A DNA stretch of 64,000 bases, taken from the IMG/VR virus record IMGVR_UViG_3300031420_000399; one strand, written 5' to 3'. The notes below the pieces were generated by a model that was not told the DNA's origin, did not search any database, and saw only the letters and a list, made by a program, of their open reading frames with translations. The position numbers were made by a program, and so were the translations under genes. Every line of letters starts with the position of its first letter. Within the stretch, counting starts at the first letter, position 1. The DNA comes from a virus (Duplodnaviria > Heunggongvirae > Uroviricota > Caudoviricetes). Positions 1 through 64,000 of this stretch are shown one piece after another.

Positions 1-91
1 TCTTCGGATCCGTCGCCGCTTTGTCGTTGGGACAGCAGTCAGATGTTAGAGTCGATCTAGCCCACGAGGGACAGAAGAGAGCTGAACACGG

Positions 92-556
92 ATGGCCCAA
101 GAGATGAGTCGAACCGAAAGGCTCCTAGCGAGCCGGAAGGAGCGCCGCAGAAAGCGCTGGAGCAGGCTCCAGGGCGTGCTCATCCTTCTTCTTGTGATCG
201 TCCTTCCTACGGCGGTTTTCGGCGTAGTTCCTTGGGCCATGGGCACCTACGACAGCAGCCATCACCACACCATCGAATGCTCTGTCACCAAGGTCTATGC
301 TGAATCGACTTCGACTCGCTCTGGCAGGGGTGTAGGAGCCTCGGGTCGTCAGATAGTCTTCGCCACGAGCGACTGTGGAGGTCACATCCTTCTCACCAAT
401 GGAGTCTACTGGGACAATGTGAAGGAGCTCGCCGCCTCACTGAAGCCAGGTCGCTACGAGTTCACTGTCGGAGACTCCGAGTGGAAACTCGCTCCGATCT
501 ACAAGGTCTTCAGGGTCTCCCCATCGGCCCAGAAGTACAGCTACCTGGGCCTCTGA
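92..556 (+). CDS. hypothetical membrane-anchored protein (basic N-terminus, one TM helix, beta-rich domain; DUF3592-like architecture)
   Basis: 154-aa ORF; hydrophobic helix LILLLVIVLPTAVFGVV after an RKERRRKR stretch; high GC3. Confidence 0.5.
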   Translation: MAQEMSRTERLLASRKERRRKRWSRLQGVLILLLVIVLPTAVFGVVPWAMGTYDSSHHHTIECSVTKVYAESTSTRSGRGVGASGRQIVFATSDCGGHILLTNGVYWDNVKELAASLKPGRYEFTVGDSEWKLAPIYKVFRVSPSAQKYSYLGL

Positions 557-642
557 TCCAACAGCTATGCGGAGCTGAGACCCTTGGCCTGTGGCTTTGG
601 TAACTTTACCAAGGGCCTCGACACGCCGATCTCCTACTCGAG

Positions 643-672
643 TTGCGCCTTTTGCTGATGCTGTGATAGAGT
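643..672 (+). promoter_or_regulatory. promoter (family): TTGCGC-18-tgaTAGAGT
   Basis: drives the sRNA-like unit; no ORF follows. Confidence 0.5.
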
Positions 673-686
673 GTTCTTGCAGGCAC

Positions 687-747
687 CTTGAGGTGGCTAC
701 TTTTATTTGGAAAACGATCGCTGTCTCGCCTTCCCTGCACTTGAACG
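687..747 (+). repeat. 60-nt direct repeat copy A (CCTTGAGGTGGCTACT...GTCTCGCCTTCCCTG), about 80 percent identical to copy B
   Basis: 15-nt identical core CTTGAGGTGGCTACT at 687-701 and 955-969, then similar tails. Confidence 0.6.
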
Positions 748-790
748 CCCCGGACTCAGACCATCGAGTCCGGGGCTTCTCCCATTTTCG
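748..790 (+). terminator. intrinsic terminator: 10-bp stem CCCCGGACTC/GAGTCCGGGG, loop agaccatc, tail cttctcccatttt
   Basis: ends the sRNA-like unit. Confidence 0.55.
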
Positions 791-807
791 GGTAGCTGGG
801 GTCTCTC

Positions 808-884
808 ATCAACCCAGGAGGGTTGATAGCGGCTAAATCAACCCAGGAGCGTTGATAGTCTGAGATCAATCTCCTAGCATTGAT
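808..884 (+). promoter_or_regulatory. three adjacent imperfect palindromes with ATCAA...TTGAT half-sites (candidate operator cluster)
   Basis: ATCAACCCaggagGGTTGATAG (808-829), ATCAACCCaggagCGTTGATAG (838-859), ATCAATctcctagcATTGAT (865-884); 25-100 nt upstream of promoter B. Confidence 0.5.
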
Positions 885-908
885 TCGGCCGTAGTCGGCG
901 ATTCCCCA

Positions 909-938
909 TTGACAGCTGCCTGCATCCCATGTTAGGGT
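909..938 (+). promoter_or_regulatory. promoter: TTGACA-18-tgtTAGGGT for the TerD-domain gene
   Basis: perfect -35; extended -10. Confidence 0.55.
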
Positions 939-954
939 GGATTCTGTCAGGCCC

Positions 955-1013
955 CTTGAGGTGGCTACTCACTCCTTATTGAACCCGCCGTCTCGCCTTT
1001 CCTGACCTTAGCT
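955..1013 (+). repeat. 60-nt direct repeat copy B forming the 5' leader of the TerD-domain gene
   Basis: lies between promoter B (909-938) and ATG 1040. Confidence 0.6.
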
Positions 1014-1039
1014 TTTTACCCGAAGGGAAACACCACCAC

Positions 1040-3184
1040 ATGGCTACCATTTCAGCCGCCCTCCGTCAGTCCGCTCTCCGTCGCGGCATCCTCGTCGAGA
1101 ACTTCTCCGGGAACAGCCCCGCCAGTGAGGTCGTGCGCTACGCCGCCGTCCTCGAGCTCGCCAACCTGGGCTTCCTCGTGCAGCCCGGTGACCTCAACGG
1201 CTTCTCGGCGGGCGCTTTGAGCTCCGCCATCGACAGCGCCCGCAAGATCATCGGCGCCGATCGGGACATGACCCCGATCTACCCGGGCTTCCCGAAGCAG
1301 GTCGAGGAGCTCTCCACGCTGCAGCTCCTCATGGAGCAGATCCTCCACTACTGGACTGCAGGCGCCTTCCTTCCGAACCACCCCGCAGAGGTCCGCGAGG
1401 GGCTGCCGCTGGAGGACATGCTGCGCAGTGGCCGGAAGCTCCAGCTCCTGTCCGCGGATGTCGCCCTGGAGCGACTCCTCAGCGAGCTCGTCAAGGCTCC
1501 CGTTGCGCTCTCCTCGGATGACCGGGAGCTCCTCACCGAGCTCACCAAGGCGGTCTACGGCGAGAACTTCCACCGGACCATCAGTACCTCTGACCTCGTG
1601 CGCAGCTCCACCAACGGTGAGAACATCCAGGTCTTCGCCGAGGCACTCCGGGATCATGCCAGCACGCTTGTCCACAGCCGGGATGACTACTTCTCTGCGC
1701 TGACCTTCGGTGTCCGCAACAGCGATCACCTCCTGCGGCTGATCCTGTCCTTCTACGGCGCTCCCGCAGCAGACCGCTGGGTCGAGAACTACGAGCTCGC
1801 CGTGGGCACTCTGGCCGACCGGCACTTCCGGGCAGTTCGTTTCTCGAGCGTTCCTCGCTACCAGCGTCAGCTCATCGTGGACGCCCTGGGTAAGCTCACC
1901 GAGGGTTACCGGGCCGACCGGCTCGTGACCCGTCAGAACCTCTGGCGCCGCGTCTTCAAGGGCCTCCACCCCTACGACCTGAAGCTCACGGTTGAGTCGA
2001 AGCGGGCTCTGGACATCGTCCACAGCAACATCGACTACCGGACCCTGAACTCGACCATCGAGCAGGCCCTGGAGGACCGGAAGGTCTCCGAGGCCGTAGA
2101 GCTCCTCGCTGAGCACCAGCCGGGTAATCTCCTCCGGCGCCTCGTGGCCATCCTTCGGCTCACCAAGAAGAAGGCAGACGCCAAGGTCCTCGCGAAGCGA
2201 GTTGCTGAGGTCGGCTCCAGGGCTACGCTCTCCACGCTGATCTCCTCCTACAACGGCGTCCTCGGCGCCAACGATGAGCACGCTCGGGTGAACCGGGTTG
2301 CGGGGCTCAACAACACGATGCTCGATCGAGGTGCCGTCGAGAAGATCGACGCGAACTTCCAGGCTGAGGTCCTCGAGGCTCTGGACCAGGCAATCATCGC
2401 TGCCCTCAAGGCAAAGGGAGCTCCTGTTGCGCCCGTAGGTGTCCTGGGAGACGCATCTGTGCCCCTGGTTCGCCGGGATGCTGCGAGCTCGGATCGAATC
2501 CTCGACCGGGGCGCTGAGCTCGGCCTCGTGGGTGAGGGCGATGTGCTCCGGCTCTTCGGCCACTGGAACAACAACATGGACCAGGGAAGCTACATGGACA
2601 TCGGAGCCGTCGTCCTCGACGAGGACTTCAACGAGATCTCCGTGAGCACCTGGAACTCCTGGAACTACGCCCGGAACTGGAGCACCTACTCCGGCGACAA
2701 GCTGGTCTACCCCGGAGACTCGGCAGCTGAGTTCGTGGATGTGAAGATCGAGGCGCTCAAGCAGAACCTCAAGGGTGCTCGCTGGGTAGCCATGACCGTG
2801 CAGTCCTGGGCCGGTTGGCCCATGGCAGATGTGGACTTCATCGCTGGAGCCATGCTCCGGCAGAAGGCCGGCGATCAGAAGGGTGAGGTCTTTGACGCTC
2901 GCTCCGTGACCACCGCCTTCAAGCCCACCACGAAGTCCACGCAGTCCGTGCCCTTCGCCGTGAACCTGGAGACGGGTAAGATCGTCTGGCTCGACTCTTC
3001 CAACGGTTCCACGGGTTCGGGTAACTCTGCCTCCAACGATGGCACTGTCGGCTCCATCGTCTACGACGAGGCTGCCCGGCCGAAGCTCTCCATGGGGCGC
3101 CTCGCCGAGCTCTGGGCCTCCGCCCACGGTGTCGAGACGGTTCAGGAGCCCGTAGACCGAGACGCAATCCTCGGACTTCTGTAG
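1040..3184 (+). CDS. large protein with C-terminal TerD-like domain (N-terminal 500 aa unassigned)
   Basis: 714-aa ORF; C-terminal block (LFGHWNNN, DIGAVVLDEDFNEI, YSGDKLVYPGDSAAEFVDVKIEAL, ARWVAMTVQSW) follows the TerD motif order; promoter 909-938 upstream. Confidence 0.7.
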   Translation: MATISAALRQSALRRGILVENFSGNSPASEVVRYAAVLELANLGFLVQPGDLNGFSAGALSSAIDSARKIIGADRDMTPIYPGFPKQVEELSTLQLLMEQILHYWTAGAFLPNHPAEVREGLPLEDMLRSGRKLQLLSADVALERLLSELVKAPVALSSDDRELLTELTKAVYGENFHRTISTSDLVRSSTNGENIQVFAEALRDHASTLVHSRDDYFSALTFGVRNSDHLLRLILSFYGAPAADRWVENYELAVGTLADRHFRAVRFSSVPRYQRQLIVDALGKLTEGYRADRLVTRQNLWRRVFKGLHPYDLKLTVESKRALDIVHSNIDYRTLNSTIEQALEDRKVSEAVELLAEHQPGNLLRRLVAILRLTKKKADAKVLAKRVAEVGSRATLSTLISSYNGVLGANDEHARVNRVAGLNNTMLDRGAVEKIDANFQAEVLEALDQAIIAALKAKGAPVAPVGVLGDASVPLVRRDAASSDRILDRGAELGLVGEGDVLRLFGHWNNNMDQGSYMDIGAVVLDEDFNEISVSTWNSWNYARNWSTYSGDKLVYPGDSAAEFVDVKIEALKQNLKGARWVAMTVQSWAGWPMADVDFIAGAMLRQKAGDQKGEVFDARSVTTAFKPTTKSTQSVPFAVNLETGKIVWLDSSNGSTGSGNSASNDGTVGSIVYDEAARPKLSMGRLAELWASAHGVETVQEPVDRDAILGLL

Positions 3185-3188
3185 GATC

Positions 3189-3225
3189 AGGCCGGCGGCA
3201 AACTGAAGTCAGCTGCCGCCGGCCT
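3189..3225 (+). terminator. 12-bp perfect hairpin AGGCCGGCGGCA/TGCCGCCGGCCT (no U-tract) after the TerD-domain gene
   Basis: inverted repeat. Confidence 0.4.
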
Positions 3226-3237
3226 CACAGTCCTACC

Positions 3238-3819
3238 ATGGCCATCACCGAAGACCTAGGGAAAGCTACCACTATGACCGTTCGACAGTCACTGCGCTTC
3301 AGCACCGTTCTCGGGGATTGGTCCGACGATGGCCACGGAAAGACTCGTACGGTCGAGGTCGAGGTCTTCACTGATGACGACTCCGTGGAGCTCACAGCTG
3401 ATCTCATCCAGGAGAACTACGCTGCCAACGCTGCCAGGCTCGGCTTCAGCCTCGGTGCGCTATGGGAGGAATACGAGCAGTCCTCGATCTTCGCAGCGCA
3501 TGCTCAGGCAATTCAGCGGGAGCTCGGCGCGCTCTACTATGGGGACAGCTCCCTCATCGCGAAGCACCCAGATGTGGCTATCTTCAACATCGAAGAGCTC
3601 CCCAAGGGTACGAAGTTCGGCTTCGGTGCATTCCATCTTCAAGAAGGGTGGAACGGCGACTTTGCCCTCGACGAGGAGCTCAATCTGGTGCTCTTCATCA
3701 TCCTGCAGGGAATTGCGAGAGTCGGCTGGAAGAAAGTCGATCCTGCGCCTCTCCTCTTTGGCGGTTACAGCGCTCTCGTGGAGCCCCGTCAACATGTGGG
3801 CTACGGGCTGTTCTACTGA
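3238..3819 (+). CDS. hypothetical protein (193 aa)
   Basis: ORF follows the hairpin at 3189-3225; overlapping alternative-frame ORFs are low-complexity. Confidence 0.55.
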   Translation: MAITEDLGKATTMTVRQSLRFSTVLGDWSDDGHGKTRTVEVEVFTDDDSVELTADLIQENYAANAARLGFSLGALWEEYEQSSIFAAHAQAIQRELGALYYGDSSLIAKHPDVAIFNIEELPKGTKFGFGAFHLQEGWNGDFALDEELNLVLFIILQGIARVGWKKVDPAPLLFGGYSALVEPRQHVGYGLFY

Positions 3820-4178
3820 TGGGCATCACAGAAGAGCAGATTGCTGAGGCCGTCAGAGGCCATGTGCACTACAGCTTCCTAGAGATTGCGAGCAACCTTG
3901 CCACCATTCTCACAGGTATAGTCGCGCTTTTCGCACCTCTAGCGCTGATCATCGGATTCGGCGCCCTCATGGTCTACCTGATTTCACCTCAGAGGGGACT
4001 CCTCCCTCTATTCTTCACCACCCTGATCGGCTCAGCACTACTCTACGGTGTGCTCCTCCTCGGAGCCCTCGGCTCCCTGGGGCTCTGGTGCGGCCTTGGA
4101 CTCTTGGCAGCGAGCTACCCGATCCTCAAGCGCATCGCCCGTCGCCGGGCAGAGAGAAGGATCACCGCTTCTGCATGA
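3819..4178 (+). CDS. small membrane protein (about 119 aa, 3 predicted TM helices)
   Basis: ATG overlaps upstream stop (TGATG); hydrophobic segments LATILTGIVALFAPLALIIGFGALMVYLI and SALLYGVLLLGALGSLGLWCGLGLLAA. Confidence 0.5.
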   Translation: MGITEEQIAEAVRGHVHYSFLEIASNLATILTGIVALFAPLALIIGFGALMVYLISPQRGLLPLFFTTLIGSALLYGVLLLGALGSLGLWCGLGLLAASYPILKRIARRRAERRITASA

Positions 4179-4185
4179 GTGGTGG

Positions 4186-4213
4186 TTGCGGATTTCTGGC
4201 TTCCATGTAGGAT
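4186..4213 (+). promoter_or_regulatory. promoter: TTGCGG-16-tgTAGGAT, leaderless ATG 4221
   Basis: 7 nt from -10 to ATG. Confidence 0.6.
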
Positions 4214-4220
4214 CGGATCC

Positions 4221-4619
4221 ATGGAACAGATCGAAGCATTCCTCGAGGGCCTTCTGGGTTCCCTGAGCTCAGTCCCCGGCCTTGAGGCTGCTGGCTCCGT
4301 CGCGCTCTTTCTCACCGCTGCTGTTGCGCTGATTTCCAAGCTGGCTATCTACGCAGTTCCCGTCTACATCTTCGGGAAGATGATGCGCCGGCCGAAGTTC
4401 GAGCCCCGGAAGATCATCACGGTCATCCTGTTAGGAGCTGTCACTCCCGTGGTCTTCGGCTTCCTCGCACAGCTCGGCCCCTACATCAACTTCGGCTTCT
4501 GGTCCGGAGCGCTCGTCGGCACTCCCTGGTACTACTTCTTCTTCCGGCCCCGGCTCATTCGTCGCTACGCTAAGCGCGCTGCTCGCAGTGCCGGCCGTAC
4601 TGTTGCGAAGCTTCGCTGA
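4221..4619 (+). CDS. membrane protein (132 aa)
   Basis: ATG 7 nt after -10 TAGGAT (4208-4213), implying a leaderless start; multiple hydrophobic helices. Confidence 0.55.
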   Translation: MEQIEAFLEGLLGSLSSVPGLEAAGSVALFLTAAVALISKLAIYAVPVYIFGKMMRRPKFEPRKIITVILLGAVTPVVFGFLAQLGPYINFGFWSGALVGTPWYYFFFRPRLIRRYAKRAARSAGRTVAKLR

Positions 4620-4631
4620 TCGGTGTAAGGT
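4603..4631 (+). promoter_or_regulatory. promoter: TTGCGA-17-tgTAAGGT, leaderless ATG 4638
   Basis: -35 lies inside the 3' end of the upstream gene. Confidence 0.55.
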
Positions 4632-4637
4632 CAAACC

Positions 4638-5117
4638 ATGAACAGCTTCCAGTACCCCGCCGCAGTGGCAGGCCGCGCAGAGCTCCTCAAGTTCTCCTAT
4701 GTGGCCCTCGCCATCGGTGCAGCTGAGCTCGCCCCCGAGCTCGCGGCCCTGGAGTCCATCCTCGGCGATGACTACGAAGAGCTGACCCGCAACCGACGGC
4801 TTCGGGACGGTGGCTCCGACTTTCACGCCACCATCGTGCTCCCCAAGGAGTTCAGGACGCTCCGCAAGAGCGCATCTGGTGGTCGCATCGAGATCCCTTC
4901 GAAGGAGCTCGAACTGGAGATCCTCGGCATCGGCACCGCAATTAGCGAGGCGTCCCAGACCTGGTTCGCCATCGCCCGCTCTGAGGCCGTTGTTGCCTAC
5001 CGGAAGCGCCTGGGGCTCCCCTCCCACGATCTCCACATCACCCTGGCCTTCGAGGCCGCAGGCGATGTCCATGGTGTCCCCAAGGATGCCAGCACCCTTC
5101 TGACCACCACCCGCTAG
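4638..5117 (+). CDS. hypothetical protein (159 aa)
   Basis: leaderless ATG 6 nt after tgTAAGGT (4626-4631). Confidence 0.6.
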   Translation: MNSFQYPAAVAGRAELLKFSYVALAIGAAELAPELAALESILGDDYEELTRNRRLRDGGSDFHATIVLPKEFRTLRKSASGGRIEIPSKELELEILGIGTAISEASQTWFAIARSEAVVAYRKRLGLPSHDLHITLAFEAAGDVHGVPKDASTLLTTTR

Positions 5118-5136
5118 TAGAGAGACACCACCTCCC

Positions 5137-5415
5137 ATGGCTGAGAACACCGCAACCACCGAATCCGCTGAGATCGACGCAGCCGTCGAGCTCCGTCCGA
5201 TCACCAAGGAAGCCCGAGAGCGCCTGGAGAAAGGTCTCTACGACTACCTCGGCGAGGAGATCTACACCTGTGGTCGAGTCCATGAGGCCTGGAGCTTTGG
5301 GACCATGGGTCTCGATGACTTCTCTCTGGCCCGGGAGGACGACGATGTGCTCGACAGCCTCGTGGAGGTCGCCCTGGAGGCTCTGGGCTTCGATCCCCAG
5401 TCGGGCCGCGAGTAG
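5137..5415 (+). CDS. hypothetical acidic protein (92 aa)
   Basis: ORF starts 16 nt after the upstream stop; probably co-transcribed. Confidence 0.45.
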   Translation: MAENTATTESAEIDAAVELRPITKEARERLEKGLYDYLGEEIYTCGRVHEAWSFGTMGLDDFSLAREDDDVLDSLVEVALEALGFDPQSGRE

Positions 5416-5466
5416 GAACTTCGACCTTCAGCTCCAGTACCGAGCGCAGCTCTTCCTTCGGAGTGG

Positions 5467-5496
5467 TTGCGCTTTCGTGCTCCATGGATGTAGGAT
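5467..5496 (+). promoter_or_regulatory. promoter: TTGCGC-18-tgTAGGAT, leaderless ATG 5503
   Basis: 6 nt gap. Confidence 0.6.
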
Positions 5497-5502
5497 TCTC
5501 CC

Positions 5503-6213
5503 ATGACCAACAAGCGCATCCGCAGCACAAAGCGAACCATCGACAAGCTCGGCGTTGCCTTCGCCTCGATCATGGTGATCGGCCTCGTTCTCAGTGGCTG
5601 TTCCATGGAGAACGGCGGAGACGCCAAGTCCACTGCCACCACCGATGTCGCGGACTCCCAGTCGGTGCTCAAGAAGCTCGAATCTGCTGACATCATCGAG
5701 GCAAAGAAGGCAGTCTTCAGCTTCGGAGACAAGTGGACGATCACTGCTGACGGCGAGGAGATCGGCGAGATCAAGGGTCAGCCGATTTACTCCATCGGTG
5801 ATACCTACTCCCTGTTCTCTCCGGCCGGTAACCTCGTTGCCAGTGAGGCGGAGGGCTTCCGGGTTGTCAACCACAGCGCGGGGCTTTACGACTACAACAA
5901 CAAGAAGCGCGGTGAGATCCAGGAGCAGTTCTCCATGTTCCTCGCTGAGTACAAGATCAAGGACGCCGAGGACAAGACCGTCGGCACGGCGAAGCAGAAG
6001 TTCAGCCTCACCATGAACTTCGACCTCGAGGGCAAGCATGGGGACGCCGAGTACACGATCTCCAAGGCCGCCTTCTCCATGGGTTCCAAGGTCACCATCG
6101 AGGCCCAGAGCAAGGATCGCTCGGTGGATGCTGTGGATGCACTCTGGCTCGCAGTGATCGCCTCTGAGGTAGAGGACGCCAAGAGCGACGACAGCAACAA
6201 GAAAAACCGCTAG
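5503..6213 (+). CDS. lipoprotein (236 aa)
   Basis: signal peptide ending in lipobox LSGC; leaderless ATG 6 nt after tgTAGGAT (5491-5496). Confidence 0.65.
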   Translation: MTNKRIRSTKRTIDKLGVAFASIMVIGLVLSGCSMENGGDAKSTATTDVADSQSVLKKLESADIIEAKKAVFSFGDKWTITADGEEIGEIKGQPIYSIGDTYSLFSPAGNLVASEAEGFRVVNHSAGLYDYNNKKRGEIQEQFSMFLAEYKIKDAEDKTVGTAKQKFSLTMNFDLEGKHGDAEYTISKAAFSMGSKVTIEAQSKDRSVDAVDALWLAVIASEVEDAKSDDSNKKNR

Positions 6214-6237
6214 CTCGAAGCGACTTCTTCAGTTCGG

Positions 6238-6266
6238 TTGACAGCTCCACACTCTGGGCATAGGAT
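6238..6266 (+). promoter_or_regulatory. promoter: TTGACA-17-TAGGAT, leadered (ATG 6311)
   Basis: consensus hexamers. Confidence 0.55.
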
Positions 6267-6310
6267 CATTCCACACCACATCTTCACCGCAGACTGAAAG
6301 CAGGTTTCCC

Positions 6311-6769
6311 ATGGACATGGACCTCAGCAAGCTCAACCCCGTCGGCTTCACGGACCACGGCAATCCGGACCCGGAGTACCACTTCGACGGGATCCGCCAG
6401 GACCTCCCGGAGTTCCAGGTCGAGACCTCGGAGATCGCCCGGGAGATCGTCGGGCTCTTCGGTCAGGCTGTCGAGAACGGTTCGCCCGTTGCTGTCGCCG
6501 CCGGTCAGGCCTACAGCCGCAACGCCATCCTCTGCGTCAACCCTATCGGCACCACGGCCCGCAACACGGCCTATGGTCGGGCCAACGATGATCTGCTCCT
6601 GCAGGTCACCGTCCGCGTGGACTACCGGGACGCCAAGGGCTTCCTCGACGGCGTCGAGGGTCGCCGGCTCGAGGCTGCCAAGATCCTCGCAGAGCTGGAG
6701 ATCGCGGAGCTCGAGCGCCGGCGTGACGAAGCGACTGCTCGACTCGAGGAGCTCAAGGGTCGGAGCTGA
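6311..6769 (+). CDS. hypothetical protein with C-terminal coiled coil (152 aa)
   Basis: ORF after the TTGACA/TAGGAT promoter (6238-6266); strong terminator 6789-6830 downstream. Confidence 0.6.
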   Translation: MDMDLSKLNPVGFTDHGNPDPEYHFDGIRQDLPEFQVETSEIAREIVGLFGQAVENGSPVAVAAGQAYSRNAILCVNPIGTTARNTAYGRANDDLLLQVTVRVDYRDAKGFLDGVEGRRLEAAKILAELEIAELERRRDEATARLEELKGRS

Positions 6770-6788
6770 GGGCCAACTTCCCCTCTAG

Positions 6789-6830
6789 AAGCAGTGCTTT
6801 CGCAACACGATGCGAAAGCACTGCTTTCCT
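6789..6830 (+). terminator. terminator: 16-bp perfect stem AAGCAGTGCTTTCGCA/TGCGAAAGCACTGCTT, loop acacga
   Basis: after gene 6311-6769. Confidence 0.6.
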
Positions 6831-6861
6831 CATGATGGGCCAAGGAGTGGCCGAAATCACA

Positions 6862-6900
6862 GCCTAGAGATCAACAGCTGTCGACCCTCTAGCCTGCGCG
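6862..6900 (+). repeat. hairpin-family element e1: GCCTAGAG-loop-CTCTAGCC-TGCGCG
   Basis: shares GCTAGAG/CTCTAGC arms, a CAGCTG-containing loop and a TGCGCG flank with 29737-29775 and 51522-51564. Confidence 0.45.
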
Positions 6901-6979
6901 CTCAGCTTCGTCAGCAGCGACTTTCAGGGCCGGTGGATTCCTCCGATTCGGAGGCTCAGCTTCGACCTTAGGAGCTGAG

Positions 6980-7008
6980 TTGCCAAAGCTGCCCTTTGGG
7001 AGTATAGT
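6980..7008 (+). promoter_or_regulatory. promoter: TTGCCA-17-TATAGT (ATG 7047)
   Basis: spacing and hexamers. Confidence 0.5.
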
Positions 7009-7046
7009 TGTCCCCAACACCACTCTCTCCCCCAGAAAGATTCCCC

Positions 7047-7367
7047 ATGGTATTCAATCAGGCTCCGAAGGCTCCTGTCGGCTTCAGTGCTGGAGCTCCA
7101 GCCTTCCGGCCCGGCGTGGTCATCCTCGCAGTGATCTTCGTTTTGCTGCTAGCTGGCGGCATCCTGACGGGGCTTAAGTTCCAGTCCATCAACGCCGAAC
7201 AGGAAGCTCAGCTCAGAGAAGCCCAGAGCGCAGAAACTGCTCAAAAGGCCCAGCAGGACTCTGAGATCATCGGGCTTCGGGACGCCGATCAGAAGCTCGC
7301 AGAAGCCCGGGATAAGAACCGAGACATCGAGCAGCGGCTCACCAACCAGGACGGATTCCTCAAGTGA
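7047..7367 (+). CDS. membrane-anchored coiled-coil protein (106 aa)
   Basis: ATG 7047 in frame with track ORF 7008; the track's TTG start lies inside the -10 TATAGT (7003-7008). Confidence 0.5.
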   Translation: MVFNQAPKAPVGFSAGAPAFRPGVVILAVIFVLLLAGGILTGLKFQSINAEQEAQLREAQSAETAQKAQQDSEIIGLRDADQKLAEARDKNRDIEQRLTNQDGFLK

Positions 7368-8311
7368 ATCGGGGACTGAAGATCACAGCGGCCATCGTTC
7401 TGGCAGCCTCCCTGGGCTTCGGAGCCTACGAAGCCTACTCGGCTCAGCTCGTCGGTGTTCAGCTCTCACAGGTCAAGAAGCGCACCGCTGACAGCGCTGT
7501 TGCCTTCGGCGGCTGGCAGGCCACCGGCAAGGACACCCAGAAGGCCCTCGAGGAAGAAGAGGCCCGAACAAAGTCACTCCAGGATGCATCCACTGCCCGC
7601 TCGGAGTTCGACACCGCGCTCGAATCGGTCAAGGGAGAGCTCAACGCTGCATCTGGTAGGGCTGACATTTCGGCCGAACAGCAGAGGATCATCGCTGCCC
7701 AGAAGCAGGCCATCGATCACTACTCTGACGCGGGTGTGATCCGTGCTCAGGTTGCCGAGCTCAACGCCGTTGCAAGCGAGCTCAAGGCCAAGAGCGGGGG
7801 AGCCGACCGTAAGGCTGCTCCCGCTTCCAGCGTTGTCACAGCTGCAGACAAGCCTTCAGCTCCTATCTCAGCCCCGCGCCAGGTGGCCGCTCCAGCTACC
7901 CCAGCTGCGCCTCCTGCGCCCGTGGATTGGCTGGCCGACATGCGTGCACGGCTCACGGCTGTCGGCGGTGGGTCTGCGCACCTGGAGGAGTTCGATGGCA
8001 ACTGCAGTGGCGTTCGGGCTGTCGCCTGCTCCTTCCCCGGCGGGCTCATCAAGGTGTCCAGTGAGATCTCATCCTGGTCGTCGGCGGCAAAGGATACCGT
8101 CCTGGTCCACGAGCTCGCCCATCAGCAGCAGTTCCCCATCATGGACCAGATCAAGGCGTCGGCCGGCTATCAGTCGCTCTTTCAGAGCAATGTCGAGCTC
8201 CTGGCAAACTGCATGGCCACCGCCAGGGGCTACACCGCCCACGGAGTGAGCTGCTCTCAGCCCCAGGTCGAGTGGGCTCGCTCGATCTGGAACGGCGTGG
8301 TTCCCGGCTGA
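7364..8311 (+). CDS. membrane-anchored Ala/Pro-rich protein with HEXXH zincin-like motif (HELAHQQQ; DUF4157-like)
   Basis: GTG start overlaps upstream stop (GTGA); N-terminal TM helix; C-terminal Cys-containing domain with VLVHELAHQQQ. Confidence 0.5.
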   Translation: MNRGLKITAAIVLAASLGFGAYEAYSAQLVGVQLSQVKKRTADSAVAFGGWQATGKDTQKALEEEEARTKSLQDASTARSEFDTALESVKGELNAASGRADISAEQQRIIAAQKQAIDHYSDAGVIRAQVAELNAVASELKAKSGGADRKAAPASSVVTAADKPSAPISAPRQVAAPATPAAPPAPVDWLADMRARLTAVGGGSAHLEEFDGNCSGVRAVACSFPGGLIKVSSEISSWSSAAKDTVLVHELAHQQQFPIMDQIKASAGYQSLFQSNVELLANCMATARGYTAHGVSCSQPQVEWARSIWNGVVPG

Positions 8312-8362
8312 TCTTCAGCCCTCAGACTTTCTACCCAACCCATTCACAGAAAAGAGAGATCC

Positions 8363-8668
8363 ATGGCTGCATTGGACATCATGGTCAATGAGACCGCAGA
8401 AGACGCTGGAGTTTCACCGGAGGTGGTTCGCTCTGCCCTGGCCAAGGGGATCAGCTTTGTCCCCGAGGGAGTGAAGCTCACCAAGGACAACCTGCGACCT
8501 GCGCTCGATGCAACCCGTGCCCTCGGCGATGCCGTTAGCCCCGAAGAGCACCGAGTCTTGGATACCCTGAGCCGGGAGCTCGACTCCATGGGTCGCCTCA
8601 AGTCCCTCGCTGTCTTCGCTGTCATCAACTCGAGCATCGGCGATCTTCGCGCTCAGCTCAAGGGCTAA
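8363..8668 (+). CDS. hypothetical protein (101 aa)
   Basis: ORF preceded by AG-rich stretch aaagagagatccATG. Confidence 0.5.
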   Translation: MAALDIMVNETAEDAGVSPEVVRSALAKGISFVPEGVKLTKDNLRPALDATRALGDAVSPEEHRVLDTLSRELDSMGRLKSLAVFAVINSSIGDLRAQLKG

Positions 8669-8720
8669 TACCGTTCTACAGCGATAGTCGGACCCAACGA
8701 CTCTCGAAAGGAAGGTCCTC

Positions 8721-9029
8721 ATGGACGACGACTTCGTACAGGAGCTCTCTAAGCTCAACTTCAAGCTCACCAGGCAGGTCGGCAAGACCCTGAGCATCGC
8801 AACCAACTGGGAGTCCTCGGCTCGGAGCTACAGCGCGCTCCAGGGTGGCATCCTAGAGTACTTCCTCCTCAACATGCAGTCGAGGAAGCTCGATCTTCGG
8901 ATCTCCGGTGTGACCCTCGCCACCATCGACCTCAACGATCCCGATCTTCCCGTGAAGCTCTCGGCCCCGAAGGCCGACGGCTCAGGAACTGAGATCTTCA
9001 TCGATGGCAAGGCAGCCGAAGAGCGCTAG
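8721..9029 (+). CDS. hypothetical protein (102 aa)
   Basis: Shine-Dalgarno GAAAGGAAGG 6 nt upstream of ATG. Confidence 0.55.
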   Translation: MDDDFVQELSKLNFKLTRQVGKTLSIATNWESSARSYSALQGGILEYFLLNMQSRKLDLRISGVTLATIDLNDPDLPVKLSAPKADGSGTEIFIDGKAAEER

Positions 9030-9046
9030 TCGAGCGGTAAGTTCTC

Positions 9047-9082
9047 GGGCCCCGGTTGCAGCTTCGGTTGCAATCGGGGCCC
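9047..9082 (+). terminator. 14-bp hairpin GGGCCCCGGTTGCA/TGCAATCGGGGCCC (one G-U) overlapping the -35 of the next promoter
   Basis: after gene 8721-9029. Confidence 0.45.
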
Positions 9083-9096
9083 TCTTCGTGTATGGT
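9068..9096 (+). promoter_or_regulatory. promoter: TTGCAA-17-tgTATGGT for the paralog-array operon (ATG 9106)
   Basis: -35 embedded in hairpin 9047-9082. Confidence 0.55.
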
Positions 9097-9105
9097 TTTA
9101 AGTGA

Positions 9106-9681
9106 ATGGACCACACCACGACAGAAAGAGGCTCCATGGACACCGCAGAAATTCGGGCCGAAAGCATCTGGTCTCAGCTCAAGCAGGATGCCGTCGGAAG
9201 CCGCCAGACCAACCCGGTCCGTCAGCTCGCCAGGCTCATCGATCAGGCCGCCGTGGTTCGCACCGCGGGCGCAGCCGGCGCCGACCAGGACTTCGCGGAT
9301 GTGGGGTTCTTCCAGGTCTCTGCGGTCGACCCGGAGGATGGCCGAGAGCTCGTCACCGCCACCGAGCTCACAGAGGCTGTGGGCCTTGCCCTCGAGTTCG
9401 GCCACGGTGAGTTCTCCGATCTTTCTCTGGAGCGCCTCCAGGGAGGCCCTTCCTACATCGAACTCGGCGCCTGGATCGGAGATCAGGGCCGTGCCATCAA
9501 GCTCATCGGCCTCGGTGGGGCGCTCGGGCTCTGGGATGTCATCACTCCCCAGACCCTGGGCGTCACCGGCGACGAGGCAGGCAAGCTCATGGGGATGGGT
9601 ATGCTCTTCCCCGCCCCCAAGGCTGAATCTCCTCTGGCCTTCTGGTTCGAAGCCCGTTCGACGGCTGGTGAAACCAAGTGA
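9106..9681 (+). CDS. hypothetical protein (191 aa), first gene of the paralog-array operon
   Basis: near-leaderless ATG after tgTATGGT (9091-9096). Confidence 0.55.
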   Translation: MDHTTTERGSMDTAEIRAESIWSQLKQDAVGSRQTNPVRQLARLIDQAAVVRTAGAAGADQDFADVGFFQVSAVDPEDGRELVTATELTEAVGLALEFGHGEFSDLSLERLQGGPSYIELGAWIGDQGRAIKLIGLGGALGLWDVITPQTLGVTGDEAGKLMGMGMLFPAPKAESPLAFWFEARSTAGETK

Positions 9682-9971
9682 TCGGCGTGGTCGAACAGAA
9701 CGAGAAGCCACTGGAGAACTTCGACAGCGCGAAGGAGCTCTATCTTGCTCTCCGGGAGCACATCGGCAAGATCGTCTCCATCCGCCGTCGAGTCACCGAA
9801 CGCTCCGGCGTCCTTTGTCGGGTCAAGTACGACCGCGAAGACGATGCGGTGACCTTCAGCCTCGGTTCGGACATGATGCTCGAGGTCAACAAGCTCCATC
9901 GGATCGAAGTCAACATCGATGGCACCTGGAAGCTCATCAACCCCGGCCACCCGAACAATCTGGAGCTCTGA
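9678..9971 (+). CDS. small paralog-family protein P1 (97 aa)
   Basis: GTG start overlaps upstream stop (GTGA); begins MIGV like P3 and P5. Confidence 0.55.
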   Translation: MIGVVEQNEKPLENFDSAKELYLALREHIGKIVSIRRRVTERSGVLCRVKYDREDDAVTFSLGSDMMLEVNKLHRIEVNIDGTWKLINPGHPNNLEL

Positions 9972-9978
9972 CCACAGA

Positions 9979-10350
9979 ATGATCTCCCTGAACGAAGAGG
10001 AGCAGTTTCTCATCAGCTCCCAGCGAGATGTAACCCTGCTCCTTGAACCCTACTACGGCCGGGTGATCAAGGTCGAGCGACTCCACAGGGAAAGCAGCAG
10101 GCTGATCTCGAACCTCTACATCGGTCGCATCGAGTTCCTTTCCCACCTTGGGAAAGAAGCTCAGGTGGGCGTGAAGAGCTACAGCCTGTCTACGATCAGG
10201 CTCACCGGCTACAACGAGGATCTCTGGATCTGGCCTCCGCAGAGCCGCATCTCTCTGCTCCAGGAAGATCTCGGTCAGTGGAAGGTCATCTACCAGGGCG
10301 AAAAGTGGGAAGACACCCATCCAGAGCTCGCGAAGAAGGAAAGCGCATGA
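9979..10350 (+). CDS. small paralog-family protein P2 (123 aa)
   Basis: C-terminal motif QEDLGQWKVIYQGEKW shared with P3, P4, P5. Confidence 0.55.
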   Translation: MISLNEEEQFLISSQRDVTLLLEPYYGRVIKVERLHRESSRLISNLYIGRIEFLSHLGKEAQVGVKSYSLSTIRLTGYNEDLWIWPPQSRISLLQEDLGQWKVIYQGEKWEDTHPELAKKESA

Positions 10351-10781
10351 TCGGCGTCAGCGAAGACCAGGAAGCTCAAGTCAAGGCCAACCTCGACGAG
10401 CTCCACCGCAGTATCCTCGGATTCTACGGCCGTGTGCTTCAGGTGAGAACCAGGCGTCTGGACTTCGACTACGGCTACAGCTACGACGGCTACGCTGACG
10501 ATCCCAGCTATGTGGACCACATCTACGAGAACAGCTCCGGCAAGATCGTGGGCGTGAATCTCAGTAGCCGGTATCGTACGGGCACATCCCAGGACTTGGC
10601 CACCGCAGAGCTTCGCTACAAGTTCCTCGAAGTCATCCTCGAGGGTGGCCAGAAGCTCTCGGTGGAGCTCGATTCCAGCGAGCTCTCGGTGCTCCAGGAA
10701 GATACGGGCCAGTGGAAGCTGGTCCATCGGGGCAACGGTTGGAAAGAGCCGTCCACCAACGACAAGAAGGACACACAGTGA
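10347..10781 (+). CDS. small paralog-family protein P3 (144 aa)
   Basis: ATGA overlap with P2; motif QEDTGQWKLVHRGNGW. Confidence 0.6.
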   Translation: MIGVSEDQEAQVKANLDELHRSILGFYGRVLQVRTRRLDFDYGYSYDGYADDPSYVDHIYENSSGKIVGVNLSSRYRTGTSQDLATAELRYKFLEVILEGGQKLSVELDSSELSVLQEDTGQWKLVHRGNGWKEPSTNDKKDTQ

Positions 10782-11224
10782 TCGACCTCGACCAGCAGAG
10801 CTCAGAGGGAGTTTTCAGCGAGAGCTCCAACTTGCAGGATGTCTATCGGATGTTCACGGGCTACTACGGTAGGACCCTGAAGGTCAGCTCCTCTAGCGCT
10901 CGAACAGAGTATGGCTACCTCACGGAGGAAGTGAAGAAGAGGAACCCCAGAGATCTCATGAGAAGCGTCGAGGAAGTCGTAGCAACTCTGACTGAGATCC
11001 AGCTCGTAGCCCGGGGCAATAGCGGCTTCGGTGGCTCTTCTCCTCGCCGGATCCCCGGCGCAGTTAAGCTCGGCCTTCGGAATCGGGAGCCCCTCGATGT
11101 GCTCTCATCCGGCAATCGCATCGAGGTATTCCAGGAAGACATTGGCCAGTGGAAGCTCCTGTTCCAGGGGAGCGCCTGGTCCGACTACAGCGATGCTGGA
11201 ATCTATCGAGGAGGTAGACTGTGA
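10778..11224 (+). CDS. small paralog-family protein P4 (148 aa)
   Basis: GTGA overlap; motif QEDIGQWKLLFQGSAW. Confidence 0.55.
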   Translation: MIDLDQQSSEGVFSESSNLQDVYRMFTGYYGRTLKVSSSSARTEYGYLTEEVKKRNPRDLMRSVEEVVATLTEIQLVARGNSGFGGSSPRRIPGAVKLGLRNREPLDVLSSGNRIEVFQEDIGQWKLLFQGSAWSDYSDAGIYRGGRL

Positions 11225-11541
11225 TCGGCGTGGCCGAAGAGAAGGTGGAGATCGAGAGTAGCTCCAAGCCCAGGCGAGTCCATCGGCTGCTGGAGCTGCA
11301 AATCGGCCGTATTCTGCGCTTTGAGCTCGACGACAGGAGCTGGGGAGTCTCCGTGACCAGTGGGAAGCTCCTTGGAGTTTCGCTCAGCGGAGATGACATC
11401 GAGCTCAAGATCAGGGGCTTCGACCGCATCGAGTACGATCCTGAAGAGTACTCGGCCCAGATTTCAGTGTTCCAGAAGGACACCGGCAAGTGGAAGAAGA
11501 TCTACAGGAGCAAGGGCTGGGAGAAGGGACTCGGACTGTGA
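11221..11541 (+). CDS. small paralog-family protein P5 (106 aa)
   Basis: GTGA overlap; MIGV start; motif QKDTGKWKKIYRSKGW. Confidence 0.6.
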   Translation: MIGVAEEKVEIESSSKPRRVHRLLELQIGRILRFELDDRSWGVSVTSGKLLGVSLSGDDIELKIRGFDRIEYDPEEYSAQISVFQKDTGKWKKIYRSKGWEKGLGL

Positions 11542-11918
11542 TTGCGATCTCAAACGATAGCTCCATCGCTACGACAGCGGGCTCGAAGCGCGAGCTCAGG
11601 GACTGGCTGGCTCCCTGCTTCGATCGGCTGGTCAGGGTGAGCTACATCGCCAGCAAGGAACATGAACCCATCGTCATCAAGCAGCGCACCGGACGCATGG
11701 CCGAGCTGCGCTACATCGGTGGCTACAGCTCCCAGATGGTCTACAGCGACGAGCTCAGCAAGCTCAGCCTCCGCTTCAGAGGTGAGGAGTCAGCCGATGA
11801 GCTCCTCATCGTGGAGTCAGATACGGTTGAGATCTTCCAGGAAGACAGTTCATCCTGGAAAATGCTCCACTGCTCTCCTCGCATCGGGGAGCTCATCCTG
11901 AAGGGGTTCGAGCTGTGA
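11538..11918 (+). CDS. small paralog-family protein P6 (126 aa)
   Basis: GTGA overlap; motif FQEDSSSWKMLHC. Confidence 0.5.
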   Translation: MIAISNDSSIATTAGSKRELRDWLAPCFDRLVRVSYIASKEHEPIVIKQRTGRMAELRYIGGYSSQMVYSDELSKLSLRFRGEESADELLIVESDTVEIFQEDSSSWKMLHCSPRIGELILKGFEL

Positions 11919-12301
11919 TCTCAGTCGAAGAGGTAGGAACCGAACCCAATCAGAGGCCATCAGGACGGAGGGCTTCGAGCATCCCCGAGCTTCGCACCCT
12001 GCTCTTCGCGCTGGGCTACAGTGTCCATGTGGTGACGACGGGCCAGCGGGGCTGGGAGAGCGGCAGTAAGATCGAGCACATCGGCACCCTTACAGGCGCT
12101 CGCAGTAATCCCGTCGGCCGCTCAGGCTCCAATGATGTGCTCATCTATCTCACCCTGACGATGGGCTCTGCGAGCTCAATCGAGCTGGAACTCAGAGAGG
12201 GCGATCAGATCACCATCGCTGGCTTCACTCGAGTCCTCCACAGAGACATGCAGCCACTCAACCAGAAGACAGCTAAGATCGCACTGAGCATCGTTCCCTG
12301 A
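11915..12301 (+). CDS. small protein P7 (128 aa), last gene of coupled array
   Basis: GTGA overlap; begins MISV; more divergent C-terminus. Confidence 0.5.
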   Translation: MISVEEVGTEPNQRPSGRRASSIPELRTLLFALGYSVHVVTTGQRGWESGSKIEHIGTLTGARSNPVGRSGSNDVLIYLTLTMGSASSIELELREGDQITIAGFTRVLHRDMQPLNQKTAKIALSIVP

Positions 12302-12309
12302 TCTGGGGA

Positions 12310-12338
12310 TTGCGGTTTGCGCTCTCCCGATGTAGGAT
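12310..12338 (+). promoter_or_regulatory. promoter: TTGCGG-17-tgTAGGAT (ATG 12379)
   Basis: family consensus. Confidence 0.55.
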
Positions 12339-12378
12339 CGAATCGATACCAGTAGGACAACTCAAAGATCGGAATCCG

Positions 12379-12654
12379 ATGAACAAGCGCACCCTCTCTG
12401 TAGCAGCCGGTGCCATCCTAGTCACCCTGGGCCTCACTGGCTGTTCAGCCGGCTCCGCCAACGGTGGATCCACAGACCCTGAGATCAACGCTCAGCTCAC
12501 GCCCTCCACCCACTACAGCTTCGTCCAGGAGCTCCAGGATGGCCGTAAGGTGCTCTGTGTCTGGGCAAAGGATGGCTACGGCGGAGGGCTTTCCTGTGAC
12601 TGGGACTCCATCTCCACCAAGGGCGACAAGAAGGAGGCCACCGATGGCGAATGA
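12379..12654 (+). CDS. small lipoprotein (91 aa)
   Basis: signal peptide with lipobox LTGC; the track's TTG start at 12310 lies in the -35 of promoter 12310-12338. Confidence 0.6.
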   Translation: MNKRTLSVAAGAILVTLGLTGCSAGSANGGSTDPEINAQLTPSTHYSFVQELQDGRKVLCVWAKDGYGGGLSCDWDSISTKGDKKEATDGE

Positions 12655-13438
12655 GCAGAAGCTCGCAGAGCTGCAGTCAGTCCGATCGGAGCTCAAGGAG
12701 CTCAAAGCAATTCCCTACCCTCCCAAGGGTAGCCCAGAGCTTCAGTCTCACAACGACGAGCTCCGCAGGCTCATGGAGCTCTCCTGGAAGCTGGAGAAGG
12801 AGGCCTACTTCAGCCTTGAGCTCCCCGAAGAGCTGGAGCTCGAGGACTTCTCCCTCGAAGAGCTCCTGGAGCTCGAAAGCCAGATCAGCGCTCGAGAGCT
12901 CAGGGCGATTCAGGATCCCCTGGATGACCCTGCGGAAGAGACGCTTCGAGCTGCCCGGGCAAAGGCGCTCCGGGAGCAGCTTCAGGCTGTCAGCAAGCAG
13001 GTTGCAGCCGTTCGTAGGCGCGACTTCGATCCTCAGCCCGGCGAAGCTCCTGGCTATGAGGAACGGGGCTACAGTGCCGCTCCGGGCTTTGTCAAGTCCA
13101 ATCCTGCCAACAATGACTTCTATGTGGAGCAGTTCAAGGATGATCCCTGGTACCCCGCCATCAAGCACGCCCACGAGCAGCTCTCTGGGTTGATCCCGGG
13201 CTACAACATCTCTCAGATCAAGGAGAAATTCGGCGGCCTGCGCTACTACATCAGCTACCCCGAGGAGTATCCCGCCAACCCGGAGAACTACGACTGGAAG
13301 TCCCCCGAAGAGCTCCGCCGCAGGGCAGCTGCGATTATTACCTGGGCCGAGGGCTGGGTTGACGGCTATGAGCACGCACAGCGTGAGCTCCGAGCCAAGG
13401 CTGATGCCGAATCCGAAGGAGAGACTGAAGATGACTGA
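12644..13438 (+). CDS. acidic coiled-coil protein (264 aa)
   Basis: SD AAGGAGG 6 nt upstream of ATG 12644, inside the end of the upstream gene. Confidence 0.6.
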   Translation: MANEQKLAELQSVRSELKELKAIPYPPKGSPELQSHNDELRRLMELSWKLEKEAYFSLELPEELELEDFSLEELLELESQISARELRAIQDPLDDPAEETLRAARAKALREQLQAVSKQVAAVRRRDFDPQPGEAPGYEERGYSAAPGFVKSNPANNDFYVEQFKDDPWYPAIKHAHEQLSGLIPGYNISQIKEKFGGLRYYISYPEEYPANPENYDWKSPEELRRRAAAIITWAEGWVDGYEHAQRELRAKADAESEGETEDD

Positions 13439-13814
13439 AGTGGTGCGAACGCCGATCCTCAACGCCACGGGTAAGCCCGTAGAGCGCATCCTCGCCATGG
13501 TCGATGATCGGGGACTGGTCTCCGCCTCTGTGCACCTGGGCAACTACCGCTTCGATGAGACCCGGGTGCTCTTTCAGGCGAAGGCTGGAGTTCACTACCA
13601 GCTCGCCCCCGAGCCTCTCGGCGACGAAGCAGTTCCCATGATCGGGCTCCTCTGGGACGAGGAGAAGGCCGAGGCAGTGTTCAGCAGAGGAGAAGTTGCT
13701 CCCTGGGTTCACTGCGCCCTTGAGCCGGACGGCGGCTACCTAGCTGAGCTTGAGATCGATGGAGGTTTCACCGTCATGGGGGTGGGGGCCAATCGGTCCT
13801 CTTCGGGAGCATGA
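13431..13814 (+). CDS. hypothetical protein (127 aa)
   Basis: ATG overlaps upstream stop (ATGACTGA); SD GGAGAG. Confidence 0.5.
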   Translation: MTEVVRTPILNATGKPVERILAMVDDRGLVSASVHLGNYRFDETRVLFQAKAGVHYQLAPEPLGDEAVPMIGLLWDEEKAEAVFSRGEVAPWVHCALEPDGGYLAELEIDGGFTVMGVGANRSSSGA

Positions 13815-14149
13815 CAGTAGTTCGCTATCCCCGGCGGGACCTGATGGTGCTCAGAGTCGAGGGCTCTTCTCCTGAGTCGGTGCTGAGCTTCCTTCGGCTC
13901 AACAGCCCCCATAAGCACTACGAGATCATCGCCGAGCCCAGCTCCGAACACGCGACTCTTCGAGTACAGAACAGCTTGGATCGAGGTACGATCATCGGCC
14001 TTCTTCCCTCCACCGTGATCGTCCGGGACCTGGATAAGAGCGATGTGGAGTTCGTCTACAGCGCAGAGCGACTCCTTGAGCTCGGCATCAACAGCCAGAT
14101 CCTCGATGAGCTCATAGAGGCCCAGCGGAAGATCGAAGGCAGAAACTGA
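13811..14149 (+). CDS. hypothetical protein (112 aa)
   Basis: ATGA overlap with upstream gene. Confidence 0.5.
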   Translation: MTVVRYPRRDLMVLRVEGSSPESVLSFLRLNSPHKHYEIIAEPSSEHATLRVQNSLDRGTIIGLLPSTVIVRDLDKSDVEFVYSAERLLELGINSQILDELIEAQRKIEGRN

Positions 14150-14421
14150 TGGCGGCTTTCAGCAAGGAGCGAAGCTACTCCGACCGGGCTGGCAGGAGCC
14201 TCGTGCTCAGGAGCGAGAGGGATGTGGCCCCAGATGGCCGGTGGGTCATCGGACTCAGACTCTACGAGAAGCGGCTATTCGGTAAGAGGCTGATCGACAG
14301 CAGAGACTTCAAGAAGTCAAAGCAGTGGCCTTCTTCTGCCATCGGGCTCCTACAGGCCCAGGAAGAGCTCGATCTCCTCAGGGACGCGGGCGTGGAGATC
14401 GAACTCACTAGCCTGATCTGA
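14149..14421 (+). CDS. hypothetical protein (90 aa)
   Basis: TGATG overlap with upstream gene. Confidence 0.45.
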   Translation: MAAFSKERSYSDRAGRSLVLRSERDVAPDGRWVIGLRLYEKRLFGKRLIDSRDFKKSKQWPSSAIGLLQAQEELDLLRDAGVEIELTSLI

Positions 14422-14518
14422 TTTCTCACCTCCTCCGGATAGCAGCCCGCCTAATCGATAGTGGCCACATCGACTGAGGTCGAAGTCTTACTCACTTCAC
14501 AGCGGAGCGTAGTGGCCC

Positions 14519-15877
14519 ATGGTCAAAAGCAACAGTAAAATCCTCGCAGTAGCACTCTGTGCAGTTACCCTCGGAGGATTGGCCATCGTCCCCAGTGCGT
14601 CGGCCTCAGACATCCTCGGTAGCAGCTTCATGGTCAAGGCCACGAACAAGCAGGAGAACCAGTTCTTCGGTATCCGCGGCTACAAGGCCCCGGGCAAGGG
14701 CGATGGTAGCGGAAGTGGCTCAGGATCCACACCCGGCGGCGGCACAGGGGATACCCCGGGCGGATCTGGTGGGAGTACTGGTGGCACTTCGCCTGGCGGA
14801 GGATCGGGTGGCACCGTAGGTGATACGGGCGATGGCTCAGATCCCAGCGGGCTTCCATACACTGGAGATCAGGGAGCAACCCGGGCGAACACCACAGCCG
14901 GCTACTGGAGTAGCATGGCCTACGGCGCTGGCAAGTACCTCGCAGTGAGCTACATCGGCGATAGCACTTTGAGCTCAACCGATGAGGGCAAGAGCTGGAA
15001 GACCGATCCTCTTCCCTCGGGCAACTGGAACGGGGTCGCCTTCGGCAACGGACGGTTCGTAGCTGTCGCTCAGGCCGAGAGCGGAGATCCAGCAGTCGGC
15101 GGCCAGATCGCCACATCAACGGACGGGGTTAGCTGGACAGTCAGGAGAACTCCTGGCTACAGCTATCAGAGCGTAGCCTACGCAAACGGTATCTTCGTGG
15201 CAGTGGGCAATGACTCCAGCCAGGCAGTGATCCAGACCTCCACGGATGGTTCGGGATGGACTGACAGGAGCCTCCCCACCGGCTTCATCGACAGTAGCCA
15301 CGAGGGCACCATGATCCTTGCCCGGGTTCAGTTTGTGAATGGTCAGTTCTATGCTGAAAGCGGGCTCGGCCTCGACCCGAACGATGGTCAGTACTCCCGG
15401 AGTGCGCTCCTCATCAGGTCCACTGACGGCAAGAGCTGGAGCACTACCAAGGCCCTTCCTGGCACCTCAGCCGGTTGGACCATGATCGGCAACGGCATCA
15501 CCAGCTACAGCCGGGACAAGATCGTCAAGACATCCTCGGGGCTCATCCACACGGCTCTGTCATTGGACGGAAACGGTTCTGATTTCTTCAGATCCACCGA
15601 CGGCGGTAACAGCTGGACCAAGTTCACGCCGACTGGTCTTCCGGCGATGGTGACTCCACAGTTCGCTTCGGGCAACACGATCTTCGCTTACTCTCCGGTG
15701 GAAGACAACATCCAGTTCTACAGCTCCACTGATGGAGGCTACAGCTGGAACCAGGTGGTTGATGGCTATCTGACGAGCGGATTCGGCTTCCGCAATGAGT
15801 TCGCCAGCGCTACCCACGGCAACTGCACCGTGTCGATTCCCATGGCTAGCTCTTCGGCTTTCCGCTACTGCAGCTGA
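14519..15877 (+). CDS. secreted BNR/Asp-box repeat protein (sialidase-like beta-propeller), 452 aa
   Basis: signal peptide; Gly/Ser/Thr-rich linker; at least 6 Asp-box motifs (STDGVSW, STDGSGW, STDGKSW, STDGGNSW, STDGGYSW, TDEGKSW). Confidence 0.7.
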   Translation: MVKSNSKILAVALCAVTLGGLAIVPSASASDILGSSFMVKATNKQENQFFGIRGYKAPGKGDGSGSGSGSTPGGGTGDTPGGSGGSTGGTSPGGGSGGTVGDTGDGSDPSGLPYTGDQGATRANTTAGYWSSMAYGAGKYLAVSYIGDSTLSSTDEGKSWKTDPLPSGNWNGVAFGNGRFVAVAQAESGDPAVGGQIATSTDGVSWTVRRTPGYSYQSVAYANGIFVAVGNDSSQAVIQTSTDGSGWTDRSLPTGFIDSSHEGTMILARVQFVNGQFYAESGLGLDPNDGQYSRSALLIRSTDGKSWSTTKALPGTSAGWTMIGNGITSYSRDKIVKTSSGLIHTALSLDGNGSDFFRSTDGGNSWTKFTPTGLPAMVTPQFASGNTIFAYSPVEDNIQFYSSTDGGYSWNQVVDGYLTSGFGFRNEFASATHGNCTVSIPMASSSAFRYCS

Positions 15878-15912
15878 GATTTCAGCGGGCTGAGGAAATT
15901 TTTGGGGATCGG

Positions 15913-15940
15913 TTGCGCTTCGATAGAAAGCGTGTACAGT
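15913..15940 (+). promoter_or_regulatory. promoter: TTGCGC-16-tgTACAGT (ATG 15996)
   Basis: family consensus. Confidence 0.5.
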
Positions 15941-15995
15941 AGTGCTCACACCACAACCTCGGAGCTCACCACTCCACTGCTCAAAGGATTTCATC

Positions 15996-16163
15996 ATGGC
16001 TGCCAAGAACAAGGCCCCCAAGTACCGCGGCATCGAGAACCACAAGTACGCCGTTGAGATGCACGGCCTCCGCTCCTCCGGTGCTGCGGGCACCCACAGC
16101 AACAAGCCCAACCGTCAGCGCACCCGGGCCACCGCGAAGAAGTTCGCCATCAGCCAGGGCTGA
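15996..16163 (+). CDS. small basic protein (55 aa)
   Basis: SD AAAGGA upstream; promoter 15913-15940; perfect terminator 16179-16223 downstream. Confidence 0.5.
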   Translation: MAAKNKAPKYRGIENHKYAVEMHGLRSSGAAGTHSNKPNRQRTRATAKKFAISQG

Positions 16164-16178
16164 GCGCTCCTGACCACA

Positions 16179-16223
16179 GGGACTGCCGCCAGATTCACGC
16201 GATCTGGCGGCAGTCCCGTTTTC
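16179..16223 (+). terminator. intrinsic terminator: 16-bp perfect stem GGGACTGCCGCCAGAT/ATCTGGCGGCAGTCCC plus GTTTTC
   Basis: after gene 15996-16163. Confidence 0.75.
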
Positions 16224-16323
16224 ATATGAGCTTCCGGTGAGCTCCTTGTGGGCTCCTGCACTTCGTTACCATCTCGATATGGAAGCAGGCAATCAAAAGA
16301 GCAGCAATAGCCAGGAGAGACCT

Positions 16324-16884
16324 ATGGGAAAGAGAGCGCAGAGAGCGACCGGAATCACGGTCTCAGCCCTCGCAGTGGCCATGCTCATCAGCGGGTTCAC
16401 TCCCGGCGGAGGATCGCTGAACGACTTCTCGATCAGCTCAGATGACGGAACGATCCAGGAAGATGCGGCTCCCCGTGCCTACAATGAGCTCACTTCAACC
16501 CGTGGCATCGGTAAGCCTGAAGCTCACTCCGATAGCACCATGAGCTCCGATCCCTGGGAAACAGCTGCTAGAGCTCCAGGTCGATCAGTCGCCAGGGATT
16601 CTCATGGGAGCTACTACCTAGCAGACCAGCTCCTCCTTCGGACACAGAAGGGCGTAGAGCCAAAGGCCTTGATCTCTGAGCTCCCTCCCGGGAATCTGCA
16701 TATAGCTGCCAGCGACGGAGCGCACCGGGAGTACCGGGTACTCCTCCCTGAGGCCCTTTCGAAGACGGAGCTCCAGACGGTCGCAAGTGGCTGGGAAGCC
16801 CATCCATCAGTAGAGAGCGCCAAGATCATCGAGCTCGCCCCGCTGAGGGACTCTGATCTCATCGGCGATGGATCATCGGCCTAA
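16324..16884 (+). CDS. secreted protein (186 aa)
   Basis: SD GGAGAG; N-terminal signal-like segment ITVSALAVAMLISGF. Confidence 0.55.
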   Translation: MGKRAQRATGITVSALAVAMLISGFTPGGGSLNDFSISSDDGTIQEDAAPRAYNELTSTRGIGKPEAHSDSTMSSDPWETAARAPGRSVARDSHGSYYLADQLLLRTQKGVEPKALISELPPGNLHIAASDGAHREYRVLLPEALSKTELQTVASGWEAHPSVESAKIIELAPLRDSDLIGDGSSA

Positions 16885-16984
16885 GGGCTCAACTGCGCTT
16901 AGGAAGGCAGCTGAGGGCAGTAGCCTCAGAGTAGGCTGCTCGCAGGAGGCTCCCTCTTCAATTTCTGCGGCGAAATCGATGAAG

Positions 16985-17012
16985 TTGCGCTTATGTCACA
17001 TAGTTTTAGGAT
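16985..17012 (+). promoter_or_regulatory. promoter: TTGCGC-16-TAGGAT upstream of secreted paralog S1
   Basis: about 70-nt leader to TTG 17090. Confidence 0.5.
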
Positions 17013-17089
17013 GAAAATGGTCAATCATCAATGTGAATGTGTGATATGGGCATCTATCTACTTTCGTACTTCCTCTTGGAGCCACCACC

Positions 17090-18244
17090 TTGAACAGAAA
17101 GTCCCCTCACGCGCACAAGGTCATCATCGGTGCCCTCGGCGTGGCCATCGTCCTTCCCTTCCTCATCTCTCCGGCCTCAGCAGCTTTCGACAGCGGAACC
17201 TTCCTTGTCCACGCTCAGGATCAGGCTCAGCCCAAGTTCCACGAGGCCTACGCGGGGATCAAGGGGACCAAGTCCGGTGATACTGGTGGCACACCTGGCA
17301 CACCTGGCGGCGACACTGGGGACAGCTCAGCTACACTTGCAACCTACACGGCTGGATCGCTCAGCCTCAAGATCACTCAGGCCATGCTCGACTTCTCCGC
17401 GGCCAATGTGAAGGCACAGGAAGAGGGTCGTACCGAAGATATTAAGACCGATCCCTCCGGCTGGCAGACGATCTGGTTCTACGACAATGATTCGGGCGAT
17501 GCTACTCAGTCGATGCCTGCAGCTGACGCTTCCAGCATCGACATGATCTTTAGCAGGGAATCTACAAAGCCCAGCCCTGACTCCCTCTACAATCGTATCA
17601 GCAACAACATGGTTGCTCAGTACAACCAGTCCCCAGGAAGTAATTCGATGACCGACGGAAGGGTCGCTCCGAAGGCTGACAATCTCTATGCCTATAAGAA
17701 GGCGGCAAGTGGTTACAGCAATGAGCTCAAGGAAGGCCGATACATCTCTGAGGATGGTAAGCTCGTAGCTGTTGAAGTTGACGGCACCGGTGACGGGAAC
17801 TACCAGATCAACAGGAAGACATCTCCTACAGATGCGACTCCAGTCCCAAGTGACACTAAGCCCTACGATCTCATCCTCTCGAACCGTGGAGTTGAGTCCT
17901 TGAGCATTAGACTCAAGGCCACCACAGATGGCTACGATCAGCTGTGGATTCAGGGAAATGGCACTCAGATCCGCTTCGGCAAGTATGCTAGCGTAGGCCC
18001 CTACGGCATCAATGTAGACGATGCCGTGAGGCGGCATGGCCCTGTCTCACTGAACCTTGACGGCGATGGTAACATCACCAGCTTCCTCTACGCTGACGCT
18101 GATGGTCAGAATCAGTATGTGGGAGATGAAGGAGCTACTTACACAGTAGCTGACTACAACTCGATCACCGGCCAGGACTGGGATGGTAGCTACCCCAAGC
18201 TCTCCGATTTCGACACCGACAAGCCCTTCGAGCCCAAGGGTTAA
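17090..18244 (+). CDS. secreted paralog-family protein S1 (384 aa)
   Basis: TTG start (TTGAACAG); signal peptide cleavage site PASAAFD; Gly/Thr/Pro linker; C-terminal motif YNSITGQDWDGSYPK...PFEPKG. Confidence 0.65.
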   Translation: MNRKSPHAHKVIIGALGVAIVLPFLISPASAAFDSGTFLVHAQDQAQPKFHEAYAGIKGTKSGDTGGTPGTPGGDTGDSSATLATYTAGSLSLKITQAMLDFSAANVKAQEEGRTEDIKTDPSGWQTIWFYDNDSGDATQSMPAADASSIDMIFSRESTKPSPDSLYNRISNNMVAQYNQSPGSNSMTDGRVAPKADNLYAYKKAASGYSNELKEGRYISEDGKLVAVEVDGTGDGNYQINRKTSPTDATPVPSDTKPYDLILSNRGVESLSIRLKATTDGYDQLWIQGNGTQIRFGKYASVGPYGINVDDAVRRHGPVSLNLDGDGNITSFLYADADGQNQYVGDEGATYTVADYNSITGQDWDGSYPKLSDFDTDKPFEPKG

Positions 18245-18260
18245 TTTCTTCCGGGCTATT

Positions 18261-18315
18261 GCAAAGGAGCATGTGAGCTCGTTCAATCGCTCACATGCTC
18301 CTTTGCTGTTTCGTG
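18261..18315 (+). terminator. terminator: 18-bp perfect stem GCAAAGGAGCATGTGAGC/GCTCACATGCTCCTTTGC, tail tgtttcg
   Basis: between S1 and S2. Confidence 0.65.
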
Positions 18316-18368
18316 ATATGGCTGTTCAAGTTCGCCTAACCAGCATCCGTTTCGATCAGGAGATCCAC

Positions 18369-19508
18369 TTGAACAGCAATCAGGGTAGATCCAGGCTCAT
18401 CGCTCTCACAGTGGGCTGTGCACTCGCAGTCCCCCTCCTTACTCTGCCCGCTTCAGGGGCCGTCTCAGATGGCAAGTTCAAGGTCCACGCTTGGAATTTG
18501 GACACGCCTAAGATCGAAGCCTATGCCGGAAACAGTGGCACCGGAAGTGACGCCGGTGGAAATCCTGGTGGTGGAACAACAGATCCCGATCCGGGAGAGG
18601 CCCTCGCTTCCTTTAGGAGTGGCCCACTGAGCATCACCGTGACAGACGATATGCTTGCCTTCTCTGAAGCCAACAGAAAAGCCCAGGAGGAGGGTCGTAC
18701 CGAAGACATCAGGACCCACTCCGATGGCTGGCAGACCATCTGGAGCTACGATGCGACCTCTGGTTCGATCGTCCCTGGGCTGCCAGACAAGAACACCATC
18801 TTAGTGGTCCTAGCAAAGAATTCTCTCCAGCCATCGCCCGGGGACGCCGTCAATGGCACCGGTGGGCAGATCACGGCTGTTTACCTGAAAAATGCGGATG
18901 ACTGGTACAGCATTTCAGATTACAGGAAGACTCCTAGCCCCGGCGTGAGCTACTACTATGCTGTCTCTGGAAATTACTACGGCGAGAGTCGCTACTTCTC
19001 CGAAGACGGAACGCTCGTTGGGGTCAATGTGGCCCATCAGAACGACGGCTCCATGACGGTCAATCGCCAGGACGATCCCACCAAGTTTACGAGCTACCCC
19101 AAGAGTAACTCTAAGCCCTATTCCATCAGATTCGAAGATGGACAGCCGACTGACATGAACATTCTGCTCAAAGATTCGAGCAAGGGCTACAATCAGATCC
19201 AGGTCCAGAAGACAGATTCTAGTATGTTCAATATATACTACAGGAACTACAAGGGCCAAACGCCAGATGGCCAAAATGACATGGACTATGGAACGAGGAC
19301 CGATGGCCCTGTTAGCCTGATCATCGATGGGTCAACTGGGAAGATCGCCAATTCTGGATATCGAGACAAAAATGGGAACATGCAGAGCACGGGTGCGCTC
19401 AGCGGCGTCGCCGAGTACAATCAGGTGACAGGCCAGAGCTGGGATGGGAAGTACCCGAAGTACTCAGACTTCGACATAAGCATTCCCTTCGAGCCCACAA
19501 AGCCATAG
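18369..19508 (+). CDS. secreted paralog-family protein S2 (379 aa)
   Basis: TTG start in the same TTGAACAG context as S1, with SD AGGAGA; C-terminal YNQVTGQSWDGKYPK...PFEPTKP; track ORF 18183 extends upstream across the terminator. Confidence 0.6.
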   Translation: MNSNQGRSRLIALTVGCALAVPLLTLPASGAVSDGKFKVHAWNLDTPKIEAYAGNSGTGSDAGGNPGGGTTDPDPGEALASFRSGPLSITVTDDMLAFSEANRKAQEEGRTEDIRTHSDGWQTIWSYDATSGSIVPGLPDKNTILVVLAKNSLQPSPGDAVNGTGGQITAVYLKNADDWYSISDYRKTPSPGVSYYYAVSGNYYGESRYFSEDGTLVGVNVAHQNDGSMTVNRQDDPTKFTSYPKSNSKPYSIRFEDGQPTDMNILLKDSSKGYNQIQVQKTDSSMFNIYYRNYKGQTPDGQNDMDYGTRTDGPVSLIIDGSTGKIANSGYRDKNGNMQSTGALSGVAEYNQVTGQSWDGKYPKYSDFDISIPFEPTKP

Positions 19509-19519
19509 AGCCTGTCAAG

Positions 19520-19571
19520 CTCGCCGCTTGATTGTGCTAAAGTTGGAACTCCTGCACAATCAAGCGGCGAG
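19520..19571 (+). terminator. 18-bp perfect hairpin CTCGCCGCTTGATTGTGC/GCACAATCAAGCGGCGAG with 16-nt loop, no U-tract
   Basis: between S2 and S3. Confidence 0.45.
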
Positions 19572-19714
19572 GGGTCAGCGTCCCTAAGTAGGGGGAACTA
19601 CCCTGGTCTGTGGTTCTGGCTGAGCTCATCTAGTAGGAAATTGCTATCCCAGATCACGATGCTTCAAGCTACATTGCGATATGGAAGCTGGTATCTACAT
19701 GTAGGAGCATCAAG

Positions 19715-20824
19715 TTGGAAAAGTTCTCTCAGCGCACAAAGCTCGTCTGCTCTCTGGTCGGTGTAGCTTTAGCTGTTCCTCTTCTAGTTGCCCCAGCCTC
19801 TGCCGCCCTAGATGGCGGTCATTTCTATATCCATGCTCAAGACTTTGACAGTCCTAAGCCCCACGAAGCCACCGCTGGACTCGGCGGTTTCAAGGCAGAT
19901 GAAGGCTCTGAGGGCACTGCTCCGGCTGTCACTCTAGCTGACTACAGTTTCGGCCCTATGAAGCTCACTGTTACCGACGCCATGGTGAACTTCGACAAGG
20001 ACAATCGCGCCGCATCCTCACCTACTACCACAGCTGATGGATGGCAGGGGCTCTACAACTTTAATTCCGCGACAAGCCCCAATGTAGTACCAGGTTGGCC
20101 TACGGACGGCTCGAAGCCGAGCCAGTTCTACCTGACCTCTGGACTCACCACCCCAAATCGAACAGCTGCCTATCCAGAAGGTGTGATAGCCTACGCGAAG
20201 TCCTATGACACAAGCTACACGGCAATGGATTCGAGGAATCCGAGCGCAGGTAAGGCCTTCTATTACTACTGGTCTAAGGCTTTCAGCTCGACGAGTACTG
20301 ACAGCTTCACTGAAGGTCGCTACGAGCAAATCGATGGAAGCCTAGCTGCCACTAGGGTCGGAACTCAGAGTGGGGGCGTGAGTGTCAACCGCTACGAGTC
20401 TGCCAACAGTGGTAAGCCAGCTCTGAGCGACAGCTACCCTAGCACTGTTAGCGTCTCCACCGACGGCAACCGCACTGCCGTTATGACTTTCAAGAAGACC
20501 ATCGACGGATACAACTACGCCAACTACAGAAAGAATGCCGACGGTTCTGGCAACATATCCTATTCCTACTGGAATGGAGCGATGTCGAGCTACGGAACCA
20601 TCACCGGAGTCGGTGCCCCATCCCGTACGAACGGCCCCACGGCCGTCCAGTGGGACAGTAGTGGAAACATCGTCGGACTGAGCTCTCCGGGGAAGACCAT
20701 CACCGCTCCTTTTACGGCAGATCATTACAATGAGATCACGGGCCAGAACTGGGATGGTTCTTACCTGAAGCCTGCTGATGTTAAGCTCGATGCACCATTC
20801 GAGCCTACGAAGGCTACCAGGTAG
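19715..20824 (+). CDS. secreted paralog-family protein S3 (369 aa)
   Basis: TTG start with SD GTAGGAG; signal peptide ...PASAALD; C-terminal YNEITGQNWDGSYLK...PFEPTKATR. Confidence 0.65.
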   Translation: MEKFSQRTKLVCSLVGVALAVPLLVAPASAALDGGHFYIHAQDFDSPKPHEATAGLGGFKADEGSEGTAPAVTLADYSFGPMKLTVTDAMVNFDKDNRAASSPTTTADGWQGLYNFNSATSPNVVPGWPTDGSKPSQFYLTSGLTTPNRTAAYPEGVIAYAKSYDTSYTAMDSRNPSAGKAFYYYWSKAFSSTSTDSFTEGRYEQIDGSLAATRVGTQSGGVSVNRYESANSGKPALSDSYPSTVSVSTDGNRTAVMTFKKTIDGYNYANYRKNADGSGNISYSYWNGAMSSYGTITGVGAPSRTNGPTAVQWDSSGNIVGLSSPGKTITAPFTADHYNEITGQNWDGSYLKPADVKLDAPFEPTKATR

Positions 20825-20921
20825 CTTCTCATAGGTGCGACTTAAGTTGAACCACTGATTAGTATTTCAGCTTCCTAGGGTACGATACGGTTGCAAAGTT
20901 AAACCATTCAAGGAGTAGGAC

Positions 20922-22142
20922 TTGGTTAGATTCTCAAACCGGGACAAAACTGTTGCCGGTGCACTCGGAATCCTAGCTGTGGGAGCTGTGCTCTTCAGCC
21001 TTCCCGCGTCTGCCGGAACCGGTGGCGATAGTTTCTTCGTTCACTCTCAGAGTGGCGTGGCTACTGCTAAAACCTTCGACGGCTACGCTCCGCGAATGCC
21101 CAAGGATGGATCGACTTCGCAGCCCGGTGGGAATAGCGGAGGTTCGGATCCGGGTAGCGGTAATACAGCCAACCCTACTCCAAGCCCTACGGGTGCTCCA
21201 ACGACACAGCCCACTCAAGCTCCAGCCCCCGATCCAGTTGCTCTGGCCGGCTACAAGTGTGGACCCATGAGCCTCTCGGTTACCGATGCCATGCTGCAGC
21301 ATGACCGGGACAATCGGGCCCTCGTCACGGCTGGAAAACCCGATCAGGTACGCTCAGGCTCTGAAGGCTGGCAGTCCATGGTTCACAGTCTCACAGGGCA
21401 GTCGTCGGTCATCGAGGGCGCCCCAGCAGACAGCAACGCTGCTAGGCTCTCCCTACTTCGGCTGAGCTCGACCATGAGCCCTTCGGATAGTAGCGCGCTC
21501 TTCAGTAGCACGATTGCCTCACTGAATAACACTACTTCAGCTTGTGACATCTTCGATGCCCGCATCCCACAGCTTGCTGGCAACGACTACAGATACCAGT
21601 GGAGTGGTACGAGCACCTACAGTGAGTCTCGCTACATCAACGAGGGAGGTTCCCTCAAGGGTGTCACCGTCAGTAAGAACAATGGATCGACCACCGTGGA
21701 TCGTGTCGTCCCAGGTTCTCTTCAGCCCATCGTCAGCGACACGCTACCCTACAGCTACCAGTCGAGTTCCACTCGAGACTACGCGAGCATTGCCTACGCC
21801 ACCACTACCGATGGCTACAACGGTGGAACCTACACTCTGAATCCCGATGGTTCCGGCACCATTCAGTACTTTTACTGGGACCAGAAGAGCTACTCTGCCA
21901 CAGGAACACCTACCGGTCTTTTGACTGCTAAGCGACTTCTCGGCCCTACACGGATCACCTTCGATTCTTCCAGTATTACTGGACTACGCTACGCCGACAG
22001 CAATGGAGTCGAGCGGTCCCTCACCTCTCCTTACACTGTGGCTCATTACAACCAGGTTACCGGCCAGAACTGGGATGGCAAGTACACCAAGTTCGGTGGA
22101 GTCAGTAAAACTATCCCCTTCATTCCAAAGGCTAACCGGTAG
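20922..22142 (+). CDS. secreted paralog-family protein S4 (406 aa)
   Basis: TTG start with SD AAGGAG; signal peptide ...PASAGTG; Pro/Thr-rich linker; C-terminal YNQVTGQNWDGKYTK...PFIPKANR. Confidence 0.65.
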   Translation: MVRFSNRDKTVAGALGILAVGAVLFSLPASAGTGGDSFFVHSQSGVATAKTFDGYAPRMPKDGSTSQPGGNSGGSDPGSGNTANPTPSPTGAPTTQPTQAPAPDPVALAGYKCGPMSLSVTDAMLQHDRDNRALVTAGKPDQVRSGSEGWQSMVHSLTGQSSVIEGAPADSNAARLSLLRLSSTMSPSDSSALFSSTIASLNNTTSACDIFDARIPQLAGNDYRYQWSGTSTYSESRYINEGGSLKGVTVSKNNGSTTVDRVVPGSLQPIVSDTLPYSYQSSSTRDYASIAYATTTDGYNGGTYTLNPDGSGTIQYFYWDQKSYSATGTPTGLLTAKRLLGPTRITFDSSSITGLRYADSNGVERSLTSPYTVAHYNQVTGQNWDGKYTKFGGVSKTIPFIPKANR

Positions 22143-22148
22143 TTCCTG

Positions 22149-22177
22149 TTGCCTTCTGAGCACTACTGCGTTAGAGT
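22149..22177 (+). promoter_or_regulatory. promoter: TTGCCT-17-TAGAGT, leaderless ATG 22185
   Basis: 7 nt gap. Confidence 0.55.
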
Positions 22178-22184
22178 TGTCTTC

Positions 22185-22676
22185 ATGACAAATACTCCAA
22201 CGGTGTCCGCAGGCGCCGAAGCCCTCGCTGACAGATTCAAGGCCCTCCTCGCAGTCGGAGGTAACGGTGCTGTAGAGGCTGATCTTCCCAATGGTACCCC
22301 TCGCCGAGGGGTACTCGTGGGTCCCATCAAGACCTGGTGGGGACGCATCGACTCCCCTGAGTACGCGGCCTACGATGCCTGGCGCGAACTCGTTCGGGCC
22401 GAGCTGATCCACAACGGCTGCCTGATCTACTCACCCCACCGGGCCTGGTCGGGTGGCTGGCACGAGTCGGCACAGCGAGTCAACGACATGGCCATCATCG
22501 AGTCGGATTTCATCGTGGCCATCACTCCTCCTGATGTTGACGCAGTGGGTACGGCCGCAGAGGTCGCCACCGCAGAGGCCAACGGTGTGGCCGTGATCTA
22601 CGCTCCTCCGGGTGGACTCGATGAGATCGAGAAGCTCCTCGCAGATGTTCGACAGGTTCCCCGTCGAAACAGCTGA
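22185..22676 (+). CDS. nucleoside 2-deoxyribosyltransferase-like (Rossmann-like) protein, 163 aa
   Basis: leaderless ATG 7 nt after TAGAGT (22172-22177); block ESDFIVAITPPDVDAVGTAAEVATAEANGVAVIY resembles the NDT-family active-site region. Confidence 0.5.
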   Translation: MTNTPTVSAGAEALADRFKALLAVGGNGAVEADLPNGTPRRGVLVGPIKTWWGRIDSPEYAAYDAWRELVRAELIHNGCLIYSPHRAWSGGWHESAQRVNDMAIIESDFIVAITPPDVDAVGTAAEVATAEANGVAVIYAPPGGLDEIEKLLADVRQVPRRNS

Positions 22677-22695
22677 CAAAACTTTGGCCGTGGAG

Positions 22696-22725
22696 TTGAC
22701 ATCTGTAGCTCCTCGGTCATAGGAT
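22696..22725 (+). promoter_or_regulatory. promoter: TTGACA-18-TAGGAT, leaderless ATG 22732
   Basis: 6 nt gap. Confidence 0.6.
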
Positions 22726-22731
22726 AGAACC

Positions 22732-23019
22732 ATGACGAACACCGCAACCTCCACCGCTCTCATCAACGACTCGACTCGTACCAAGAGTGCTGCCTTCATC
22801 GCTCGCAAGCTCCAGGCTGCTGAGCGATCCATCCGCGAAGCTCGCGCTTCGATCCAGGAGGCCATCAACTTCACCGAGTCCAACGAGAACGAGCCGGAGC
22901 TCAAGACCTCCACCATGAAGGCGCTCATCGGCTCCCTGGACATCACCTCGACTCCCCTGGGCATGGAGGTTCGAACCTGGGAGCAGAACACCGCGGCCCG
23001 TCGCTCCAACCAGCGCTGA
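22732..23019 (+). CDS. hypothetical protein (95 aa)
   Basis: leaderless ATG 6 nt after TAGGAT (22720-22725), -35 TTGACA. Confidence 0.55.
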   Translation: MTNTATSTALINDSTRTKSAAFIARKLQAAERSIREARASIQEAINFTESNENEPELKTSTMKALIGSLDITSTPLGMEVRTWEQNTAARRSNQR

Positions 23020-23104
23020 TCCACACCGCTCTCAACCGGGGAGCGTCGCCGCGACCAGCGTTTAGGTTCTGCTCAAATCTGCTAAAAATTTTTCGCCTCT
23101 CGAT

Positions 23105-23134
23105 TTGACATCGCTCAGCTCCTCGGTATACGAT
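23105..23134 (+). promoter_or_regulatory. promoter: TTGACA-18-TACGAT with AT-rich upstream (aaaaattttt) (ATG 23189)
   Basis: perfect -35 and UP-like A5T5 tract. Confidence 0.55.
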
Positions 23135-23188
23135 TACCTCATCACCGCAACACACCACCGTCCACCGCCACCACGAAGGAAACGAAGC

Positions 23189-24340
23189 ATGTCGATCTAC
23201 ACCGACTTCGCGGATCGCCTCGACGAAGAGAAGCTCGAGCGCCGCGCTGGCACTCGCAAGGGGACGCTGATCCTCGCCTCCAACGAAGGTGGCAACCCCC
23301 TCCTCGGCATCCAGTACTCCTGCGACTTCCGCTACGAGGAAGAGGCGGGATCCGGCAACATGGCCGAGATCTTCACTCGTACCGGTGCTGCCAACAACTT
23401 CTTCTCCCAGGAATACCTCCTCAAGGAGGACAACAAGGGACTCCTCGAGGGCGTCCAGCAGATCGACCTCGTCATCGAGACGGATCAGCTCGTCGGCTTC
23501 GCCGCTTCGTCCCGAATCTACGACATCCAGCGAGAGCTTGCCTCGGGGCTCAGCCAGGCTCGCAAGGGTGACGAATGGGACAGCGGTAAGACTCAGCTCG
23601 GCTGGAAGTTCAATCGCAACACTGTCCCTGAGCTCAAGGCCCTGGCCAAGAGCCGCGGACTCAAGGGTTACTCCAAGCTCAAGCGCGAGGATCTCGTTCG
23701 AGCCATCGTGGGCTTCGACACGGCACAGACCGAGCAGGAGCCCACCGAGCGCTACACTCAGTCCGGCGGCTTCCACAACGGCGAGGTCCTGGTCTTCGAG
23801 AAGCTCCCCGGACTCTTCACCGAAGTCCTCGAGAAGCTTGTAGAGGCGGCCAAGGCCGGTCAGCTCGTCGTCGGCTCAGGTGGCGGAGGCCCCTTCGGTT
23901 CCGGATTCAGCTTCTTCGACGCCCGTGACCTCACCGATGAGGCCAAGGCGAAGATCACCGACTACAACAGCTGGTACCAGCGACAGCGCGAGGCTCTCAA
24001 GCCCGTCGCCGAGGTCGTGAAAGCCGGGCCCATGGGAGGCGCCTACTCCCTGGGCCATCGGATCATCTCCGGCGAGAACGGCGAGGCGCGCTACTGGCTC
24101 AACGGCTATAGCGTGCGGATGCCCAACGGCCGCAGCGCGCAGCCCTCCGGCTACTACACGCTCCAGGAGTTCCTCGATGAGAAGTACATGGAGGATGCTC
24201 GAATCAGTTCGGACAAGAGCTTCAAGCGCTACAACCAACAGGGCAACACTCGCCCGGCAGTGCTCAGCGATGACGAGGCAGAAGCCGAGCTCAAGTCCCG
24301 CGGTCTTCGCTGGGCCTCGAAGCCCATGGCGGATGACTGA
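23189..24340 (+). CDS. protein with internal Rho_N/SAP-like motif (383 aa)
   Basis: SD GAAGGAAA; motif VPELKALAKSRGLKGYSKLKREDLVRAIVGF; track TTG start 23105 lies in the -35 TTGACA. Confidence 0.55.
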   Translation: MSIYTDFADRLDEEKLERRAGTRKGTLILASNEGGNPLLGIQYSCDFRYEEEAGSGNMAEIFTRTGAANNFFSQEYLLKEDNKGLLEGVQQIDLVIETDQLVGFAASSRIYDIQRELASGLSQARKGDEWDSGKTQLGWKFNRNTVPELKALAKSRGLKGYSKLKREDLVRAIVGFDTAQTEQEPTERYTQSGGFHNGEVLVFEKLPGLFTEVLEKLVEAAKAGQLVVGSGGGGPFGSGFSFFDARDLTDEAKAKITDYNSWYQRQREALKPVAEVVKAGPMGGAYSLGHRIISGENGEARYWLNGYSVRMPNGRSAQPSGYYTLQEFLDEKYMEDARISSDKSFKRYNQQGNTRPAVLSDDEAEAELKSRGLRWASKPMADD

Positions 24341-24363
24341 TCAGCTGATCACAGCATGATCCC

Positions 24364-24408
24364 AGGGGCCTGAATAACTCAGGCTGTTCAGGCCCCTCCT
24401 AAAACTTT
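24364..24408 (+). terminator. 11-bp stem AGGGGCCTGAA/TTCAGGCCCCT with nested inner pairing, A/T-rich tail
   Basis: after gene 23189-24340. Confidence 0.5.
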
Positions 24409-24442
24409 ACAGAGACTGGGATTCCGGGTCGAGCGGCCCGGT

Positions 24443-24629
24443 GGATGTGGTGTTCAATCGCCGCTCCCCGGAATCCCATCATACGAGGCGACGACATGCG
24501 GAGTGGTGTCCGTTGTCGCCTCTGGGTGAGATGAGTCCCTCGCACGGATGTGGTGTTCAGCGAGGTGAGGCCCTCCCCACATGGGGCGGTTCCGAGAACG
24601 GATGTGGTGTTCTCTCTCGGAACCGCCCC
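24443..24629 (+). repeat. iteron-like cluster: GGATGTGGTGTTC x3 (24443, 24546, 24600), degenerate GGAGTGGTGTCC (24500), and two hairpins
   Basis: the third repeat lies in the loop of a 15-bp perfect stem GGGGCGGTTCCGAGA/TCTCGGAACCGCCCC (24583-24629); 8-bp stem GAGGCGAC/GTCGCCTC (24485-24522) encloses the degenerate copy. Confidence 0.55.
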
Positions 24630-24658
24630 ACTTCTTTGCACCCTGTGAGTAAGGACAC

Positions 24659-25039
24659 ATGAAGTCTGCCCGATATGGGCTCACCATGAAGGACACCGCC
24701 ACAATCACCACGCTGCCCCGCCATCCCCATCGCGGCTACCAGCGCTATCGAGAGTGGATACAGGAAAGACATCCCTGGCTTCAGATAGCCAACAAGATCC
24801 TCATCGCCATCGCAGGTGTGGTGGTCATAGCCGTGGGCATCGTCCTCATCCCCCTCCCCGGACCGGGCTGGCTCATCGTCTTCTTCGGGCTCTCGATCCT
24901 CGGCCTCGAGTTTCCTCCCATCCAGCGCTTCACCCGCTGGATTCTCGACAGGCTGAAGCCGCTCTGGAGAGCTGTTCAGCGTAGGCTTCCAGCACGCTTC
25001 AGTCGCTCTAGAGTTGTGCAGCCCTCAGAGCCTCGCTGA
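24659..25039 (+). CDS. PGPGW-motif transmembrane protein (126 aa)
   Basis: motif LIPLPGPGWLIVFFGL between two hydrophobic helices; SD AAGGA. Confidence 0.65.
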   Translation: MKSARYGLTMKDTATITTLPRHPHRGYQRYREWIQERHPWLQIANKILIAIAGVVVIAVGIVLIPLPGPGWLIVFFGLSILGLEFPPIQRFTRWILDRLKPLWRAVQRRLPARFSRSRVVQPSEPR

Positions 25040-25176
25040 GCCCCTAGGTTTTCTGCTTGAACATGCTCACGGTTGCAGCGTCTCGCCGCCTTAGGATACA
25101 TCCTTCGGCCAGTCAGTAGTGGCTCAGCCCTGTAGCTGTTAGAACATGGTTCATAGACTCCAGCAAAGGAAGCACC

Positions 25177-25875
25177 ATGGCTCAGAAGCGCATCCACCTC
25201 TCTCCCCAGGGACCATCCGATTGTGGAGCGACTGTCGGCAACTGTCCATATGCTGAAGATGGCCATTTTCTCAGCCTTTCAGGAGCTGAGAATGCCTTCG
25301 AGGAGAAGATGGGCGGATCGCTACCAGCTCCAGCGAAGCGAAGCATCGGAGACCTATTCCGAAGGCGTCAGCCTGAAGTCACTCAACAGCCCAGGGAACT
25401 TCCACCTCTTCGACTCCATCTCGACTTCGACACGGTAGCGGTTCGGGACGGGGATCTTAGCAACCCGAGGGTTCGCCACTACCTTGTCAACGGTCTTTGC
25501 GGCGATCTCGCCATGGCAATCCAGGAGAAGCAGGGCGGTCGAGTGTTCTTTGCCGTGGATGAGCAGCTTCCACCTGGTGTTACCCTTGAGTCAGCTGCCG
25601 AGAGGGGCGAGCTCGGAGACCATGTGGCCCACGCCTTCGTAGAGAGCCGGGAACATCCAGGCATGTTCCTCGACGCCTATGGAGTCAAGAGTGCGGAGGA
25701 CATTGAGGGGTACTACGGCACGAGCGTCCGAGAGGTCTCTCCTGAGATCCTTTCCCACTATGGTAGTGGACCTCGAGGCACTCGTGGCACCCACGATCTC
25801 TCGAACTTTGCAGATGCGGCCATCGCTCTGGATCGAGAGGGTCGATTCTACGATTACGAGGGAGAGGGCTATTGA
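25177..25875 (+). CDS. hypothetical protein, tandem paralog A (232 aa)
   Basis: SD AAAGGAAG; shares HLSPQGPSDCGATVGNCPY and LCGDLAMAI blocks with the next gene. Confidence 0.6.
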   Translation: MAQKRIHLSPQGPSDCGATVGNCPYAEDGHFLSLSGAENAFEEKMGGSLPAPAKRSIGDLFRRRQPEVTQQPRELPPLRLHLDFDTVAVRDGDLSNPRVRHYLVNGLCGDLAMAIQEKQGGRVFFAVDEQLPPGVTLESAAERGELGDHVAHAFVESREHPGMFLDAYGVKSAEDIEGYYGTSVREVSPEILSHYGSGPRGTRGTHDLSNFADAAIALDREGRFYDYEGEGY

Positions 25876-26537
25876 TGGCTGCGGGACAGCTCCACCTTAG
25901 TCCCGCGGGTCCAGCACCCTGCGGTGTCACCACCGGTAACTGTCCCTACGAGGATGGCGGCCACTACGATGATGTTGCACAGGCAGAGGCCGCCTACGCG
26001 GAGAGTCAGGGAGGCAGTCTGCCTGTAGCGATCCAGCGGAAGATCACTCTGGGTAGCAATCTGGGGAGCTTCGAGGTTACGGATGGAGATCTCAGCGATC
26101 CCGCAGCCCGGGCCGCTCTCAGCACCGGACTTTGCGGTGATCTTGCGCTCGCAGTTCATAGGAAGACTCGTGGCGCTCCCTACTTTCTCTCCTACAGCTT
26201 CGACAGCCCAGAGGCTCTGGCAGAGGCCTTCGCCCGTGAGCCCAATGTGATCTTCACCTCGGCCCATGTGGTCCTCGAATCACCCACCCGGTCTGGCTCG
26301 TTCCTTGACGGTAACGGTCAGCAGGACCTAGAGTCCCTGGAGGAGGTCTACGAGGACGCTGTTCCCGTCAGAGGCACTCCAGAGATGCTTCAGTACTTTG
26401 CTGACTCCGGTTCAGCTGATCGGCTCGGCAACTTCGCGGACAGCGCGCTTGAGCTTGACCGCAGTGGTGATCGATACGACTCCGAGCTCGACGGACTTAG
26501 CTGGGACGACGAGGACGAAGATGAGGATTCCTTCTAG
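25872..26537 (+). CDS. hypothetical protein, tandem paralog B (221 aa)
   Basis: ATGA overlap with paralog A; blocks HLSPAGPAPCGVTTGNCPY and LCGDLALAV. Confidence 0.6.
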   Translation: MMAAGQLHLSPAGPAPCGVTTGNCPYEDGGHYDDVAQAEAAYAESQGGSLPVAIQRKITLGSNLGSFEVTDGDLSDPAARAALSTGLCGDLALAVHRKTRGAPYFLSYSFDSPEALAEAFAREPNVIFTSAHVVLESPTRSGSFLDGNGQQDLESLEEVYEDAVPVRGTPEMLQYFADSGSADRLGNFADSALELDRSGDRYDSELDGLSWDDEDEDEDSF

Positions 26538-26547
26538 CCATAGACCG

Positions 26548-26576
26548 TTGCGGATCGATGGGCTTTCATGTAGCAT
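26548..26576 (+). promoter_or_regulatory. promoter: TTGCGG-17-tgTAGCAT, leaderless ATG 26583
   Basis: 6 nt gap. Confidence 0.6.
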
Positions 26577-26582
26577 CGAAAC

Positions 26583-27860
26583 ATGAACGCAGCACTGACC
26601 ACAGATGAGCTCTGGACTAGCGATTTCCCCGGCCTCTCGGGCGCCGCCCTGGAGCTCGCCCGGAAGGTCCCTCGGAGCAAGGGTAAGGGCTTCTCGCAGC
26701 ACTGGGCGGAGCGCTTCTCTGAAGTGATCTCCGCTCGAGGCGTTGCCGTCGAGGCTCCCACGCCCGAATCTGCGCTCAAGATCTCTGCGATCCGGTCTCG
26801 GGGTTCCTGGTTCTTCGACGGGGCTCGTGTTGCCGCCGATGAGTTCAGCGACCACGGTTTCACCGCTGAGCCAGGCGTGATCTACGCTCAGCTTCACACT
26901 CGCCAGGGTGGAGGCAACCGGGACTGCTACTGCGACACGGACACCGACAGCGGCGAGCACGAGGAATTCTGCCTCGCTGTCAACAACGATGCGCTCCAGT
27001 CCCACCCGGACTACATCCTCGACTACGACGACAGCTTCGACAGCACCTACGCGAACTTCATCTTCAAGACCTCGCTCACCTCGGAGGACCTGAAGAGCTT
27101 CGGATTGCTCGCCGGACAGGCGAAGCTGGTTCACGATGAGCAGTTCATCCTCGAGGAGATCAACGGCCTGAAGCGCGCTCCCTGGAGCATCCTCATCGGC
27201 TCCGCCAACGCTGGCCTCCTTGAGAAGCTCCCCGCAACAAAGCGAGAGCTTGAGTCCGTTCGTCGGACGACCGACCCCGCAGCCCTGAGCTACGCAGAGC
27301 AGCTCCTCTCGACCGCGAGCACGCTCCTCTCGGGTGGCACCGCGGACGCTGAGAAGCTCTACGGGAAGGACGCTCGATTGATCCCCCAGAAGCTCGGCGT
27401 CTACAGCTGGAACTACGGTCTCCTGCGCATCCTCGATCTCTTCGTGAGCGTTTCGAAGCACAACGGGGAACTCACAGAGGTGCAGGCACGCTTCGATCAG
27501 GCCTCTGAGCTTCCCGAGGGTTCTGCCCTCTGGGACTATCTCCTGAAGGATCGGGGCACCGGCAGCTACACCACCACCGAGAAGGTCGGTCGCCGAAACA
27601 CTCAGGTTCGGAAGACCTTCGAACGCGGCAGCCTCCTTGGCTCTGAGCTCAGGAGCGCTCAGGATCGGGTGGACAGTCAGATCAAGGACCTCGCTCGCTA
27701 CATCGGCGAAGTTCAGACTCGTAGGGATGCGCTCGCCGAAGCTCAGGCCAAGGTCGATGCGCTCACGGTGGAGATCGTTGATCTCGAGGGTCAGCGCTGG
27801 TCTGCTGGATGGCCTGGCCGCACTCAGGCACCAGAGGCCCCGGCCGAAGCGGAGCTGTGA
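26583..27860 (+). CDS. hypothetical protein (425 aa), C-terminal coiled coil
   Basis: leaderless ATG 6 nt after tgTAGCAT (26571-26576), -35 TTGCGG. Confidence 0.6.
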   Translation: MNAALTTDELWTSDFPGLSGAALELARKVPRSKGKGFSQHWAERFSEVISARGVAVEAPTPESALKISAIRSRGSWFFDGARVAADEFSDHGFTAEPGVIYAQLHTRQGGGNRDCYCDTDTDSGEHEEFCLAVNNDALQSHPDYILDYDDSFDSTYANFIFKTSLTSEDLKSFGLLAGQAKLVHDEQFILEEINGLKRAPWSILIGSANAGLLEKLPATKRELESVRRTTDPAALSYAEQLLSTASTLLSGGTADAEKLYGKDARLIPQKLGVYSWNYGLLRILDLFVSVSKHNGELTEVQARFDQASELPEGSALWDYLLKDRGTGSYTTTEKVGRRNTQVRKTFERGSLLGSELRSAQDRVDSQIKDLARYIGEVQTRRDALAEAQAKVDALTVEIVDLEGQRWSAGWPGRTQAPEAPAEAEL

Positions 27861-27936
27861 GCAGATGATCCTTCTCTCTGAAATCCAGCCGACAGCGGCG
27901 CAGACTCTGTCGAGCTCAGTGACCCAGCGAGAGCCC

Positions 27937-28272
27937 ATGGCCGCTGAGCTCGACGAGTATGCCGATGCCTACTTCCTCTCGAATCACGCTAACCAGCTGC
28001 AGTCCATTCACAGGGAGCTCAAGAGCTTCTCCTGGATCATCAGCCCCCTCATAGCGACAGCAGGTGCGGTCGTGGGCAGTTTCTGTTCGGCAGTACTGCC
28101 GATCGGGGATGATCCAGCTCTGATCGGCGGAGGAGTCGTGCTCGGAGTAGTCGGCGCCTTGGGCTTCAATCTTGATCTGATTCGCCGAGGTAGGAGAGCT
28201 GCTGAGGCTCGAGCTCGCTACGAAGTCCTCGAGGCAGAGCTCTTTCCCGAAACCAAGGAGATCAGCGCATGA
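27937..28272 (+). CDS. small membrane protein (111 aa)
   Basis: in-frame ATG with SD GAGAG; two hydrophobic helices. Confidence 0.5.
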   Translation: MAAELDEYADAYFLSNHANQLQSIHRELKSFSWIISPLIATAGAVVGSFCSAVLPIGDDPALIGGGVVLGVVGALGFNLDLIRRGRRAAEARARYEVLEAELFPETKEISA

Positions 28273-28859
28273 CCGTACGCAGTCCCTATGGTAAGTCCAA
28301 GGTTCCAGTGAAGCTCGCCGATCTTGCCGGGTTCCGCAGCGAGATCACGGAGCGCCGAAGGACCCTGGTGCCCGTAAAGAGCCACCTCAACATGACGCCC
28401 AAGGCGCTCCAGAAGATCGAAGAAGGTTCCGATCTTCGAGCTCCCATGGTGGAGCGCTATCTCAGCCTCATCGGCCACAGTGGCTCGGTGGTGCTGAAGC
28501 GCGGTACTCAGAAGTTCGGCGGCGAGATTCCCATCGGCAAGCTCTCCGAGGCAGCCGTGCTCGCAGTGAAGTCAGATGCCATGCCCAATCGGGATGTGGC
28601 CAGAGAGCTCGGCAAGGGTCAGGACTACTTCTCCCTGAAGGAGACTCAGCCCTCCCTGGAGTTCGCCGTTGAGATTCTTCAGTTCCTTGGCTATGAGGTT
28701 CGCTTCCGGCTCTACAGCCACGGGATCACCGAGGAGATGGAGCAGAACCTTGCTGAGAAGCGAGGTAAGCTCGGCCTCAAGGCGGTAGGCGCCGAAGCTA
28801 CTCCAGTGAGCGCACAGCAGCTTCAGGCCCAGGAGGCCTTCGCCGCGCTCTTCGAGTGA
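28269..28859 (+). CDS. putative helix-turn-helix DNA-binding protein (196 aa)
   Basis: ATGA overlap; segment MTPKALQKIEEGSDLRAPMVERYLSL resembles an XRE-type HTH. Confidence 0.45.
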   Translation: MTVRSPYGKSKVPVKLADLAGFRSEITERRRTLVPVKSHLNMTPKALQKIEEGSDLRAPMVERYLSLIGHSGSVVLKRGTQKFGGEIPIGKLSEAAVLAVKSDAMPNRDVARELGKGQDYFSLKETQPSLEFAVEILQFLGYEVRFRLYSHGITEEMEQNLAEKRGKLGLKAVGAEATPVSAQQLQAQEAFAALFE

Positions 28860-28939
28860 GCCATAGAGCGGACTTGCAGTGCGCTCGTAGACGATAGGTT
28901 CTCAGAGGACCGACTGAAAGCTTCAATCGAGGAGAGACC

Positions 28940-29614
28940 ATGGATCTTCAGCACTTCTACGCAGATGCGAACAGCGCCCCCTTTGCTGGCTTCGACTCTG
29001 AGTCTTATCCAGTACGCCTTCAGCAGCGACGAGTTGGTAGCCTGGATCTTCGATCCGGTGAGGTCGGTGCGGCCGATCCTCTTACCACCGACGAGCACTT
29101 CCTTCGCTTCGCAGTTCCAGAGCACGAGGGGCCTGCATGGGTCTTTGCCACACAGGTAGATGTCTCGGTTCTTCAGGATGAGAGCCACAAGCGCATTGCC
29201 TACCTGTCTGTGGTCTTCTCCCGGGATGAGCCCACCGACATTCTGCCTGCAATTCCCGTCGGCCACGATCGATCCGAACTCTCCGAGGGCCACGCCTTTG
29301 GCATCGGTGTGGATGCTGGTACGGTGGGCTTCTTCGACTCAGATGAGATGTTGAGCTACCTCAGTGCCATCGATGAGGACAGGCAGGAGGAGTTCCGAGA
29401 GGACTGGATCGACGAGCTCTACGGTGAGAGCGAAACTGCCTCTGAGTTCGGCCGGGTAACCTTCCCCCTTGGAGATGGCCCTCGAGATGGGGAGGGTGTG
29501 CTCTTGCTATCCAACTCAGGCTGGGGTGACGGATTCTATCCGGTCTACCAGACAGTGGGCGCCCGGGGTCGAATCCTCGGCTACCACATCGACCTTCAGG
29601 TGGTCGGAGAGTGA
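28940..29614 (+). CDS. DUF4241-like protein (224 aa)
   Basis: SD GGAGAG; C-terminal SNSGWGDGFYPVY motif. Confidence 0.5.
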   Translation: MDLQHFYADANSAPFAGFDSESYPVRLQQRRVGSLDLRSGEVGAADPLTTDEHFLRFAVPEHEGPAWVFATQVDVSVLQDESHKRIAYLSVVFSRDEPTDILPAIPVGHDRSELSEGHAFGIGVDAGTVGFFDSDEMLSYLSAIDEDRQEEFREDWIDELYGESETASEFGRVTFPLGDGPRDGEGVLLLSNSGWGDGFYPVYQTVGARGRILGYHIDLQVVGE

Positions 29615-29736
29615 CTCAGGTCGCTTAGCTGCAAGCTGTTTTCCACGGCGTCTTTTCTTCAGCTACCGCACGAGCCGCATCGTGTATCAGAAACTGCCAT
29701 CCTGAGAAAAGTGCCGGCTCAACCATGGGATCGACA

Positions 29737-29775
29737 GGCTAGAGCATCGCTACTCCTTGTGCTCTAGCCTGCGCG
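29737..29775 (+). repeat. hairpin-family element e2: GGCTAGAGCA-loop-TGCTCTAGCC-TGCGCG
   Basis: perfect 10-bp stem; the 3' flank CTCTAGCCTGCGCG(T/C)TCAG matches e1. Confidence 0.45.
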
Positions 29776-29857
29776 TTCAGGTTGCGAAATCAGCCCGTCT
29801 CTCCGGTCCAAAAATCGATCGGGCCGATCCTTTGAATCTGCATTCTGGGCTCATAGT

Positions 29858-29885
29858 TGTGAAAGCCTAGCTGTCCATGTAGGAT
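29858..29885 (+). promoter_or_regulatory. promoter: TTGTGA-16-tgTAGGAT, leaderless ATG 29892
   Basis: 6 nt gap. Confidence 0.55.
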
Positions 29886-29891
29886 CGTCTC

Positions 29892-31397
29892 ATGGCATCA
29901 CGACAGAGTTCTCGCTACGACCTACCCCACGGCTCCAAGCCCAACCGAGGGCGCATCCTGCTCTCCATCGGAGCTTCCCTCCTGCTCTCCATCGTCCTCA
30001 CGGTGGGCTTCAACGCCTTCAGTGCGAGCTTTGCCGGAGCCTCCGGCCTGAGTGGGCAGCCAGTTGCCGCATCTGCTGAGCCCAACGGACTCGTGGATGT
30101 GGTCTTCGACGGCGCAGAGGTGATCAGCTCCGAGGATCGACTCGCCATCAACGCGGCTGCTCGAACGATCTTCGAGGACTATGGTGTGGCCATCTCCGTG
30201 GGCACCACCAACAGCACCGGTGGCAAGTCCATCGAGGATTGGGCCAAGGAGCAGGCGGAAGCCCACGGCGGCGGATCGGCTGAGCTCAACAACGGACTCT
30301 TCTATGGCATCGACATGGGATCCCGGCAGTACTCGGTGGTCAAGGGCACGGGCTACGCCAGCATTCCGGACAGTGAGCTCGACTCCATCCTGGCAAGCTC
30401 CTTCGTGCCGCAGCTGAAAGAGGGCCACTACGCAGATGCTGTCATCGAGTCCGCCAAGGCCTTCGGTGAGCGCGCCAAGAACGGTCCCGCTCAGCCTCAG
30501 GAATCCTCTACCGGCTTCAGCGATGAGCAGCTCCAGGGCATCGGCGCCTTCTTCAAGTACGCTGGTATCGCCGTGGGTGGAGGGATCGTCCTCTTCGGCG
30601 GCGCTTTCCTCATCCGTCGTCAGCTCCGCATCCGCTACGAGCAGGAGCAGGAAGCCCTACGAGCTGAGGCTGCTCGCGTCAAGAGAGAGAAGGAGAACCG
30701 GCGCATCGATGCTGTACTCTCCCTGAAGGAAGGTCAGTGGAAGGAGTTCGCCAAGCTCCCCAACGAGGAAGCGCGTATCACCTGGCTCAAGGAGAAAAGT
30801 GTCTACAGCAAGGCCTTCCTTGGGGAGTACGACTGGGAAGACGAGTCACTCCTCGAGGCCAACATCATCGACTACCACTTCAGTGAGCTCCAGGACTGGC
30901 ACCACCCATCTTCCGCCGCCTTCGACAGCTCGAGCTCTGTGAATCAGCAGCTCAAGGAGACAGCGGAACGCCGGAAGCGCGAGGAAAAGGCCCGGGTCGC
31001 CGCAGAGAAGAAGCGCGCAGAGGAGGAGCTCGTTCGCAGGGGCGCCAAGAGCTTCTGGAAGGGGCTTTCTAAGTCCGAGCGGGCTGAGTACTCGAAGCTG
31101 AAGTCTGACCGGGAGCGCAGGGATTGGACCACTCGCAGGACCCTCCAGGATGCCTCTGACTACAGCCGCCGGCAGGATGGATCCAACTTCTTCGGGCTCA
31201 ACCCTGTCTTGGCCATCGCCGCCCTCACGGGGCTTGCCCAGAGCGACGAGCGCTCGAGCCGGAGTTCTTCCTCGAGCTCATCCTATGGCTCATCTTCCTC
31301 GTCGTCCACGAACTACAGTGGCTCATCGAGCTACGACTCTTCGAGCATGTTCGGAGGCGGAAGCTTCGATGGAGGCAGCTCCAGCGGGAGCTTCTGA
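29892..31397 (+). CDS. TPM-domain membrane protein with coiled coil and Gly/Ser-rich tail (501 aa)
   Basis: leaderless ATG 6 nt after tgTAGGAT (29880-29885); TM helix, TPM-like region, second TM helix, coiled coil, SSSSSSSYGSSSSS...GGGSFDGGSSSGSF tail. Confidence 0.65.
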   Translation: MASRQSSRYDLPHGSKPNRGRILLSIGASLLLSIVLTVGFNAFSASFAGASGLSGQPVAASAEPNGLVDVVFDGAEVISSEDRLAINAAARTIFEDYGVAISVGTTNSTGGKSIEDWAKEQAEAHGGGSAELNNGLFYGIDMGSRQYSVVKGTGYASIPDSELDSILASSFVPQLKEGHYADAVIESAKAFGERAKNGPAQPQESSTGFSDEQLQGIGAFFKYAGIAVGGGIVLFGGAFLIRRQLRIRYEQEQEALRAEAARVKREKENRRIDAVLSLKEGQWKEFAKLPNEEARITWLKEKSVYSKAFLGEYDWEDESLLEANIIDYHFSELQDWHHPSSAAFDSSSSVNQQLKETAERRKREEKARVAAEKKRAEEELVRRGAKSFWKGLSKSERAEYSKLKSDRERRDWTTRRTLQDASDYSRRQDGSNFFGLNPVLAIAALTGLAQSDERSSRSSSSSSSYGSSSSSSTNYSGSSSYDSSSMFGGGSFDGGSSSGSF

Positions 31398-31437
31398 GCA
31401 CTAGACTTGCAGCCTGGAAGAGAGGATCCCGGAGAAG

Positions 31438-31466
31438 TTGACAGGGTGCTCTCCTCCATGTAAGGT
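31438..31466 (+). promoter_or_regulatory. promoter: TTGACA-17-tgTAAGGT (ATG 31511)
   Basis: perfect -35. Confidence 0.6.
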
Positions 31467-31510
31467 TTCTACTACATCGTTCACCACACCCTAGAAAGGG
31501 AATTCCCACC

Positions 31511-32563
31511 ATGGGTTCTGTCATCGGAGTGATTTTCCTCCTCGTCCTCGTCTTCGGAGGTCTTGTGACCTTCGCCACCCTCTCCAAGAAGCGTCGGGCC
31601 ACCGACAAGGAGATCGCTGAGGGTCGCAAGCTCGTCGACAGCGGCCGCCGGGGCTACGACGCCGAGCCGAAGCTCACGGATGGTGCCATCAAGCGCCTTC
31701 AGATGAGCTCCTCGATCTACAACGGTAGCCGCTGGGCCGCCCTCGGCGTTGCGGTCCTCGCGCTGATCATCGCTGTCACCATGTCCACGACCACCGTCTC
31801 GGCCAAGAATGTCGGCGTGGCCGTCAACTTCGGCAAGGTCTCGCAGCAGACCCTGAGCCCGGGCCTCCACTTCAAGGCTCCCTGGACCAAGGTCATCGAG
31901 ATCGACGGCACCATCCAGACCGACCAGTACGCTGGCGACAGCTGCATCAAGGTCACCATCGGCGACGGTAGCCAGGCCTGTGCGAAGATCACCAACCGCT
32001 GGCAGATCAACCCGGAGAACGCCGCCTCGATCTACGAGCAGCACCGTTCGGATGACCCGACTCAGTCCTTCCGGGCCGCCACCATCAGCACGCAGCTCGA
32101 GCAGGCCATCAGCGAGACCCTGGGTAAGTACAACCCGATCTCGAACCTGAAGGTCGTCGGCGGTTCCGATGACGCCACCCAGGTCTCCTTCGTTCCCGAC
32201 TACGACAAGCTGTCGAAGGAGATCGAGGACAACATGAAGGCCCGCCTCGATAAGGCTGACCAGGCTGAGATCGTGGGCATCACCTTCTCCCACCTGGACC
32301 TCTCGGACAACACCCAGAAGAAGATCAACGACTACATCGCCGCTGTCGGTGAGACCCGGATCGCCCTCCAGCAGAAGGAGACCGCTGCTGCTCAGGCTGC
32401 TGCCAACAAGGAGCTCTCCGCCTCGGTGAGCAACGACCCCAATGTGCTCGTCTCGCGCTGCCTCGACATCCTCAAGGACTCGTCGCAGAATGGCTACAAG
32501 CTCCCCGCGGGCTTCAGCTGCTGGCCTGGCGACAACGGCACCATCGTGGTCCCCAAGGGCTAA
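31511..32563 (+). CDS. SPFH/band-7 family protein (350 aa)
   Basis: N-terminal TM helix plus SPFH-like core; TTGACA/tgTAAGGT promoter 31438-31466; SD GAAAGGGAA; terminator 32586-32623. Confidence 0.7.
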   Translation: MGSVIGVIFLLVLVFGGLVTFATLSKKRRATDKEIAEGRKLVDSGRRGYDAEPKLTDGAIKRLQMSSSIYNGSRWAALGVAVLALIIAVTMSTTTVSAKNVGVAVNFGKVSQQTLSPGLHFKAPWTKVIEIDGTIQTDQYAGDSCIKVTIGDGSQACAKITNRWQINPENAASIYEQHRSDDPTQSFRAATISTQLEQAISETLGKYNPISNLKVVGGSDDATQVSFVPDYDKLSKEIEDNMKARLDKADQAEIVGITFSHLDLSDNTQKKINDYIAAVGETRIALQQKETAAAQAAANKELSASVSNDPNVLVSRCLDILKDSSQNGYKLPAGFSCWPGDNGTIVVPKG

Positions 32564-32585
32564 GCCTCACGGCTAATCCCTCCAA

Positions 32586-32623
32586 GGGCTCCCCAACCTT
32601 CGGGTTGGGGAGCCCTTCCCATT
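32586..32623 (+). terminator. intrinsic terminator: 13-bp perfect stem GGGCTCCCCAACC/GGTTGGGGAGCCC, tetraloop ttcg, tail ttcccatt
   Basis: after SPFH gene. Confidence 0.7.
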
Positions 32624-32671
32624 GGCTAGGCTGCACCAGTAGAAGTCGTTGCCGAAATGTGCTCTCAGGAG

Positions 32672-32701
32672 TTGCCAGATGCCCACCTAAGGGCATAGAA
32701 T
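32672..32701 (+). promoter_or_regulatory. promoter: TTGCCA-18-TAGAAT, leaderless ATG 32709
   Basis: 7 nt gap. Confidence 0.55.
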
Positions 32702-32708
32702 AGCTCCC

Positions 32709-33002
32709 ATGAACAACTCACAGTCGAGCCGCAGAGCTCACCTCACCGCGGCAGCAAAGGCGCTCAGCGGCAACTTCGGAGCCCGAATCCACACCCAGGG
32801 CTACATCCTTCGGGGTCTCAAGCAGTTCAGCTACAACGGGACGACCCTCGACCTTGTGGTTCAGGCCACCAGGGCCGGAGCTCAGGTTGGAGACATCCTG
32901 GTCACTCCTGGAATCGGCGGCCACACCAACCGCTGGGAGCTTGTCTCCAAGGGCGGCGGAGAGCGCACCATCGGAGGTACCTGGGCACAGCGGAAGCACT
33001 GA
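32709..33002 (+). CDS. hypothetical protein (97 aa)
   Basis: leaderless ATG 7 nt after TAGAAT (32696-32701), -35 TTGCCA. Confidence 0.55.
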   Translation: MNNSQSSRRAHLTAAAKALSGNFGARIHTQGYILRGLKQFSYNGTTLDLVVQATRAGAQVGDILVTPGIGGHTNRWELVSKGGGERTIGGTWAQRKH

Positions 33003-33041
33003 CCACCTCACCTATCCGAAGAGGAGCCTCGCAGCCAAGGG

Positions 33042-33070
33042 TTGCGGGGCTCCTTTCCTGTGTGTACGAT
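33042..33070 (+). promoter_or_regulatory. promoter: TTGCGG-17-tgTACGAT, leaderless ATG 33077
   Basis: 6 nt gap. Confidence 0.55.
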
Positions 33071-33076
33071 GATCCC

Positions 33077-33379
33077 ATGGACACCGCAGCTAAGGCCACC
33101 GCACCCACGAAATCCCCCGCCGATCTTCCGACCACCCACAAGAAAGCTGAGTACGCCCACTTCGACGCAATCGATGCTGTCAACACGGCCATCGACGGCG
33201 CCCTGGCTGAGGCTGAGCACCGGATCCTCCTGGGCACCCTGGATGCAGCTGACATCATCGGCTTCCTTCGCGTGGAGCTCGGCCGAGAGGATGCCCGGGG
33301 GCCCCACTACACCGCTCCGGGCCTGGCTGACTTCCAGGAGCCCATGGATCGGCTCCTGAGCTTCGTGGAGGTGAACTGA
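33077..33379 (+). CDS. hypothetical protein (100 aa)
   Basis: leaderless ATG 6 nt after tgTACGAT (33065-33070); the track's GTG start 33062 lies in the -10. Confidence 0.5.
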   Translation: MDTAAKATAPTKSPADLPTTHKKAEYAHFDAIDAVNTAIDGALAEAEHRILLGTLDAADIIGFLRVELGREDARGPHYTAPGLADFQEPMDRLLSFVEVN

Positions 33380-33381
33380 CC

Positions 33382-34284
33382 ATGGTGGAGCGCATCGCAA
33401 CTGCCAAGAGCATCACCGACGAGGCAGATCGGCTCCTCTCGCAGATTCCAGCTGAACTCCAGGCAGAATTCAAGCTCGAGGAGAAGCGCGGGGAGATCAT
33501 CGAAGGCCTCAAAGCCCAGCTCACGGATCCCCTCAAGGCCGTTGAGCACTACATCAACCGCATCGCTCGAGCAGGTAAGAACCCCACAGCCAAGGGTTCC
33601 CTGGAATGGAATGAGAACACCGCTCTTCGGCGACTCACCTTCCAGTACACCTACATGCTCATGGGGCTGCGGATCATCGCAGAGGGCAAGCACTCTTGCT
33701 CAAAGCACGGGCCGGTCTATGCTGGCAACTCCAAGGGCAAGGGTAGCGAGCTCTTCACCCCTGAGGTCTTTGCTGCCAATGCTCTTGAGTCTGCGGACAC
33801 CATGAACATGGAGCGCATGCTTCCCGACGGCACGAGCAGCGAGGCAGATCTCAGCGATCTCGCCACGCTCGACGCCGAACTCCAGCGAATCGTCATGGGC
33901 ACTCAGGCCATGGCCGATGTAGAACTTGACAGCGAAGAGGCCCGGCAGGTACTCCCCCTCATCAAGAGCCTTCTCAAGGAAAAGGTACTCAAGAGCTCCG
34001 ATCCCGCTGAGTACATCGAAGCTCGTATCGACAGCCGCTACAAGATCGACATGCGTAAGCGAACCATCAACATCCCCAAGGGCTCGAAGGATGATGCTGC
34101 CTTCTACCTGGCTCACCGGGTTCGCACAGCTCGAGCTCACCTGGAGACCCTGGCCCAGGGTACGCTGCCCTGCATCCACGAGGAGCGCTATGCTGGCGGT
34201 AGCAAGCTCTTCACCACTCAAGAGTTTGCGGAGTCCGCGCTCAATTCCATTGAGTCCCGGATGCTCCGGGAGTTCAAGATCTGA
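33382..34284 (+). CDS. internal-repeat protein (300 aa), paralog of 34401
   Basis: SD GGAGGTGA; repeated module CSKHGPVYAGNSKGKGSELFTPEVFAANAL / ERYAGGSKLFTTQEFAESAL. Confidence 0.6.
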   Translation: MVERIATAKSITDEADRLLSQIPAELQAEFKLEEKRGEIIEGLKAQLTDPLKAVEHYINRIARAGKNPTAKGSLEWNENTALRRLTFQYTYMLMGLRIIAEGKHSCSKHGPVYAGNSKGKGSELFTPEVFAANALESADTMNMERMLPDGTSSEADLSDLATLDAELQRIVMGTQAMADVELDSEEARQVLPLIKSLLKEKVLKSSDPAEYIEARIDSRYKIDMRKRTINIPKGSKDDAAFYLAHRVRTARAHLETLAQGTLPCIHEERYAGGSKLFTTQEFAESALNSIESRMLREFKI

Positions 34285-34301
34285 GATCAGCTCCACGGTC
34301 C

Positions 34302-34339
34302 TTCTGGCCCAGTAGCCAACCATCGCTACTGGGCCAGAA
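34302..34339 (+). terminator. 15-bp perfect hairpin TTCTGGCCCAGTAGC/GCTACTGGGCCAGAA (no U-tract)
   Basis: after gene 33382-34284. Confidence 0.5.
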
Positions 34340-34364
34340 ATCTGCCTGCGGTGGATTGCAGCTG

Positions 34365-34393
34365 TTGTGGACCATGGATCCATGGTGTAACAT
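34365..34393 (+). promoter_or_regulatory. promoter: TTGTGG-17-tgTAACAT, leaderless ATG 34401
   Basis: 7 nt gap. Confidence 0.5.
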
Positions 34394-34400
34394 CGGCGCT

Positions 34401-35096
34401 ATGGACATCACCGTAGAGCCCGCCACCTGGGCCGCTGAGAAGATCGCCACCCAGAAGAGCATTCAGGTCGAGGTCGATCAGATGCTCGAGCGAACCCCGG
34501 ATCCTGAGATCCAGAGGCTCATCTCCACCGGGCTGCGCACTCGACTCATCGATGAGCTTCAGCTGCCCTACCAGGCGATCCTCCACTACCTCTTCCGCCA
34601 CTACTCCGGCGAGGGCGGTGAGCTGTCTCCGAAGGCGCTCAAGAAGAACCCCGAGGCCCTGGCGCTCAACGAGCTCCGCAAGGCCTACCAGGACCTCGGA
34701 GGTGCCCTCTCCACGATTGTTAGCGCTTCTCCGAGCCTTCCGCTCTCCTGCAATAAGCACGGTTCGATCTACGCTGGTGGTGTGGAGGATGAGGGCAACC
34801 GGATCTTCAGCCCTCAGGACCTTGCGGCCAACGGGCTCAAGGCTGCTGATGGTCACGGGCTCAACAGTGAGCTCAAGGGGGACTTGGCCGCCATCCCCGG
34901 GTCCATCAGTGAGGCAGCTCAGCTCCTCTCTGAGCAGGTTCGGATCGCCAAGTCCGCGCTGACGACCATCGTCGGTAGTGAGCTTTCCTGCGAGCACGAG
35001 CGCATTCAGGGTGTCCCTACTCCTAACGAAGTCGCCATCGAGGCCCAGCGATCCATCGACGGGCTGAAGCTCACAGGAAGCCCCATCGCTGACTGA
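34401..35096 (+). CDS. internal-repeat protein (231 aa), paralog of 33382
   Basis: leaderless ATG 7 nt after tgTAACAT (34388-34393); module CNKHGSIYAGGVEDEGNRIFSPQDLAANGL. Confidence 0.6.
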   Translation: MDITVEPATWAAEKIATQKSIQVEVDQMLERTPDPEIQRLISTGLRTRLIDELQLPYQAILHYLFRHYSGEGGELSPKALKKNPEALALNELRKAYQDLGGALSTIVSASPSLPLSCNKHGSIYAGGVEDEGNRIFSPQDLAANGLKAADGHGLNSELKGDLAAIPGSISEAAQLLSEQVRIAKSALTTIVGSELSCEHERIQGVPTPNEVAIEAQRSIDGLKLTGSPIAD

Positions 35097-35131
35097 TCGA
35101 TCTCAAGTAGATCAAGCTGTTAGGAGCTTGC

Positions 35132-35160
35132 TTGAAACTGCAGCATTTAGAGCCTACAGT
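35132..35160 (+). promoter_or_regulatory. promoter: TTGAAA-17-TACAGT upstream of the DUF3592-like triplet
   Basis: spacing and hexamers. Confidence 0.4.
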
Positions 35161-35251
35161 GTGATAGTATTGCCTCGTGGACCAGGCTCCTCAGAGGCCC
35201 ATGGTAGAGAGTGAATGACTCCCACCTTCAGAGCTCTTAAAGGAAAAACCC

Positions 35252-35659
35252 TTGGAAATCCTCGCCATCGTCCTCGGCTTCGCACTGATCTTTGCTGCCG
35301 GAGGACTCGCCCTCTACTACGGTCGTAGGAGAAACCACTTCAGGCAGTGCTGCCAGGGAACTATGGCCCGTGTCGTGGATGTCCGTAAGAAGGATAGCTC
35401 CATTGACAGCGACTGGCCCGACTACAAGCTCACCGTTGTCTACAATGTGGGCGTGGATGAGCACCAGGGTAACCTCTCGGTGAGCTACTGGACCATGCGG
35501 TCCCACTTCCCGGTGCTCCTCGAGCCCGGTGCTCGCGGTGAGCGAACCTCCATTCCCATCGTCGTGGACCCCGACCACCCTCGGCGCATCGCTCTGAACT
35601 CTCGCTTCGTTCAGACCTCCGACTCAGAGTCGCCCCGAAGCACAGCTCCAGTAAGCTAG
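35252..35659 (+). CDS. DUF3592-like membrane-anchored protein (135 aa)
   Basis: TTG start; N-terminal TM helix then beta domain with DSDWPDYKLTVVYNV...SYWTMRSHFP. Confidence 0.5.
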   Translation: MEILAIVLGFALIFAAGGLALYYGRRRNHFRQCCQGTMARVVDVRKKDSSIDSDWPDYKLTVVYNVGVDEHQGNLSVSYWTMRSHFPVLLEPGARGERTSIPIVVDPDHPRRIALNSRFVQTSDSESPRSTAPVS

Positions 35660-35716
35660 GCCTTCGCCTGGACCATAGCCCAGCAGCTGATCGCAGCTCT
35701 AGAGAGAAATAGACAC

Positions 35717-36085
35717 ATGGACATCCTCGGCTGGATCTTCGCTGGACTGGTGATCCTCGGATTTCTGATCGCTGGAGCAGTCAAGCTGTCCTACAGGCTC
35801 AGGGGCCCAGTGCTCAAAGCTCCCCGGCAGATCTACGCTTCGATTGAGCTGATTCAAGCCATTCCGACACCGGACAAGAGCTGGCCGGAGTACATGCTGA
35901 ATCTTTCCTATGAGGTGAACGGCAAGCACTTCACTCGAAGGCTCGTCCTTCAGCAGGCTGACTTCGAACGGCTCCTACCGCCCCTGGCAATCGGGCAGAA
36001 GCTCGAAGGAACAGTCACTGTGCCCCTTCTCGTTGACTTCTACCGGGGTAGCCAGGTCATCCTCGATCCTCGCTGGTCGGCCTGA
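35717..36085 (+). CDS. DUF3592-like membrane-anchored protein (122 aa)
   Basis: SD GAGAGAAA; TM helix then SWPEYMLNLSYEVNGKHF. Confidence 0.55.
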   Translation: MDILGWIFAGLVILGFLIAGAVKLSYRLRGPVLKAPRQIYASIELIQAIPTPDKSWPEYMLNLSYEVNGKHFTRRLVLQQADFERLLPPLAIGQKLEGTVTVPLLVDFYRGSQVILDPRWSA

Positions 36086-36128
36086 ACCGATAGTAGGCTC
36101 TAGCAGCCACCGAGAGAAAGGCCCGACC

Positions 36129-36575
36129 GTGAACAATGCAGCTTCCTACATCTTCTTGGGCCTCGTCGTGGTGTTCTGTGTCGGCCTAGCGCTGACCCTT
36201 GTGCTTGTCCGGCAGCGCAGGCAGAACGATCTCGAGACCAACGGTCTTCGAAGTGAGGCGGAGGTTGTCTCAATCGGTCGAGACAACTCCAAAGGTGGCG
36301 AAGTGAGCTTCCCTGATTTCCAGCTCTGGGTTCGCCATGGTTCACCTGAAGATAGCCACATGGGCTGGCTTTCCATGAGCTACTGGACCGTGCGAACCAA
36401 CTTCCCCGAGCTCATCGAAGCCTCCAGGCGGCTGCAGCAAGAGAGCAAGAATCTCGACCGTCAGTTTGCTGCTATCCCCATCCTCGTGGATCCGGAAAAC
36501 CCTGAGTCCTTTACAGTGGACTACGGCAGGGTTCAGAAGAAGCGCGGTGGATTCGCAAGGCTCAACGAAGGATAG
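36129..36575 (+). CDS. DUF3592-like membrane-anchored protein (148 aa)
   Basis: GTG with SD GAGAGAAAGG 8 nt upstream; TM helix then FPDFQLWVRHGSPEDSHMGWLSMSYWTVRTNFP. Confidence 0.5.
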   Translation: MNNAASYIFLGLVVVFCVGLALTLVLVRQRRQNDLETNGLRSEAEVVSIGRDNSKGGEVSFPDFQLWVRHGSPEDSHMGWLSMSYWTVRTNFPELIEASRRLQQESKNLDRQFAAIPILVDPENPESFTVDYGRVQKKRGGFARLNEG

Positions 36576-36582
36576 GAACATC

Positions 36583-37167
36583 ATGAGAAAGCAGCTTCAG
36601 GCGGCACTGAAAGCGGGGCTCAAGCGCCCCCTGAGCAGGAGGCTCGATCTTCGCAGTGCCCGGGAGTTCTACGACGAGCTCGACATCGAGCTCCCACGGC
36701 TACTTCGGCCAAGCGACTTCACCGATTTCCACCGGAAGCTCGCAGATCGGAGCAGGCGGTCCTTCCGAAGCTGGCGCAAGGCCTCGCAGCAGACTTTGGC
36801 CCACCGGCTCCACTACAACACACTGGAGACACTCCTTGCCAACGGCTGGCGGGAGGACATTCAGCAGGTTCTGGACAGCGCCCGATGTCAGCTTCAGCTC
36901 GCCGAAACGGTGGAGGCTGAGATCGATCGGATTCGGATCCGTCAGCGCAAGGCAGAGAGCGTTTCCCTCGATCTTTACAGGCTCTACGCATCCGAGCGAA
37001 CAGAGGCAGACTACCAGGCCCTCGAATCGGCGATCCAGGCAGCCAGGCACCAGATCGGCTTCACGGATAGCTACTACCCCGACTCCAAGAGACCAACGGA
37101 CGAGTGGTTCTACTCGGATCTTCGTCAGGAACCTAGTGTAGATGGAACTTTGGGGAGCACTGACTAG
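36583..37167 (+). CDS. basic hypothetical protein (194 aa)
   Basis: SD GAAGGATAGGAA; Arg-rich. Confidence 0.55.
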   Translation: MRKQLQAALKAGLKRPLSRRLDLRSAREFYDELDIELPRLLRPSDFTDFHRKLADRSRRSFRSWRKASQQTLAHRLHYNTLETLLANGWREDIQQVLDSARCQLQLAETVEAEIDRIRIRQRKAESVSLDLYRLYASERTEADYQALESAIQAARHQIGFTDSYYPDSKRPTDEWFYSDLRQEPSVDGTLGSTD

Positions 37168-37176
37168 CTCCTGCAG

Positions 37177-37205
37177 TTGACAGGATGACCGCATCCGCGT
37201 AGGAT
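37177..37205 (+). promoter_or_regulatory. promoter: TTGACA-17-TAGGAT, leaderless ATG 37212
   Basis: perfect -35; 6 nt gap. Confidence 0.65.
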
Positions 37206-37211
37206 CCTCCC

Positions 37212-37679
37212 ATGGACACCACAGTCAAGCCTTCCCTCTCGGACATCGACGCTCCCAACCCGATCCTCCCCATCCTCCAGGACATCGGCGAGATCTTTGG
37301 CCTCCTCGGTGAGAACTTCGATCCGACCCGGAGCATCCACTACTTCGACGCCTTCCGGGCCGTTCAGCAGGACGATCTCGAGGTCGCTCGCATCCGCTTC
37401 GAGAGCGCCATCCGAGAGTGGCAGAAGGAGTGGCTGAAGCTCGCGGCCATGGAGTCCTCCAAGAAGAAGCCAGCTCCCAGCGCCATCGCTGAGCAAGAGC
37501 GCATTGAGGAGAGCTACCACCGGACCTACTACGAGACCCGGGAGGATTTCCTCATCGCCCGTGGTAAGGAAGAGCTCATGCGAGTCGTCCCTGAGATGTT
37601 CCTCGATGAGGAGGCTCGATCCTTCACCGTTTCGGCCATCCGCCGGGTGCGGGCATACCTCGGGCTCAACTGGAACTGA
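37212..37679 (+). CDS. hypothetical protein (155 aa)
   Basis: leaderless ATG 6 nt after TAGGAT (37200-37205), perfect -35 TTGACA. Confidence 0.6.
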   Translation: MDTTVKPSLSDIDAPNPILPILQDIGEIFGLLGENFDPTRSIHYFDAFRAVQQDDLEVARIRFESAIREWQKEWLKLAAMESSKKKPAPSAIAEQERIEESYHRTYYETREDFLIARGKEELMRVVPEMFLDEEARSFTVSAIRRVRAYLGLNWN

Positions 37680-37741
37680 ACAGAACACAACGGCAGAAGC
37701 TGTTCTAAGAGTCAAAATTGGCCAACCGAAAGGCAGTAGCA

Positions 37742-37993
37742 ATGGCAGACCACTCGAAGCCTAAGGTCAAGGTGACCATACTCCCCGATGATCGCTGGGA
37801 ACAGGGTCTCGACCACGATGAGCGCTCTGAGGCTCTCTACAGATTCCTCGCCGAATACGACAGCAAATTCGCTGACGACTCCATGGGCCTTTCCAGCGGT
37901 GGGGACGGAGACAGTGGGGAGGCCCTCATGTACCTCCTCGACGAGTACTTCGCTGCAATCGACAGCGAGAAGAAGGAGAACGAAGATGGATGA
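37742..37993 (+). CDS. acidic hypothetical protein (83 aa)
   Basis: in-frame ATG within track ORF 37718. Confidence 0.5.
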   Translation: MADHSKPKVKVTILPDDRWEQGLDHDERSEALYRFLAEYDSKFADDSMGLSSGGDGDSGEALMYLLDEYFAAIDSEKKENEDG

Positions 37994-38372
37994 GCTGAAC
38001 GAGAACGAGCAGCCCGTGAGCGATGATTCCCGAAACGAGCTCTTGAAGTTCGTCACCGAGGGTAAGCCCAAGGATGAGGCCATCGCCGAGGCGCTGTCGC
38101 TGATCCTGAGCTTCGGCCAGATCGACGGAGACCATCACAAGACCTGGGCCATCGACCAGGTTGTCCGAAAGCTCGCCGGTGAGAAGTACCAGGACTTCGT
38201 TGACTTCTACGAGGTCGGTGACATCGAGGGTATGGATCTCTCGGATCCTGCTGCTGTCGCCAAGGCCCACCAGATCGGTAGCGGAGACTACTACAGCGAT
38301 GACTTCACGCAGGAGGAGATCCAGCGAGTCGAAGCAGGCTACTACAGCTGGGATGATGGGATCGCTCCCTGA
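37986..38372 (+). CDS. acidic hypothetical protein (128 aa)
   Basis: SD AAGGAGAA; start overlaps upstream gene by 8 nt. Confidence 0.55.
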   Translation: MDELNENEQPVSDDSRNELLKFVTEGKPKDEAIAEALSLILSFGQIDGDHHKTWAIDQVVRKLAGEKYQDFVDFYEVGDIEGMDLSDPAAVAKAHQIGSGDYYSDDFTQEEIQRVEAGYYSWDDGIAP

Positions 38373-38511
38373 CCTCCTAAGCCTCCGAGTCTGTAAATCG
38401 ACACATGCTCACCGGAAGGCGCTCCAGTTCGCTCTAGCGGGCAGCTGGGGCGCCTTCTGTCGATGGTAGGAACCATGATCTCAGTGGTCGAGAAGGACCA
38501 TGTGACTCTAG

Positions 38512-38540
38512 TCGCGGAAGCTTCTCCCATCGTGTATGAT
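38512..38540 (+). promoter_or_regulatory. promoter: TCGCGG-17-tgTATGAT (ATG 38592, DUF808)
   Basis: one-mismatch -35. Confidence 0.45.
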
Positions 38541-38591
38541 CGGACTTGAGCGATCTGTGCTCTCACCACTTCCACCACACTGAAGGAAATC

Positions 38592-39539
38592 ATGCCCTCG
38601 GGATTCTTTGCCCTCCTCGACGACATCGCCGTGCTCGCCAAGGGTGCTGCTGCCAGCATCGATGATGTGGCACTGGGTGCTGCCCGGACTTCCATGAAGA
38701 CCACCGGCGTCATCATCGATGATGTGGCTGTCGCTCCCTCGCTTGTCACCGGCCTGTCGCCGAAGCGCGAGCTCCCCGTGATCTGGAAGATCACCAAGGG
38801 TAGCCTCCGCAACAAGATCTTCTTCGTGATCCCGCTTCTCATGGTTCTCTCCTGGCTCCTGCCGGCAGCGCTACCCTACCTCCTCGTGGTGGGTGGAACC
38901 TACCTGGCCTTCGAGGGCGCCGAGAAGTTCCTCGTGATGGTCCATCTCCTCAAGGAGCACAAGGAGGCCAAGCTCGCCGCCAGGAGCGCAGATGAGCTCG
39001 AGAAGAAGATGGTCAACAGCGCCGTTACCACCGACCTGGTGCTCTCAACTGAGATCATGCTGATCTCCCTGGCGTCCATCGACATCGACAACTGGATCAG
39101 CCGGCTCCTCATGCTCATCATCGTGGGCGTGGCGCTCACTGTCCTCGTCTACGGGATCGTGGGCCTCCTCATCAAGATCGATGACATCGGCCTCCACCTC
39201 GCCCGCCGGGAGAAGCGAGGAGTCCGGCTCTTCGGCCTAGGGCTCCTGCAGTCCATGCCCGTGGTCTTCACGGTGCTCAGCGTGGTGGGCACCTTCGCCA
39301 TGCTCTGGGTCGGCGGCCACCTCGTCTGGAAGTCCCTGGGAGACATCGGCATCGAGCCCTTCTCTCACAGCCTCCACTGGATCGAGGATACGCTCCACCA
39401 CTCAGGCGCTTTCCTGGCCTGGCTCGGTGAGACCGCAGCCTCCACCGCCTTCGGCATCCTCTGGGGAACCATCGTCTTCCTCCCGATCCACTTCATCGGT
39501 GAGGCAATTGCGAAGCGCAAGGGTGAAAGCACTCACTGA
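38592..39539 (+). CDS. DUF808 (YedI-like) membrane protein (315 aa)
   Basis: N-terminus MPSGFFALLDDIAVLAKGAAASIDDVA matches the DUF808 N-terminal signature; SD GAAGGAAA; promoter 38512-38540. Confidence 0.65.
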   Translation: MPSGFFALLDDIAVLAKGAAASIDDVALGAARTSMKTTGVIIDDVAVAPSLVTGLSPKRELPVIWKITKGSLRNKIFFVIPLLMVLSWLLPAALPYLLVVGGTYLAFEGAEKFLVMVHLLKEHKEAKLAARSADELEKKMVNSAVTTDLVLSTEIMLISLASIDIDNWISRLLMLIIVGVALTVLVYGIVGLLIKIDDIGLHLARREKRGVRLFGLGLLQSMPVVFTVLSVVGTFAMLWVGGHLVWKSLGDIGIEPFSHSLHWIEDTLHHSGAFLAWLGETAASTAFGILWGTIVFLPIHFIGEAIAKRKGESTH

Positions 39540-39605
39540 GCGAACCAGCTTGATAGTCTGAACACACCTGTAGACGGATAGCAGAGCCGAGAGGGAGTAG
39601 GAGCC

Positions 39606-39917
39606 ATGACCACACCAGACATGAAGCCCGGACTGAACTTCGGCAAGGGTCCTGGAGCTCCCAATCCCTTCCGGGCGACCTTCTTCATCCTCGGCTTCGT
39701 CTTCATCATCCTGGGCATCACCAGCAATCCAGTCTTCTTTGGCTCTGGGATCATCTTCGTGATCCTGGGCTTCAGCCTGAAGGATGGGGATGGCAAGGGT
39801 CCGGATGGAAGCTCTGGCCGCCACCCCAAGGACGATGACGGCTGGTCCCGGGATCAGATGGACCAGAGCGATTCAGACGGCAATCCTCGACCCAGTCCGG
39901 GCTCGGAGAACTCTTAA
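39606..39917 (+). CDS. small membrane protein (103 aa)
   Basis: SD GGGAGTAGGAG; two TM helices. Confidence 0.5.
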   Translation: MTTPDMKPGLNFGKGPGAPNPFRATFFILGFVFIILGITSNPVFFGSGIIFVILGFSLKDGDGKGPDGSSGRHPKDDDGWSRDQMDQSDSDGNPRPSPGSENS

Positions 39918-39927
39918 TCTTCAGCTG

Positions 39928-39956
39928 TTGCGCAGGGCTGAAAGCATGTGTATGGT
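39928..39956 (+). promoter_or_regulatory. promoter: TTGCGC-17-tgTATGGT, leaderless ATG 39964
   Basis: 7 nt gap. Confidence 0.6.
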
Positions 39957-39963
39957 GGCGTCC

Positions 39964-40233
39964 ATGAACACCACCACATCTCCGAAGCCGGACCGCACTC
40001 AGAGCATGAGATCCCTGAAGACTGCAGGCCTCTTCCTGTTGCTCTCCGGTCTCTTCGTGTATCTCTACATCTTCTCGGCGGAATCTTCGTTCGGGTTTGT
40101 CTGGATCATCGCTGCGGTAGTTCAGCTCATCTGCGCTGGGCTTCAGCTCAACCTCGTCCGCATTCAGCGCAAGTCCGAGAACCTGTCGACCAAGGCTGAT
40201 GCCCTGGCCGCCCTGGCCTCCTCAAACAATTGA
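39964..40233 (+). CDS. small membrane protein (89 aa), MNT-start paralog
   Basis: leaderless ATG 7 nt after tgTATGGT (39951-39956). Confidence 0.5.
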   Translation: MNTTTSPKPDRTQSMRSLKTAGLFLLLSGLFVYLYIFSAESSFGFVWIIAAVVQLICAGLQLNLVRIQRKSENLSTKADALAALASSNN

Positions 40234-40256
40234 ACCAGAGAGAACGCTCCTTCGCC

Positions 40257-40541
40257 ATGAACACCAACACCATCTCCAAGCGCGACCGCATCGGCAACTT
40301 CATCCTCCGGATCCCCTACTGGGTCCACGCCACCTCCTTCGTTTTCCTCGCGCTCGTTCAGATCGTCTGCGGCTTCGGCGACGGCCAGTGGATGATCTCG
40401 GCTCCTCTCGCCGGGCTCTTCCTCTTCCTGGCCTTCGTGCTCTTCTCCTTCCAGCGAGCCGAAGGCAATCGCCGGAAGCTCCGTCGGCCGCAGCTGAGCC
40501 GCTCCACCGAGGTTGAGATCTCGAGCCGATGGGCACGCTGA
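40257..40541 (+). CDS. small membrane protein (94 aa), MNT-start paralog
   Basis: begins MNTNTISKRDR, compared with MNTTTSPKPDR in the upstream gene. Confidence 0.5.
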   Translation: MNTNTISKRDRIGNFILRIPYWVHATSFVFLALVQIVCGFGDGQWMISAPLAGLFLFLAFVLFSFQRAEGNRRKLRRPQLSRSTEVEISSRWAR

Positions 40542-40903
40542 CCCTGAAGCTCGGCTCCATGGGTGCTGATGGTGGACTTCACTACTGGCTCCTCGACGGG
40601 GATGAGGCTCGAGCCTACGCAAAGATCTACGAGCGCAGTGAGGCCTCCGGCACGGTCATCGAGCTCTGCGACATCGAAACCCGCAAGGGCTTCCGCAACC
40701 GGGGCTATGCTGCTGAGATCCTCGAGCGGCTCGCCAGCGGCTATGGAGTGGATCAGGTCTGCCACGGTGGATCCTACACTGAGCTCGGCCAGCGCCACAT
40801 CGCTTCCCGGGTCAAGCGCATCGGCCGCCCCGCGGGGAGCCCGCTCTCCATCCCCCTGAACTTCGTCGCCGATTGGGACTCCCTCTCTCCTCTCTACCCC
40901 TGA
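40529..40903 (+). CDS. GNAT-like acetyltransferase (124 aa)
   Basis: IELCDIETRKGFRNRGYAAEILERL resembles GNAT motif A; start overlaps upstream gene. Confidence 0.4.
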   Translation: MGTLTLKLGSMGADGGLHYWLLDGDEARAYAKIYERSEASGTVIELCDIETRKGFRNRGYAAEILERLASGYGVDQVCHGGSYTELGQRHIASRVKRIGRPAGSPLSIPLNFVADWDSLSPLYP

Positions 40904-40938
40904 GCTCAGTAACTTTTCGGCCGAGAGGGGCTAGGTGG

Positions 40939-40967
40939 TTGCACAGGGAGCGAAGAGGGTGTAGTGT
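40939..40967 (+). promoter_or_regulatory. promoter: TTGCAC-17-tgTAGTGT, leaderless ATG 40974
   Basis: 6 nt gap. Confidence 0.55.
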
Positions 40968-40973
40968 TCTTCC

Positions 40974-41390
40974 ATGACCACCGCCAGCATCGCCAGCTTC
41001 CAGCCTGAGCTTCCCCTTTTCGAGGGTGACGAGCAGAAGGCCGAGGAAATCCTCGAGCTTACCGTTGCGGAGCAGATCCGCCGGGGCATCGAAGAGGGGC
41101 TGCGCTCCCTGGCCGTGGACACCGCCAAGCTCCTGGAAGCAGATGCTGAGCGCGTTCGGAGCTGGCTCCGCAGCGAGTTCGGCACTCGACAGGCCTCCGC
41201 TTACTGGCTTCGGGATGGAAAGCTCCTCACTGACCCCAACCTCGCCACTTCCTCCATCCTCGATCGCGCCATCAACCACACCATCGCCGTGGGCGATTCA
41301 GAGGGTGGCTACGACCAGCTCATCGTCGGTTCGAAGCTCCTTCTGCACTTCGAGGAGGAGCTCAAGTACCAGCGGGCTCAGTGCGGCTGA
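40974..41390 (+). CDS. hypothetical protein (138 aa)
   Basis: leaderless ATG 6 nt after tgTAGTGT (40962-40967), -35 TTGCAC. Confidence 0.55.
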   Translation: MTTASIASFQPELPLFEGDEQKAEEILELTVAEQIRRGIEEGLRSLAVDTAKLLEADAERVRSWLRSEFGTRQASAYWLRDGKLLTDPNLATSSILDRAINHTIAVGDSEGGYDQLIVGSKLLLHFEEELKYQRAQCG

Positions 41391-41487
41391 CTCGAAGATC
41401 TAGATCTACAGCGGCTGCGATAGGTAGCCGTACCACCGAGAATTGCTTGAGAGCAATCGAATACCCTTTGGACCTGAGGAGAGAACC

Positions 41488-42174
41488 ATGGCCGAAGCAG
41501 AGAACCCCAAGCCCAAGAATCGCAGGGGTGCAATTCTAGCCATCATCGGAGGCTCTGTCGCCGGGCTGATCCTCCTGGCAGCTGCTGGTTCAGCCGGCCT
41601 CGCACTGGGCTATCACGCGGGCTTCAGGGCCGGAACTTCAGAGGCTCGGGGAAACACCGATTCCTTCTGGCCCCGTCCAGGTGACCGTCCGAGTCACGGT
41701 CAAAAGCGCAGCCCAGTGGGCGAGTGGCGCGGAGCCATCAAGGGCGGAGAGGCTGACGCGGTCAGGCTGACTCTCAGCGCCGGCGGGCAGGCATCTGGCA
41801 ACGATGGCTGCAACAGCGGTGGTGCTCCCTGGGAGCTCAAGGACAATCAGATTCACTTCGGGAGCTTCACCAGCACCAAGATGTTCTGCGAGGGAGTGGA
41901 CAGCTACCTCTTCGATGCTCAGACAGCAAAGGTCTCCAAGGATGGAGTTACCCTGAAGCTCTTCGGTGAAAAGGCCAAGCCCCTCGGTGAGCTCCACCGC
42001 TCGTCGGGCAATGGAGGCATCGTTCCTCCCACCGGAGCCCCAGACCCGCGACCTTCTTTTGGTCCCAATCCTTCCCGGGGCTTCGATGAGAAGCAGCGCC
42101 TCGAAGATGGCTTCAAGTTCAGAAAGTACGAGGATGGCATGAGAGAGCGGCTTCAGCGCGAGAACGGAAATTGA
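41488..42174 (+). CDS. membrane-anchored META/HslJ-like domain protein (229 aa)
   Basis: SD GAGGAGAGAA; TM helix; NDGCNSGGAPWELKDNQIHFGSFTSTKMFCEG fits a META-domain pattern. Confidence 0.5.
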   Translation: MAEAENPKPKNRRGAILAIIGGSVAGLILLAAAGSAGLALGYHAGFRAGTSEARGNTDSFWPRPGDRPSHGQKRSPVGEWRGAIKGGEADAVRLTLSAGGQASGNDGCNSGGAPWELKDNQIHFGSFTSTKMFCEGVDSYLFDAQTAKVSKDGVTLKLFGEKAKPLGELHRSSGNGGIVPPTGAPDPRPSFGPNPSRGFDEKQRLEDGFKFRKYEDGMRERLQRENGN

Positions 42175-42175
42175 A

Positions 42176-42514
42176 ATGATGTATCCAGCATACCAGAACT
42201 CTCAGTCTACCGGAGCTGCTGCGCTCCATCAGGCAGCACCCGAGGGAGTCTGGGCACTTGCTGTGATCTCACTCCTCATCCTCTTCAGCTTTGCTGCTGT
42301 GGCTCTGGCGATCTACAGGAACACCGAGCGGGGAACATTGGGCAGGGCTTCCAGGAGAGTGCCTCCGATTCCCATGGCCATGGGCTTCGACGCTCGGCTT
42401 ACTCCCGATGATCGGCTCCGGGAAGTCAGCTGGCTCGAATCCATGATGGAGGCACCTGCTCGTCAGATCCCGGGGAGAAGGAGTACCCAGGAAAGCGACA
42501 CCTCCGAGGGCTAG
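42176..42514 (+). CDS. small membrane protein (112 aa)
   Basis: starts 2 nt after upstream stop; one TM helix. Confidence 0.45.
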   Translation: MMYPAYQNSQSTGAAALHQAAPEGVWALAVISLLILFSFAAVALAIYRNTERGTLGRASRRVPPIPMAMGFDARLTPDDRLREVSWLESMMEAPARQIPGRRSTQESDTSEG

Positions 42515-42533
42515 AACTGATTCTGGCTGAGCG

Positions 42534-42562
42534 TTGCGCAGGCCTCTGAGAGGGTGTATGGT
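42534..42562 (+). promoter_or_regulatory. promoter: TTGCGC-17-tgTATGGT (ATG 42616; trio + AAA unit)
   Basis: family consensus. Confidence 0.55.
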
Positions 42563-42615
42563 GGACCTACACCACACACCTGGATCTCTGATCCCCTCGC
42601 CGAAAGGTCGCCACC

Positions 42616-42882
42616 ATGGCCATCAATCCGGAGAACTACAAGAACCTCTCCATCGAGGAGATCCACGGCATCCAGAAGGTCTACATCGAGGACTACCTTC
42701 AGGCCAAGCTCGGCGTGGAAATCGCTGCTGAGGTCTACAATTCCGGCCAGACCAACAGCAAGCCCGCTCTGGCAGTGGTGAAGTCCTCTATCAAGCGGAA
42801 GCTCGCCATCCTCGAGGACATCAATGCCCTCGGTCGGATCCTCGACGAGCGCGACGGCACCATCTCCACTTCGGTCAACTGA
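42616..42882 (+). CDS. hypothetical protein (88 aa)
   Basis: TTGCGC/tgTATGGT promoter 42534-42562; SD GAAAGG. Confidence 0.55.
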   Translation: MAINPENYKNLSIEEIHGIQKVYIEDYLQAKLGVEIAAEVYNSGQTNSKPALAVVKSSIKRKLAILEDINALGRILDERDGTISTSVN

Positions 42883-42894
42883 GAGAAGAAGATC

Positions 42895-43476
42895 ATGGCA
42901 GAGACCACCCTGGCCCAGCGACAGGCCGCAGATACCGACTTCAACGACCTCGTTCTCTCCTACTCCGGCTACGGCGCAGATGAGCTCCAGGCGTTCTTCT
43001 CCGGTGAGCTTGAGAAGCTTCGGGAGGTGAGCATTCGAGAGCGGCTTTTCATCGACGGCCACGATCTCTTCCTGACCTCCGAGGTTCGGGAGGCTCGAAC
43101 GCTCGGCCAGGAGCGCTACGACACGCTCCAGCGCATCAACGCCCTGGGCTGGTGCCTCGGCCGACCCCGAACCGGAGCTGCCAACGCTGCTGCCGCCGAG
43201 CAGTACGCTCCCGAGGGTGAGATCCTCGGCTTCTTCGTGACCCACTACGCCCTCATGGCGGATCTCGCTCTGGAGCTCAACAGAGAAGCTCGTCTCGACG
43301 ACTTCTGGGATGAGCTCGACACAGAGGGTGAGCTCATCCTCAACTTCCAAGCAGAATCGGTGGGCTACTACGAGGAACTCCAGCGTTCGGCATCCTTCCG
43401 CCAGGATTCGCTCACCCGCATCCTCGCCCTGGACATGCTCATGGCTCAGCGAGCTGAAGAAGAGGAAGGAAACTGA
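42895..43476 (+). CDS. paralog-trio protein A (193 aa)
   Basis: SD GAGAGAAG; motifs QRINALGWCLGRPRTGAAN and GYYEELQ. Confidence 0.6.
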   Translation: MAETTLAQRQAADTDFNDLVLSYSGYGADELQAFFSGELEKLREVSIRERLFIDGHDLFLTSEVREARTLGQERYDTLQRINALGWCLGRPRTGAANAAAAEQYAPEGEILGFFVTHYALMADLALELNREARLDDFWDELDTEGELILNFQAESVGYYEELQRSASFRQDSLTRILALDMLMAQRAEEEEGN

Positions 43477-43478
43477 TC

Positions 43479-44048
43479 ATGGTTCGGCAGATCCTGGGCT
43501 CCACTCGGAGCTTCGATGAGCTCATCCTCGAGTACACGGGCATGGAGGACCACGAGCGCATCGCTTTCCTTCGCCGTCAGGTCCTGGGGCTGAAGATGCT
43601 CAGCAAGAACGAGCGCCAGTACATGGAAGAAGAAGACCCTGAGGACCCCGAGTACTACGGCTGGCTCCTCTCCCTGGTTCAGCAGCGGAAGGATGTGCTG
43701 CAGCGGATCAACGCGCTCAACTGGCTCCTCGGCATTCCTCGCACTGGCGCCGCTAACCTTGCGGCTCAGGAAGAGGCAGAGGCGCTCGAGGATCGGATCG
43801 GTCTTCACACGAGCTTCTACTCATCCTTCGATCTCCGAACTGTCAGGAACACCAAGCTGGCTCGAGTCTTTGACTTCCTTCAGGTCCTCGACGAGGAGCT
43901 CGAGTTCACCACGGTGAACCCCTCGGACACTCCAGGCTACTACGAGGAGCTCGAACACTTCGCACTCCAGAGCATCGGAGCCCTCAACCGGATCATCGCT
44001 GCCCAGCGTGTGATCGACCAGCGCGAAGCGCAGGAGGAGAAGAACTGA
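43479..44048 (+). CDS. paralog-trio protein B (189 aa)
   Basis: SD GAGGAAGGAAAC; motifs QRINALNWLLGIPRTGAAN and GYYEELE. Confidence 0.6.
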   Translation: MVRQILGSTRSFDELILEYTGMEDHERIAFLRRQVLGLKMLSKNERQYMEEEDPEDPEYYGWLLSLVQQRKDVLQRINALNWLLGIPRTGAANLAAQEEAEALEDRIGLHTSFYSSFDLRTVRNTKLARVFDFLQVLDEELEFTTVNPSDTPGYYEELEHFALQSIGALNRIIAAQRVIDQREAQEEKN

Positions 44049-44049
44049 C

Positions 44050-44403
44050 ATGGCCATCGCAGCAGCACTCCGTGACCTGGTTAGCGCCCACGAGTTCGAT
44101 CTGAAGGAGCTGAGCTACCAGATCTTCCTCTTCGATGACACCCGAGCAACCAAGCGTGTCGAGCTCATCGAGGAGCTCGCCTCCATCGCTGAGACCGAGA
44201 TCCGGCTCCTTGCAACGCAGGATGAGACACTCGGCGTCTACGGTCCCGACGGGGATGTCCTGGGCTACTACGAGGCCCTGGAACTCGTTGCTCGCAGTAA
44301 GGTCGAGGTGCTCATGCAGCTCAATGCCCTGGATTCGGCTCAGGATAAGACCGACCGGCGCCGGAAGGCAGCTGCTCAAGCCCTGGCGGAGTCGGAGTAC
44401 TGA
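44050..44403 (+). CDS. paralog-trio protein C (117 aa, shorter)
   Basis: SD GGAGGAGAAG; GYYEALELVARSKVEVLMQLNALD. Confidence 0.55.
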   Translation: MAIAAALRDLVSAHEFDLKELSYQIFLFDDTRATKRVELIEELASIAETEIRLLATQDETLGVYGPDGDVLGYYEALELVARSKVEVLMQLNALDSAQDKTDRRRKAAAQALAESEY

Positions 44404-44460
44404 GCCCCCGGTGGCTCCACAGCATCGGTAGTAGCACGATCCTTCGAGGATCGAAAGCTG

Positions 44461-44489
44461 TTGCTAGGGCTGTTCCCGTGGTGTATGGT
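44461..44489 (+). promoter_or_regulatory. promoter: TTGCTA-17-tgTATGGT upstream of the AAA ATPase
   Basis: about 60-nt leader to GTG 44549. Confidence 0.5.
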
Positions 44490-44548
44490 GGATCTTGACA
44501 CCACCCATCAGACAGGAACCTCCATCCTGTCCACAGGAAGAGACTTCA

Positions 44549-45904
44549 GTGACAGACCAGATCCTCCCCGACGACTTCGATCCGAAGGTCCTCGAGCTCG
44601 CTCAGTCCCTCAGCAAGGAAGAGCTCGAGCAGGCCGTCGGCATGAACTTCGGCCAGGTGCTCCTCGGCAACCGGGAAGCCCACCGGGACACCTACAACAG
44701 CGTGGATGGCTTCCTCAAGTCCATCCTCTTCGGGATGATCCCCGAGGACACCGGAGAGCAGCTTCCCGAGAACTTCCAGAAGGCCATGGACACGCTCCGG
44801 ATGGTGGGCCACGATCCCGATGAGTTCGACACCCACATCTGGAAGAGCCGGGTCTACGAGCGCTTTGTGAAGTCCAACGACTGGCAGGTCTTCCCGGAGG
44901 TTGACTGGTCAGAATCCTACCGCTCCGTGGACACCGGCCACTATGTGCCCGCCCTGAAGGGCTACCAGCACCGCTACTTCCTCAACGAGGAGCTCAACAT
45001 CCTCGTCAAGTACGAGATCGGCTACGGCGGAGTAGTGGAGCTGGAGATCTATGGCGATGTGAACCAGGATGAGATCGACGAGCTCATCAACACCGTGGCC
45101 AACTATGTGGTGCTCCCTGACCCCTACGACGGTCGGATCGTTCGGCTCCACATGGACGAAGACGACAAGCTTCAGGTCAAGACCATGGAGCTCAACCTCG
45201 GCAAGATCAGCGGCTACGCTCCCGATGTGGAAGCAGCCATCGGATGGATGAGCTCCATCGCAGACGAGGAAGTTCGCAGCGAGCTCAAGGCCCACGGGCT
45301 GCCTGCCCGGGCTGGTATGCTCCTCCAGGGCCCTCCTGGCTCTGGCAAGACCACACTGGCTCGCCGGGTCGCTCGAGACCTCGCCGGAGAGACCACCGTA
45401 GTCTACCCCACGCCCGAGGTTTCCATCGAGAAGATCTTCGAGTTCGCTGACCGCTACGAACCCGTGCTCATCGTCCTTGAGGATGTGGAGTCCTTCTTCG
45501 GAGAGCGCGGCGAGAGCGACTTCAGCTCCTTCCTCAACGAGCTCGACGGGCTCGACCAGGAGGGTGGCAAGATGATCCTCGCCACCACCAACGATGCCTC
45601 TGAGTTCGATGATGCGGTGACTCGACCCGGCCGGCTCGAGCGCAGCGTCGTCATCGCAGATGTGCAGCCCGGCGCCCACCTGGAGATGGTGAAGAATCGA
45701 CTCCCGAAGGAATCAGAGGCCAACCTGGAATCTCTCCTTGGAGTGATCCGAGAGAAGTGCGAAGTTGCCAAGAAGATCATCACCCCTGCCGTGATCGATT
45801 CCCTGGCTCGCCACGCCATCATGCTCCGGCTCAGCGGCGATGGGCTCCTGAAGTACTCCCGCGAGACTTGGGTGCCCTACTACGAGACGGAGTCTCACAT
45901 CTGA
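44549..45904 (+). CDS. classical AAA-family ATPase with unassigned 230-aa N-terminal domain (451 aa)
   Basis: Walker A GPPGSGKT; second region of homology TNDASEFDDAVTRPGRLERSVVI; GTG with SD AGGAAGAGA; track TTG start 44495 lies just after the -10. Confidence 0.8.
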   Translation: MTDQILPDDFDPKVLELAQSLSKEELEQAVGMNFGQVLLGNREAHRDTYNSVDGFLKSILFGMIPEDTGEQLPENFQKAMDTLRMVGHDPDEFDTHIWKSRVYERFVKSNDWQVFPEVDWSESYRSVDTGHYVPALKGYQHRYFLNEELNILVKYEIGYGGVVELEIYGDVNQDEIDELINTVANYVVLPDPYDGRIVRLHMDEDDKLQVKTMELNLGKISGYAPDVEAAIGWMSSIADEEVRSELKAHGLPARAGMLLQGPPGSGKTTLARRVARDLAGETTVVYPTPEVSIEKIFEFADRYEPVLIVLEDVESFFGERGESDFSSFLNELDGLDQEGGKMILATTNDASEFDDAVTRPGRLERSVVIADVQPGAHLEMVKNRLPKESEANLESLLGVIREKCEVAKKIITPAVIDSLARHAIMLRLSGDGLLKYSRETWVPYYETESHI

Positions 45905-45952
45905 GCCCGGCGGCGATAGCATAGGCTGAGACCGATGGAGAGGGGAGAGCGC

Positions 45953-47059
45953 ATGGCACACGACCACGCTCTCCCCTCTTCGGCTTCAGCCTCCGGAGGG
46001 CTCCTGAGATTTCGGCTCGGAGCTGTTCTCGTTCTTGCGCTGGGAGCCTTTTCAGCTCAGCTCATCGGCGCGCTACTCACCGGATCCATCGCACTGCTGG
46101 CTGAATCTGTCCACATGTTCGTGGACCTCATCGGGCTACTCATTGCTTTCTCAGCTGCCCTGCTCCCCAGGAGTGTCAGCGAGACTAGTCGCAGCAGAGT
46201 TGGAGCGGTCTCTGCGCTCGTCCAGTCCACGCTCCTTGTGGGAGTTGGACTCTACGCGCTGATCCACGGTGTCCAGGGGCTGATCATGCCTCACACCATC
46301 GGCGGAAAGTACATGCTCTTCTTCGCGGGTGCTGGGCTCCTGGCAAATCTAGCCTGTGTGGTCATCCTTTCGGGGAGTAGAAAAGCCAATCTGAACTTCA
46401 GGGCTGCCTTCCTCGAGGTCCTCAGCGATGCCCTGGGCTCGCTTTTGGTGATCGGCGCAGGCATCGTGGTTCTCACCAGCGGTTTCTACTACGCCGACTC
46501 CATCGCTGCGCTGGGCCTCTCCTGTCTGATGGTGCCGCGGGGCATCAGGATCCTTCGGCTAGCCCTCCGGGAACTGCGACCAGTAGGTAGGCTCGTAGTT
46601 CCCACAGCCCTCATGCTCCTGGTTTCGGTCCTTGCTGGCCTAGGGCTATCCCAGATCCATCGTCAGATTTTCCCGCCACATCTCGACCTTCCGGTCTCAG
46701 CAGTCGACGGCTATAGCTGGAGGCAGGAAGCAGGCGGCAAGCTCACCTTCGACCGGAAACGCGAGATCGCCGTCCTCTCCGACGGCTGCAGCACAGCCCG
46801 GGCAGCCTATGGCCAAGAGTACGGTGGCGTGGACATCGGCACCTTCTATCTCAACATGCCAGCGGGCTGTAAGCAAGAGATCGCTATCTCCATCCTCCGA
46901 GATACGCGAACTGCCTACTACTCCGATGACTTCAAGACGCTCTACTTCTACGACTCTGCCGACAAGATCCTAGCTCGCTTTGAGTCTCCAGCCCGCAGCT
47001 CTGATCAGGATGTGCTCAACTTCTGGACGCCTGCTCTCAAGCTACTCTTCGAGCTCTAG
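45953..47059 (+). CDS. cation diffusion facilitator (CDF)-type membrane transporter with atypical C-terminal domain
   Basis: TM core with ALLAESVHMFVDLIGLLIAF and AFLEVLSDALGSLLVIGAGI; SD GGAGAGGGGAGAG before ATG 45953. Confidence 0.55.
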   Translation: MAHDHALPSSASASGGLLRFRLGAVLVLALGAFSAQLIGALLTGSIALLAESVHMFVDLIGLLIAFSAALLPRSVSETSRSRVGAVSALVQSTLLVGVGLYALIHGVQGLIMPHTIGGKYMLFFAGAGLLANLACVVILSGSRKANLNFRAAFLEVLSDALGSLLVIGAGIVVLTSGFYYADSIAALGLSCLMVPRGIRILRLALRELRPVGRLVVPTALMLLVSVLAGLGLSQIHRQIFPPHLDLPVSAVDGYSWRQEAGGKLTFDRKREIAVLSDGCSTARAAYGQEYGGVDIGTFYLNMPAGCKQEIAISILRDTRTAYYSDDFKTLYFYDSADKILARFESPARSSDQDVLNFWTPALKLLFEL

Positions 47060-47078
47060 AGCCTTTTTAGCCTTTCGG

Positions 47079-47108
47079 TTGCATTTTCATCAGCGACCAT
47101 GTTACGGT
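47079..47108 (+). promoter_or_regulatory. promoter: TTGCAT-18-tgtTACGGT (ATG 47192)
   Basis: spacing and hexamers. Confidence 0.45.
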
Positions 47109-47191
47109 TGAAATCCATCGATCGGAATCTCCGGTCAGGAACTCACCTTGAGTCCCACCGATAGGAATAGCCGAAACCGAGAGGACCAATC

Positions 47192-47437
47192 ATGGCCACC
47201 ACACCCAAGAACGAAGAGAAGCTCGCAGAGTTCGAGGAAGCGCTCCGAGAGCTCGGAGAGAGCCTCAGCCCCGCCGACATCTCCAGCTCGATCCACACCC
47301 TGCGAAGCTCGAAGCTTGAGGATGCAGCCCGGGCGGCGATCTACCTCGAGAGGCTCCACCAGAACGACCGCAACGCCGACTGGGACGGCCTCCTCCCCGT
47401 GGATGCCTATCTCGAGACCCTGCGGGAAGAGATCTAA
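47192..47437 (+). CDS. hypothetical protein (81 aa)
   Basis: SD GAGAGGA; promoter 47079-47108. Confidence 0.55.
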   Translation: MATTPKNEEKLAEFEEALRELGESLSPADISSSIHTLRSSKLEDAARAAIYLERLHQNDRNADWDGLLPVDAYLETLREEI

Positions 47438-47584
47438 GCACCCGATCGGACTGCACCGGGGTCCTGAGGTCATAGCTCGCAGTCTAAGACGGTCGTAGTG
47501 GCCGACGGCTGTTCCTCACATTAGAGAGCTATCTGTCGAAGAGAGACGCCGGGAGCAATTTCCGGCCGATGCTAAGGAGCACCC

Positions 47585-48958
47585 ATGGGAGACGGACCCG
47601 GCTACAACCCCTACCGCAAGGCCAACGGGGAGTTCGCCTCCCGGGAGGAGATCGGCGACATCGGTGATCGAGTCTCAAGCGATCTCACAGCTGCCCGGCA
47701 GGATGGGAACGAACGACTCGCCGCTGAGATCGAGGGCTACGCCATGGAGAAGCTCCCCGAAACAGAGCTCGGAAGAGGGCTCCTCGAGGCTCGCTACGGA
47801 AACACGGCCACTGCTCGAAAGGCCGATCTGTCTCACTCGAAGCTCGGAGTCAGAGAGCTTCAGAAGCTCGCCAAGGACACGGACGACTCGGAGCTGCAGC
47901 TCGAAATCGCCCGCCGCGGCAATAGCGCCGCTCGAAAGAACCTGGCGCGCAACGCTTCGGCCACACCAGGTGCGCTTTCCCTCGCCTACAGCTCAACCGA
48001 TGATGACGGAGTTCGCCGTGAGATCGCAGCGAATCTTTCTAGCGACCTCGAACCTATGGACCCTGCCCACGCAGCCCACGGCATCGGTGAGGCAGTTCGG
48101 CTATCCACCCAGGGATCTACTCGAGAGCTCCGGGAGCGCTCTAAGCGCCGGGCAGAGGCACTTCAGTCGGCTGCATGGATCGATGACAGCACGGTTCGGG
48201 CTCTCAGGGATCGCTGGGAAGCTCAGAACGGTGAGAGCAAGGGACTCTACCGCTCCGAGGACCCCGCAGTACATCGGATCATGGCAAATCCAGCCAACCA
48301 GGTCTCAGAAGATCTTGCACTGGAGTACGCCCAGAGCAGTCCTCTTGCAGCAAGTGTCGCCCTGGGCTCCGGCAAGATCAGCTCTGAGCGCCTCAATGAG
48401 CTCCCTCCGAGCTCTGCTCGATTCTCGAAGATCACAGATGAGGAGCTCCTCAGGGAGGGTGCTGCTCTAGCAAGCCGTGGCCACTGGGACCGGGTAGAGG
48501 TCGATACTGCCTGGGGAAGAGAGGATCCGATCGGCCGGCCGGGCCGGGAGATTGCCCAGAGCATCATTGAAAACCCCCAGACGCCTCCCGATGCGCTCGC
48601 ACGCTTTGCTGGCAATGGCCGGGCTGATCAGCTTGCGCTGTACCGCCACCCCAATACCACAGAGGAACTGAAGTCAAGCCTTCGGAACTCCAGCCCAGTG
48701 GTTCGCTCTGAGCTTCGCATCGAGAAGGCCCAGGGAACCAGAGAGCGCAGTGAGCTCAGGAACGAGCTCATCGTATCCGGCGGTCAGACCGATACCCGCC
48801 GGGGCTACCACAGCGCTGACTACGCCCTGGACAGGGAGAAGATCGAAGCCTACAGGCTCACCGATCGGGATGTCGAGCGACTCATGGGCAGCGGAGTTGG
48901 CTACAAGTACGATCCAGAGACCGGTCGCTATGGAGGTAGCTACGACAGCGGTGACTGA
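47585..48958 (+). CDS. LRV/HEAT-like repeat protein with conserved N-terminal module (457 aa)
   Basis: SD AAGGAG; N-terminus GYNPYRKANGEFASREEIG shared with 53034; repeated VR...NP...L segments. Confidence 0.6.
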   Translation: MGDGPGYNPYRKANGEFASREEIGDIGDRVSSDLTAARQDGNERLAAEIEGYAMEKLPETELGRGLLEARYGNTATARKADLSHSKLGVRELQKLAKDTDDSELQLEIARRGNSAARKNLARNASATPGALSLAYSSTDDDGVRREIAANLSSDLEPMDPAHAAHGIGEAVRLSTQGSTRELRERSKRRAEALQSAAWIDDSTVRALRDRWEAQNGESKGLYRSEDPAVHRIMANPANQVSEDLALEYAQSSPLAASVALGSGKISSERLNELPPSSARFSKITDEELLREGAALASRGHWDRVEVDTAWGREDPIGRPGREIAQSIIENPQTPPDALARFAGNGRADQLALYRHPNTTEELKSSLRNSSPVVRSELRIEKAQGTRERSELRNELIVSGGQTDTRRGYHSADYALDREKIEAYRLTDRDVERLMGSGVGYKYDPETGRYGGSYDSGD

Positions 48959-49011
48959 TCCTGCCCGTACACAGAATCGGACCAAGTGGTTCACTTCTGT
49001 GCACAAGTTAC

Positions 49012-49065
49012 AGCAACGGCCCTGAGCTCCGGAGAGGAAATCTCAGGGCCGTTGCTCTTTGCTCG
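49012..49065 (+). terminator. terminator: 15-bp perfect stem AGCAACGGCCCTGAG/CTCAGGGCCGTTGCT, tail ctttgctcg
   Basis: after gene 47585-48958. Confidence 0.6.
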
Positions 49066-49080
49066 ATAGTCATGTAGCAT
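49052..49080 (+). promoter_or_regulatory. promoter: TTGCTC-17-tgTAGCAT (ATG 49138)
   Basis: -35 sits in the 3' arm of terminator 49012-49056. Confidence 0.5.
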
Positions 49081-49137
49081 TGATCTCAGTAGTTTAGTGC
49101 TCCACCACACATCCACCAACCAGAAGAAGGCTGTCCA

Positions 49138-49638
49138 ATGGCTATCCATTCGGCCACGGTACTCAACCCTGAGAGCAACCGGCCCAACATCAGGCTGTCC
49201 TCCGGTCAGACCGTGCTCAACTTCCACGCAGAGGGAGATTGCTTCGGCGACATCTGCCCCGTCCACAGCCCCACGGAGCACAGTCTCCGAGAGCTTCCCC
49301 TCGCCTTCACCGGTAACCACATGGTTCGAATCATCCCCGATGTCGAGACCGACGAGGTCTACGGCTTCCACTTCGATGAGTACTCGGCAAGCCCCGTTCC
49401 TGTGGCCATCGATCCTGACGACTACCTCTTCCGAGCTTCGGGCAAGGCCATCATCCGCAACTCTGGCTACTGCGCCTACTGCGAGGATCATGTGGTGAGC
49501 TACCATCGCCACGACTACAAGTCCTGCGCCTGTGGCCGGAGCGCAGTCGACGGTGGGACGAGCTACCTGCGTCGCTCAGGCAAGATCGTCGAGACATCCA
49601 TCGTCTTCTACGCTCCAGGTCACGGAGGTGAGCACTGA
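49138..49638 (+). CDS. cysteine-rich hypothetical protein (166 aa)
   Basis: SD GAAGAAGG; Cys pairs CFGDIC and CAYC...C.C; promoter 49052-49080. Confidence 0.55.
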   Translation: MAIHSATVLNPESNRPNIRLSSGQTVLNFHAEGDCFGDICPVHSPTEHSLRELPLAFTGNHMVRIIPDVETDEVYGFHFDEYSASPVPVAIDPDDYLFRASGKAIIRNSGYCAYCEDHVVSYHRHDYKSCACGRSAVDGGTSYLRRSGKIVETSIVFYAPGHGGEH

Positions 49639-50000
49639 TGGGAATCTTTTTCCTGTTCGCACTCATCGGCCTCGCTGCCTATCTCATGTACCGGCGAGGT
49701 CGGGGACCCGGTGAGCAGCCAACTGTCTGGCAGGACGCTCGCAGTCTTCTCCGCTACGCCTTCAAGGGTAGCAAGAATGGCCCTGAGAAAAGCTCTAGTC
49801 CACTCTCCAATCCTCCTTCGGCTGTCGGTGGAATCCCTCATCCTGCCCGTCCCCTCTACTGGGATCGCAATGGTCACCACCTCGAAGCTGATCACAGCCT
49901 CACCGACGATGACCGGGCTGAGGAGATCCTGAATCTCGATGAGCTCTGGCACAAGAGCGACGGCGCAGAACACGAGCACGAACCCCGGAAGGACAGCTGA
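49638..50000 (+). CDS. membrane-anchored hypothetical protein (120 aa)
   Basis: TGATG overlap; N-terminal TM helix. Confidence 0.5.
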   Translation: MGIFFLFALIGLAAYLMYRRGRGPGEQPTVWQDARSLLRYAFKGSKNGPEKSSSPLSNPPSAVGGIPHPARPLYWDRNGHHLEADHSLTDDDRAEEILNLDELWHKSDGAEHEHEPRKDS

Positions 50001-50003
50001 GGC

Positions 50004-50351
50004 ATGGGCAAACGCAGCCGGAATGAACAGAGGGAAGAGATCGCTCGCATCCTCCATGATGCGAACACTGGCAGCATCGTGCCCGACGAGAACGATCCTG
50101 TCCCCTATGCTAGGCTTGCAGAGGCTATCATCGATGCTGGCTTCGTGAGGCTTCCTGAGAGCGAGTGGGAGTACGGCTTTGGCCGCCGCAAGTGGCTCGG
50201 AGCCAAGCGACCCCACGCAACTCCCGCGCACTCACTGGAAGACGCCAGAGAAATGGTGGCCCTCTCCGGCGAACGGGACGATGAGGTGATCTCCCGGCGG
50301 AGAGCAGTCGGTTCCTGGGAGCTCTTCGAAGACCCCCGGAAGAGCAGCTGA
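50004..50351 (+). CDS. hypothetical protein (115 aa), paralog of 50351
   Basis: SD GGAAGGA; motif SEWEYGFGRR...RRRAVGSWELFEDP. Confidence 0.5.
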   Translation: MGKRSRNEQREEIARILHDANTGSIVPDENDPVPYARLAEAIIDAGFVRLPESEWEYGFGRRKWLGAKRPHATPAHSLEDAREMVALSGERDDEVISRRRAVGSWELFEDPRKSS

Positions 50352-50851
50352 TGGCCTCTATCGAGCAACCCGATGAGCGAGAAGAGCTCACTCGAGTGAT
50401 GGCAGACCTCGGTGGCTACGGTGGTGCTCAGGATCTGCCTGATGGTGCTGAGCAGCTCTACCCCTATTACCCGGAAGCTGATGTCGTCCTGGCTGCAGGT
50501 TTCCATCGGACAGAGCCGAGCCGGATGGCCGAAGATCTGATCTGGGAGGCCCTGGAGCCCTATCTCGAAGGGCCCATCCATCTCGATCTCAACAGCCGCC
50601 CTGACAACATCGCATTCGGTGAGATGGTAGAGGCAGTTGCTAGAGCAGTAGCCCGGCTTGAGCCTCTAGACTCGAGCTGGGAGTACGGGATCACTCGGCC
50701 GGCGATCTTCGAAGATCCTGATCTTCCGGGTTCAGCTACGGCGCTCCGAAGCCTGGAAGAGGCGCGCTCCCTGACTGGAGTGAGCCCTTCCGACGACCAC
50801 TTCATTGTCCGCCGCAGAAAAGCCGGACCCTGGGAGCGTTACGAGAGCTGA
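50351..50851 (+). CDS. hypothetical protein (166 aa), paralog of 50004
   Basis: TGATG overlap; motif SSWEYGITRP...RRRKAGPWERYE. Confidence 0.5.
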   Translation: MASIEQPDEREELTRVMADLGGYGGAQDLPDGAEQLYPYYPEADVVLAAGFHRTEPSRMAEDLIWEALEPYLEGPIHLDLNSRPDNIAFGEMVEAVARAVARLEPLDSSWEYGITRPAIFEDPDLPGSATALRSLEEARSLTGVSPSDDHFIVRRRKAGPWERYES

Positions 50852-50907
50852 GCTCTCCAGCAGCATACCAACCATTCTTCTTCAATCCAAAGAAAGTAGC
50901 AAGCCAC

Positions 50908-51432
50908 ATGACCACACGGGATGAGATCCTCGCACTGATCGATCCAATCAGGGAAGAAGCCCAGGGCGACCATGGAAATCTCTACGAGATCCATGGTAGC
51001 GGTATCCGAACTACCCTGGAGCCCCTGGCCGATCTCCTCGAGGCAACCGCAGGTAGCCATCCTGAGCTCGTTGAGCTCGTTGCGCTGAGCCTTCAGGGCG
51101 AAAATCACGACCGCCAGGACGAGCTTCGAGCACTCGTGGCCGAAAGAAGATCGAAGCAGGCAGAGGCTGATCTCCTCTGGCGCTGGTCCTGGAGCATGCG
51201 AGGCGGAGACCTAGAGTCTGTCTTCACTGCCAACCGATCTGAAGTCGAGGAGCTCTACGGTCAGGAGATCTACTTCGGTGAGGTGCTCGGCAAGCACTCG
51301 AATGTCTATGGCGTCCTAGAGTCAGAGGAGTTTGAGGTGCTCTCCGAGGATCCGCAGCTCGTCGAGCTCTTCCAGAAGCATGTGGGCTCCACGGGCCACA
51401 ACCCCCTCGACTACATCGAGGAAGAGGACTGA
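50908..51432 (+). CDS. acidic hypothetical protein (174 aa)
   Basis: ORF with terminator 51522-51568 downstream. Confidence 0.5.
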   Translation: MTTRDEILALIDPIREEAQGDHGNLYEIHGSGIRTTLEPLADLLEATAGSHPELVELVALSLQGENHDRQDELRALVAERRSKQAEADLLWRWSWSMRGGDLESVFTANRSEVEELYGQEIYFGEVLGKHSNVYGVLESEEFEVLSEDPQLVELFQKHVGSTGHNPLDYIEEED

Positions 51433-51521
51433 GAGCACCCTGCTTTCTGCTGTAGTTGGGGTGTAGCGCATCGTCACCCGGAACCGTATCTACTGAGGAA
51501 AGTCGGCTCTAGTTCCGTGAG

Positions 51522-51568
51522 ACGCAGCCTAGAGCATCGACAGCTATTGATCTCTAGGCTGCGTTTTC
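51522..51568 (+). terminator. intrinsic terminator: 13-bp perfect stem ACGCAGCCTAGAG/CTCTAGGCTGCGT plus TTTT (hairpin-family element e3)
   Basis: after gene 50908-51432. Confidence 0.7.
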
Positions 51569-51644
51569 AGCTGCGAAATTCCGACCTTGAGCTGAGACCG
51601 AAAATCGCTCGGTGGACGGGTGAGAGGATCAAGCTACGCTCCAG

Positions 51645-51673
51645 TTGCGCTTGACAATGTTCCCGTGTAGTAT
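51645..51673 (+). promoter_or_regulatory. promoter: TTGCGC-17-tgTAGTAT, leaderless ATG 51680 (SprT-like)
   Basis: 6 nt gap. Confidence 0.6.
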
Positions 51674-51679
51674 TGCCTC

Positions 51680-52435
51680 ATGGACACCACCAGCTCTCCC
51701 CGTAGAGGCACCTATTGGATCGCCAAGAGCCAGGAAGAGCGGCGACTCCAGGGGATCATCCTCGACACGCTCCGGGACCACGGTGCATCCGGTTGGACCG
51801 TGATCTTCGGTCGACAGACCGGGAGCATGGGCTACTGTAACTCTGGCACCCGGGAGATCTGCATCTCACGGCGGGTGCTCCTCAACGGCTGGGACCACGC
51901 GCTGGACACGGCACTCCATGAGGTTGCCCACGCTCTCACCACAGACGAGAAGTCGGCTCACGGACCTCGCTGGAAAGCGATGGCTCGAAGGCTTGGAGCT
52001 AGCCCATGGGCTAAGCAAGACTTCATCTTCGAAGACCGCAAGGGTGAACTCAAGACCGTCAAGACCAACTACGGTCCCGTCGAGATCCGGATCGGTGATG
52101 AGGTTGATGTTCAGTCGGACATCGGCAAGCTCCGCATCGTGGATGTCCGTCGGACTAAGTGCACGGCCAAGAGCGCACTGGGGAGCACCTACACCATCCC
52201 GGTGGACATCCTTCACCCGAACTACGGCACCAATCGAGTGCCCCTGAAGTCGATCACACTGAAGGACCTCCGGGGCAATCCCTTCACGATCACCCTCGGC
52301 CACACAATCTACAACCACCACGGCGTCGACTACACGGCCTGCTGGACCATCGGCAAGCGAGTGCTCTGCATCAGCGCCGATGGATCCCGGATCCGCGTGC
52401 ATGAGTCACTTTTCGCAGACAAGGACAACAGCTGA
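51680..52435 (+). CDS. SprT-like zinc metalloprotease domain protein (251 aa)
   Basis: leaderless ATG 6 nt after tgTAGTAT (51668-51673); HEVAHAL followed by HGPRWKAMARRLGA. Confidence 0.6.
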   Translation: MDTTSSPRRGTYWIAKSQEERRLQGIILDTLRDHGASGWTVIFGRQTGSMGYCNSGTREICISRRVLLNGWDHALDTALHEVAHALTTDEKSAHGPRWKAMARRLGASPWAKQDFIFEDRKGELKTVKTNYGPVEIRIGDEVDVQSDIGKLRIVDVRRTKCTAKSALGSTYTIPVDILHPNYGTNRVPLKSITLKDLRGNPFTITLGHTIYNHHGVDYTACWTIGKRVLCISADGSRIRVHESLFADKDNS

Positions 52436-52989
52436 TGACAACCTCTGGAGTAGTCTACTCTGATTTCGACGGAGTCTACAACATCCCCAAGCGAGAGGGA
52501 CTTTCCTCCGTGAAGGTCCAGACAGCTGGATCCAAGTTCTTCCGGGAAGAGACGATCGTTGCCTGGAACCGGGAGATCCTCGAGCTCCTCGGAGAGTTCC
52601 TGCAGCTCACGGGCTTTATCTTCGTCTGGCTCACCACCTGGAACGAGCACTCACTGATCAAGCGTGCAGCTAGCGGTATGGAGTTCGCCCACAGTGACCA
52701 CGCTCCGGCAGCGCTCAATCACGCCGCTAAGGGGAGTAAGGAGTGGACCGAGTGGAAGGCGCTTCACATCATCGAGGATCAGCGTCGCAATCCCCGGCCC
52801 TTCGTGTGGATCGATGACAAGGCTCCCCTCTTCTGGCGCGAGTTTGTAGAAGAGCACACAGATGCCCCATCGCTGATCATCACCACCGACTCCCACAGCG
52901 GACTCACCAAGGATGAGCTCCTCAAGATGGTGGACTGGTTCGAGACACTCAAGCGCCTAGAGGCTACCACCGGTTCAGCCTCCGATTAG
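52435..52989 (+). CDS. HAD-superfamily-like protein (HAD_SAK-like pattern), 184 aa
   Basis: TGATG overlap; motif I VYSDFDGV, FVWLTTWNEH, FVWIDDKAP. Confidence 0.5.
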   Translation: MTTSGVVYSDFDGVYNIPKREGLSSVKVQTAGSKFFREETIVAWNREILELLGEFLQLTGFIFVWLTTWNEHSLIKRAASGMEFAHSDHAPAALNHAAKGSKEWTEWKALHIIEDQRRNPRPFVWIDDKAPLFWREFVEEHTDAPSLIITTDSHSGLTKDELLKMVDWFETLKRLEATTGSASD

Positions 52990-53033
52990 AACTTTCCTCA
53001 GCTACAGATTCACCCGAGCAGGAGGAGCTAACC

Positions 53034-53831
53034 ATGGCCGAAGGATCAGGCTACAACCCCTATAGGAAGGCCAACGGTGAGTTTGCTTCGGCCTCTGAGC
53101 TGGGATCGGTGGAGGAAAAGGTTTCGGCAGATCTGACCGAAGCTCGAAACTCCGGCGATGCTGAGCGCGTTGCTCAGGTCGAGGAGTACGCTATGGACAA
53201 GGCCCCGAACTCCAAGCTCGGCAAGCAGCTCCTCGAGGAGCGCTACGGATCTACTCCGAGCAGCTCAAAAACTCCAAGCACCGAGGATCGCTACGAAGCT
53301 CTCCGCAGCGCCTACCGCGAAGCCACTCCTCCTGGGGATTTCAGCTACCAGGCTCAGATCGACCTCGGTCATTCGCTCAAGGCTCTCTCGGACAGTGAGT
53401 TCGATGCGCTCGCCAGCCACAACGGAGAGCAGCTCACATCGGGTCGAACCGGTCGAGCCTGGGACCAGGGTCTCGAGGGCGGCATTGGGACTGAGCGAAT
53501 CAGACGCAGCCATGCTGAGCGCTTCGCTGAACTCGAGTCGGATGGCTACGAGTACGATGGGCTCGGCAAGTATGTGAGCCCCGATAGGACTCGAACCTAC
53601 TTTGTTGCTCCCCGGGGCATGAACAGGGGACAGCTCGTAGTGCGAGAAAATGTCGGCACAGGCAGGATGACTCGTCTCGCTGCCCATGTGGACGGACCGA
53701 GCTCGCAGCCCGAAGGCTCAACCCGTGAGCGCCTCGAAGCTGCCGGCGTGAAGTATCCACTCGGCTGGAATGACATGGGATCCTCTGAGAAGGATCTCTG
53801 GGAAGAGCGTCAGCTCCGCAACCTGAGTTGA
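53034..53831 (+). CDS. protein sharing N-terminal module with 47585 (265 aa)
   Basis: SD AGGAGGAG; N-terminus GYNPYRKANGEFASASELG. Confidence 0.6.
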   Translation: MAEGSGYNPYRKANGEFASASELGSVEEKVSADLTEARNSGDAERVAQVEEYAMDKAPNSKLGKQLLEERYGSTPSSSKTPSTEDRYEALRSAYREATPPGDFSYQAQIDLGHSLKALSDSEFDALASHNGEQLTSGRTGRAWDQGLEGGIGTERIRRSHAERFAELESDGYEYDGLGKYVSPDRTRTYFVAPRGMNRGQLVVRENVGTGRMTRLAAHVDGPSSQPEGSTRERLEAAGVKYPLGWNDMGSSEKDLWEERQLRNLS

Positions 53832-53845
53832 CACTGGAGTGGCGG

Positions 53846-53874
53846 TTGCGGAAAACCCAGCGGCCGCGTAGGAT
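53846..53874 (+). promoter_or_regulatory. promoter: TTGCGG-17-TAGGAT (ATG 53916)
   Basis: family consensus. Confidence 0.55.
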
Positions 53875-53915
53875 GGGCTTTGACCACATCCGTAGACAGA
53901 CCGAAAGGTAGGCCC

Positions 53916-54203
53916 ATGGCCAACCAGTTCCAGCTCGTTGCCTCGCGGCTCTTCGAGCTCACCAAGATCTTTCGACACCACGGTGACAGCGAGACCCTGG
54001 GCTTCAAGCTCCTCGCAGTCGAGCCGGGGCTTCTGGATCTTCCGGGCTACGAGAACCGCATCGAGGAGCTTCGCTCCGAGTGGTACGACCTCACCGACGA
54101 GGATCTTCGGCTCCTCGATGAGTCCGAGTACATCTCCCTGCGACTCCTCGAAGAGCTCATCGCTCATGAGGACCGGAACCGCTCCGAAGGAGAGAAGCGA
54201 TGA
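53916..54203 (+). CDS. hypothetical protein (96 aa)
   Basis: SD GAAAGGTAGG; promoter 53846-53874; track TTG start 53880 lies after the -10. Confidence 0.5.
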   Translation: MANQFQLVASRLFELTKIFRHHGDSETLGFKLLAVEPGLLDLPGYENRIEELRSEWYDLTDEDLRLLDESEYISLRLLEELIAHEDRNRSEGEKR

Positions 54204-54628
54204 CCTACCGGAACGAGGCACGCTGTCTGCCCGAGAAGGTCGGACTGGCCGCAGAGGTTGACGCCATTCTGGCACAGCATGCCCGACCCAAGGTCCGGGA
54301 AGAGCCCGAGCGCTTCGAGCTCCCCACCGAGGTCGGCGTCTACCGGGCGACGAGTCCTGCCATCGGCGAGGAGCTGGTGCAGCTCGACGAGACCGGACAG
54401 TGGTGGCCTTACCCCTACATGTTCAGCGGCTGGCGAGCCAGTGAGCTCAGCATGTTCCAGTTCTCCGAGAAGCTCGAACTCGAGCTCGATGTGCCGGAGA
54501 TTCGCAACCCGGAGCTCCGGGATGCCATCGAGGAGTTCACGGCTCGGCTGAAGCTGAGCTTCCCCGAGGTCGGCCGGGAGCGGCTTGAAGCTTTCTCCCG
54601 GGAGTATATCTCCGAGCAGTACGAGTGA
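54200..54628 (+). CDS. hypothetical protein (142 aa)
   Basis: ATGA overlap with upstream gene. Confidence 0.5.
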   Translation: MTYRNEARCLPEKVGLAAEVDAILAQHARPKVREEPERFELPTEVGVYRATSPAIGEELVQLDETGQWWPYPYMFSGWRASELSMFQFSEKLELELDVPEIRNPELRDAIEEFTARLKLSFPEVGRERLEAFSREYISEQYE

Positions 54629-54633
54629 AGTGG

Positions 54634-54662
54634 TTGCGCTGAGAGTTTTCACGGTGTAGGTT
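54634..54662 (+). promoter_or_regulatory. promoter: TTGCGC-17-tgTAGGTT upstream of the Lsr2-like gene
   Basis: about 55-nt leader to TTG 54724. Confidence 0.55.
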
Positions 54663-54723
54663 CGATCCAACCGAACACCGCAGGGCGGCTCTCAGCGCTG
54701 CCTCCACTCAAGGAGATTCCATC

Positions 54724-55281
54724 TTGACCACCAAGACCGTCACCCTCGATGACATCACGGGCGAGATCATCGACCCGAAGCAGATCAACACCATCGAGCT
54801 CCGTGTGACCTCCGGTCCCTACGCTGGTGCCTCCGTGGAGCTCGACCTGAGCGCCAAGAGCTTCGAGTCGAAGATCATGGAGCTCCTCGACCACGGCGAT
54901 CTCGAGAAGATCCTGGCTGTGCCGAAGCCCGCTGCCGATGATCCGGTGAAGAAGGCTCGCCGGCCGCGCCACAACTACACCTACATCCACGAGGAGATTG
55001 AACCCGAGGACCTCGTTCCGGTGCTCGCCAACCACCGCATCCAGCTGGAGCGCCGCAACAGCGTGGCCATCGATGCTCGGCTCTACGCTTCGGTGATGAG
55101 CTCCCGCTCTTATCAGGTTAGGATCCGCCAGTCCTTCCGGCTGTCCAACATCACCGAGCTCCGTGACCAGCTCAACGCTGTCGCGCTGGATCTTGTCATC
55201 CACAAGACCTTCCGATCGGTCTCCAACGGAAAGGTCCTCGGTGTCTTCGGAGACATCTACGCAGTACCGAACTGGAAGTGA
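54724..55281 (+). CDS. Lsr2-like N-terminal domain protein (185 aa)
   Basis: TTG start with SD AAGGAG; MTTKTVTLDDITGEII...TIELRV...VELDLSAKSF parallels the Lsr2 dimerisation domain (MAKKVTVTLVDD...YEIDLS); basic stretch KKARRPRH. Confidence 0.5.
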   Translation: MTTKTVTLDDITGEIIDPKQINTIELRVTSGPYAGASVELDLSAKSFESKIMELLDHGDLEKILAVPKPAADDPVKKARRPRHNYTYIHEEIEPEDLVPVLANHRIQLERRNSVAIDARLYASVMSSRSYQVRIRQSFRLSNITELRDQLNAVALDLVIHKTFRSVSNGKVLGVFGDIYAVPNWK

Positions 55282-55345
55282 TCTGGCACTGAAGCTCAGC
55301 TTCTTCTAGAGAGCTCGACCGCTGCGGCGGCCGGGCTCTCTGCCG

Positions 55346-55374
55346 TTGCGCAGACTGTGTTCAGGGTGTATGGT
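55346..55374 (+). promoter_or_regulatory. promoter: TTGCGC-17-tgTATGGT (ATG 55419)
   Basis: family consensus. Confidence 0.55.
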
Positions 55375-55418
55375 TGATCTCACCGCACCACACCCGTCGC
55401 TCGAAGGAGTTTCACCCC

Positions 55419-56054
55419 ATGTCCTACCACTGGGAAAATACGATCTGGCAGTCCAAGGATGGGAGCTGGAACCGAGGCTTCTACCACCGGATCTCCGCGG
55501 CCGGTTCTCCCGGCAGCTGGAACGACGGGGACTACGACTCCGAGTGGGACGATGAGTTCGATGAGAGCTACTTCGACTACGCTCGCACCGGCTTCCGGAG
55601 CGAGCACGACGCGCTCCTCTGGGAGCCCGCCGGCAACCCCGGCAGCGCCAGCATCCTTTCCTATCGAGGCAACTCCAAGGAGTGCAAGGAGCTCGACCAG
55701 CTCGCTTTCTTCCACGCCCACCCGGAGGAGAAGGTCAAGCACGACCGGAAGGAATTCCTCAGGAAGAATCGGGAGCACTTCAAGGCACTCCATGCAGAGT
55801 GGACTCCCGAGAAGATCCGGGCCATCGGACGCTTCGACACAGTGATCGCCTCGGTCAAGGGCGACGACGAGGCCTACTCGCGCCTCGGCATGAACTACGA
55901 TCTTCGGGGTGTCCCCACCATCGAAGGTGACTGGTTCAAGCTCGAAGGTAAGCAGATCTACAACCTCAAGACCGACAAGTTCCACAAGCGTGTCCACAGC
56001 TTCGGCCGGCCCGCACCCGTCCAGCGAGCTGTCTACGGTCGCTACGGCTGGTAG
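55419..56054 (+). CDS. hypothetical protein (211 aa)
   Basis: SD GAAGGAG; promoter 55346-55374. Confidence 0.55.
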   Translation: MSYHWENTIWQSKDGSWNRGFYHRISAAGSPGSWNDGDYDSEWDDEFDESYFDYARTGFRSEHDALLWEPAGNPGSASILSYRGNSKECKELDQLAFFHAHPEEKVKHDRKEFLRKNREHFKALHAEWTPEKIRAIGRFDTVIASVKGDDEAYSRLGMNYDLRGVPTIEGDWFKLEGKQIYNLKTDKFHKRVHSFGRPAPVQRAVYGRYGW

Positions 56055-56095
56055 ATCGTTCTCTTAGCTCACTCATTCCCACAGAAGGTTTCACC

Positions 56096-56566
56096 ATGAG
56101 CGCACAGTTCTTCGGCCTCGCCTCGGCGGGCACTTCCGTCATCGCCATCAAGGGGACCATCAGGCTCTCGGGTATCCTGCTCCGGGAGTTCGAAGGTGCA
56201 GCTGGCGCCCTTTCGGCCGTTCAGATCGGCCGGATCGAGGTCCTCGCGGGCGAGTTCCCCGGCAACATCGATCAGGTCACCCTCAACGCCAACGGCTGGG
56301 ACATCTACCGGGAGGAAGTCGATGAGCTCCCTCCGCTCCCCGAATCCGGGGACTACGACCGATTTATCGAGGCACTCAACATCTTCCGGGCCGTGATCGT
56401 ATCTACAGGTGGCGAGTCAAGTGACCACTACTTCGCAGCCGAGCACGACACCATCTATGGAGGTGTCTCTCCCGATGACTGCACAGAAGCTCAGCTCCAG
56501 AGACTCGAGGAACTCGGCTGGTATCCCGATGGCTCTACCGGTTCGAGCTTCTACTACTTCACCTGA
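56096..56566 (+). CDS. hypothetical protein (156 aa)
   Basis: SD AGAAGG. Confidence 0.55.
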   Translation: MSAQFFGLASAGTSVIAIKGTIRLSGILLREFEGAAGALSAVQIGRIEVLAGEFPGNIDQVTLNANGWDIYREEVDELPPLPESGDYDRFIEALNIFRAVIVSTGGESSDHYFAAEHDTIYGGVSPDDCTEAQLQRLEELGWYPDGSTGSSFYYFT

Positions 56567-56624
56567 TCCGTCGACCACCAAACAGATGTTAGCCGGACAA
56601 CCCGTCCGAGAAAGTAGGTTCACC

Positions 56625-56726
56625 ATGGCCAAGAAGCGTATCGGTGGAGCACCTCGCTCCCTTGTGATCTTCATGGCAGCTCTCGCGCTCGCCGCCCTCG
56701 TCATGGGCATGGTCTCAGGGTTCTGA
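56625..56726 (+). CDS. possible 33-aa hydrophobic peptide
   Basis: ATG 5 nt after TAGGTT (56614-56619); MAKKRIGGAPRSLVIFMAALALAALVMGMVSGF; very short, weak support. Confidence 0.3.
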   Translation: MAKKRIGGAPRSLVIFMAALALAALVMGMVSGF

Positions 56727-56781
56727 GGCCTCGAGAGGGCTCTAGCCCTCACAGCAGCCGATAGTAGGCTGTCTACACCTA

Positions 56782-57903
56782 TTGAATTTGGAGCTCCTCC
56801 CCTTGGCAGCAAAGAACCTCTCAGTCTACAGCGAGCTCCTGGGCCGCGTAAAGACCGAAGGTCTCCTCACGAAGACACCTTCCTTCTACATCCGATCCTT
56901 CGTCATCATCACTCTCCTCTCCCTGGCAACATGGGCAGGCATCATCCTCCTGGGACTCACTCTCTCGGGGCCGATGGCCCTTCTCATTCTCCCGCTGATC
57001 GTCTTCCAGGGGATACTCACAGCTCAGTACGCATTCATTGCCCACGAGCTCGCTCACAACCAGGTCTTCGAGAGCAACCGGGCCAACACCTGGGTCGGGA
57101 TGGTCATGGCCAATCTCTTCGCGGGGCTCTCCTACGGTTTCTGGCTGCAGAAGCACAATCGCCATCACGGCAAGCCCAACATGATCGACGGCGATCCTGA
57201 CATCAAGCTCAGAGTGCTGGCCTTCTCTACCGAGCAGAAATTTGAGAAGCCTTCGGCTGAGCGCATGCTGACTCGCAATCAGGGCTGGCTTTTCCCGATC
57301 CTCGTGTTCCTGACGAGCTTCGATCTCCTCCTTGACTCCTTCAAGAGCCTCGGCCGAAAGACCGGCCGTGGGGCCGAGCACCGCTTCCTCGAGGGAGCCA
57401 TGCTCGTGGTTCGACTTCTCACTCCCATCGCAGTCTACCTGATCTTCCTGCCCCTCTGGGTCGCACCGATCGCCTGGCTCATCTACATGCTGTCCTTCGG
57501 ATTCTTCCTCGGCACCGCCTTCGCTGTGAATCACATCGGCATGCCTCTGGTCGAGAAGAGCTCTCGGATCGGCTTCCTAGAGCGTCAGATCCTGACTTCC
57601 CGGAACATCACTCCGAGCCCGCTGAAAGATGTGCTCATGGGTGGGCTCAACTACCAGATCGAGCACCACCTCTTCCCATCGATGTCCCGGCCCCAGCTCG
57701 CTCGAGTCAGGCCGATGGTCAAGGAGTTCTGCCGGGAGAAGGGCATCGCCTACCGGGAGATGGATCTTTTCAAGGGCTTCGGTGAGGTCATCGGCTACCT
57801 CAACAGCATCGGCCTCTCTACCAGGCTCGACCCCTTTGTCTGCCCTCTGGTTGCTGAGTTCCGCCAGGGTGGGCTACCCGCGAAGGTGCTCGTTCGCGCC
57901 TGA
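56782..57903 (+). CDS. membrane fatty-acid desaturase family protein (373 aa)
   Basis: three His boxes HELAH, HNRHHGK, QIEHHLFP; multiple TM helices; TTG start. Confidence 0.75.
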   Translation: MNLELLPLAAKNLSVYSELLGRVKTEGLLTKTPSFYIRSFVIITLLSLATWAGIILLGLTLSGPMALLILPLIVFQGILTAQYAFIAHELAHNQVFESNRANTWVGMVMANLFAGLSYGFWLQKHNRHHGKPNMIDGDPDIKLRVLAFSTEQKFEKPSAERMLTRNQGWLFPILVFLTSFDLLLDSFKSLGRKTGRGAEHRFLEGAMLVVRLLTPIAVYLIFLPLWVAPIAWLIYMLSFGFFLGTAFAVNHIGMPLVEKSSRIGFLERQILTSRNITPSPLKDVLMGGLNYQIEHHLFPSMSRPQLARVRPMVKEFCREKGIAYREMDLFKGFGEVIGYLNSIGLSTRLDPFVCPLVAEFRQGGLPAKVLVRA

Positions 57904-57906
57904 GAA

Positions 57907-57935
57907 TTGACAGGGCTGGAATCAGTGGTTAGCAT
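57907..57935 (+). promoter_or_regulatory. promoter: TTGACA-17-TAGCAT upstream of the MazG-like gene
   Basis: perfect -35. Confidence 0.6.
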
Positions 57936-57982
57936 TGTGCTCCAACCACTCATCGCCACACCCATCGAGGAAAATCGAACCC

Positions 57983-58315
57983 ATGGCAGCAAAGAAGAAG
58001 GGCTTCCCACTGCTCAAGCTGCGTAGCAGGAAGCTCAACGGGTATCTGCACCGCTATGTGGATCTCCGTGGAGTTCGCTGGGGTCGCTACGCGAAGGTCA
58101 GCAAGCTCAAGGAAGAGTCCCGAGAGCTCATCGAGGCAGTAGCCGACTACGAGGCAGACCCCACTCCCCAGAAGCTAGAGCACCTGAAGGAAGAGGCCGC
58201 TGATGTGCTCTTCTGCGTGCTCGGAGTTTCCGAGAAGTACGGCTTCGATCTCCACGATGCGGTTGAGCACAAGATCTCCAAGGACACTGGCAGGAACACC
58301 GCCAAGAGCCACTGA
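57983..58315 (+). CDS. MazG-like nucleotide pyrophosphohydrolase (110 aa)
   Basis: SD GAGGAAAA; ESRELIEAV...EEAADVLFCVLGVSEKYGFDL core; TTGACA/TAGCAT promoter 57907-57935. Confidence 0.65.
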   Translation: MAAKKKGFPLLKLRSRKLNGYLHRYVDLRGVRWGRYAKVSKLKEESRELIEAVADYEADPTPQKLEHLKEEAADVLFCVLGVSEKYGFDLHDAVEHKISKDTGRNTAKSH

Positions 58316-58317
58316 GA

Positions 58318-58499
58318 GGCAGTAGCTGGCAGCCTAAGGTAGGCGCAGTGGCCCATCGAATGTTGACTCATCCCTAGGATTCTCCATCCCGAGCAGCCCA
58401 GTCGCAGAGTGCCTTGTTCAGCTGTCGCCTGAGGCGCTCGAAGGCTGTGGATTGGTCATCGAACCGAAGCAATCTAATCCTCCCTTAGGAGCCCAGCTA
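58318..58499 (+). repeat. long-range 13-nt inverted repeat GGCAGTAGCTGGG (58318-58330) / CCCAGCTACTGCC (58487-58499) bracketing about 155 nt of intergenic DNA
   Basis: exact reverse complements; interior contains smaller palindromes. Confidence 0.45.
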
Positions 58500-58561
58500 C
58501 TGCCTCTCAGGCACCGCTACCGTTCGATAGTGTGCTCCAATAGTCACAGCATCGAAGGGAA

Positions 58562-59125
58562 TTGCCAGTGGGTAAGAGAGTGGCTCAGCAGAAGCCAGGA
58601 GAGTCTCGCTTCATAGAGCTCAAGCGGATCGCTCCAAGGGCATTGACGATCTTCGGACTTCTGCTCCTTCTCATCGGGCTGATCGCTGTGCCCGCTGACC
58701 TGAAGACCTACAACCGGGACAATGAGCTTCGAGCCACTGGAGCAACGGCTACTGCAACCGTCGAGTCCGTGGACAGGGTCCACCACTCCGGACGCCGCTC
58801 TAGCTGGAACGAGTACATCCCTCTGCTTTCGGCTAGCATCGACGGGACAGAGCATGTCTTCAGAATGAGTGATTACTCCTCCAAGAGCTTCGGTACCTTT
58901 GCGCCGGGTCAGAAGCTCACTCTCATGTATGAGCAAGGAAACCCCTACCACCTGCCGGGGATCAAGAGCGATGGGGCCAGATCCGATCTTACTGGCAATC
59001 TCGTCAGGAACTCGATCGTGGGATCCATCGGCGCGCTCATGGTTCTCATCGGAGCCCCTATCTTGATCGTCAGATTCGCCAGACGACGCCGGGCGAAGCA
59101 GGCTAGTAGGGCCGATCTCGCCTGA
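58562..59125 (+). CDS. DUF3592-like two-TM membrane protein (about 187 aa)
   Basis: TM helix, beta domain (TATVESVDRVHHSGRR...DGTEHVF...APGQKLTLMYEQGNPYH), second TM helix; start could be TTG 58562 or GTG 58568. Confidence 0.55.
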   Translation: MPVGKRVAQQKPGESRFIELKRIAPRALTIFGLLLLLIGLIAVPADLKTYNRDNELRATGATATATVESVDRVHHSGRRSSWNEYIPLLSASIDGTEHVFRMSDYSSKSFGTFAPGQKLTLMYEQGNPYHLPGIKSDGARSDLTGNLVRNSIVGSIGALMVLIGAPILIVRFARRRRAKQASRADLA

Positions 59126-59245
59126 TTTTAGATTTTTCTCGGGATCCATCAGGTAGCACCGATCTGGGCCGATAGGTATATAGGAGGGCGCAAAAGCGTC
59201 CAGATCGTCGGTATAGCAACATCGAACACATCGAAATCGAACCAA

Positions 59246-60610
59246 ATGTGGCATGACCACAGCACGATTCGGTACGACGAACTCGAACCCGCCATGCCAA
59301 CGGTACCTGAATACGGAGACACCATGGAACAGAACGCCATCAGCTACGCTGCAGAGGTCGCCCAGCAGCCCCTTGAAGCTAGGCCTTCAGTGGAAAACGC
59401 CAAGCTGTTCAAGCTGATCTACAACGGCAGCCTGGATGAAGACCTCCTTCAGCGCGCAGTTGAGGATCGACCGATCTCTCAGAAGGCCAAGGACCAGTGG
59501 CACTGCTCTGGGATTCGGAAGCTCCTCAACGGAAGCCTCAACATGGGATCCAAGAACGATCTCGAAAAGGCTACTGCAATCTCAAGGAAGATCTCCCGGT
59601 TTATGATCGAGCAGCCCGAGAGCTTTGCTGCTCTCCCCGCCGCTGACCAGGAGGAGATCCGTAGGCTCCACATCAACACTGGCTCTAGGGAGTGGGTCAA
59701 CGAAGAGGAGCAGCTCCTTGCCCTGAAGATCGAGTCGAGCTCTGAGCTCCTGAGCGAGTTCGGCATGAACTTCAGCTCTACTCCCGCCCAAGAGCTCAAC
59801 CAGAATCTGACCGGCACCGAGATGGTGAACTTCAGCTGGGACAGCTGCGGCCACAGAGACTACCGGGCTGCCTACGCAATCAACACCGCCATCAACAAGA
59901 AGAAGTCGCCCTACTGTAGGGAGTGCTACACGCTCGACAACTCGCTGATCACCTGGTATCAGCTCAACGAAGACTTCCTCCTGAGCTCTCAGGTTGACAT
60001 CTCCCAGGTCTCCTCCGTGGACCTGCTAGCATCCGCCTACAGCAAGACGAAGATCAACATCGGCTATGGCTGCGGCCACAGGGAAAACACTACCTTCCAG
60101 TCCCTCAAGGACAAGGTGAAGCGCGCTCAGGAGCTCGGCCAGGAGACGATCAGCTGCAACGCCTGCAAGGTTCCCGACGGAACATTTGAGGTCGGCATCA
60201 GGATGGCCATTCAGCTCGCAACTGCCTTCGTTCCTGGAGTCACCATCGAGAAGCAGGTTGAGCTCGATGGGCTGAAGGGCAAGCCCTACGACATGCTCAT
60301 CAGGCTAGAGTCTGGTAAGCTCTACTTCATCGAGGTAGATGGAGGACTCCACTACAAGCCGTTCAACAGACTCGGCCAAGATGAATTTGACCGTAAGATC
60401 GAAGTCGATCGGGAGAAGACAGAAGCGATTCTAGCCCTGGGCCACGGTCTCATTCGGATCGACGAGCGCAACCACCGCGGCGAAGTCACTGAAGAGCTTG
60501 CAGCTGTGCTCAGTGCAGCGCTCCGAGGTACTCTGGGAAACTACACAGTGATCGGCGAAGAGTGCCCCGGAGCTCAGCTCGTCTCCGATGAGCGCAAGGG
60601 TTGGGCCTAG
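59246..60610 (+). CDS. Zn-ribbon protein with C-terminal DUF559/Vsr-like (PD-(D/E)XK) nuclease domain
   Basis: two CxxC...CxxC clusters; C-terminal MLIRLESGKLYFIEVDGGLHY...DRKIEVDREKTEAILALGHGLIRI fits the DUF559 pattern; start uncertain (ATG 59246, 59294 or 59324). Confidence 0.55.
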   Translation: MWHDHSTIRYDELEPAMPTVPEYGDTMEQNAISYAAEVAQQPLEARPSVENAKLFKLIYNGSLDEDLLQRAVEDRPISQKAKDQWHCSGIRKLLNGSLNMGSKNDLEKATAISRKISRFMIEQPESFAALPAADQEEIRRLHINTGSREWVNEEEQLLALKIESSSELLSEFGMNFSSTPAQELNQNLTGTEMVNFSWDSCGHRDYRAAYAINTAINKKKSPYCRECYTLDNSLITWYQLNEDFLLSSQVDISQVSSVDLLASAYSKTKINIGYGCGHRENTTFQSLKDKVKRAQELGQETISCNACKVPDGTFEVGIRMAIQLATAFVPGVTIEKQVELDGLKGKPYDMLIRLESGKLYFIEVDGGLHYKPFNRLGQDEFDRKIEVDREKTEAILALGHGLIRIDERNHRGEVTEELAAVLSAALRGTLGNYTVIGEECPGAQLVSDERKGWA

Positions 60611-61026
60611 AGGTCCTCGACCCACTCGATGAGCTTGTCTGCGATTTCGGCTACCTCGTCATCGTCGCTGAGCCCAATGCCCTGATCGCCGACGAGCTCA
60701 TTCCAGTAGTCTTCGTCGGTGGGATCGTAGAAGGCCACGGTTGCTTCGCTCTGGATGAGGAAGGGCCGCCAGCGAGCGAGGAACTGCTTCCGGGTCTGAA
60801 GCCCGTTGGCGTCGAGGATCTGACCGTCCTCGAGCTCAACTGCCATGTGGCACCACCAGTCGGTGTCCCGGCTCTCGACTGCGGCAATGAGCCTGCCAGT
60901 ACCTCGCAGGTGGAGCTCCCTGGCGAGCTTCCAGCAGTCGGAGGAGGTGAAGGTGTCGACCTCGTCCGTGGTGCAGGGCGAGACCTCGAGGAGGAGGTCC
61001 TGGTCGGTGGTGGTGATCCTACGCAT
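60607..61026 (-). CDS. hypothetical protein (139 aa), only minus-strand gene
   Basis: leaderless ATG (plus 61024-61026) 7 nt after a minus-strand tgTACAGT; stop codons overlap the convergent gene at CTAG. Confidence 0.5.
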   Translation of the reverse strand: MRRITTTDQDLLLEVSPCTTDEVDTFTSSDCWKLARELHLRGTGRLIAAVESRDTDWWCHMAVELEDGQILDANGLQTRKQFLARWRPFLIQSEATVAFYDPTDEDYWNELVGDQGIGLSDDDEVAEIADKLIEWVEDL

Positions 61027-61033
61027 GGGAGGA

Positions 61034-61062
61034 ACTGTACACACGGGAGAGCGAATCCGCAA
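61034..61062 (-). promoter_or_regulatory. promoter (minus strand): TTGCGG-17-tgTACAGT, leaderless minus-strand ATG at 61024-61026
   Basis: reverse complement of plus CCGCAA (61057-61062) and ACTGTACA (61034-61041); 7 nt gap. Confidence 0.55.
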
Positions 61063-61078
61063 CTCTTTCTTCAGCCCG

Positions 61079-61107
61079 TTGCGCAGCTGTAGATAGCCGT
61101 GTATGGT
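61079..61107 (+). promoter_or_regulatory. promoter: TTGCGC-17-tgTATGGT, leaderless ATG 61115 (divergent pair, + side)
   Basis: 7 nt gap. Confidence 0.6.
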
Positions 61108-61114
61108 GAGACCT

Positions 61115-61687
61115 ATGTATGATCCCACCAATGAGCAGGCACTGCTGAAGCTCGAGTCCGACATCAACGCCATCTACCAGGTCATCAAGAGCGGTCACGA
61201 CAGCGTGAACGAGGCCTGGGAGACCGCCCTGGCCACAGTTCGCGTGCTCGCAGCTCGCTGGAACCACATCCCTACCCGCAAGGCACTGAACTTCATGGAG
61301 ACCCTAGAGGATCTCATGGAGGAAGAGGAGCTCGATCGGCCCACCGCTCTCCAGAAGCTCGGGGAGGTCCGTGGCGAGCAGTTCGAGCTCCAGGGTGATC
61401 CCACCCTGAAGTTCACCACCATCGAGCACACCGCCAACGGGTCGGTGATCCGGAAGGATATCCTCAGCGCCAGCAAGCCCATCGTTCTGCGCATCGAGGG
61501 CAACAAGGACAGGGAGAAGCTCTACGAGGTCACCATCCGTAGGCAGACCAACCAGCACGGCTACCCAAGCAGCTTCTTCTTGAGCCCGGGACGAAAGCTG
61601 GAGGTCTCCGGCATGGAGAACGGCGAGACCATGCTCATCAACATCGATCCGGAGAGCTACGAGCTCGTCATCGAGCGCACTCGATAG
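61115..61687 (+). CDS. hypothetical protein (190 aa)
   Basis: leaderless ATG 7 nt after tgTATGGT (61102-61107); the track start 61103 lies inside the -10. Confidence 0.55.
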   Translation: MYDPTNEQALLKLESDINAIYQVIKSGHDSVNEAWETALATVRVLAARWNHIPTRKALNFMETLEDLMEEEELDRPTALQKLGEVRGEQFELQGDPTLKFTTIEHTANGSVIRKDILSASKPIVLRIEGNKDREKLYEVTIRRQTNQHGYPSSFFLSPGRKLEVSGMENGETMLINIDPESYELVIERTR

Positions 61688-61721
61688 GGTGAACTCAGTA
61701 CACTCACAGAAGGAACTGTAG

Positions 61722-62282
61722 ATGGAAGAGCAGACAGTACGAGATCGCACCCGGAGTGCGCTCATCGATGGCCTTCGGGCCACCAACCTCGTGGTCGTCC
61801 TGGGAGAGAGCCACATTCCCGGACAGCTCAAGGTCGATGAGCTCATGAGCTACCTCGAGAATGCCGGGGTGCTGGCGGCTGAAGAAGCACCGGAACCTGA
61901 AGGCACCGAGGTCGCCCTGGAGCTCAAGAGGACCTCCTACGCCATGCCTGAGCAGTATGAAGCATTCCTCGATGGCCGGCAGGTCGGTTACCTCCGGCTT
62001 CGCCACGGAACCTTTCGAGCCCACTACCCGGACCACATGGCCCCTCCTGTCTACATCGCTGAGACTATGGGCTCCGCATCCTTCGATGGCCGAGAGCGAG
62101 AGCAGCAGATCCGAGCAGCTCTCGTCGAGATCCTAAAGGCCGATGGGCTGGAGAATCCGATCCCGGGCTTCGACCTCCCCGAGCGTCACGATGAAGAGAT
62201 GATCGAGGAAGTCCGAGTTCTTATGGAGGATACCAGCTCGACTCTCCGAACCCGGCGCTCGAGGACCGGCCGGCACAGCTAA
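61722..62282 (+). CDS. hypothetical protein (186 aa)
   Basis: SD AGAAGGAA. Confidence 0.55.
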   Translation: MEEQTVRDRTRSALIDGLRATNLVVVLGESHIPGQLKVDELMSYLENAGVLAAEEAPEPEGTEVALELKRTSYAMPEQYEAFLDGRQVGYLRLRHGTFRAHYPDHMAPPVYIAETMGSASFDGREREQQIRAALVEILKADGLENPIPGFDLPERHDEEMIEEVRVLMEDTSSTLRTRRSRTGRHS

Positions 62283-62319
62283 GGTTTCAGTGAGATTCCT
62301 CAGAGATCACCCAGAACCT

Positions 62320-62898
62320 ATGGTGGAGCGGGAAAGCTCGTTTGCTTCTGCCGTCGAACAGGCGACTTCCCCTGTGGTAGATGCTGCGGCTTCGACAGCC
62401 CCAGAGGAGAGCACCGAGAGCCAGGCACAGGATGAAACGCCGAAGCCTAGAGGCATCTACTTCGGTCAGCTCCTTGCAGTGACTGGTTTCTGGTCAGGGG
62501 CAGCTCTCCTCCCCTGGCTCTCGGGAAACCCCGAGCCCATGTTCGGAGCTGTGCCAGCTGGGCTCTACGCGACGGTTGCACTCCCTTTCAGCCTCTACTT
62601 CGCTACCGTGGCGAACCCTCAGGTACCGATCACTTCTAGGCCATATGGCCTTGAGCGCATCGACCAGGATGGAAAGAGAACCGTCTACGGCCTCGCGCAA
62701 ATCCACCGAAGGATGACAGCCGAGGAAGAGGAAGCGCTCAGGGCTGGCAACGCAGCTGCTCAGCTCAAGCGACTTGCGAGGTTAGAGCTAGAGAGGTCCC
62801 AGCGGCGAGAGATGAGGGCGCTTCGAAAGCTGGAACGCGCTACCCGAAGAAAGCAGTCGCTCATGGCTAGGCTTTCTGAGCTCGAACAGAGGCGATAG
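62320..62898 (+). CDS. membrane protein with C-terminal coiled coil (192 aa)
   Basis: ATG 62320 (track GTG 62290 also possible); two TM helices then Arg/Glu-rich coiled coil. Confidence 0.5.
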   Translation: MVERESSFASAVEQATSPVVDAAASTAPEESTESQAQDETPKPRGIYFGQLLAVTGFWSGAALLPWLSGNPEPMFGAVPAGLYATVALPFSLYFATVANPQVPITSRPYGLERIDQDGKRTVYGLAQIHRRMTAEEEEALRAGNAAAQLKRLARLELERSQRREMRALRKLERATRRKQSLMARLSELEQRR

Positions 62899-62942
62899 TC
62901 CCAGAGCATCACGAACCGCAGACCTTCCCGGAGGTAGAGCCC

Positions 62943-63515
62943 ATGACTGACCCAGAGATCACCGAAAATAGCTCCTCGGAGCACCTCGAAGATGGAGTGC
63001 CTCCGAGGCCTCACTTCGGTCTCTCCAGGCGTGGTACAGTCGGGCTGATCATCGTCGCTGCACTTCTGGTTGGGGGTGCTGTCGGGCTGGTCAAGTGGAA
63101 CGAGAACCACAATGAGCTCCAGGCTGCACAGCGCTCAGAGGCGCTGGCTCAAGCCTGGAAGAAGGCTCAGCCCAAGAGGGCTCAGGGCGTCGACTTCGAG
63201 CTCAAGATCTCCAGTACCAGCGCTGCAGGCCATCCGGTGCTCGTCTTCGATCACAGTGGCAAGGTCACTGCCAAGGACAGCTGTTTTCAGGCTTCGAGCA
63301 AGTACATGGTCCTCAAGGATGGCAGCCTTGTGATCCGAGATCTCAGTGGAACTGATAGCGGAAATCGGGGAGACTGTGCCGGCAAGAGCATCAGCCCGAT
63401 CTTCCTCAGTAGCAAGGTGAGCTTCCAGGGCAAGGGCTGGACAGCCTACGGTCCAGATGAAAAGGCCCTAGTTGAGAATCTCAAGGAGATAGACTCAAAG
63501 GTGAAGACAGCCTGA
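62943..63515 (+). CDS. membrane-anchored protein, possibly META-like (190 aa)
   Basis: SD GGAGGTAGAG; N-terminal TM helix; two conserved Cys. Confidence 0.5.
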   Translation: MTDPEITENSSSEHLEDGVPPRPHFGLSRRGTVGLIIVAALLVGGAVGLVKWNENHNELQAAQRSEALAQAWKKAQPKRAQGVDFELKISSTSAAGHPVLVFDHSGKVTAKDSCFQASSKYMVLKDGSLVIRDLSGTDSGNRGDCAGKSISPIFLSSKVSFQGKGWTAYGPDEKALVENLKEIDSKVKTA

Positions 63516-63588
63516 GTCCAGGAGGTTTCAGCCCGACGGCTTCGGTAGGATGAACCCTGACAGACACTTAGCATTCGAGCACCGGGAG

Positions 63589-64000
63589 ATGGCCGTGGCA
63601 AAAGAGTACGGCGAGCGCATCGAGGTAGAATCCGAGCCTCTGAGCTCCAAGAGCCTCGGGAGCTTCGACTCAAGCGACTCCGAGGGCAACCTAGAGATCG
63701 TAACAGTCGAGGAACAGGTCTTTAGGACCAGCCTCCAGGGGACCAGCGCAGTGGGCTACAAGTTCAGCAGGGAACGGGTCGGCAAGCTCAAGAGCTCCAG
63801 CGCTCTGCGGCTGTTCAACAACTTCTTCTCCTTCCTCATCTGTGGCTTCGCCATCTACCTACTCCTCAACCCCAAGGTTGACCTGGGTCTGCCCAACATC
63901 GTCTACAGCCTTTCTGCCTTCGGCGTCTTCCTCTTCCTAACCTCCATCGAGAACAGGAAGCTCAGGAAGATCCTACTCCTCAAGAACAGCCACAAGGCAA
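63589..64000 (+). CDS. partial CDS (runs off window end), membrane protein
   Basis: ATG after TAGCAT (63569-63574); open frame to window end with hydrophobic segments; not in ORF track because there is no stop. Confidence 0.35.
   Translation, partial: MAVAKEYGERIEVESEPLSSKSLGSFDSSDSEGNLEIVTVEEQVFRTSLQGTSAVGYKFSRERVGKLKSSSALRLFNNFFSFLICGFAIYLLLNPKVDLGLPNIVYSLSAFGVFLFLTSIENRKLRKILLLKNSHKA

What the first reader, a model, noticed from the sequence alone, without database searches (positions are those of the whole stretch)
560..1040. Candidate sRNA that duplicates the 5' leader of the TerD-domain gene
A family promoter (643-672) points into a stretch with no credible ORF. About 8 nt after the predicted start lies a 60-nt module (687-747), followed by a 10-bp GC hairpin plus T-run (748-790). 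The same module, with an identical 15-mer CTTGAGGTGGCTACT and an 80 percent similar tail, recurs at 955-1013, about 8 nt downstream of a second promoter (909-938), as the leader of the 714-aa TerD-domain gene. A short terminated RNA sharing its 5' end with an mRNA leader suggests a decoy or titration arrangement for an RNA-binding regulator, or attenuation.
Basis: partly seen in the sequence, partly recalled or inferred. Interest (0 to 1): 0.75.

Follow-up and report, generated by a model that had tools for sequence, protein, structure and literature searches.

The report
New small RNA partnering TerD-family protein
The duplicated 60-base module is real: it belongs to a structured RNA family absent from the RNA-family library searched, and that family sits next to one large uncharacterised protein gene in many phages and bacteria, here once as a free small RNA and once as the gene's leader, which suggests an unknown RNA-protein partnership.

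Summary
The window holds exactly two copies of a ~60-nt module (679-738 and 947-1005). Each starts at the predicted transcription start of its own sigma-70-like promoter. Copy 1 is followed by an 11-bp GC hairpin with a T-rich tail. Copy 2 ends 34 nt before the ATG of the 714-aa gene.

The module is not a local oddity. It is a hairpin with two helices (P1, internal loop, P2, pyrimidine-rich terminal loop) and has strong covariation. I found 54 copies in 29 related phage or metagenome loci. A diverged 'bacterial type' lies next to distant homologues of the same protein in Firmicutes, Planctomycetes, Acidobacteria, Proteobacteria and large phages.

The layout promoter, module, terminator, promoter, module, gene recurs in 12 of 14 two-module loci. 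Elsewhere the module forms tandem arrays upstream or downstream of the gene. It also occurs on the opposite strand, and inside tRNA gene clusters. Some copies carry a permuted tRNA-like domain.

Rfam 15 has no match. The protein is an alpha-solenoid plus a TerD-like domain. Its best structural matches outside TerD are Ro60, but it shows no sequence homology to Ro60.

The best reading is that the RNA is the protein's cognate ligand, in a Ro60/Y-RNA-like arrangement, and that the leader copy allows titration or autoregulation. This is inferred, not shown.

The parts
643..672 (+). Promoter P1 for the stand-alone RNA: TTGCGC, 17-nt spacer, extended -10 TGaTAGAGT
   Evidence: Sequence and regex scan. 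An equivalent promoter with a conserved tGTGATAGAGT lies at the same place in L018-L023 and L042. The generic scanner does not call it.
679..738 (+). Module copy 1. P1 is 679-683 with 734-738. The internal loop is 684-688 and 729-733. P2 is 689-697 with 720-728. The terminal loop is 698-719 (UACUUUUAUUUGGAAAACGAUC).
   Evidence: CM R1 hit 677-741, 66.8 bits, E 1e-12. MFE equals the centroid fold. Covariation is shown on A5.
747..790 (+). Intrinsic-terminator-like element: 11-bp GC hairpin (747-757 with 766-776) plus a T-rich tail (777-790). It defines a predicted RNA of about 100-112 nt, from 679 to about 790.
   Evidence: arms 100% complementary. (z = -3.74 for 679-790). A hairpin with a T-run lies at the same position but with different sequence in 12 related loci. 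The tail in the window itself is weak.
808..884 (.). Three tandem 20-bp palindromes ATCAAC-N8-GTTGAT (808-827, 837-856, 865-884) between the terminator and P2. They are candidate operator sites, or hairpins in read-through RNA.
   Evidence: These are the only three matches in the window. They are conserved in the 87%-identity relatives L018-L020 but not in the 60%-identity relatives.
909..938 (+). Promoter P2 for the mRNA: TTGACA, 17-nt spacer, extended -10 TGtTAGGGT
   Evidence: Conserved in L018-L023 and L042.
947..1005 (+). Module copy 2, the 5' leader of the 714-aa gene. P1 is 947-951 with 1001-1005. P2 is 957-965 with 987-995.
   Evidence: CM R1 hit 945-1008, 59.1 bits, E 7e-11. The fold matches copy 1.
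1022..1030 (+). Shine-Dalgarno-like GAAGGGAAA, 9 nt upstream of the ATG. It is predicted to be largely unpaired.
   Evidence: Sequence and fold of 947-1045.
1040..3184 (+). 714-aa protein. It has an N-terminal alpha-helical solenoid (about residues 1-460) and a C-terminal TerD-like beta-sandwich.

Best explanation
The module is a conserved structured RNA of about 60 nt. It has a closing helix P1 that includes the transcript's 5' end, a 5x5 internal loop, a 9-bp helix P2 that opens with a U.G pair and holds conserved wobble pairs, and a terminal loop with a pyrimidine-rich 5' side. It belongs to a family, absent from the RNA library and papers searched, that is inherited together with a ~700-aa solenoid + TerD-like protein in phages and bacteria.

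In this window it is made twice. Copy 1 is a free RNA of about 100-110 nt (P1 promoter, module, intrinsic terminator). Copy 2 is the first 60 nt of the protein's mRNA (P2 promoter, module, SD, ATG).

The most likely mechanism has two parts. First, the protein specifically binds this hairpin, and the free RNA is its partner in a ribonucleoprotein, analogous to Ro60 with Y RNA. Second, the leader copy is a lower-priority binding site, so protein that exceeds the free RNA pool binds its own mRNA and limits its translation (titration or autoregulation).

Shown: the RNA structure, its strand, its tight linkage to the gene family, and the conserved promoter/terminator layout. Inferred: that the protein is the binder, that binding represses translation, and the function of the complex.
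For: (1) Structure. 54 phage-type copies are 91.9% paired, against 39-61% when the partners are slid. 12 of 15 pairs have compensatory double changes, and P2 is 96.5% paired. 48 bacterial-type copies are 92.9% paired against 38-49%, with covariation score 0.90 against 0.13-0.18. RNAalifold finds the same architecture independently. Abundant conserved G.U pairs fix the + strand.

(2) Linkage. All 54 phage-type hits are on the gene's strand and upstream of a homologue. All 25 metagenome loci that hold upstream sequence carry at least one copy. Only two hits occur in the 64-kb window. All 11 distant bacterial loci (23-28% aa identity) carry the bacterial type, as do B. thuringiensis and Paenibacillus and the isolated phages WXIN, XacN1 and LpeD.

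(3) Independent RNA gene. The design of own promoter plus terminator recurs in 12 of 14 two-module loci. In Kurthia the only copy is a promoter-module-terminator unit, convergent and about 750 nt downstream of the gene. In Pleionea it is divergent. Arrays lie downstream of the gene in L097, L093 and L056. Copies sit inside tRNA, tmRNA and RNase P RNA clusters.

(4) Y-RNA-like design. In three hits (two of them the same sequence, L097 and L093) the terminal loop holds a permuted tRNA-like domain with a T-arm, a closed acceptor stem and a D-arm. YrlA is built this way (PMC4201824).

(6) Leader position. The last module ends 21-31 nt before the ATG in most loci. In some bacteria it ends only 10-14 nt before a start codon that lacks an SD, so a bound protein would overlap the initiation region.
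Against: There is no direct evidence that the protein binds RNA. No known RNA-binding domain is detected by sequence.

Co-inheritance of the RNA and the gene is equally expected for a purely cis-acting regulator.

In the window the module ends 34 nt before the ATG and the SD is predicted to be free, so steric repression is not obvious.

The single-module loci (promoter, module, hairpin, SD, ATG) also fit attenuation or a type III toxin-antitoxin layout.

The thermodynamic stability of the isolated modules is unremarkable (z about 0 and -2.2).

The window's terminator has a poor T-run.
Confidence: 0.5

Rival explanations
1. The module is a cis-acting riboswitch or attenuator. Its internal loop and terminal loop bind a small ligand or ion, possibly one related to TerD function (such as Ca2+ or a nucleotide-like signal). 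Binding controls termination at the downstream hairpin or controls translation. The tandem copies sharpen the response.
For: The hairpin is conserved and covarying, with invariant unpaired nucleotides, and sits in 5' leaders. The layout module, hairpin with T-run, SD, ATG occurs in single-module loci and in B. thuringiensis. In Kurthia the module plus terminator precedes another gene. Gene-specific orphan riboswitch candidates such as yjdF are a precedent (PMC4793209, listed).
Against: I saw no sequence able to form an antiterminator between the module and the hairpin in the window. A second promoter follows the terminator.

Copies occur downstream of the gene, divergent from it, and inside tRNA clusters.

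Arrays reach 4-5 copies. The terminal loop tolerates insertions of 50-80 nt, including a tRNA-like domain. These features are unusual for a compact aptamer. No ligand is suggested by conserved neighbouring genes.
Confidence: 0.15
2. This is a type III toxin-antitoxin-like pair. The RNA neutralises the large protein, which would be a growth-arresting or defence effector. The terminator keeps the RNA in excess over the protein. Phage copies serve self-protection or counter-defence.
For: The order promoter, RNA repeat(s), terminator, protein gene is the ToxIN layout (established knowledge). Tandem arrays have 2-5 units. The bacterial locus is a stand-alone two-part unit without conserved neighbours, next to transposase genes in B. 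thuringiensis. TerD proteins are linked to phage and stress resistance (PMC7824862).
Against: The protein has no ToxN/AbiQ-like endoribonuclease fold and no PADLOC match. The repeats are diverged structured hairpins, not near-identical units of about 36 nt. In the window a second promoter drives the gene independently of the terminator. The tRNA-like inserts are unexplained by this model. This model is a special case of 'the protein binds the RNA' and differs only in the consequence.
Confidence: 0.12
3. The module is a generic RNA-stability or processing element, or a decoy for a host factor. One form is a 5'-terminal stem-loop that protects transcripts from 5'-end-dependent RNases. Another is a pyrimidine-rich decoy for a host RNA-binding protein or nuclease. 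In either case there is no specific tie to the encoded protein.
For: P1 starts at the predicted +1, so the 5' end is base-paired in every promoter-proximal copy. The loop and internal-loop motifs are pyrimidine-rich (UUCCUUCUA, CUUUCC).
Against: A generic stabiliser would not be restricted to one gene family across phyla. It would not keep specific loop sequences, and it would not appear only twice in 64 kb. Internal copies in tandem arrays are not at a 5' end.
Confidence: 0.08
4. The module is a DNA-level element, such as repeated protein-binding sites, iterons or recombination sites, rather than an RNA.
For: It contains inverted repeats and lies next to promoters.
Against: The helices covary while their sequences change. 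More than 100 cells are G.U pairs, which would be A.C mismatches on the other strand, so the structure is strand-specific. The orientation relative to promoters and terminators is constant.
Confidence: 0.02

Closest known systems
Ro60 (Rsr) with Y RNAs (YrlA/YrlB) in bacteria and mycobacteriophages
   Different: There is no sequence relationship to TROVE (Pfam none; hhalign probability 0.24%). The C-terminal domain is TerD-like, not vWA. I did not see the Ro-binding motif (GNCGAAN0-1G) in the RNA. Rfam shows no match to any family, including the Y RNA families it holds. My models do not hit the Bxz1 Ro locus. The two window copies have no tRNA-like domain.
Type III toxin-antitoxin systems (ToxIN, CptIN, TenpIN)
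   Same: The layout is promoter, RNA repeat(s), intrinsic terminator, protein gene. Both have tandem RNA arrays, two-component loci in bacteria and phages, and RNA expected to be in excess over protein.
   Different: The protein is a 700-aa solenoid + TerD protein, not a small ToxN-fold endoribonuclease. The units are 60-75-nt covarying hairpins, not near-identical repeats of about 36 nt. There is an extra promoter and an extra leader copy. Copies also occur downstream of the gene and on the opposite strand.
Autoregulatory mRNA leaders that mimic a protein's primary RNA site (ribosomal-protein leaders, e.g. the rpsF S6:S18 leader, PMC3895269)
   Same: A copy of the RNA ligand is placed in the 5' UTR of the binder's own mRNA, so that surplus protein can feed back on its own synthesis.
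   Different: Here the presumed primary ligand is a dedicated small RNA with its own promoter and terminator, not rRNA. Binding and repression are untested.
Orphan gene-specific riboswitch candidates and tandem riboswitches
   Same: A conserved covarying leader element is tied to one gene family of unknown function. It is sometimes tandem and sometimes followed by a terminator.
   Different: I saw no alternative-pairing expression platform. Copies occur outside 5' UTRs. The loop accepts very large insertions.

Membership tests
Any Rfam 15 family | Match to a curated covariance model at or near the gathering score | tested here: not met
   The whole window at gathering threshold gives 0 hits. 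Permissive scans of window 500-1100, WXIN, L011 and L049 give only noise. Bacterial and viral loci hit only tRNA, tmRNA, RNase P and cobalamin models.
Y RNA / YrlA | Encoded within a few kb of a Ro60/TROVE orthologue | tested here: not met
Y RNA / YrlA | Terminal stem carrying the conserved Ro-binding motif (GNCGAAN0-1G in YrlA, PMC4201824) | tested here: not met
   The consensus of A5 and A8 shows GGC(N)CC / UUUCC or GGCUAU / CUUUCC instead. This was judged by eye on the consensus; no pattern search for the motif was run.
Y RNA / YrlA | Permuted tRNA-like domain (T-arm, closed acceptor stem, D-arm) distal to the protein-binding stem | tested here: inconclusive
   It is present in L097 7190-7331, L093 2138-2278(-) (the same sequence as L097) and L056 8090-8233. 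It is absent from both window copies and from most members.
Ro60/TROVE protein family | TROVE HEAT-repeat ring plus vWA domain, detectable by profile | tested here: not met
   Pfam finds none in 32 members. PDB sequence searches find none. hhalign is negative. The structural similarity is modest, and ring closure could not be inspected.
TerD family | TerD beta-sandwich domain | tested here: met
Type III toxin-antitoxin | Toxin is a ToxN/AbiQ-type endoribonuclease | tested here: not met
   No such fold or PADLOC hit.
Type III toxin-antitoxin | RNA repeats followed by a terminator upstream of the protein gene | tested here: met
   Seen in window copy 1, in 12 of 14 two-module loci, and in the single-module loci L030 and L046. 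The repeats are diverged rather than near-identical.
Transcription-terminating riboswitch | Aptamer whose 3' part competes with a terminator through alternative pairing | tested here: inconclusive
   I saw no complementarity between the module and the hairpin 747-776 by inspection, and the fold of 679-790 keeps both intact. I did not search systematically across loci.
Stand-alone bacterial sRNA gene | Own promoter, defined 5' end, intrinsic terminator, no ORF | tested here: met
   Promoter 643-672, module from 679, hairpin plus T tail 747-790. The same design recurs in relatives and in Kurthia. Transcription itself is not testable here.

The most novel reading that the evidence does not exclude
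A second ribonucleoprotein class, independent of Ro60/Y RNA at the sequence level. It pairs a solenoid + TerD protein with a dedicated hairpin RNA that can carry a tRNA mimic. It is widespread in Firmicutes, several other phyla and large phages. It would act in RNA surveillance or repair, or in phage-host conflict. The window's pair of sRNA and leader would set the RNA:protein stoichiometry.
Probability: 0.35. Interest if true: 0.9.

Novelty: new variant of a known kind. Interest (0 to 1): 0.8.

Why it matters
If the inference holds, it gives a first functional handle on a ~700-aa 'TerD family / cytoplasmic protein'. That protein is found in thousands of bacterial genomes, including the B. cereus group and Paenibacillus, and in many large phages.

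It would also add a new structured RNA family with more than 100 examples collected here. It would show that the Y-RNA design (a protein-binding stem plus an optional tRNA mimic, encoded beside its protein) has arisen with unrelated parts.

The hypothesis can be tested directly in culturable systems: Mycobacterium phage WXIN, Xanthomonas phage XacN1, Lactobacillus phage LpeD, B. thuringiensis, Paenibacillus and Kurthia zopfii.

Tried and rejected
(1) Near and distant BLAST of the region against isolated phages found nothing except WXIN matching itself.

(2) Rfam at gathering and at permissive thresholds gave no family.

(3) Sequence homology of the protein to Ro60/TROVE was rejected.

(4) Known defence systems gave no PADLOC hit.

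(5) A small-ORF reading was set aside by argument, not by a conservation test. The 81-aa ORF 591-836 spans the promoter, module and terminator. In the bacterial type the GGCUAUG 'ATG' is not conserved (ATT, ATC and ATA also occur), and the P2 length varies while pairing is kept.

(6) An anti-SD or SD-sequestering role for the pyrimidine motifs was rejected. The complementarity to the SD is only 5-6 nt and is not conserved. Several loci have no SD at all.

(7) RNase III-type intergenic processing sites, as in T7, were rejected because the element is restricted to one gene family.

(8) The generic promoter/terminator scanner did not call the window's elements. Their reality rests on positional conservation in relatives.

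(9) Literature searches found no paper that links this protein family to an RNA motif. The terms used were SCO0854/MXAN_6230, TerD + RNA motif, TerD + TROVE/Y RNA, and YrlA + phage.

(10) The regex scan of viral contigs for the bacterial-type motif returned mostly chance hits. Only about 12 of the 80 viral loci carried over to the covariance-model search were confirmed by it.
Full report
1. WHAT IS IN THE WINDOW

The window is about 60% GC, has genes almost only on the + strand, has no tRNAs, and has no near match among isolated phages. Its own contig is 193 kb.

Between the 154-aa ORF (92-556) and the 714-aa ORF (1040-3184) lies a 483-nt non-coding stretch. It holds two sigma-70-like promoters with an extended -10:
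- TTGCGC-17-TGaTAGAGT at 643-672
- TTGACA-17-TGtTAGGGT at 909-938

These are two of only three such + strand sites in 64 kb.

Each promoter is followed, 6-8 nt after the -10 hexamer, by a repeat copy. The repeat blocks are 674-701 with 942-969 (89% identical) and 719-742 with 986-1009 (83% identical).

Copy 1 is followed by a perfect 11-bp GC hairpin (747-757 with 766-776) and a T-rich tail. Copy 2 runs into an SD-like GAAGGGAAA (1022-1030) and the ATG at 1040.

Both copies fold into the same shape: a 5-bp P1, a 5x5 internal loop, a 9-bp P2 that opens with U.G, and a loop of about 21 nt. Taken alone, the folds are not unusually stable (z about 0 and -2.2). The evidence for structure therefore has to come from comparison with relatives.

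2. COMPARATIVE EVIDENCE FOR A STRUCTURED RNA

The closest isolated relative of the 714-aa protein is in Mycobacterium phage WXIN (45% identity). Upstream of that gene is a 413-nt unannotated gap holding five tandem units of about 76 nt with the same architecture. An IMG/VR contig has four units, and a 3.7-kb MAG contig has two, each with its own promoter.

A covariance model built from these 13 copies (R1) found 54 significant hits in 313 kb of related loci. All are on the gene's strand. All lie upstream of a homologue with at least 41% identity. Only two are in the 64-kb window. A filter-free scan of the window added nothing above 10.5 bits.

On the 53 distinct sequences:
- 91.9% of cells are paired, against 39-61% when the partners are slid.
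- 12 of 15 pairs show compensatory double changes.
- P2 is 96.5% paired.
- Conserved G.U and U.G pairs (31 and 38 sequences at two adjacent positions) show the folded strand is the + strand, which argues for RNA rather than duplex DNA.

In 12 of 14 loci with two separated modules, the layout matches the window:
- The upstream copy has its own TTGnnn-(15-19)-TAnnnT promoter, ending 3-6 nt before the hit.
- The upstream copy has a GC-rich hairpin with a T-tail within about 45 nt downstream. The hairpin sequence differs between lineages but its position is kept.
- The downstream copy has its own promoter and no convincing terminator.

The last module ends 21-31 nt before the ATG in most loci.

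Single-module loci show promoter, module, hairpin (with or without T-run), SD, ATG. Mycobacteriophage-type loci have 3-5 head-to-tail modules with no room for promoters between them.

4. THE FAMILY IS MUCH WIDER

All 11 bacterial genome loci that encode distant homologues (23-28% identity) carry a diverged 'bacterial-type' module. The hosts include Brevibacillus, Kurthia, Pleionea, Planctomycetes, Acidobacteria, Bacteriovoracaceae and Clostridia. The module reads P1-GGCUAU-P2-YUUCCUUCUA...UAG-P2'-CUUUCC-P1'.

RNAalifold independently predicts P1 (6 bp), a 3/4-nt internal loop and P2 (10 bp). 12 of 16 pairs are compensatory.

A second model (R2) found 48 hits. These include weak cross-hits on phage-type modules (E about 2e-3), which link the two types. 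Covariation is very strong: 92.9% paired against 38-49%, and score 0.90 against 0.13-0.18.

The protein family is large. There are 2861 hits at E below 1e-10. NCBI names them 'TerD family protein' or 'cytoplasmic protein', and they are common in Paenibacillus and the B. cereus group. In bacteria the gene stands alone without conserved neighbours.

B. thuringiensis has promoter, two modules, a long hairpin with a T-run, about 190 nt, then the gene. Paenibacillus has two modules, the last ending 10 nt before an ATG with no SD.

Isolated phages with modules are WXIN (5 copies), XacN1 (3 copies), LpeD (1 copy), and possibly Weasels2 (a weak hit downstream of the gene).

5. THE RNA IS NOT ONLY A LEADER

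- In Kurthia zopfii the single copy is a complete unit of promoter (TTGTTA-17-TATAAT), module and terminator. It lies on the opposite strand, about 750 nt downstream of the gene, and the gene has no copy upstream.
- In Pleionea the copy is divergent from the gene.
- In viral contigs, arrays lie downstream of the gene. L097 has four upstream and four downstream. L093 has four downstream. L056 has two upstream and three downstream.
- In L108, L089 and L056 the modules sit inside clusters of tRNA, tmRNA and RNase P RNA genes.
- In three hits (two of them the same sequence, L097 and L093) the terminal loop is replaced by a permuted tRNA-like domain. It has a variable loop, the T-arm GGUUCGAGUCC, a closed acceptor stem and the D-arm UAGCUCAGUCGGUAGAGC.

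That last design is the one described for the bacterial Y RNA YrlA. YrlA and YrlB are encoded upstream of the Ro60 orthologue and processed from one precursor (PMC4201824).

6. THE PROTEIN

Pfam, the PDB sequence search and PADLOC give nothing meaningful. NCBIfam gives a sub-threshold hit to the MXAN_6230/SCO0854 family. PHROGs gives an unknown-function family.

So the protein works like Ro60 at most by analogy. It is not a member of that family.

7. INTERPRETATION

Established:
- The RNA is structured and is read from the + strand.
- It is tightly linked to this gene family across phyla.
- It has a recurrent design, as a promoter-to-terminator RNA gene and as a leader.

Inferred (confidence about 0.5):
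- The encoded protein binds the hairpin.
- The free RNA is its partner.

Rivals:
- A ligand-sensing riboswitch or attenuator (0.15). It is disfavoured by copies outside 5' UTRs, the large loop insertions and the lack of a visible antiterminator.
- A type III TA-like neutralising RNA (0.12). It has the same layout but a different kind of protein.
- A generic stabiliser or a host-factor decoy (0.08).
- A DNA element (0.02).

8. NOVELTY

Nothing in Rfam 15 matches. The literature searches found no paper tying this protein family to an RNA. One review only notes stand-alone TerD genes in actinobacterial jumbo phages (PMC7824862).

I rate it a new variant of a known kind: a protein-specific neighbouring ncRNA combined with an autoregulatory leader mimic, built from parts with no detectable relationship to known examples.

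Noticed in passing
window 808-884: Three tandem 20-bp palindromes (ATCAACCCAGGAGGGTTGAT, ATCAACCCAGGAGCGTTGAT, ATCAATCTCCTAGCATTGAT) lie between the sRNA terminator and promoter P2. There are no other copies in the window. They are conserved in the 87%-identity relatives, and in L019 one copy has its centre inverted. They are candidate operator sites for a repressor of P2.
   Followed up: partly
window 577-619: An 11-bp inverted repeat (GAGACCCTTGG / CCAAGGGCCTC, with 21 nt between the arms) lies just after the stop of the upstream 154-aa ORF. It may be that gene's terminator, which would insulate P1.
   Followed up: no
window 4638-5117 and 5503-6213; L046 5713-6267: The neighbouring genes include a 2H-SAK phosphoesterase (Pfam E 3e-14) and a faint LOR-like protein. 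A relative on an 828-kb contig has HAD_SAK_2, R2K ATP-grasp, HIT and NMN-transporter genes nearby. 'Swiss Army Knife' RNA-repair-type enzymes recur near this gene.
   Followed up: partly
window 47079-47108: This is the third and only other + strand site matching TTGNNN-N14-16-TGNTANNNT (TTGCAT...TGTTACGGT). It is a possible additional early promoter of the same type.
   Followed up: no
L108 4030-4350; L056 4738-5051: A 463-kb viral contig encodes a full class A RNase P RNA (208 bits) inside a long tRNA array. Another viral contig encodes a tmRNA. Modules of the new RNA family sit in the same RNA-gene clusters.
   Followed up: no
L036 about 1346-1693: In one relative, a DksA/TraR-type zinc-finger ORF (CxxC...C motif) is inserted between the terminated sRNA copy and the leader copy.
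   Followed up: no
L050 4918-5003; L006 2000-2077; L007 2733-2811: In several bacterial loci the annotated start codon lies only 10-14 nt after the module, with no Shine-Dalgarno sequence. This suggests either that the module takes part in initiation or that the start codons are mis-assigned.
   Followed up: no
A8/A9 consensus (e.g. L012 2735-2804): The invariant loop motif CCUUCCUUCUA of the bacterial type resembles the 3' tail of Bacillus 16S rRNA (CCUCCUUUCUA, recalled from memory). It also contains UUCCU and UCCUU, which I recall as MazF-type cleavage motifs. This hints at mimicry but is untested.
   Followed up: no
L173 990-1853; L174 5094-6083: Phages XacN1 and RcXuper both encode a nucleotidyltransferase within 1-2 kb of the TerD-family gene. 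RcXuper also has tRNA genes and a 1.9-kb unannotated stretch upstream of the gene.
   Followed up: no
L046 (contig Ga0540622_0000002, 828 kb) and other contigs of 475-820 kb: Close homologues (53-57% identity) sit on contigs of 0.5-0.8 Mb. The local gene content looks phage-like, with mostly hypothetical genes. I could not decide whether these are very large phages or host chromosomes.
   Followed up: partly

Follow-up and report, generated by a model that had tools for sequence, protein, structure and literature searches.

Three tandem palindromes upstream of a TerD-like gene in a putative actinobacterial phage element as a candidate operator array with a putative embedded promoter and a probably host-encoded SatD-type binder

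Between the terminator of a small RNA and the promoter of a gene for a TerD-like protein, a phage-like element carries three tandem palindromes, which raises the question of what might bind there and which transcript such binding would control. The locus lies in a stretch of 64,000 nt (hereafter the window; ~60% G+C) that has nearly all of its genes on one strand, encodes mostly unknown proteins, and was taken to belong to an uncultivated actinobacterial phage-like element, its phage nature being putative. Promoter A, as read from the sequence of the + strand (TTGCGC at 643–648 and TG-n-TAGAGT at 664–672), drives a structured, stand-alone small RNA of ~62 nt (leader-RNA unit copy 1, 679–740, + strand). 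This RNA is followed on the same strand by a terminator hairpin with an 11-bp perfect G+C-rich stem (747–776), which is conserved through compensatory changes in the related locus L004. Downstream of the palindromes (808–884), promoter B (TTGACA at 909–914, 18 nt, and TAGGGT at 933–938; + strand, read from the sequence) precedes leader-RNA unit copy 2 (947–1007, + strand), i.e., the 5′ leader of a gene encoding a 714-aa protein (1040–3184, + strand; phrog_33734, TerD-like). The array is separated from this gene by 155 nt, with promoter B and the leader RNA in between, and the two genes flanking it (for a 154-aa membrane-like protein and for the TerD-like protein) are both on the + strand, neither of them encoding a helix-turn-helix (HTH) protein.

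The closest phage relative of the 714-aa protein is found in Mycobacterium phage WXIN (45% identity), distant plasmid homologues carry a TerD family annotation, and an identical protein was found on metagenome contigs of up to 193 kb. Further homologues (P0021, P0040, P0048, and P0099; ~55% identity) reside on metagenome contigs of 670–830 kb, which may stem from a giant phage, a megaplasmid, or an uncultivated chromosome. When 185,579 GTDB species genomes were searched with a profile of the 714-aa family, a single match was confirmed, on a MAG contig without the palindromes, and scans of IMG/VR with the 714-aa protein and with the exact site yielded no matches. Likewise, megablast of window positions 1–4000 against phages returned no match, Rfam contained no family for the region (at the gathering threshold and at E ≤ 10), and a tRNA scan of the region found none. 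Past the TerD-like gene, the genes at 4638–5117 and 5503–6213 include one for a 2H-phosphoesterase-like protein (PF22547, 2H-SAK) and another with a faint LOR-family match; since the synteny of these genes is kept in all close relatives, a conserved multi-gene module under the TerD-gene promoters is suggested.

The palindromes themselves were identified by reading the sequence and by pattern search. Site 1 (ATCAACCCAGGAGGGTTGAT, 808–827), site 2 (ATCAACCCAGGAGCGTTGAT, 837–856), and site 3 (ATCAATCTCCTAGCATTGAT, 865–884) are 20-bp palindromes of the form ATCAAY-N8-RTTGAT, a pattern with three matches against 0.01 expected, and three matches were reached in none of 100 shuffles. Site 1 is perfect, with 8-bp arms (ATCAACCC-AGGA-GGGTTGAT). 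Viewed as 7-N6-7 palindromes with the half-site (A/T)TCAACC, sites 1 and 2 are exact and site 3 reads ATCAATC/GCATTGAT. No sites beyond these three occur in the 64 kb when up to two mismatches are allowed over the 12 arm positions, and a 2-mismatch scan of the 9 kb further upstream of the window found no site of the ATCAAY-N8-RTTGAT type. A search with the looser pattern ATCAA-N(8–16)-TTGAT, of the kind advised in the initial annotation of this DNA, also returned only these three. The tandem palindromes that this annotation reported are present as described, and their distance to promoter B is as claimed (24 nt from the end of site 3 to the TTGACA at 909–914). However, the spacing of 30 nt that it gave measures 29 bp from start to start between sites 1 and 2 and 28 bp between sites 2 and 3, and its description of a triple site in phase did not hold up, since a period of ~2.7 helical turns does not place the sites on one face of the helix.

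The conservation of the array was examined in three related loci (L004, L005, and L006; ~87% identity in the adjacent protein), all of which carry the three sites at the same place and with the same 29/28 spacing. Across the four lineages (i.e., the window and L004–L006), 36 of the 42 arm columns are invariant, versus 7 of 18 centre columns and 5 of 17 columns of the inter-site spacers (29–39%), and 7 of 31 and 8 of 24 columns of the flanking intergenic DNA. Judged from these columns, purifying selection is on the arms only, with the centres and spacers drifting. The AGGAG centre, which had been taken as a shared feature of the sites, is not kept in relatives, with TCCA or TGGA replacing AGGA in L004, and site 1 of this locus shows a symmetric change (GTCAAC...GTTGAC). 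A reading of the AGGAG centres as Shine-Dalgarno sequences was rejected because AGGAG is only 1 nt away from TTG and because L004 has not kept the centre. The flank of the right arm of site 2 (TTGATAG), on the other hand, is identical in all four lineages.

Beyond these relatives, no such palindrome was found in L151, L152, and L007 (60%, 56%, and 49% identity, respectively), in phage WXIN, or in a Mycolicibacterium plasmid, all of which have kept the promoters and leader units; promoter B in particular is kept at all homologous loci, the palindrome-free ones included. Since these distant relatives have the promoters and leader RNA without the palindromes, the array is an insertion specific to this clade, placed downstream of the small-RNA terminator and ahead of promoter B. 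In L004, the interval between site 3 and promoter B contains an additional pair of related palindromes (CACAACCTCCCTGGTTGTA at 2807–2825 and TACAACCAGGGAGGTTGTG at 2835–2853) that are of a 7-N5-7 type with ACAACC as the half-site, are 28 bp apart, and jointly form one perfect 19-nt inverted repeat. This pair may serve a paralogous regulator as its operator. In L152 (56% identity), an AT-rich palindrome of another kind (AAAACTTTTCCGAAAAGTTTT, ~2303–2323) lies just 5′ of the single promoter, and the lineages seem to differ in the operator that is inserted at one and the same position.

The leader-RNA unit is a separate feature of the locus. A structured unit of ~62 nt is situated upstream of every examined homologue of the 714-aa TerD-like gene, with a 5-bp P1 stem, an 8-bp P2 stem, and conserved internal-loop bases (GGC.CC and CUUYCC). 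Copies are also located at L001 3602–3977, L151 2242–2475, L152 2370–2431, L007 1592–1773, and L002 3830–3891; the copy number is one or two, with five tandem copies in phage WXIN. RNAalifold of 16 copies gave 13 pairs, of which 9 show compensatory changes, while a covariance model of the unit found no further copies in 144 kb and Rfam gave no match. In the window, copy 1 has its own promoter and terminator and copy 2 is the mRNA leader, which makes the unit a candidate new cis-regulatory RNA plus decoy small RNA, one that may be more novel than the palindromes.

Within the array, a consensus scan revealed the only sigma-70-type promoter match of positions 400–1200, i.e., the putative embedded promoter P_C on the + strand (852–880; TTGATA at 852–857, 17 nt, and TAGCAT at 875–880). 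Its –35 hexamer is the right arm of site 2 plus one base (a likeness that partly follows from the half-site itself, TTGAT), and its –10 hexamer corresponds to positions 11–16 of site 3, where sites 1 and 2 read GAGGGT and GAGCGT, respectively. Sites 2 and 3 together form a promoter-like element that the initial annotation had missed, with a predicted start near 887. The combination of TTGATA with a TAGCAT –10 hexamer holds in the window, L005, and L006; in L004, the hexamer is degraded (TAGTCA).

Clues to the binder came from a metagenome scan with the site consensus ATCAACCCNNNNGGGTTGAT, which matched at least 136 loci. Among the matches listed, 134 were single, chance-level sites and two were tandem loci (L076 and L054, on 72%-GC bacterial contigs), with the second site 29 bp (L076) or 28 bp (L054) away. 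Both pairs are located directly 5′ of homologous genes for proteins of 200–227 aa that have a weak match to SatD (PF16264) and a C-terminal HTH. This SatD-like family is chromosomal and belongs to Micrococcales (e.g., Arthrobacter, Paenarthrobacter, and Curtobacterium); the annotations of its members vary (hypothetical, MarR-family, DNA-binding, or SatD-family protein), and one member scores above the Pfam SatD threshold. A PDB sequence search with the SatD-like profile gave nothing significant, a search of the literature on SatD-family regulators gave nothing relevant, and no description appears to exist of either the regulator family or its operator.

The link between the arrays and the SatD-like genes was set as a prediction and then checked on independently fetched homologues. 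In Curtobacterium flaccumfaciens (L145–L147), two sites of the ATCAACC-N6-GGTTGAT type, 29 bp apart, end 12 nt before the start codon, and Curtobacterium sp. RRHDQ66 (L148) has two sites 29 bp apart in the same arrangement. In Antribacter (L156), the array consists of three TCAAGG-type sites with a period of 28 bp, the SatD-type loci L149 and L150 have a single site each, and Arthrobacter-type loci carry a GCTACC-N4-GGTAGC palindrome within the promoter. L054 shares the 28-bp period of L156; in L145–L148 and L076, the sites recur after 29 bp. The half-site varies with the lineage of the regulator under a common architecture, and the putative recognition helix of the SatD-like protein differs along with it. 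Since half-site and recognition helix co-vary with the layout kept, the SatD-like protein is likely to bind these sites and to regulate its own gene, this being the main argument for its role. Nevertheless, another factor could bind both the window and the chromosomal sites, since the link to the SatD-like protein is one of position and co-variation. The genes for the SatD-like HTH proteins follow different housekeeping genes depending on the lineage, namely one for an acyl-CoA oxidase in Curtobacterium (L145 1–1440), aroB or aroQ in L054 (928–2637) and Antribacter (L156 1–324), and an M50 peptidase gene beside dxr in L149 (118–1461). Downstream of the Curtobacterium gene (L145 2136–2962) lie a 183-aa gene of unknown function and a convergent CsrA-family gene.

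The promoter register of the window recurs at these chromosomal loci. TANNNT occupies positions 11–16 of the last site (TAGGGT, TATGGT, TACGGT, or TATCCT) at all six distinct SatD-type bacterial loci and is absent from these positions in every upstream site there. Where the sites are in tandem, a –35-like TTGAYN in the right arm of the site before it lies 17–18 nt upstream of this –10 hexamer, and the start codon comes within 6–20 nt of the latter. Since the –35 hexamer is in a right arm and the –10 hexamer in the next centre, the spacer equals the period minus 11, and a period of 28 or 29 bp yields the optimal spacer of 17 or 18 nt. This promoter geometry explains the conserved period without helical phasing.

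Because the same sites, with the same spacing and a built-in promoter, precede genes for SatD-family HTH proteins, the sites in the window most likely bind a regulator. The core of the initial proposal, i.e., a multi-site operator for a dimeric protein, is supported by the conservation of the arms and by the identical chromosomal arrays, whereas helical phasing and the regulators that it named are not. We favor, at a probability of roughly 55%, the reading that the array is an operator with its own sigma-A-type promoter, bound by a SatD-type protein supplied by the host, and that it provides an additional, regulator-gated input. According to this reading, a dimeric C-terminal-HTH regulator of the SatD family (PF16264-related) would recognize ATCAACC-N6-GGTTGAT at the three sites and, once bound, would occlude the embedded promoter, whose –35 hexamer is in the right arm of site 2 and whose –10 hexamer is at the centre of site 3. 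Once the regulator is released, additional transcripts would start near 887, run past promoter B and the leader, and extend into the TerD-like gene, so that the array would act as an extra regulator-gated input upstream of an ancestral ensemble of promoter B, leader RNA, and TerD-like gene. The regulator would be supplied by the host and be of the type that is presumed to be autoregulated by the same array in Curtobacterium-like Micrococcales. Repression is the direction of regulation that this geometry points to. The effect on the TerD-like gene could be small, since no site overlaps promoter B, 60 nt downstream. More tentatively, and with less than even odds in our estimation, a signal sensed by the SatD-type protein would gate the expression, from a mobile element, of a TerD-like gene with a structured leader RNA and a decoy small RNA, and the SatD-HTH family would gain from the sites its first operator consensus together with its first regulon members.

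For the binder, a SatD-type HTH protein is the probable identity and the host the probable source. By tblastn and hmmsearch, no SatD-like gene was found in the window, the 9 kb upstream of it, L003–L006, or L157, nor was a SatD-like protein present among 50,697 phage genomes; this lack in 73 kb of the element and in the phage genomes is what makes a host-encoded binder likely. A weak hint at the identity of the host may be drawn from a cation-efflux protein of the window, of which the nearest named cellular homologue is from Agrococcus (Microbacteriaceae; 43% identity). Neighbouring sample accessions offer the only other hint. Tandem pairs of TCAACC-N6-GGTTGA at exactly 29 bp were also encountered on four unrelated IMG/VR viral contigs of 53–69% G+C (L159 11168–11216, L173 315–363, L219 1378–1426, and L230 1031–1079), against an estimated chance expectation of ~0.005 for such full pairs among 76 pattern matches. 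The pair on L219 is situated between a terminator and a gene with an NrdH-type glutaredoxin-like product (as judged by eye), and the right arm of the last site on L173 reads TTGACG, followed by 17 nt and TATCAT. No common gene and no common regulator gene was found on these four contigs and the window, and the recurrence of the same pair on viral contigs that are unrelated in gene content fits a trans-acting, widely available regulator.

An operator for a regulator encoded by the element itself, either the protein at 28269 or a gene beyond the 73 kb seen, would be the more conventional expectation, as phage operators are usually bound by phage repressors and the region covered amounts to about a third of the contig (73 kb of at least 193 kb). 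The initial annotation had put forward two such candidates, i.e., the HTH protein at 28269 and a protein at 54724 with an N-terminus that is Lsr2-like by eye. Both were rejected as binders: the former has a marginal, sub-threshold HTH_3 match, the latter has no Pfam or PHROG match, and there is no similar site near either gene. Moreover, no site-like sequence occurs elsewhere in the window, no regulator gene adjoins the array, no SatD-like protein is encoded in the region covered, and the same array is present in unrelated viral contigs and in chromosomes that have no local gene in common, all of which renders an element-encoded binder unlikely.

The sites could instead serve as upstream activator sites for promoter B, with their centres at about –71, –99, and –128 relative to a start at ~946. 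All three are indeed upstream of the –35 hexamer of promoter B without overlapping it, and Class-I-type activators bind at comparable distances. However, ~45 extra bases lie between site 3 and promoter B in L004, so the distance between the sites and this promoter is not constrained. Furthermore, the chromosomal arrays overlap the core promoter, which is a geometry of repression, and activation of promoter B would leave the TANNNT rule of the last site unexplained. We regard activator sites as quite improbable.

Very improbable is a function as RNA hairpins in read-through from promoter A, where they would affect stability, processing, or back-up termination. The hairpin of site 1 is stable (–11.5 kcal/mol) and the region 740–950 folds better than its shuffles (z = –4.6), but sites 2 and 3 form weak hairpins (–4.8 and –3.9 kcal/mol; z = –1.6 for site 3). 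When pairing and invariance were analyzed in 18 distinct sites of bacteria and of the element family, both-sided changes in five cells spoke for pairing; against it, 11% of the cells are unpaired and uncompensated, at outer as well as inner positions, and positions 3–5 and 16–18 are invariant in sequence rather than covarying. The few symmetric arm changes fit DNA-site and RNA-pairing readings alike, and the overall pattern of conservation is more in line with two half-sites being recognized by their sequence than with pairing being under selection. In addition, no U-tract follows any of the sites, a terminator scan was negative, and the palindromes do not qualify as intrinsic terminators (by a G+C-rich stem with a U-tract, or by covarying pairing); the sites lie past a strong terminator, and the chromosomal copies are within promoters. 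A non-transcriptional role of the DNA (in partition, as replication iterons, or in recombination) is hardly credible either: clustered repeats of fixed period that are unique in the region covered are typical of centromere-like or origin sites, but no par, rep, or integrase gene adjoins the array, the same arrays are found immediately 5′ of the start codons of chromosomal regulators, and close relatives of the module lack the array.

If the operator reading is correct, it would give a concrete operator to an uncharacterized, widespread actinobacterial family of SatD-type HTH proteins, i.e., arrays of ATCAACC-N6-GGTTGAT with a 28–29-bp period and a promoter built in. It would also mean that mobile elements have copied an operator cassette that ties an accessory module to the regulatory state of the host, and it would supply a clue to the host range of an otherwise unassignable metagenomic element. 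Since operator arrays and borrowed host operators are already well known, the gain would be a new instance rather than a new mechanism.

Among known systems, the OR1–OR3 operators of lambda-type phages likewise comprise three tandem imperfect palindromes that overlie a promoter and vary in the quality of their arms, and by analogy the variation in arms from site to site suggests a graded or cooperative occupancy by dimers. Their period is, however, ~23–24 bp versus 28–29 bp in the window, and they have repressor and cro genes adjacent and usually divergent, whereas the array in the window has neither, serves a single promoter direction, and probably has a binder that is not encoded nearby. The short repressor-binding stoperators of cluster A mycobacteriophages resemble the sites in the window in their size and in their occurrence in an actinobacterial phage, but they lack symmetry, depend on orientation, and occur scattered in tens of copies, whereas the sites described here are palindromic and clustered at one locus in 73 kb. 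Closer to the proposed arrangement are sites for host factors on phages (LexA boxes in temperate phages, and PhoB and NtcA sites in cyanophages), where a host operator precedes an accessory gene and couples its expression to host physiology; here, the regulator would be of an uncharacterized family (SatD-type HTH) and is presumed to be supplied by the host. The SatD-HTH promoter-operator arrays of Micrococcales chromosomes, a class defined in this analysis for which no description was found in the literature, differ from the array in the window in being located 5′ of a SatD-like gene, which they directly abut, instead of 5′ of a TerD-like gene that is on a mobile element and set off from the array by a second promoter and a leader RNA. 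These chromosomal arrays nevertheless share with it the half-site ATCAACC-N6-GGTTGAT, the 28–29-bp period, and the promoter register, and a three-site version also exists among them, in Antribacter.

What the first reader, a model, noticed from the sequence alone, without database searches (positions are those of the whole stretch)
1040..3184. 714-aa protein fusing an unassigned 500-aa N-terminal region to a TerD-like domain
TerD/TerZ/TerE proteins are normally about 190-aa standalone stress proteins. Here a TerD-like domain (LFGHWNNN, DIGAVVLDEDF, YSGDKLVYPGD, EFVDVKIEAL, ARWVAMTV) ends a much larger protein that is otherwise unrecognisable to me. TerD-domain fusions are little characterised.
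Basis: partly seen in the sequence, partly recalled or inferred. Interest (0 to 1): 0.6.

Follow-up and report, generated by a model that had tools for sequence, protein, structure and literature searches.

The report
Helical protein ending in divergent TerD domain
The 714-residue protein is real and does end in a highly diverged TerD-type metal-binding domain, but it is one member of a large, uncharacterised family found on big phages and plasmids, whose helical front half most resembles the RNA-binding ring of Ro60.

Summary

This is not a one-off fusion. At least 2,113 protein clusters share the ~700-aa architecture (PHROG 33734). It is a RING-less sister of NCBIfam NF041916, and RefSeq already names relatives 'TerD family protein'. 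No Ter partner genes lie in the 64 kb.

The parts
1040..3184 (+). Complete CDS: 714 aa, no cysteine, no TM-like segment. Member of PHROG 33734 and RING-less relative of NCBIfam NF041916.
1040..2449 (+). N-terminal module (aa 1-470). It comprises a small alpha/beta lobe (aa 1-72), a conserved low-confidence loop, then about 20 helices (aa 135-460). There is no Pfam family. The best structural match is the Ro60/TROVE helical-repeat ring.
1259..1429 (+). Conserved motif loop (aa 74-130): P79-x-Y81-x-x-F84-P85-x-Q87-V88 ... H103-Y104. F84, P85 and Y104 are each present in 135 of 137 representatives, yet pLDDT is below 50. This is the position where SCO0854-family relatives carry a C3HC4 RING insertion.
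2498..3004 (+). Divergent TerD-like beta-sandwich (aa ~487-655). Near-invariant residues are R504, W509, D520, S551-G552-D553, E564, D567 and D652. D520, D553 and E564 align with TerD Ca1-site residues D42, D78 and E89. Y518 replaces D40. The GDGDD acidic run (Ca2 ligand D88) is lost.
3005..3181 (+). C-terminal tail (aa 656-714): two helices plus a strand, confidently modelled (pLDDT 83-94) and conserved within the close subfamily. No assignment.
909..938 (+). Promoter-like site P2: TTGACA (909-914), 18-nt spacer, TAGGGT (933-938). Conserved in two related elements.
   Evidence: read from sequence
942..1039 (+). 5' leader of the gene. It holds a second copy (942-1009) of the 674-742 element with the stem UGAGGUGGC/GCCGUCUCG, then the RBS GAAGGGA (1022-1028).
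   Evidence: (D4, D7)
808..884 (.). Three operator-like palindromes: ATCAACCC-N4-GGGTTGAT at 808-827 and 837-856, and ATCAAT-N8-ATTGAT at 865-884. They occur nowhere else in the 64 kb and are conserved in related loci.
   Evidence: (D8)
643..789 (+). Possible small terminated transcript. It has a promoter-like site P1 (TTGCGC 643-648, 18-nt spacer, TAGAGT 667-672), the first leader copy (674-742), and a G+C hairpin (747-776) followed by a T-rich tail. One compensatory stem change is seen in L026.
3189..3225 (+). Perfect 12-bp G+C hairpin 5 nt after the stop codon. The 3180-3240 stretch around it folds at -37.8 kcal/mol. It is a likely terminator without a T-run, which suggests a monocistronic unit.
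   Evidence: (I11)

Best explanation
The gene encodes a soluble, cysteine-free, roughly 79-kDa two-module protein. It belongs to a widespread but uncharacterised family carried mainly by large phages and large plasmids.

Shown here:
- The C-terminal module (aa ~487-655) is a highly diverged TerD beta-sandwich.
- Its near-invariant residues D520, S551-G552-D553 and E564 align with TerD's Ca1 site. The acidic run that carries the Ca2 ligands is lost, and D40 is replaced by Tyr in this clade.
- The N-terminal 470 aa form a helical-repeat module with a strongly conserved but flexible loop (PxYPxFPxQV...HY). Relatives carry a RING finger at that position.
- The whole ~700-aa architecture is fixed across more than 2,000 protein clusters.
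- The gene appears to be monocistronic, with its own promoter-like site, operator-like palindromes and a terminator hairpin.

Inferred:
- The TerD pocket binds one divalent cation (Ca2+-type) or a small acidic-pocket ligand. This gates or positions the N-terminal module, which is the business end and binds a macromolecule.
- That macromolecule is most likely RNA or an RNP, because the module's best structural match is the TROVE ring of Ro60, a protein that also ends in a metal-binding domain (vWA).
- The supposed role is in a stress or conflict response that helps the element cope with RNA damage during infection or carriage.

It is not part of a classical Ter (tellurite-resistance) operon.
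For: TerD module:
- hhalign gives 96.8% probability, E 3e-10, aligning query residues ~487-599 with TerD positions 8-131. Controls give 0.1-0.2%.
- A TerD HMM built from 10 genuine phage TerDs hits 111 of 150 family representatives, in all but a few rows at the same region.
- Pfam TerD is hit by 12 of 69 diverse members.
- The top two PDB sequence hits of the family profile are TerDs, in the same register.

Site conservation: D520 in 135/137, SGD in at least 135/137, E564 in 135/137, D567 in 133/137. The TerD Ca1/Ca2 residue numbers come from PMC8779313, which cites Pan et al. 2011.

Family:
- 2,113 clusters at E<=1e-3, nearly all ~700 aa.
- PHROG 33734 at 6e-57.
- NF041916 is matched by 69 of 69 members.
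- Phage homologues include WXIN, Weasels2, XacN1, LpeD and RcXuper. Plasmid homologues are listed.

N-terminal module:
- In the Foldseek search of BFVD, the first named hit whose alignment takes in the helical part, outside the family's own members, is a TROVE-domain protein (E 1.9e-3, probability 0.99).

RNA-related context:
- A 2H-SAK RNA-repair phosphoesterase gene lies about 1.5 kb downstream, and this is syntenic in two related elements.
- HAD_SAK_2 genes lie near homologues.
- The Variovorax relative sits behind a perfect sigma-54 promoter, divergent from an operon ending in rtcR. RtcR/sigma-54 is the regulator of the rsr-Y RNA-rtcBA RNA-repair operon (PMC7790460, PMC4201824).
- An RNB RNase lies near one Streptomyces relative and an RNA ligase near a Vibrio relative.

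Soluble and RING-less: 0 Cys, maximum Kyte-Doolittle 19-residue average 1.48.
Against: - Pfam TerD does not detect this protein. The close subfamily alone reaches only 11.5% in hhalign.
- Metal binding is inferred from alignment only. Two Ca1 ligands are changed in this clade (D40 to Y518, N79 to K554).
- There is no sequence-level support for TROVE. It was never hit in Pfam scans, and no Ro60 appears in PDB profile searches.
- No Y-RNA or other Rfam family was found in the window or in five related loci, nor in the gene's upstream region even at E<=10.
- Gene neighbourhoods of relatives are heterogeneous, with no universal partner.
- The rtcR/sigma-54 link rests on one lineage of near-identical Variovorax plasmids and on a relative only ~26% identical.
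- A Deinococcus relative sits 1.8 kb from a TerB gene, which favours a Ter-type role instead.
Confidence: 0.5

Rival explanations
1. It is a genuine Ter-system stress protein. The TerD domain binds Ca2+ and acts with TerB, TerC or TerY-type partners to give tellurite, colicin or phage resistance (for example superinfection exclusion by the phage). The N-terminal region would be only an adaptor.
For: - TerD fold and homology.
- Standalone TerD genes are common in phages, with 126 phage records found. They have been proposed to serve in competition with superinfecting phages (PMC7824862).
- A Deinococcus relative has a TerB-family gene 1.8 kb away.
- RefSeq names relatives 'TerD family protein'.
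Against: - None of 77 window ORFs matches TerB, TerC, TerD, TelA or vWA at E<=1e-3.
- No Ter genes are seen near the WXIN, Mycolicibacterium, Bacillus or Clostridium homologues, or in the metagenomic loci.
- The GDGDD acidic run is lost family-wide, and D40 is replaced by Tyr in this clade.
- Two thirds of the protein, with its own invariant residues, is unrelated to any Ter component.
- The protein fails Pfam TerD.
Confidence: 0.15
2. It is a RING-less adaptor or decoy of a ubiquitin-like or vWA-MoxR conflict system. The relatives would be E3-like enzymes, and this version would bind the same target without ligase activity.
For: - All 69 tested members match NF041916, a RING-domain family.
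- Streptomyces and Variovorax relatives carry a C3HC4-type insertion exactly at the query's conserved loop.
- Two Streptomyces plasmids have vWA plus AAA ATPase genes (with WGR in one) 4-6 kb away.
Against: - The query has no cysteine at all and scores 173 bits against a 600-bit cut-off.
- No E1, E2, Ubl, JAB, vWA or MoxR gene is seen in the window beyond one generic AAA gene about 41 kb away.
- The vWA/AAA genes in Streptomyces are on the opposite strand, several genes away, and are absent from the Kitasatospora and S. anthocyanicus loci.
- No PADLOC defence model matches.
Confidence: 0.12
3. It is a purely structural or scaffolding protein of the mobile element, for example a virion, nucleoid or partition component. 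The TerD sandwich would be only a stable fold, and the Ro60 similarity generic alpha-solenoid resemblance.
For: - Alpha-solenoid matches of similar Z to many unrelated proteins.
- No catalytic family detected.
- No conserved operon partner.
Against: - The best-conserved residues cluster in an acidic pocket homologous to a known metal site, not in a hydrophobic core.
- The gene also occurs on plasmids, so it is not virion-specific.
- No phage structural genes lie nearby.
- The dedicated operator-like palindromes suggest conditional expression.
Confidence: 0.1

Closest known systems
TerD / TerZ / TerE stress proteins (Pfam PF02342; K. pneumoniae TerD 2KXT, S. coelicolor SCO6318 2QZ7)
   Same: - Detectable profile-profile homology over about 110 columns.
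- Equivalents of Ca1-site residues D42, D78 and E89 are near-invariant in the family.
   Different: - TerD proteins are standalone and about 190 aa. Here the domain is the C-terminal quarter of a 714-aa protein.
- The protein fails the Pfam model.
- The GDN(R/L)TG(E/A)GDGDDE signature is reduced to SGD...E, so the Ca2-site ligands are lost, and D40 is Tyr in this clade.
- There is no ter operon context.
NCBIfam NF041916, MXAN_6230/SCO0854 family RING domain-containing protein
   Same: Same overall plan of a helical N-terminal module followed by a TerD-like C-terminal module. It shares the PxYxxFP...HY motif, and all 69 tested members match it (up to 7.6e-140). The query matches at 1e-50.
   Different: The query scores 173 bits against a 600-bit cut-off. 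It has no cysteine and lacks the C3HC4 insertion that defines the family, carrying a flexible loop at aa ~105-130 in its place. It is a RING-less sister group, not a member.
PHROG 33734, including the hypothetical protein WPH57718.1 of Mycobacterium phage WXIN (Omegavirus)
   Same: Full-length homology: 45% identity over 98% of the length to WXIN, and PHROG match at E 6e-57. Homologues also occur in Rhodococcus phage Weasels2, Xanthomonas phage XacN1, Lactobacillus phage LpeD, Rhodobacter phage RcXuper and Campylobacter phages.
   Different: These carry no functional annotation, only 'hypothetical', 'cytoplasmic protein' or 'putative tellurium resistant like protein'. The neighbouring genes are not shared with the window.
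Ro60 / Rsr (TROVE helical-repeat ring plus vWA domain)
   Same: - Both proteins are a helical-repeat module followed by a C-terminal metal-binding domain.
- One relative occupies an rtcR/sigma-54-controlled position like rsr (PMC7790460).
- A small structured transcript may lie just 5' of the gene, as Y RNAs lie beside rsr (PMC4201824).
   Different: - There is no sequence-level similarity.
- The C-terminal domain is TerD, not vWA.
- No Y-RNA or YrlA match was found.
- Similarity of this size among alpha-solenoids can be convergent.

Membership tests
TerD domain (Pfam PF02342) | Match to the Pfam TerD HMM at or above the gathering score (25.3 bits) | tested here: not met
   The query gives 0 Pfam hits at E<=1. 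Distant family members do pass or approach the threshold: P0190 scores 26.6 bits and P0223 21.8 bits, and 12 of 69 members hit at E<=0.01.
TerD domain (Pfam PF02342) | TerD beta-sandwich fold | tested here: met
   [not shown]
TerD domain (Pfam PF02342) | Remote sequence homology to genuine TerD proteins | tested here: met
   hhalign of the family C-terminal alignment against 10 phage TerDs gives 96.8% probability, E 3e-10. Controls give 0.1-0.2%, and the query's own subfamily alone gives 11.5%, P 0.0026, in the same register. The TerD HMM hits 111 of 150 representatives, in nearly all at the same region.
TerD domain (Pfam PF02342) | Two Ca2+ sites: the DxD motif plus GDN(R/L)TG(E/A)GDGDDE. Ca1 uses residues 40, 41, 42, 78, 79 and 89. 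Ca2 uses residues 29, 82, 84 and 88. | tested here: inconclusive
   By alignment, D42, D78 and E89 correspond to D520, D553 and E564, which are near-invariant. D40 corresponds to Y518 (Asp in 84 of 137 relatives), N79 to K554, and D88 to A563. The acidic run is lost. Actual metal binding cannot be tested here.
Ter stress-response system (terZABCDEF / TerY-type) | Linkage to TerB, TerC, TelA or TerY/TerF (vWA) genes | tested here: not met
   None of 77 window ORFs matches any of these at E<=1e-3. Among 14 loci of relatives examined, only a Deinococcus plasmid has a TerB-family gene nearby.
NCBIfam NF041916 (MXAN_6230/SCO0854 RING family) | Score at or above the curated cut-off (600 bits) | tested here: not met
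   172.9 bits, E 1e-50, with the best stretch covering profile positions 372-752 of 842.
NCBIfam NF041916 (MXAN_6230/SCO0854 RING family) | C3HC4 RING-type Cys/His cluster inserted after the PxYxxFP...HY motif | tested here: not met
   The query has 0 Cys. The Streptomyces member carries CVLCG...CAHLVCRSC...CPIC at the equivalent position.
NCBIfam NF041916 (MXAN_6230/SCO0854 RING family) | Helical N-terminal module followed by a TerD-like C-terminal module | tested here: met
   The family HMM aligns to both halves of the Streptomyces and Variovorax RING proteins, and the TerD HMM hits their C-terminal parts.
PHROG 33734 | Significant match to the PHROG profile | tested here: met
   E 6.3e-57, 194.6 bits, query residues 264-667 against profile positions 275-694 of 764.
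Ro60 / TROVE (Pfam PF05731) | Sequence match to the TROVE model | tested here: not met
   No TROVE hit in the query or in 69 relatives. No Ro60 appears in PDB profile searches with A1, A3 or A4.
Ro60 / TROVE (Pfam PF05731) | HEAT-like helical-repeat ring fold | tested here: inconclusive
   [not shown]
Ro60 / TROVE (Pfam PF05731) | C-terminal vWA/MIDAS domain and an adjacent Y RNA | tested here: not met
   The C-terminal domain is TerD-like, not vWA. There is no Rfam match in the window or in five related loci, nor in the upstream region at E<=10.

The most novel reading that the evidence does not exclude
The whole family, including its RING-bearing branch, would be a previously unrecognised Ro60-like ribonucleoprotein module in which the vWA domain is replaced by a TerD metal or ligand sensor. 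It would be deployed by large phages and plasmids, and in some bacteria under RtcR/sigma-54 control, in the response to RNA damage. The conserved ~100-nt terminated transcript just upstream of the gene, whose stem-loop is duplicated in the gene's own 5' leader, would be its non-coding RNA partner or a decoy regulator, analogous to a Y RNA.
Probability: 0.15. Interest if true: 0.75.

Novelty: new member of a known kind. Interest (0 to 1): 0.45.

Why it matters
TerD domains are widespread and bind calcium, yet their molecular role remains unclear. This family has more than 2,000 clusters on phages, megaplasmids and some chromosomes. In it, a pared-down TerD site is permanently coupled to a large helical module, which gives a defined system for asking what a TerD domain senses and what it controls.

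If the Ro60/TROVE resemblance and the rtcR link hold, the family would connect Ter-type sensing with RNA-damage responses and add a new class of phage-encoded RNA-handling proteins.

There is also a practical point. The standard Pfam check gives a false negative here, so such proteins stay 'hypothetical' in phage genomes.

Tried and rejected
- Pfam, PADLOC and PDB sequence searches on the single protein gave no TerD and no defence family. The only hit was a spurious diguanylate-cyclase match at E 0.002.
- A single-domain phmmer search with a relative's TerD region against the PDB gave nothing useful.
- A megablast of the first 12 kb against phages found no match.
- The genome-contig scan found only 2 short MAG contigs and the IMG/VR scan only 1 locus, so no neighbourhood statistics were possible.
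- A second large protein search with an N-terminal-only profile returned the same ~700-aa family and no alternative architectures.
- AFDB Foldseek was unavailable.
- A conserved-neighbour search by tblastn across seven loci found nothing shared except a lipoprotein-like gene (window 5503-6213) that lies near two homologues.
- Pfam on the Variovorax and Streptomyces neighbour genes was uninformative.
- Rfam found no family, including Y RNA, in the window or five related loci at gathering thresholds, or in the upstream region at E<=10.
- A sigma-54 motif search across all loci found one further exact hit (L018 8177-8192), on the opposite strand inside the Streptomyces RING-family gene; judged not relevant. 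There is none in the loci of the query's closest relatives (L026, L027); the window itself was not scanned.
- Three Aravind-group papers that might describe the RING-TerD family could not be retrieved. Searches for SCO0854 and MXAN_6230 returned no paper.
- The 691-aa antisense ORF at 1052-3127 was rejected as a high-GC shadow frame.
Full report
**1. The observation**

An ATG-initiated ORF runs from 1040 to 3184 on the + strand and encodes 714 aa. Its GC content by codon position is 0.66/0.43/0.83, the signature of a real gene in a ~60% GC genome. The 691-aa ORF on the opposite strand (1052..3127) is the usual shadow frame.

The protein has no cysteine and no TM-like segment.

There are 232 hits in the 90%-clustered database. 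The 120 listed are full-length (701-757 aa, 50-100% identical), and none has a precomputed Pfam domain.

**2. Is the C-terminal part TerD?**

Pfam finds nothing in this protein at E<=1. PDB sequence searches with the protein or with a profile of its close relatives find no TerD either.

Four independent lines nevertheless show a diverged TerD domain.

(b) Profile-profile comparison. I fetched ten annotated TerD genes from phage genomes. I then compared their alignment with the family's C-terminal alignment.
- hhalign gives 96.8% probability, E 3e-10, with query residues ~487-599 aligned to TerD positions 8-131.
- Controls give 0.1-0.2%. These were the N-terminal alignment against TerD, and either alignment reversed.
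- The query's own subfamily alone gives only 11.5% (P 0.0026), in the same register. This explains the Pfam false negative.

(c) Transitivity.
- A profile search finds 2,113 representative clusters.
- Of 69 diverse members, 12 hit Pfam TerD at E<=0.01. One of them, P0190, is above the gathering score. No other Pfam family recurs.
- My own TerD HMM hits 111 of 150 representatives, in all but a few rows at the same family region.

(d) Annotation. RefSeq names relatives on Bacillus, Clostridium, Deinococcus and Vibrio plasmids 'TerD family protein'.

The domain spans about residues 487-655 and is followed by a confidently modelled 59-aa tail.

**3. What is kept of TerD**

K. pneumoniae TerD binds two Ca2+ ions. 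Site Ca1 uses residues 40, 41, 42, 78, 79 and 89. Site Ca2 uses residues 29, 82, 84 and 88 (PMC8779313 citing Pan et al. 2011).

By alignment:
- D42, D78 and E89 correspond to D520, D553 and E564.
- These are among the best-conserved residues of the whole protein. D520 is present in 135/137 representatives, S-G-D in at least 135/137, and E564 in 135/137. D567 (133/137) and D652 (136/137) are also conserved.
- D40 is Asp in 84 of 137 relatives but Tyr (Y518) in the query's clade.
- The acidic GDGDD run is replaced by xGAxE throughout the family, so the Ca2 ligands are lost.

I infer one retained acidic metal or ligand site. Binding itself is untested.

**4. The family**

The ~700-aa architecture is fixed. 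The protein matches PHROG 33734 (6e-57) and NCBIfam NF041916, 'MXAN_6230/SCO0854 family RING domain-containing protein'. The NCBIfam match is 1e-50 but only 173 bits against a 600-bit cut-off. All 69 diverse members match that model.

Comparison with annotated Streptomyces and Variovorax members shows where the RING sits. Their C3HC4 cluster is an insertion just after the conserved PxYxxFP...HY motif. That is exactly where the query has a strongly conserved loop modelled with low confidence, about residues 100-130. With no cysteine at all, the query is a RING-less sister, not a member.

Cultured carriers include the following:
- Mycobacterium phage WXIN (45% identity, full length)
- Rhodococcus phage Weasels2
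- Xanthomonas phage XacN1
- Lactobacillus phage LpeD
- Rhodobacter phage RcXuper
- Campylobacter phages
- Plasmids of Mycolicibacterium (39% identity), Bacillus, Clostridium, Streptomyces, Variovorax, Deinococcus and Vibrio

The close subfamily is nearly absent from species-representative genomes and from IMG/VR. It does occur on metagenomic contigs of up to 828 kb that are full of hypothetical genes.

**5. The N-terminal 470 aa**

No Pfam, NCBIfam or PDB sequence relationship was found beyond the family itself.

A separate model built from a more diverse alignment has pLDDT 81 and pTM 0.73. It is a small alpha/beta lobe, then the flexible conserved loop, then about 20 helices.
- The same two Ro60 entries already ranked 4th and 5th for the full-length model.
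- In a Foldseek search of viral models, a TROVE-domain protein is the first named hit whose alignment takes in the helical part, outside the family's own members (E 1.9e-3, probability 0.99).

This is consistent but modest evidence. It has no sequence support, so I treat a TROVE-like fold as a hypothesis.

**6. Context**

No Ter partner (TerB, TerC, TelA or vWA) is found among 77 ORFs of the window. No phage structural gene or tRNA is seen either. The window is an accessory-gene region containing DUF808, a fatty-acid desaturase, a cation efflux protein, TPM plus SPFH, MazG, SprT-like, an AAA ATPase, and 2H-SAK and HAD-SAK domain genes.

Immediate neighbours are not conserved across homologous loci. 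The exception is the two closest elements, where gene order is kept, including a 2H-SAK RNA-repair phosphoesterase gene about 1.5 kb downstream.

Relatives sit in varied settings:
- Variovorax: the RING homologue lies 57 bp downstream of a perfect sigma-54 promoter (TGGCACGGGCATTGCA). This is the only exact match in 15 kb. The gene is divergent from an operon ending in rtcR. RtcR/sigma-54 controls the rsr-Y RNA-rtcBA RNA-repair operon in Salmonella (PMC7790460).
- Two Streptomyces plasmids: vWA and AAA ATPase genes lie nearby in both, with WGR and RNB-ribonuclease genes as well in one of them.
- Vibrio: an RNA-ligase gene is nearby.
- Deinococcus: a TerB-family gene is nearby.
- Kitasatospora, S. 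anthocyanicus, Bacillus, Clostridium and Mycolicibacterium: nothing suggestive.

There is an RNA-metabolism flavour, but it is anecdotal.

**7. Expression signals**

The 484-bp upstream spacer is conserved in the two related elements. Reading 5' to 3', it contains:
- A promoter-like site P1 (TTGCGC, 18-nt spacer, TAGAGT; 643-672).
- A ~100-nt unit with a stem (UGAGGUGGC/GCUGUCUCG) and a G+C hairpin plus T-rich tail (747-789). The hairpin shows one compensatory change.
- Three palindromes sharing ATCAA...TTGAT half-sites (808-884), which occur nowhere else in the 64 kb.
- A good TTGACA, 18-nt spacer, TAGGGT promoter (909-938).
- A second copy of the stem-loop element (942-1009) forming the gene's 5' leader.

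A perfect 12-bp hairpin follows the stop codon; the stretch around it folds at -37.8 kcal/mol. The gene therefore looks monocistronic and specifically regulated. No Rfam family matches the upstream region even at E<=10.

**8. Interpretation**

Established here:
- The gene is real.
- It has a divergent TerD C-terminal domain with one conserved acidic site.
- The architecture is fixed across a large family.
- The protein is RING-less.
- There is no Ter operon.

Inferred:
- The TerD pocket senses a divalent cation or small ligand and controls a macromolecule-binding helical module.
- The best, but weak, guess for that macromolecule is RNA. This rests on the Ro60 resemblance, the rtcR link in one relative and the SAK-domain neighbours.

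The rivals remain open: a Ter-type stress or exclusion protein, a RING-less adaptor of a conjugation or vWA-MoxR system, and a plain scaffold.

**9. Novelty and score**

The family is already in PHROGs. Its RING branch is in NCBIfam, and RefSeq labels some members TerD. This makes the protein a new member of a known, uncharacterised kind, not a new fusion.

The additions here are the Pfam false negative, the mapping of the conserved site, the position of the RING insertion, the Ro60-like N-terminal module and the rtcR/sigma-54 observation. Together they give testable leads. Interest is moderate, at 0.45.

Noticed in passing
window 643-789: A promoter-like site (TTGCGC, 18-nt spacer, TAGAGT) is followed by a ~100-nt conserved unit that ends in a G+C hairpin with a T-rich tail. 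This may be a small terminated transcript just 5' of the gene. It is conserved in L026 and L027, with one compensatory stem change. No Rfam match.
   Followed up: partly
window 674-742 and 942-1009: A ~68-nt element is duplicated 268 nt apart. The second copy forms the target gene's 5' leader. Both copies can form the stem UGAGGUGGC/GC(U/C)GUCUCG. The core motif CCTTGAGGTGGCTACT occurs only at these two places in the 64 kb.
   Followed up: partly
window 808-827, 837-856, 865-884: Three operator-like palindromes (ATCAACCC-N4-GGGTTGAT twice, ATCAAT-N8-ATTGAT once) lie between the hairpin and the TTGACA/TAGGGT promoter. They are unique in the window and conserved in related loci. The binding factor is unknown.
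   Followed up: partly
window 3189-3225: A perfect 12-bp G+C inverted repeat lies 5 nt after the stop codon, with no T-run. The 3180-3240 stretch around it folds at -37.8 kcal/mol. It is a likely factor-independent terminator of the actinobacterial type.
   Followed up: partly
window 4638-5117: A 159-aa protein carries a 2H-SAK ('Swiss Army Knife' RNA-repair 2H phosphoesterase) domain (3e-14). It is syntenic downstream of the target gene in L026 and L027. A HAD_SAK_2 domain gene also occurs somewhere in the window, and near homologues in L002 and L003.
   Followed up: partly
L021 6074-6089 (Variovorax sp. SRS16 plasmid 2): A perfect sigma-54 promoter consensus (TGGCACGGGCATTGCA) lies 57 bp upstream of the RING-bearing homologue. 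The gene is divergent from a DUF6283-hyp-hyp-rtcR operon, so the homologue sits where RtcR-controlled RNA-repair genes usually lie.
   Followed up: partly
L018 13064-15239 and L022 10683-17182 (Streptomyces plasmids): vWA-domain and AAA ATPase genes recur 4-6 kb from the RING-family gene on the opposite strand in two plasmids. L022 also has WGR-domain and RNB-ribonuclease genes in the same block.
   Followed up: no
L002 and L004 (metagenomic contigs of 828 kb and 765 kb): Homologues lie on very large contigs made up almost wholly of short hypothetical genes, with NMN transporter, HIT, R2K ATP-grasp, GmrSD_C and TnpB/IS605 genes nearby. These could be giant phages, megaplasmids or small genomes. 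The nature of the elements was not resolved.
   Followed up: no
window 29892-32563: A TPM-domain protein (501 aa) and an SPFH/Band 7 protein (350 aa) are adjacent. The wider window also holds DUF808, fatty-acid desaturase, cation-efflux, MazG, SprT-like, META and DUF4241 genes. It has no tRNA and no recognisable virion gene in 64 kb.
   Followed up: no
window 1052-3127 (- strand): A 691-aa ORF lies antisense to the target gene. tblastn finds 'homologues' of it only because it shadows the conserved sense frame. This is a high-GC artefact, not a gene.
   Followed up: yes
L028 11268-11687 (Deinococcus sp. KNUC1210 plasmid): A TerB-family gene lies 1.8 kb from a 915-aa 'TerD family protein' relative. 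This is the only Ter-system neighbour seen among the 14 loci of relatives examined.
   Followed up: no
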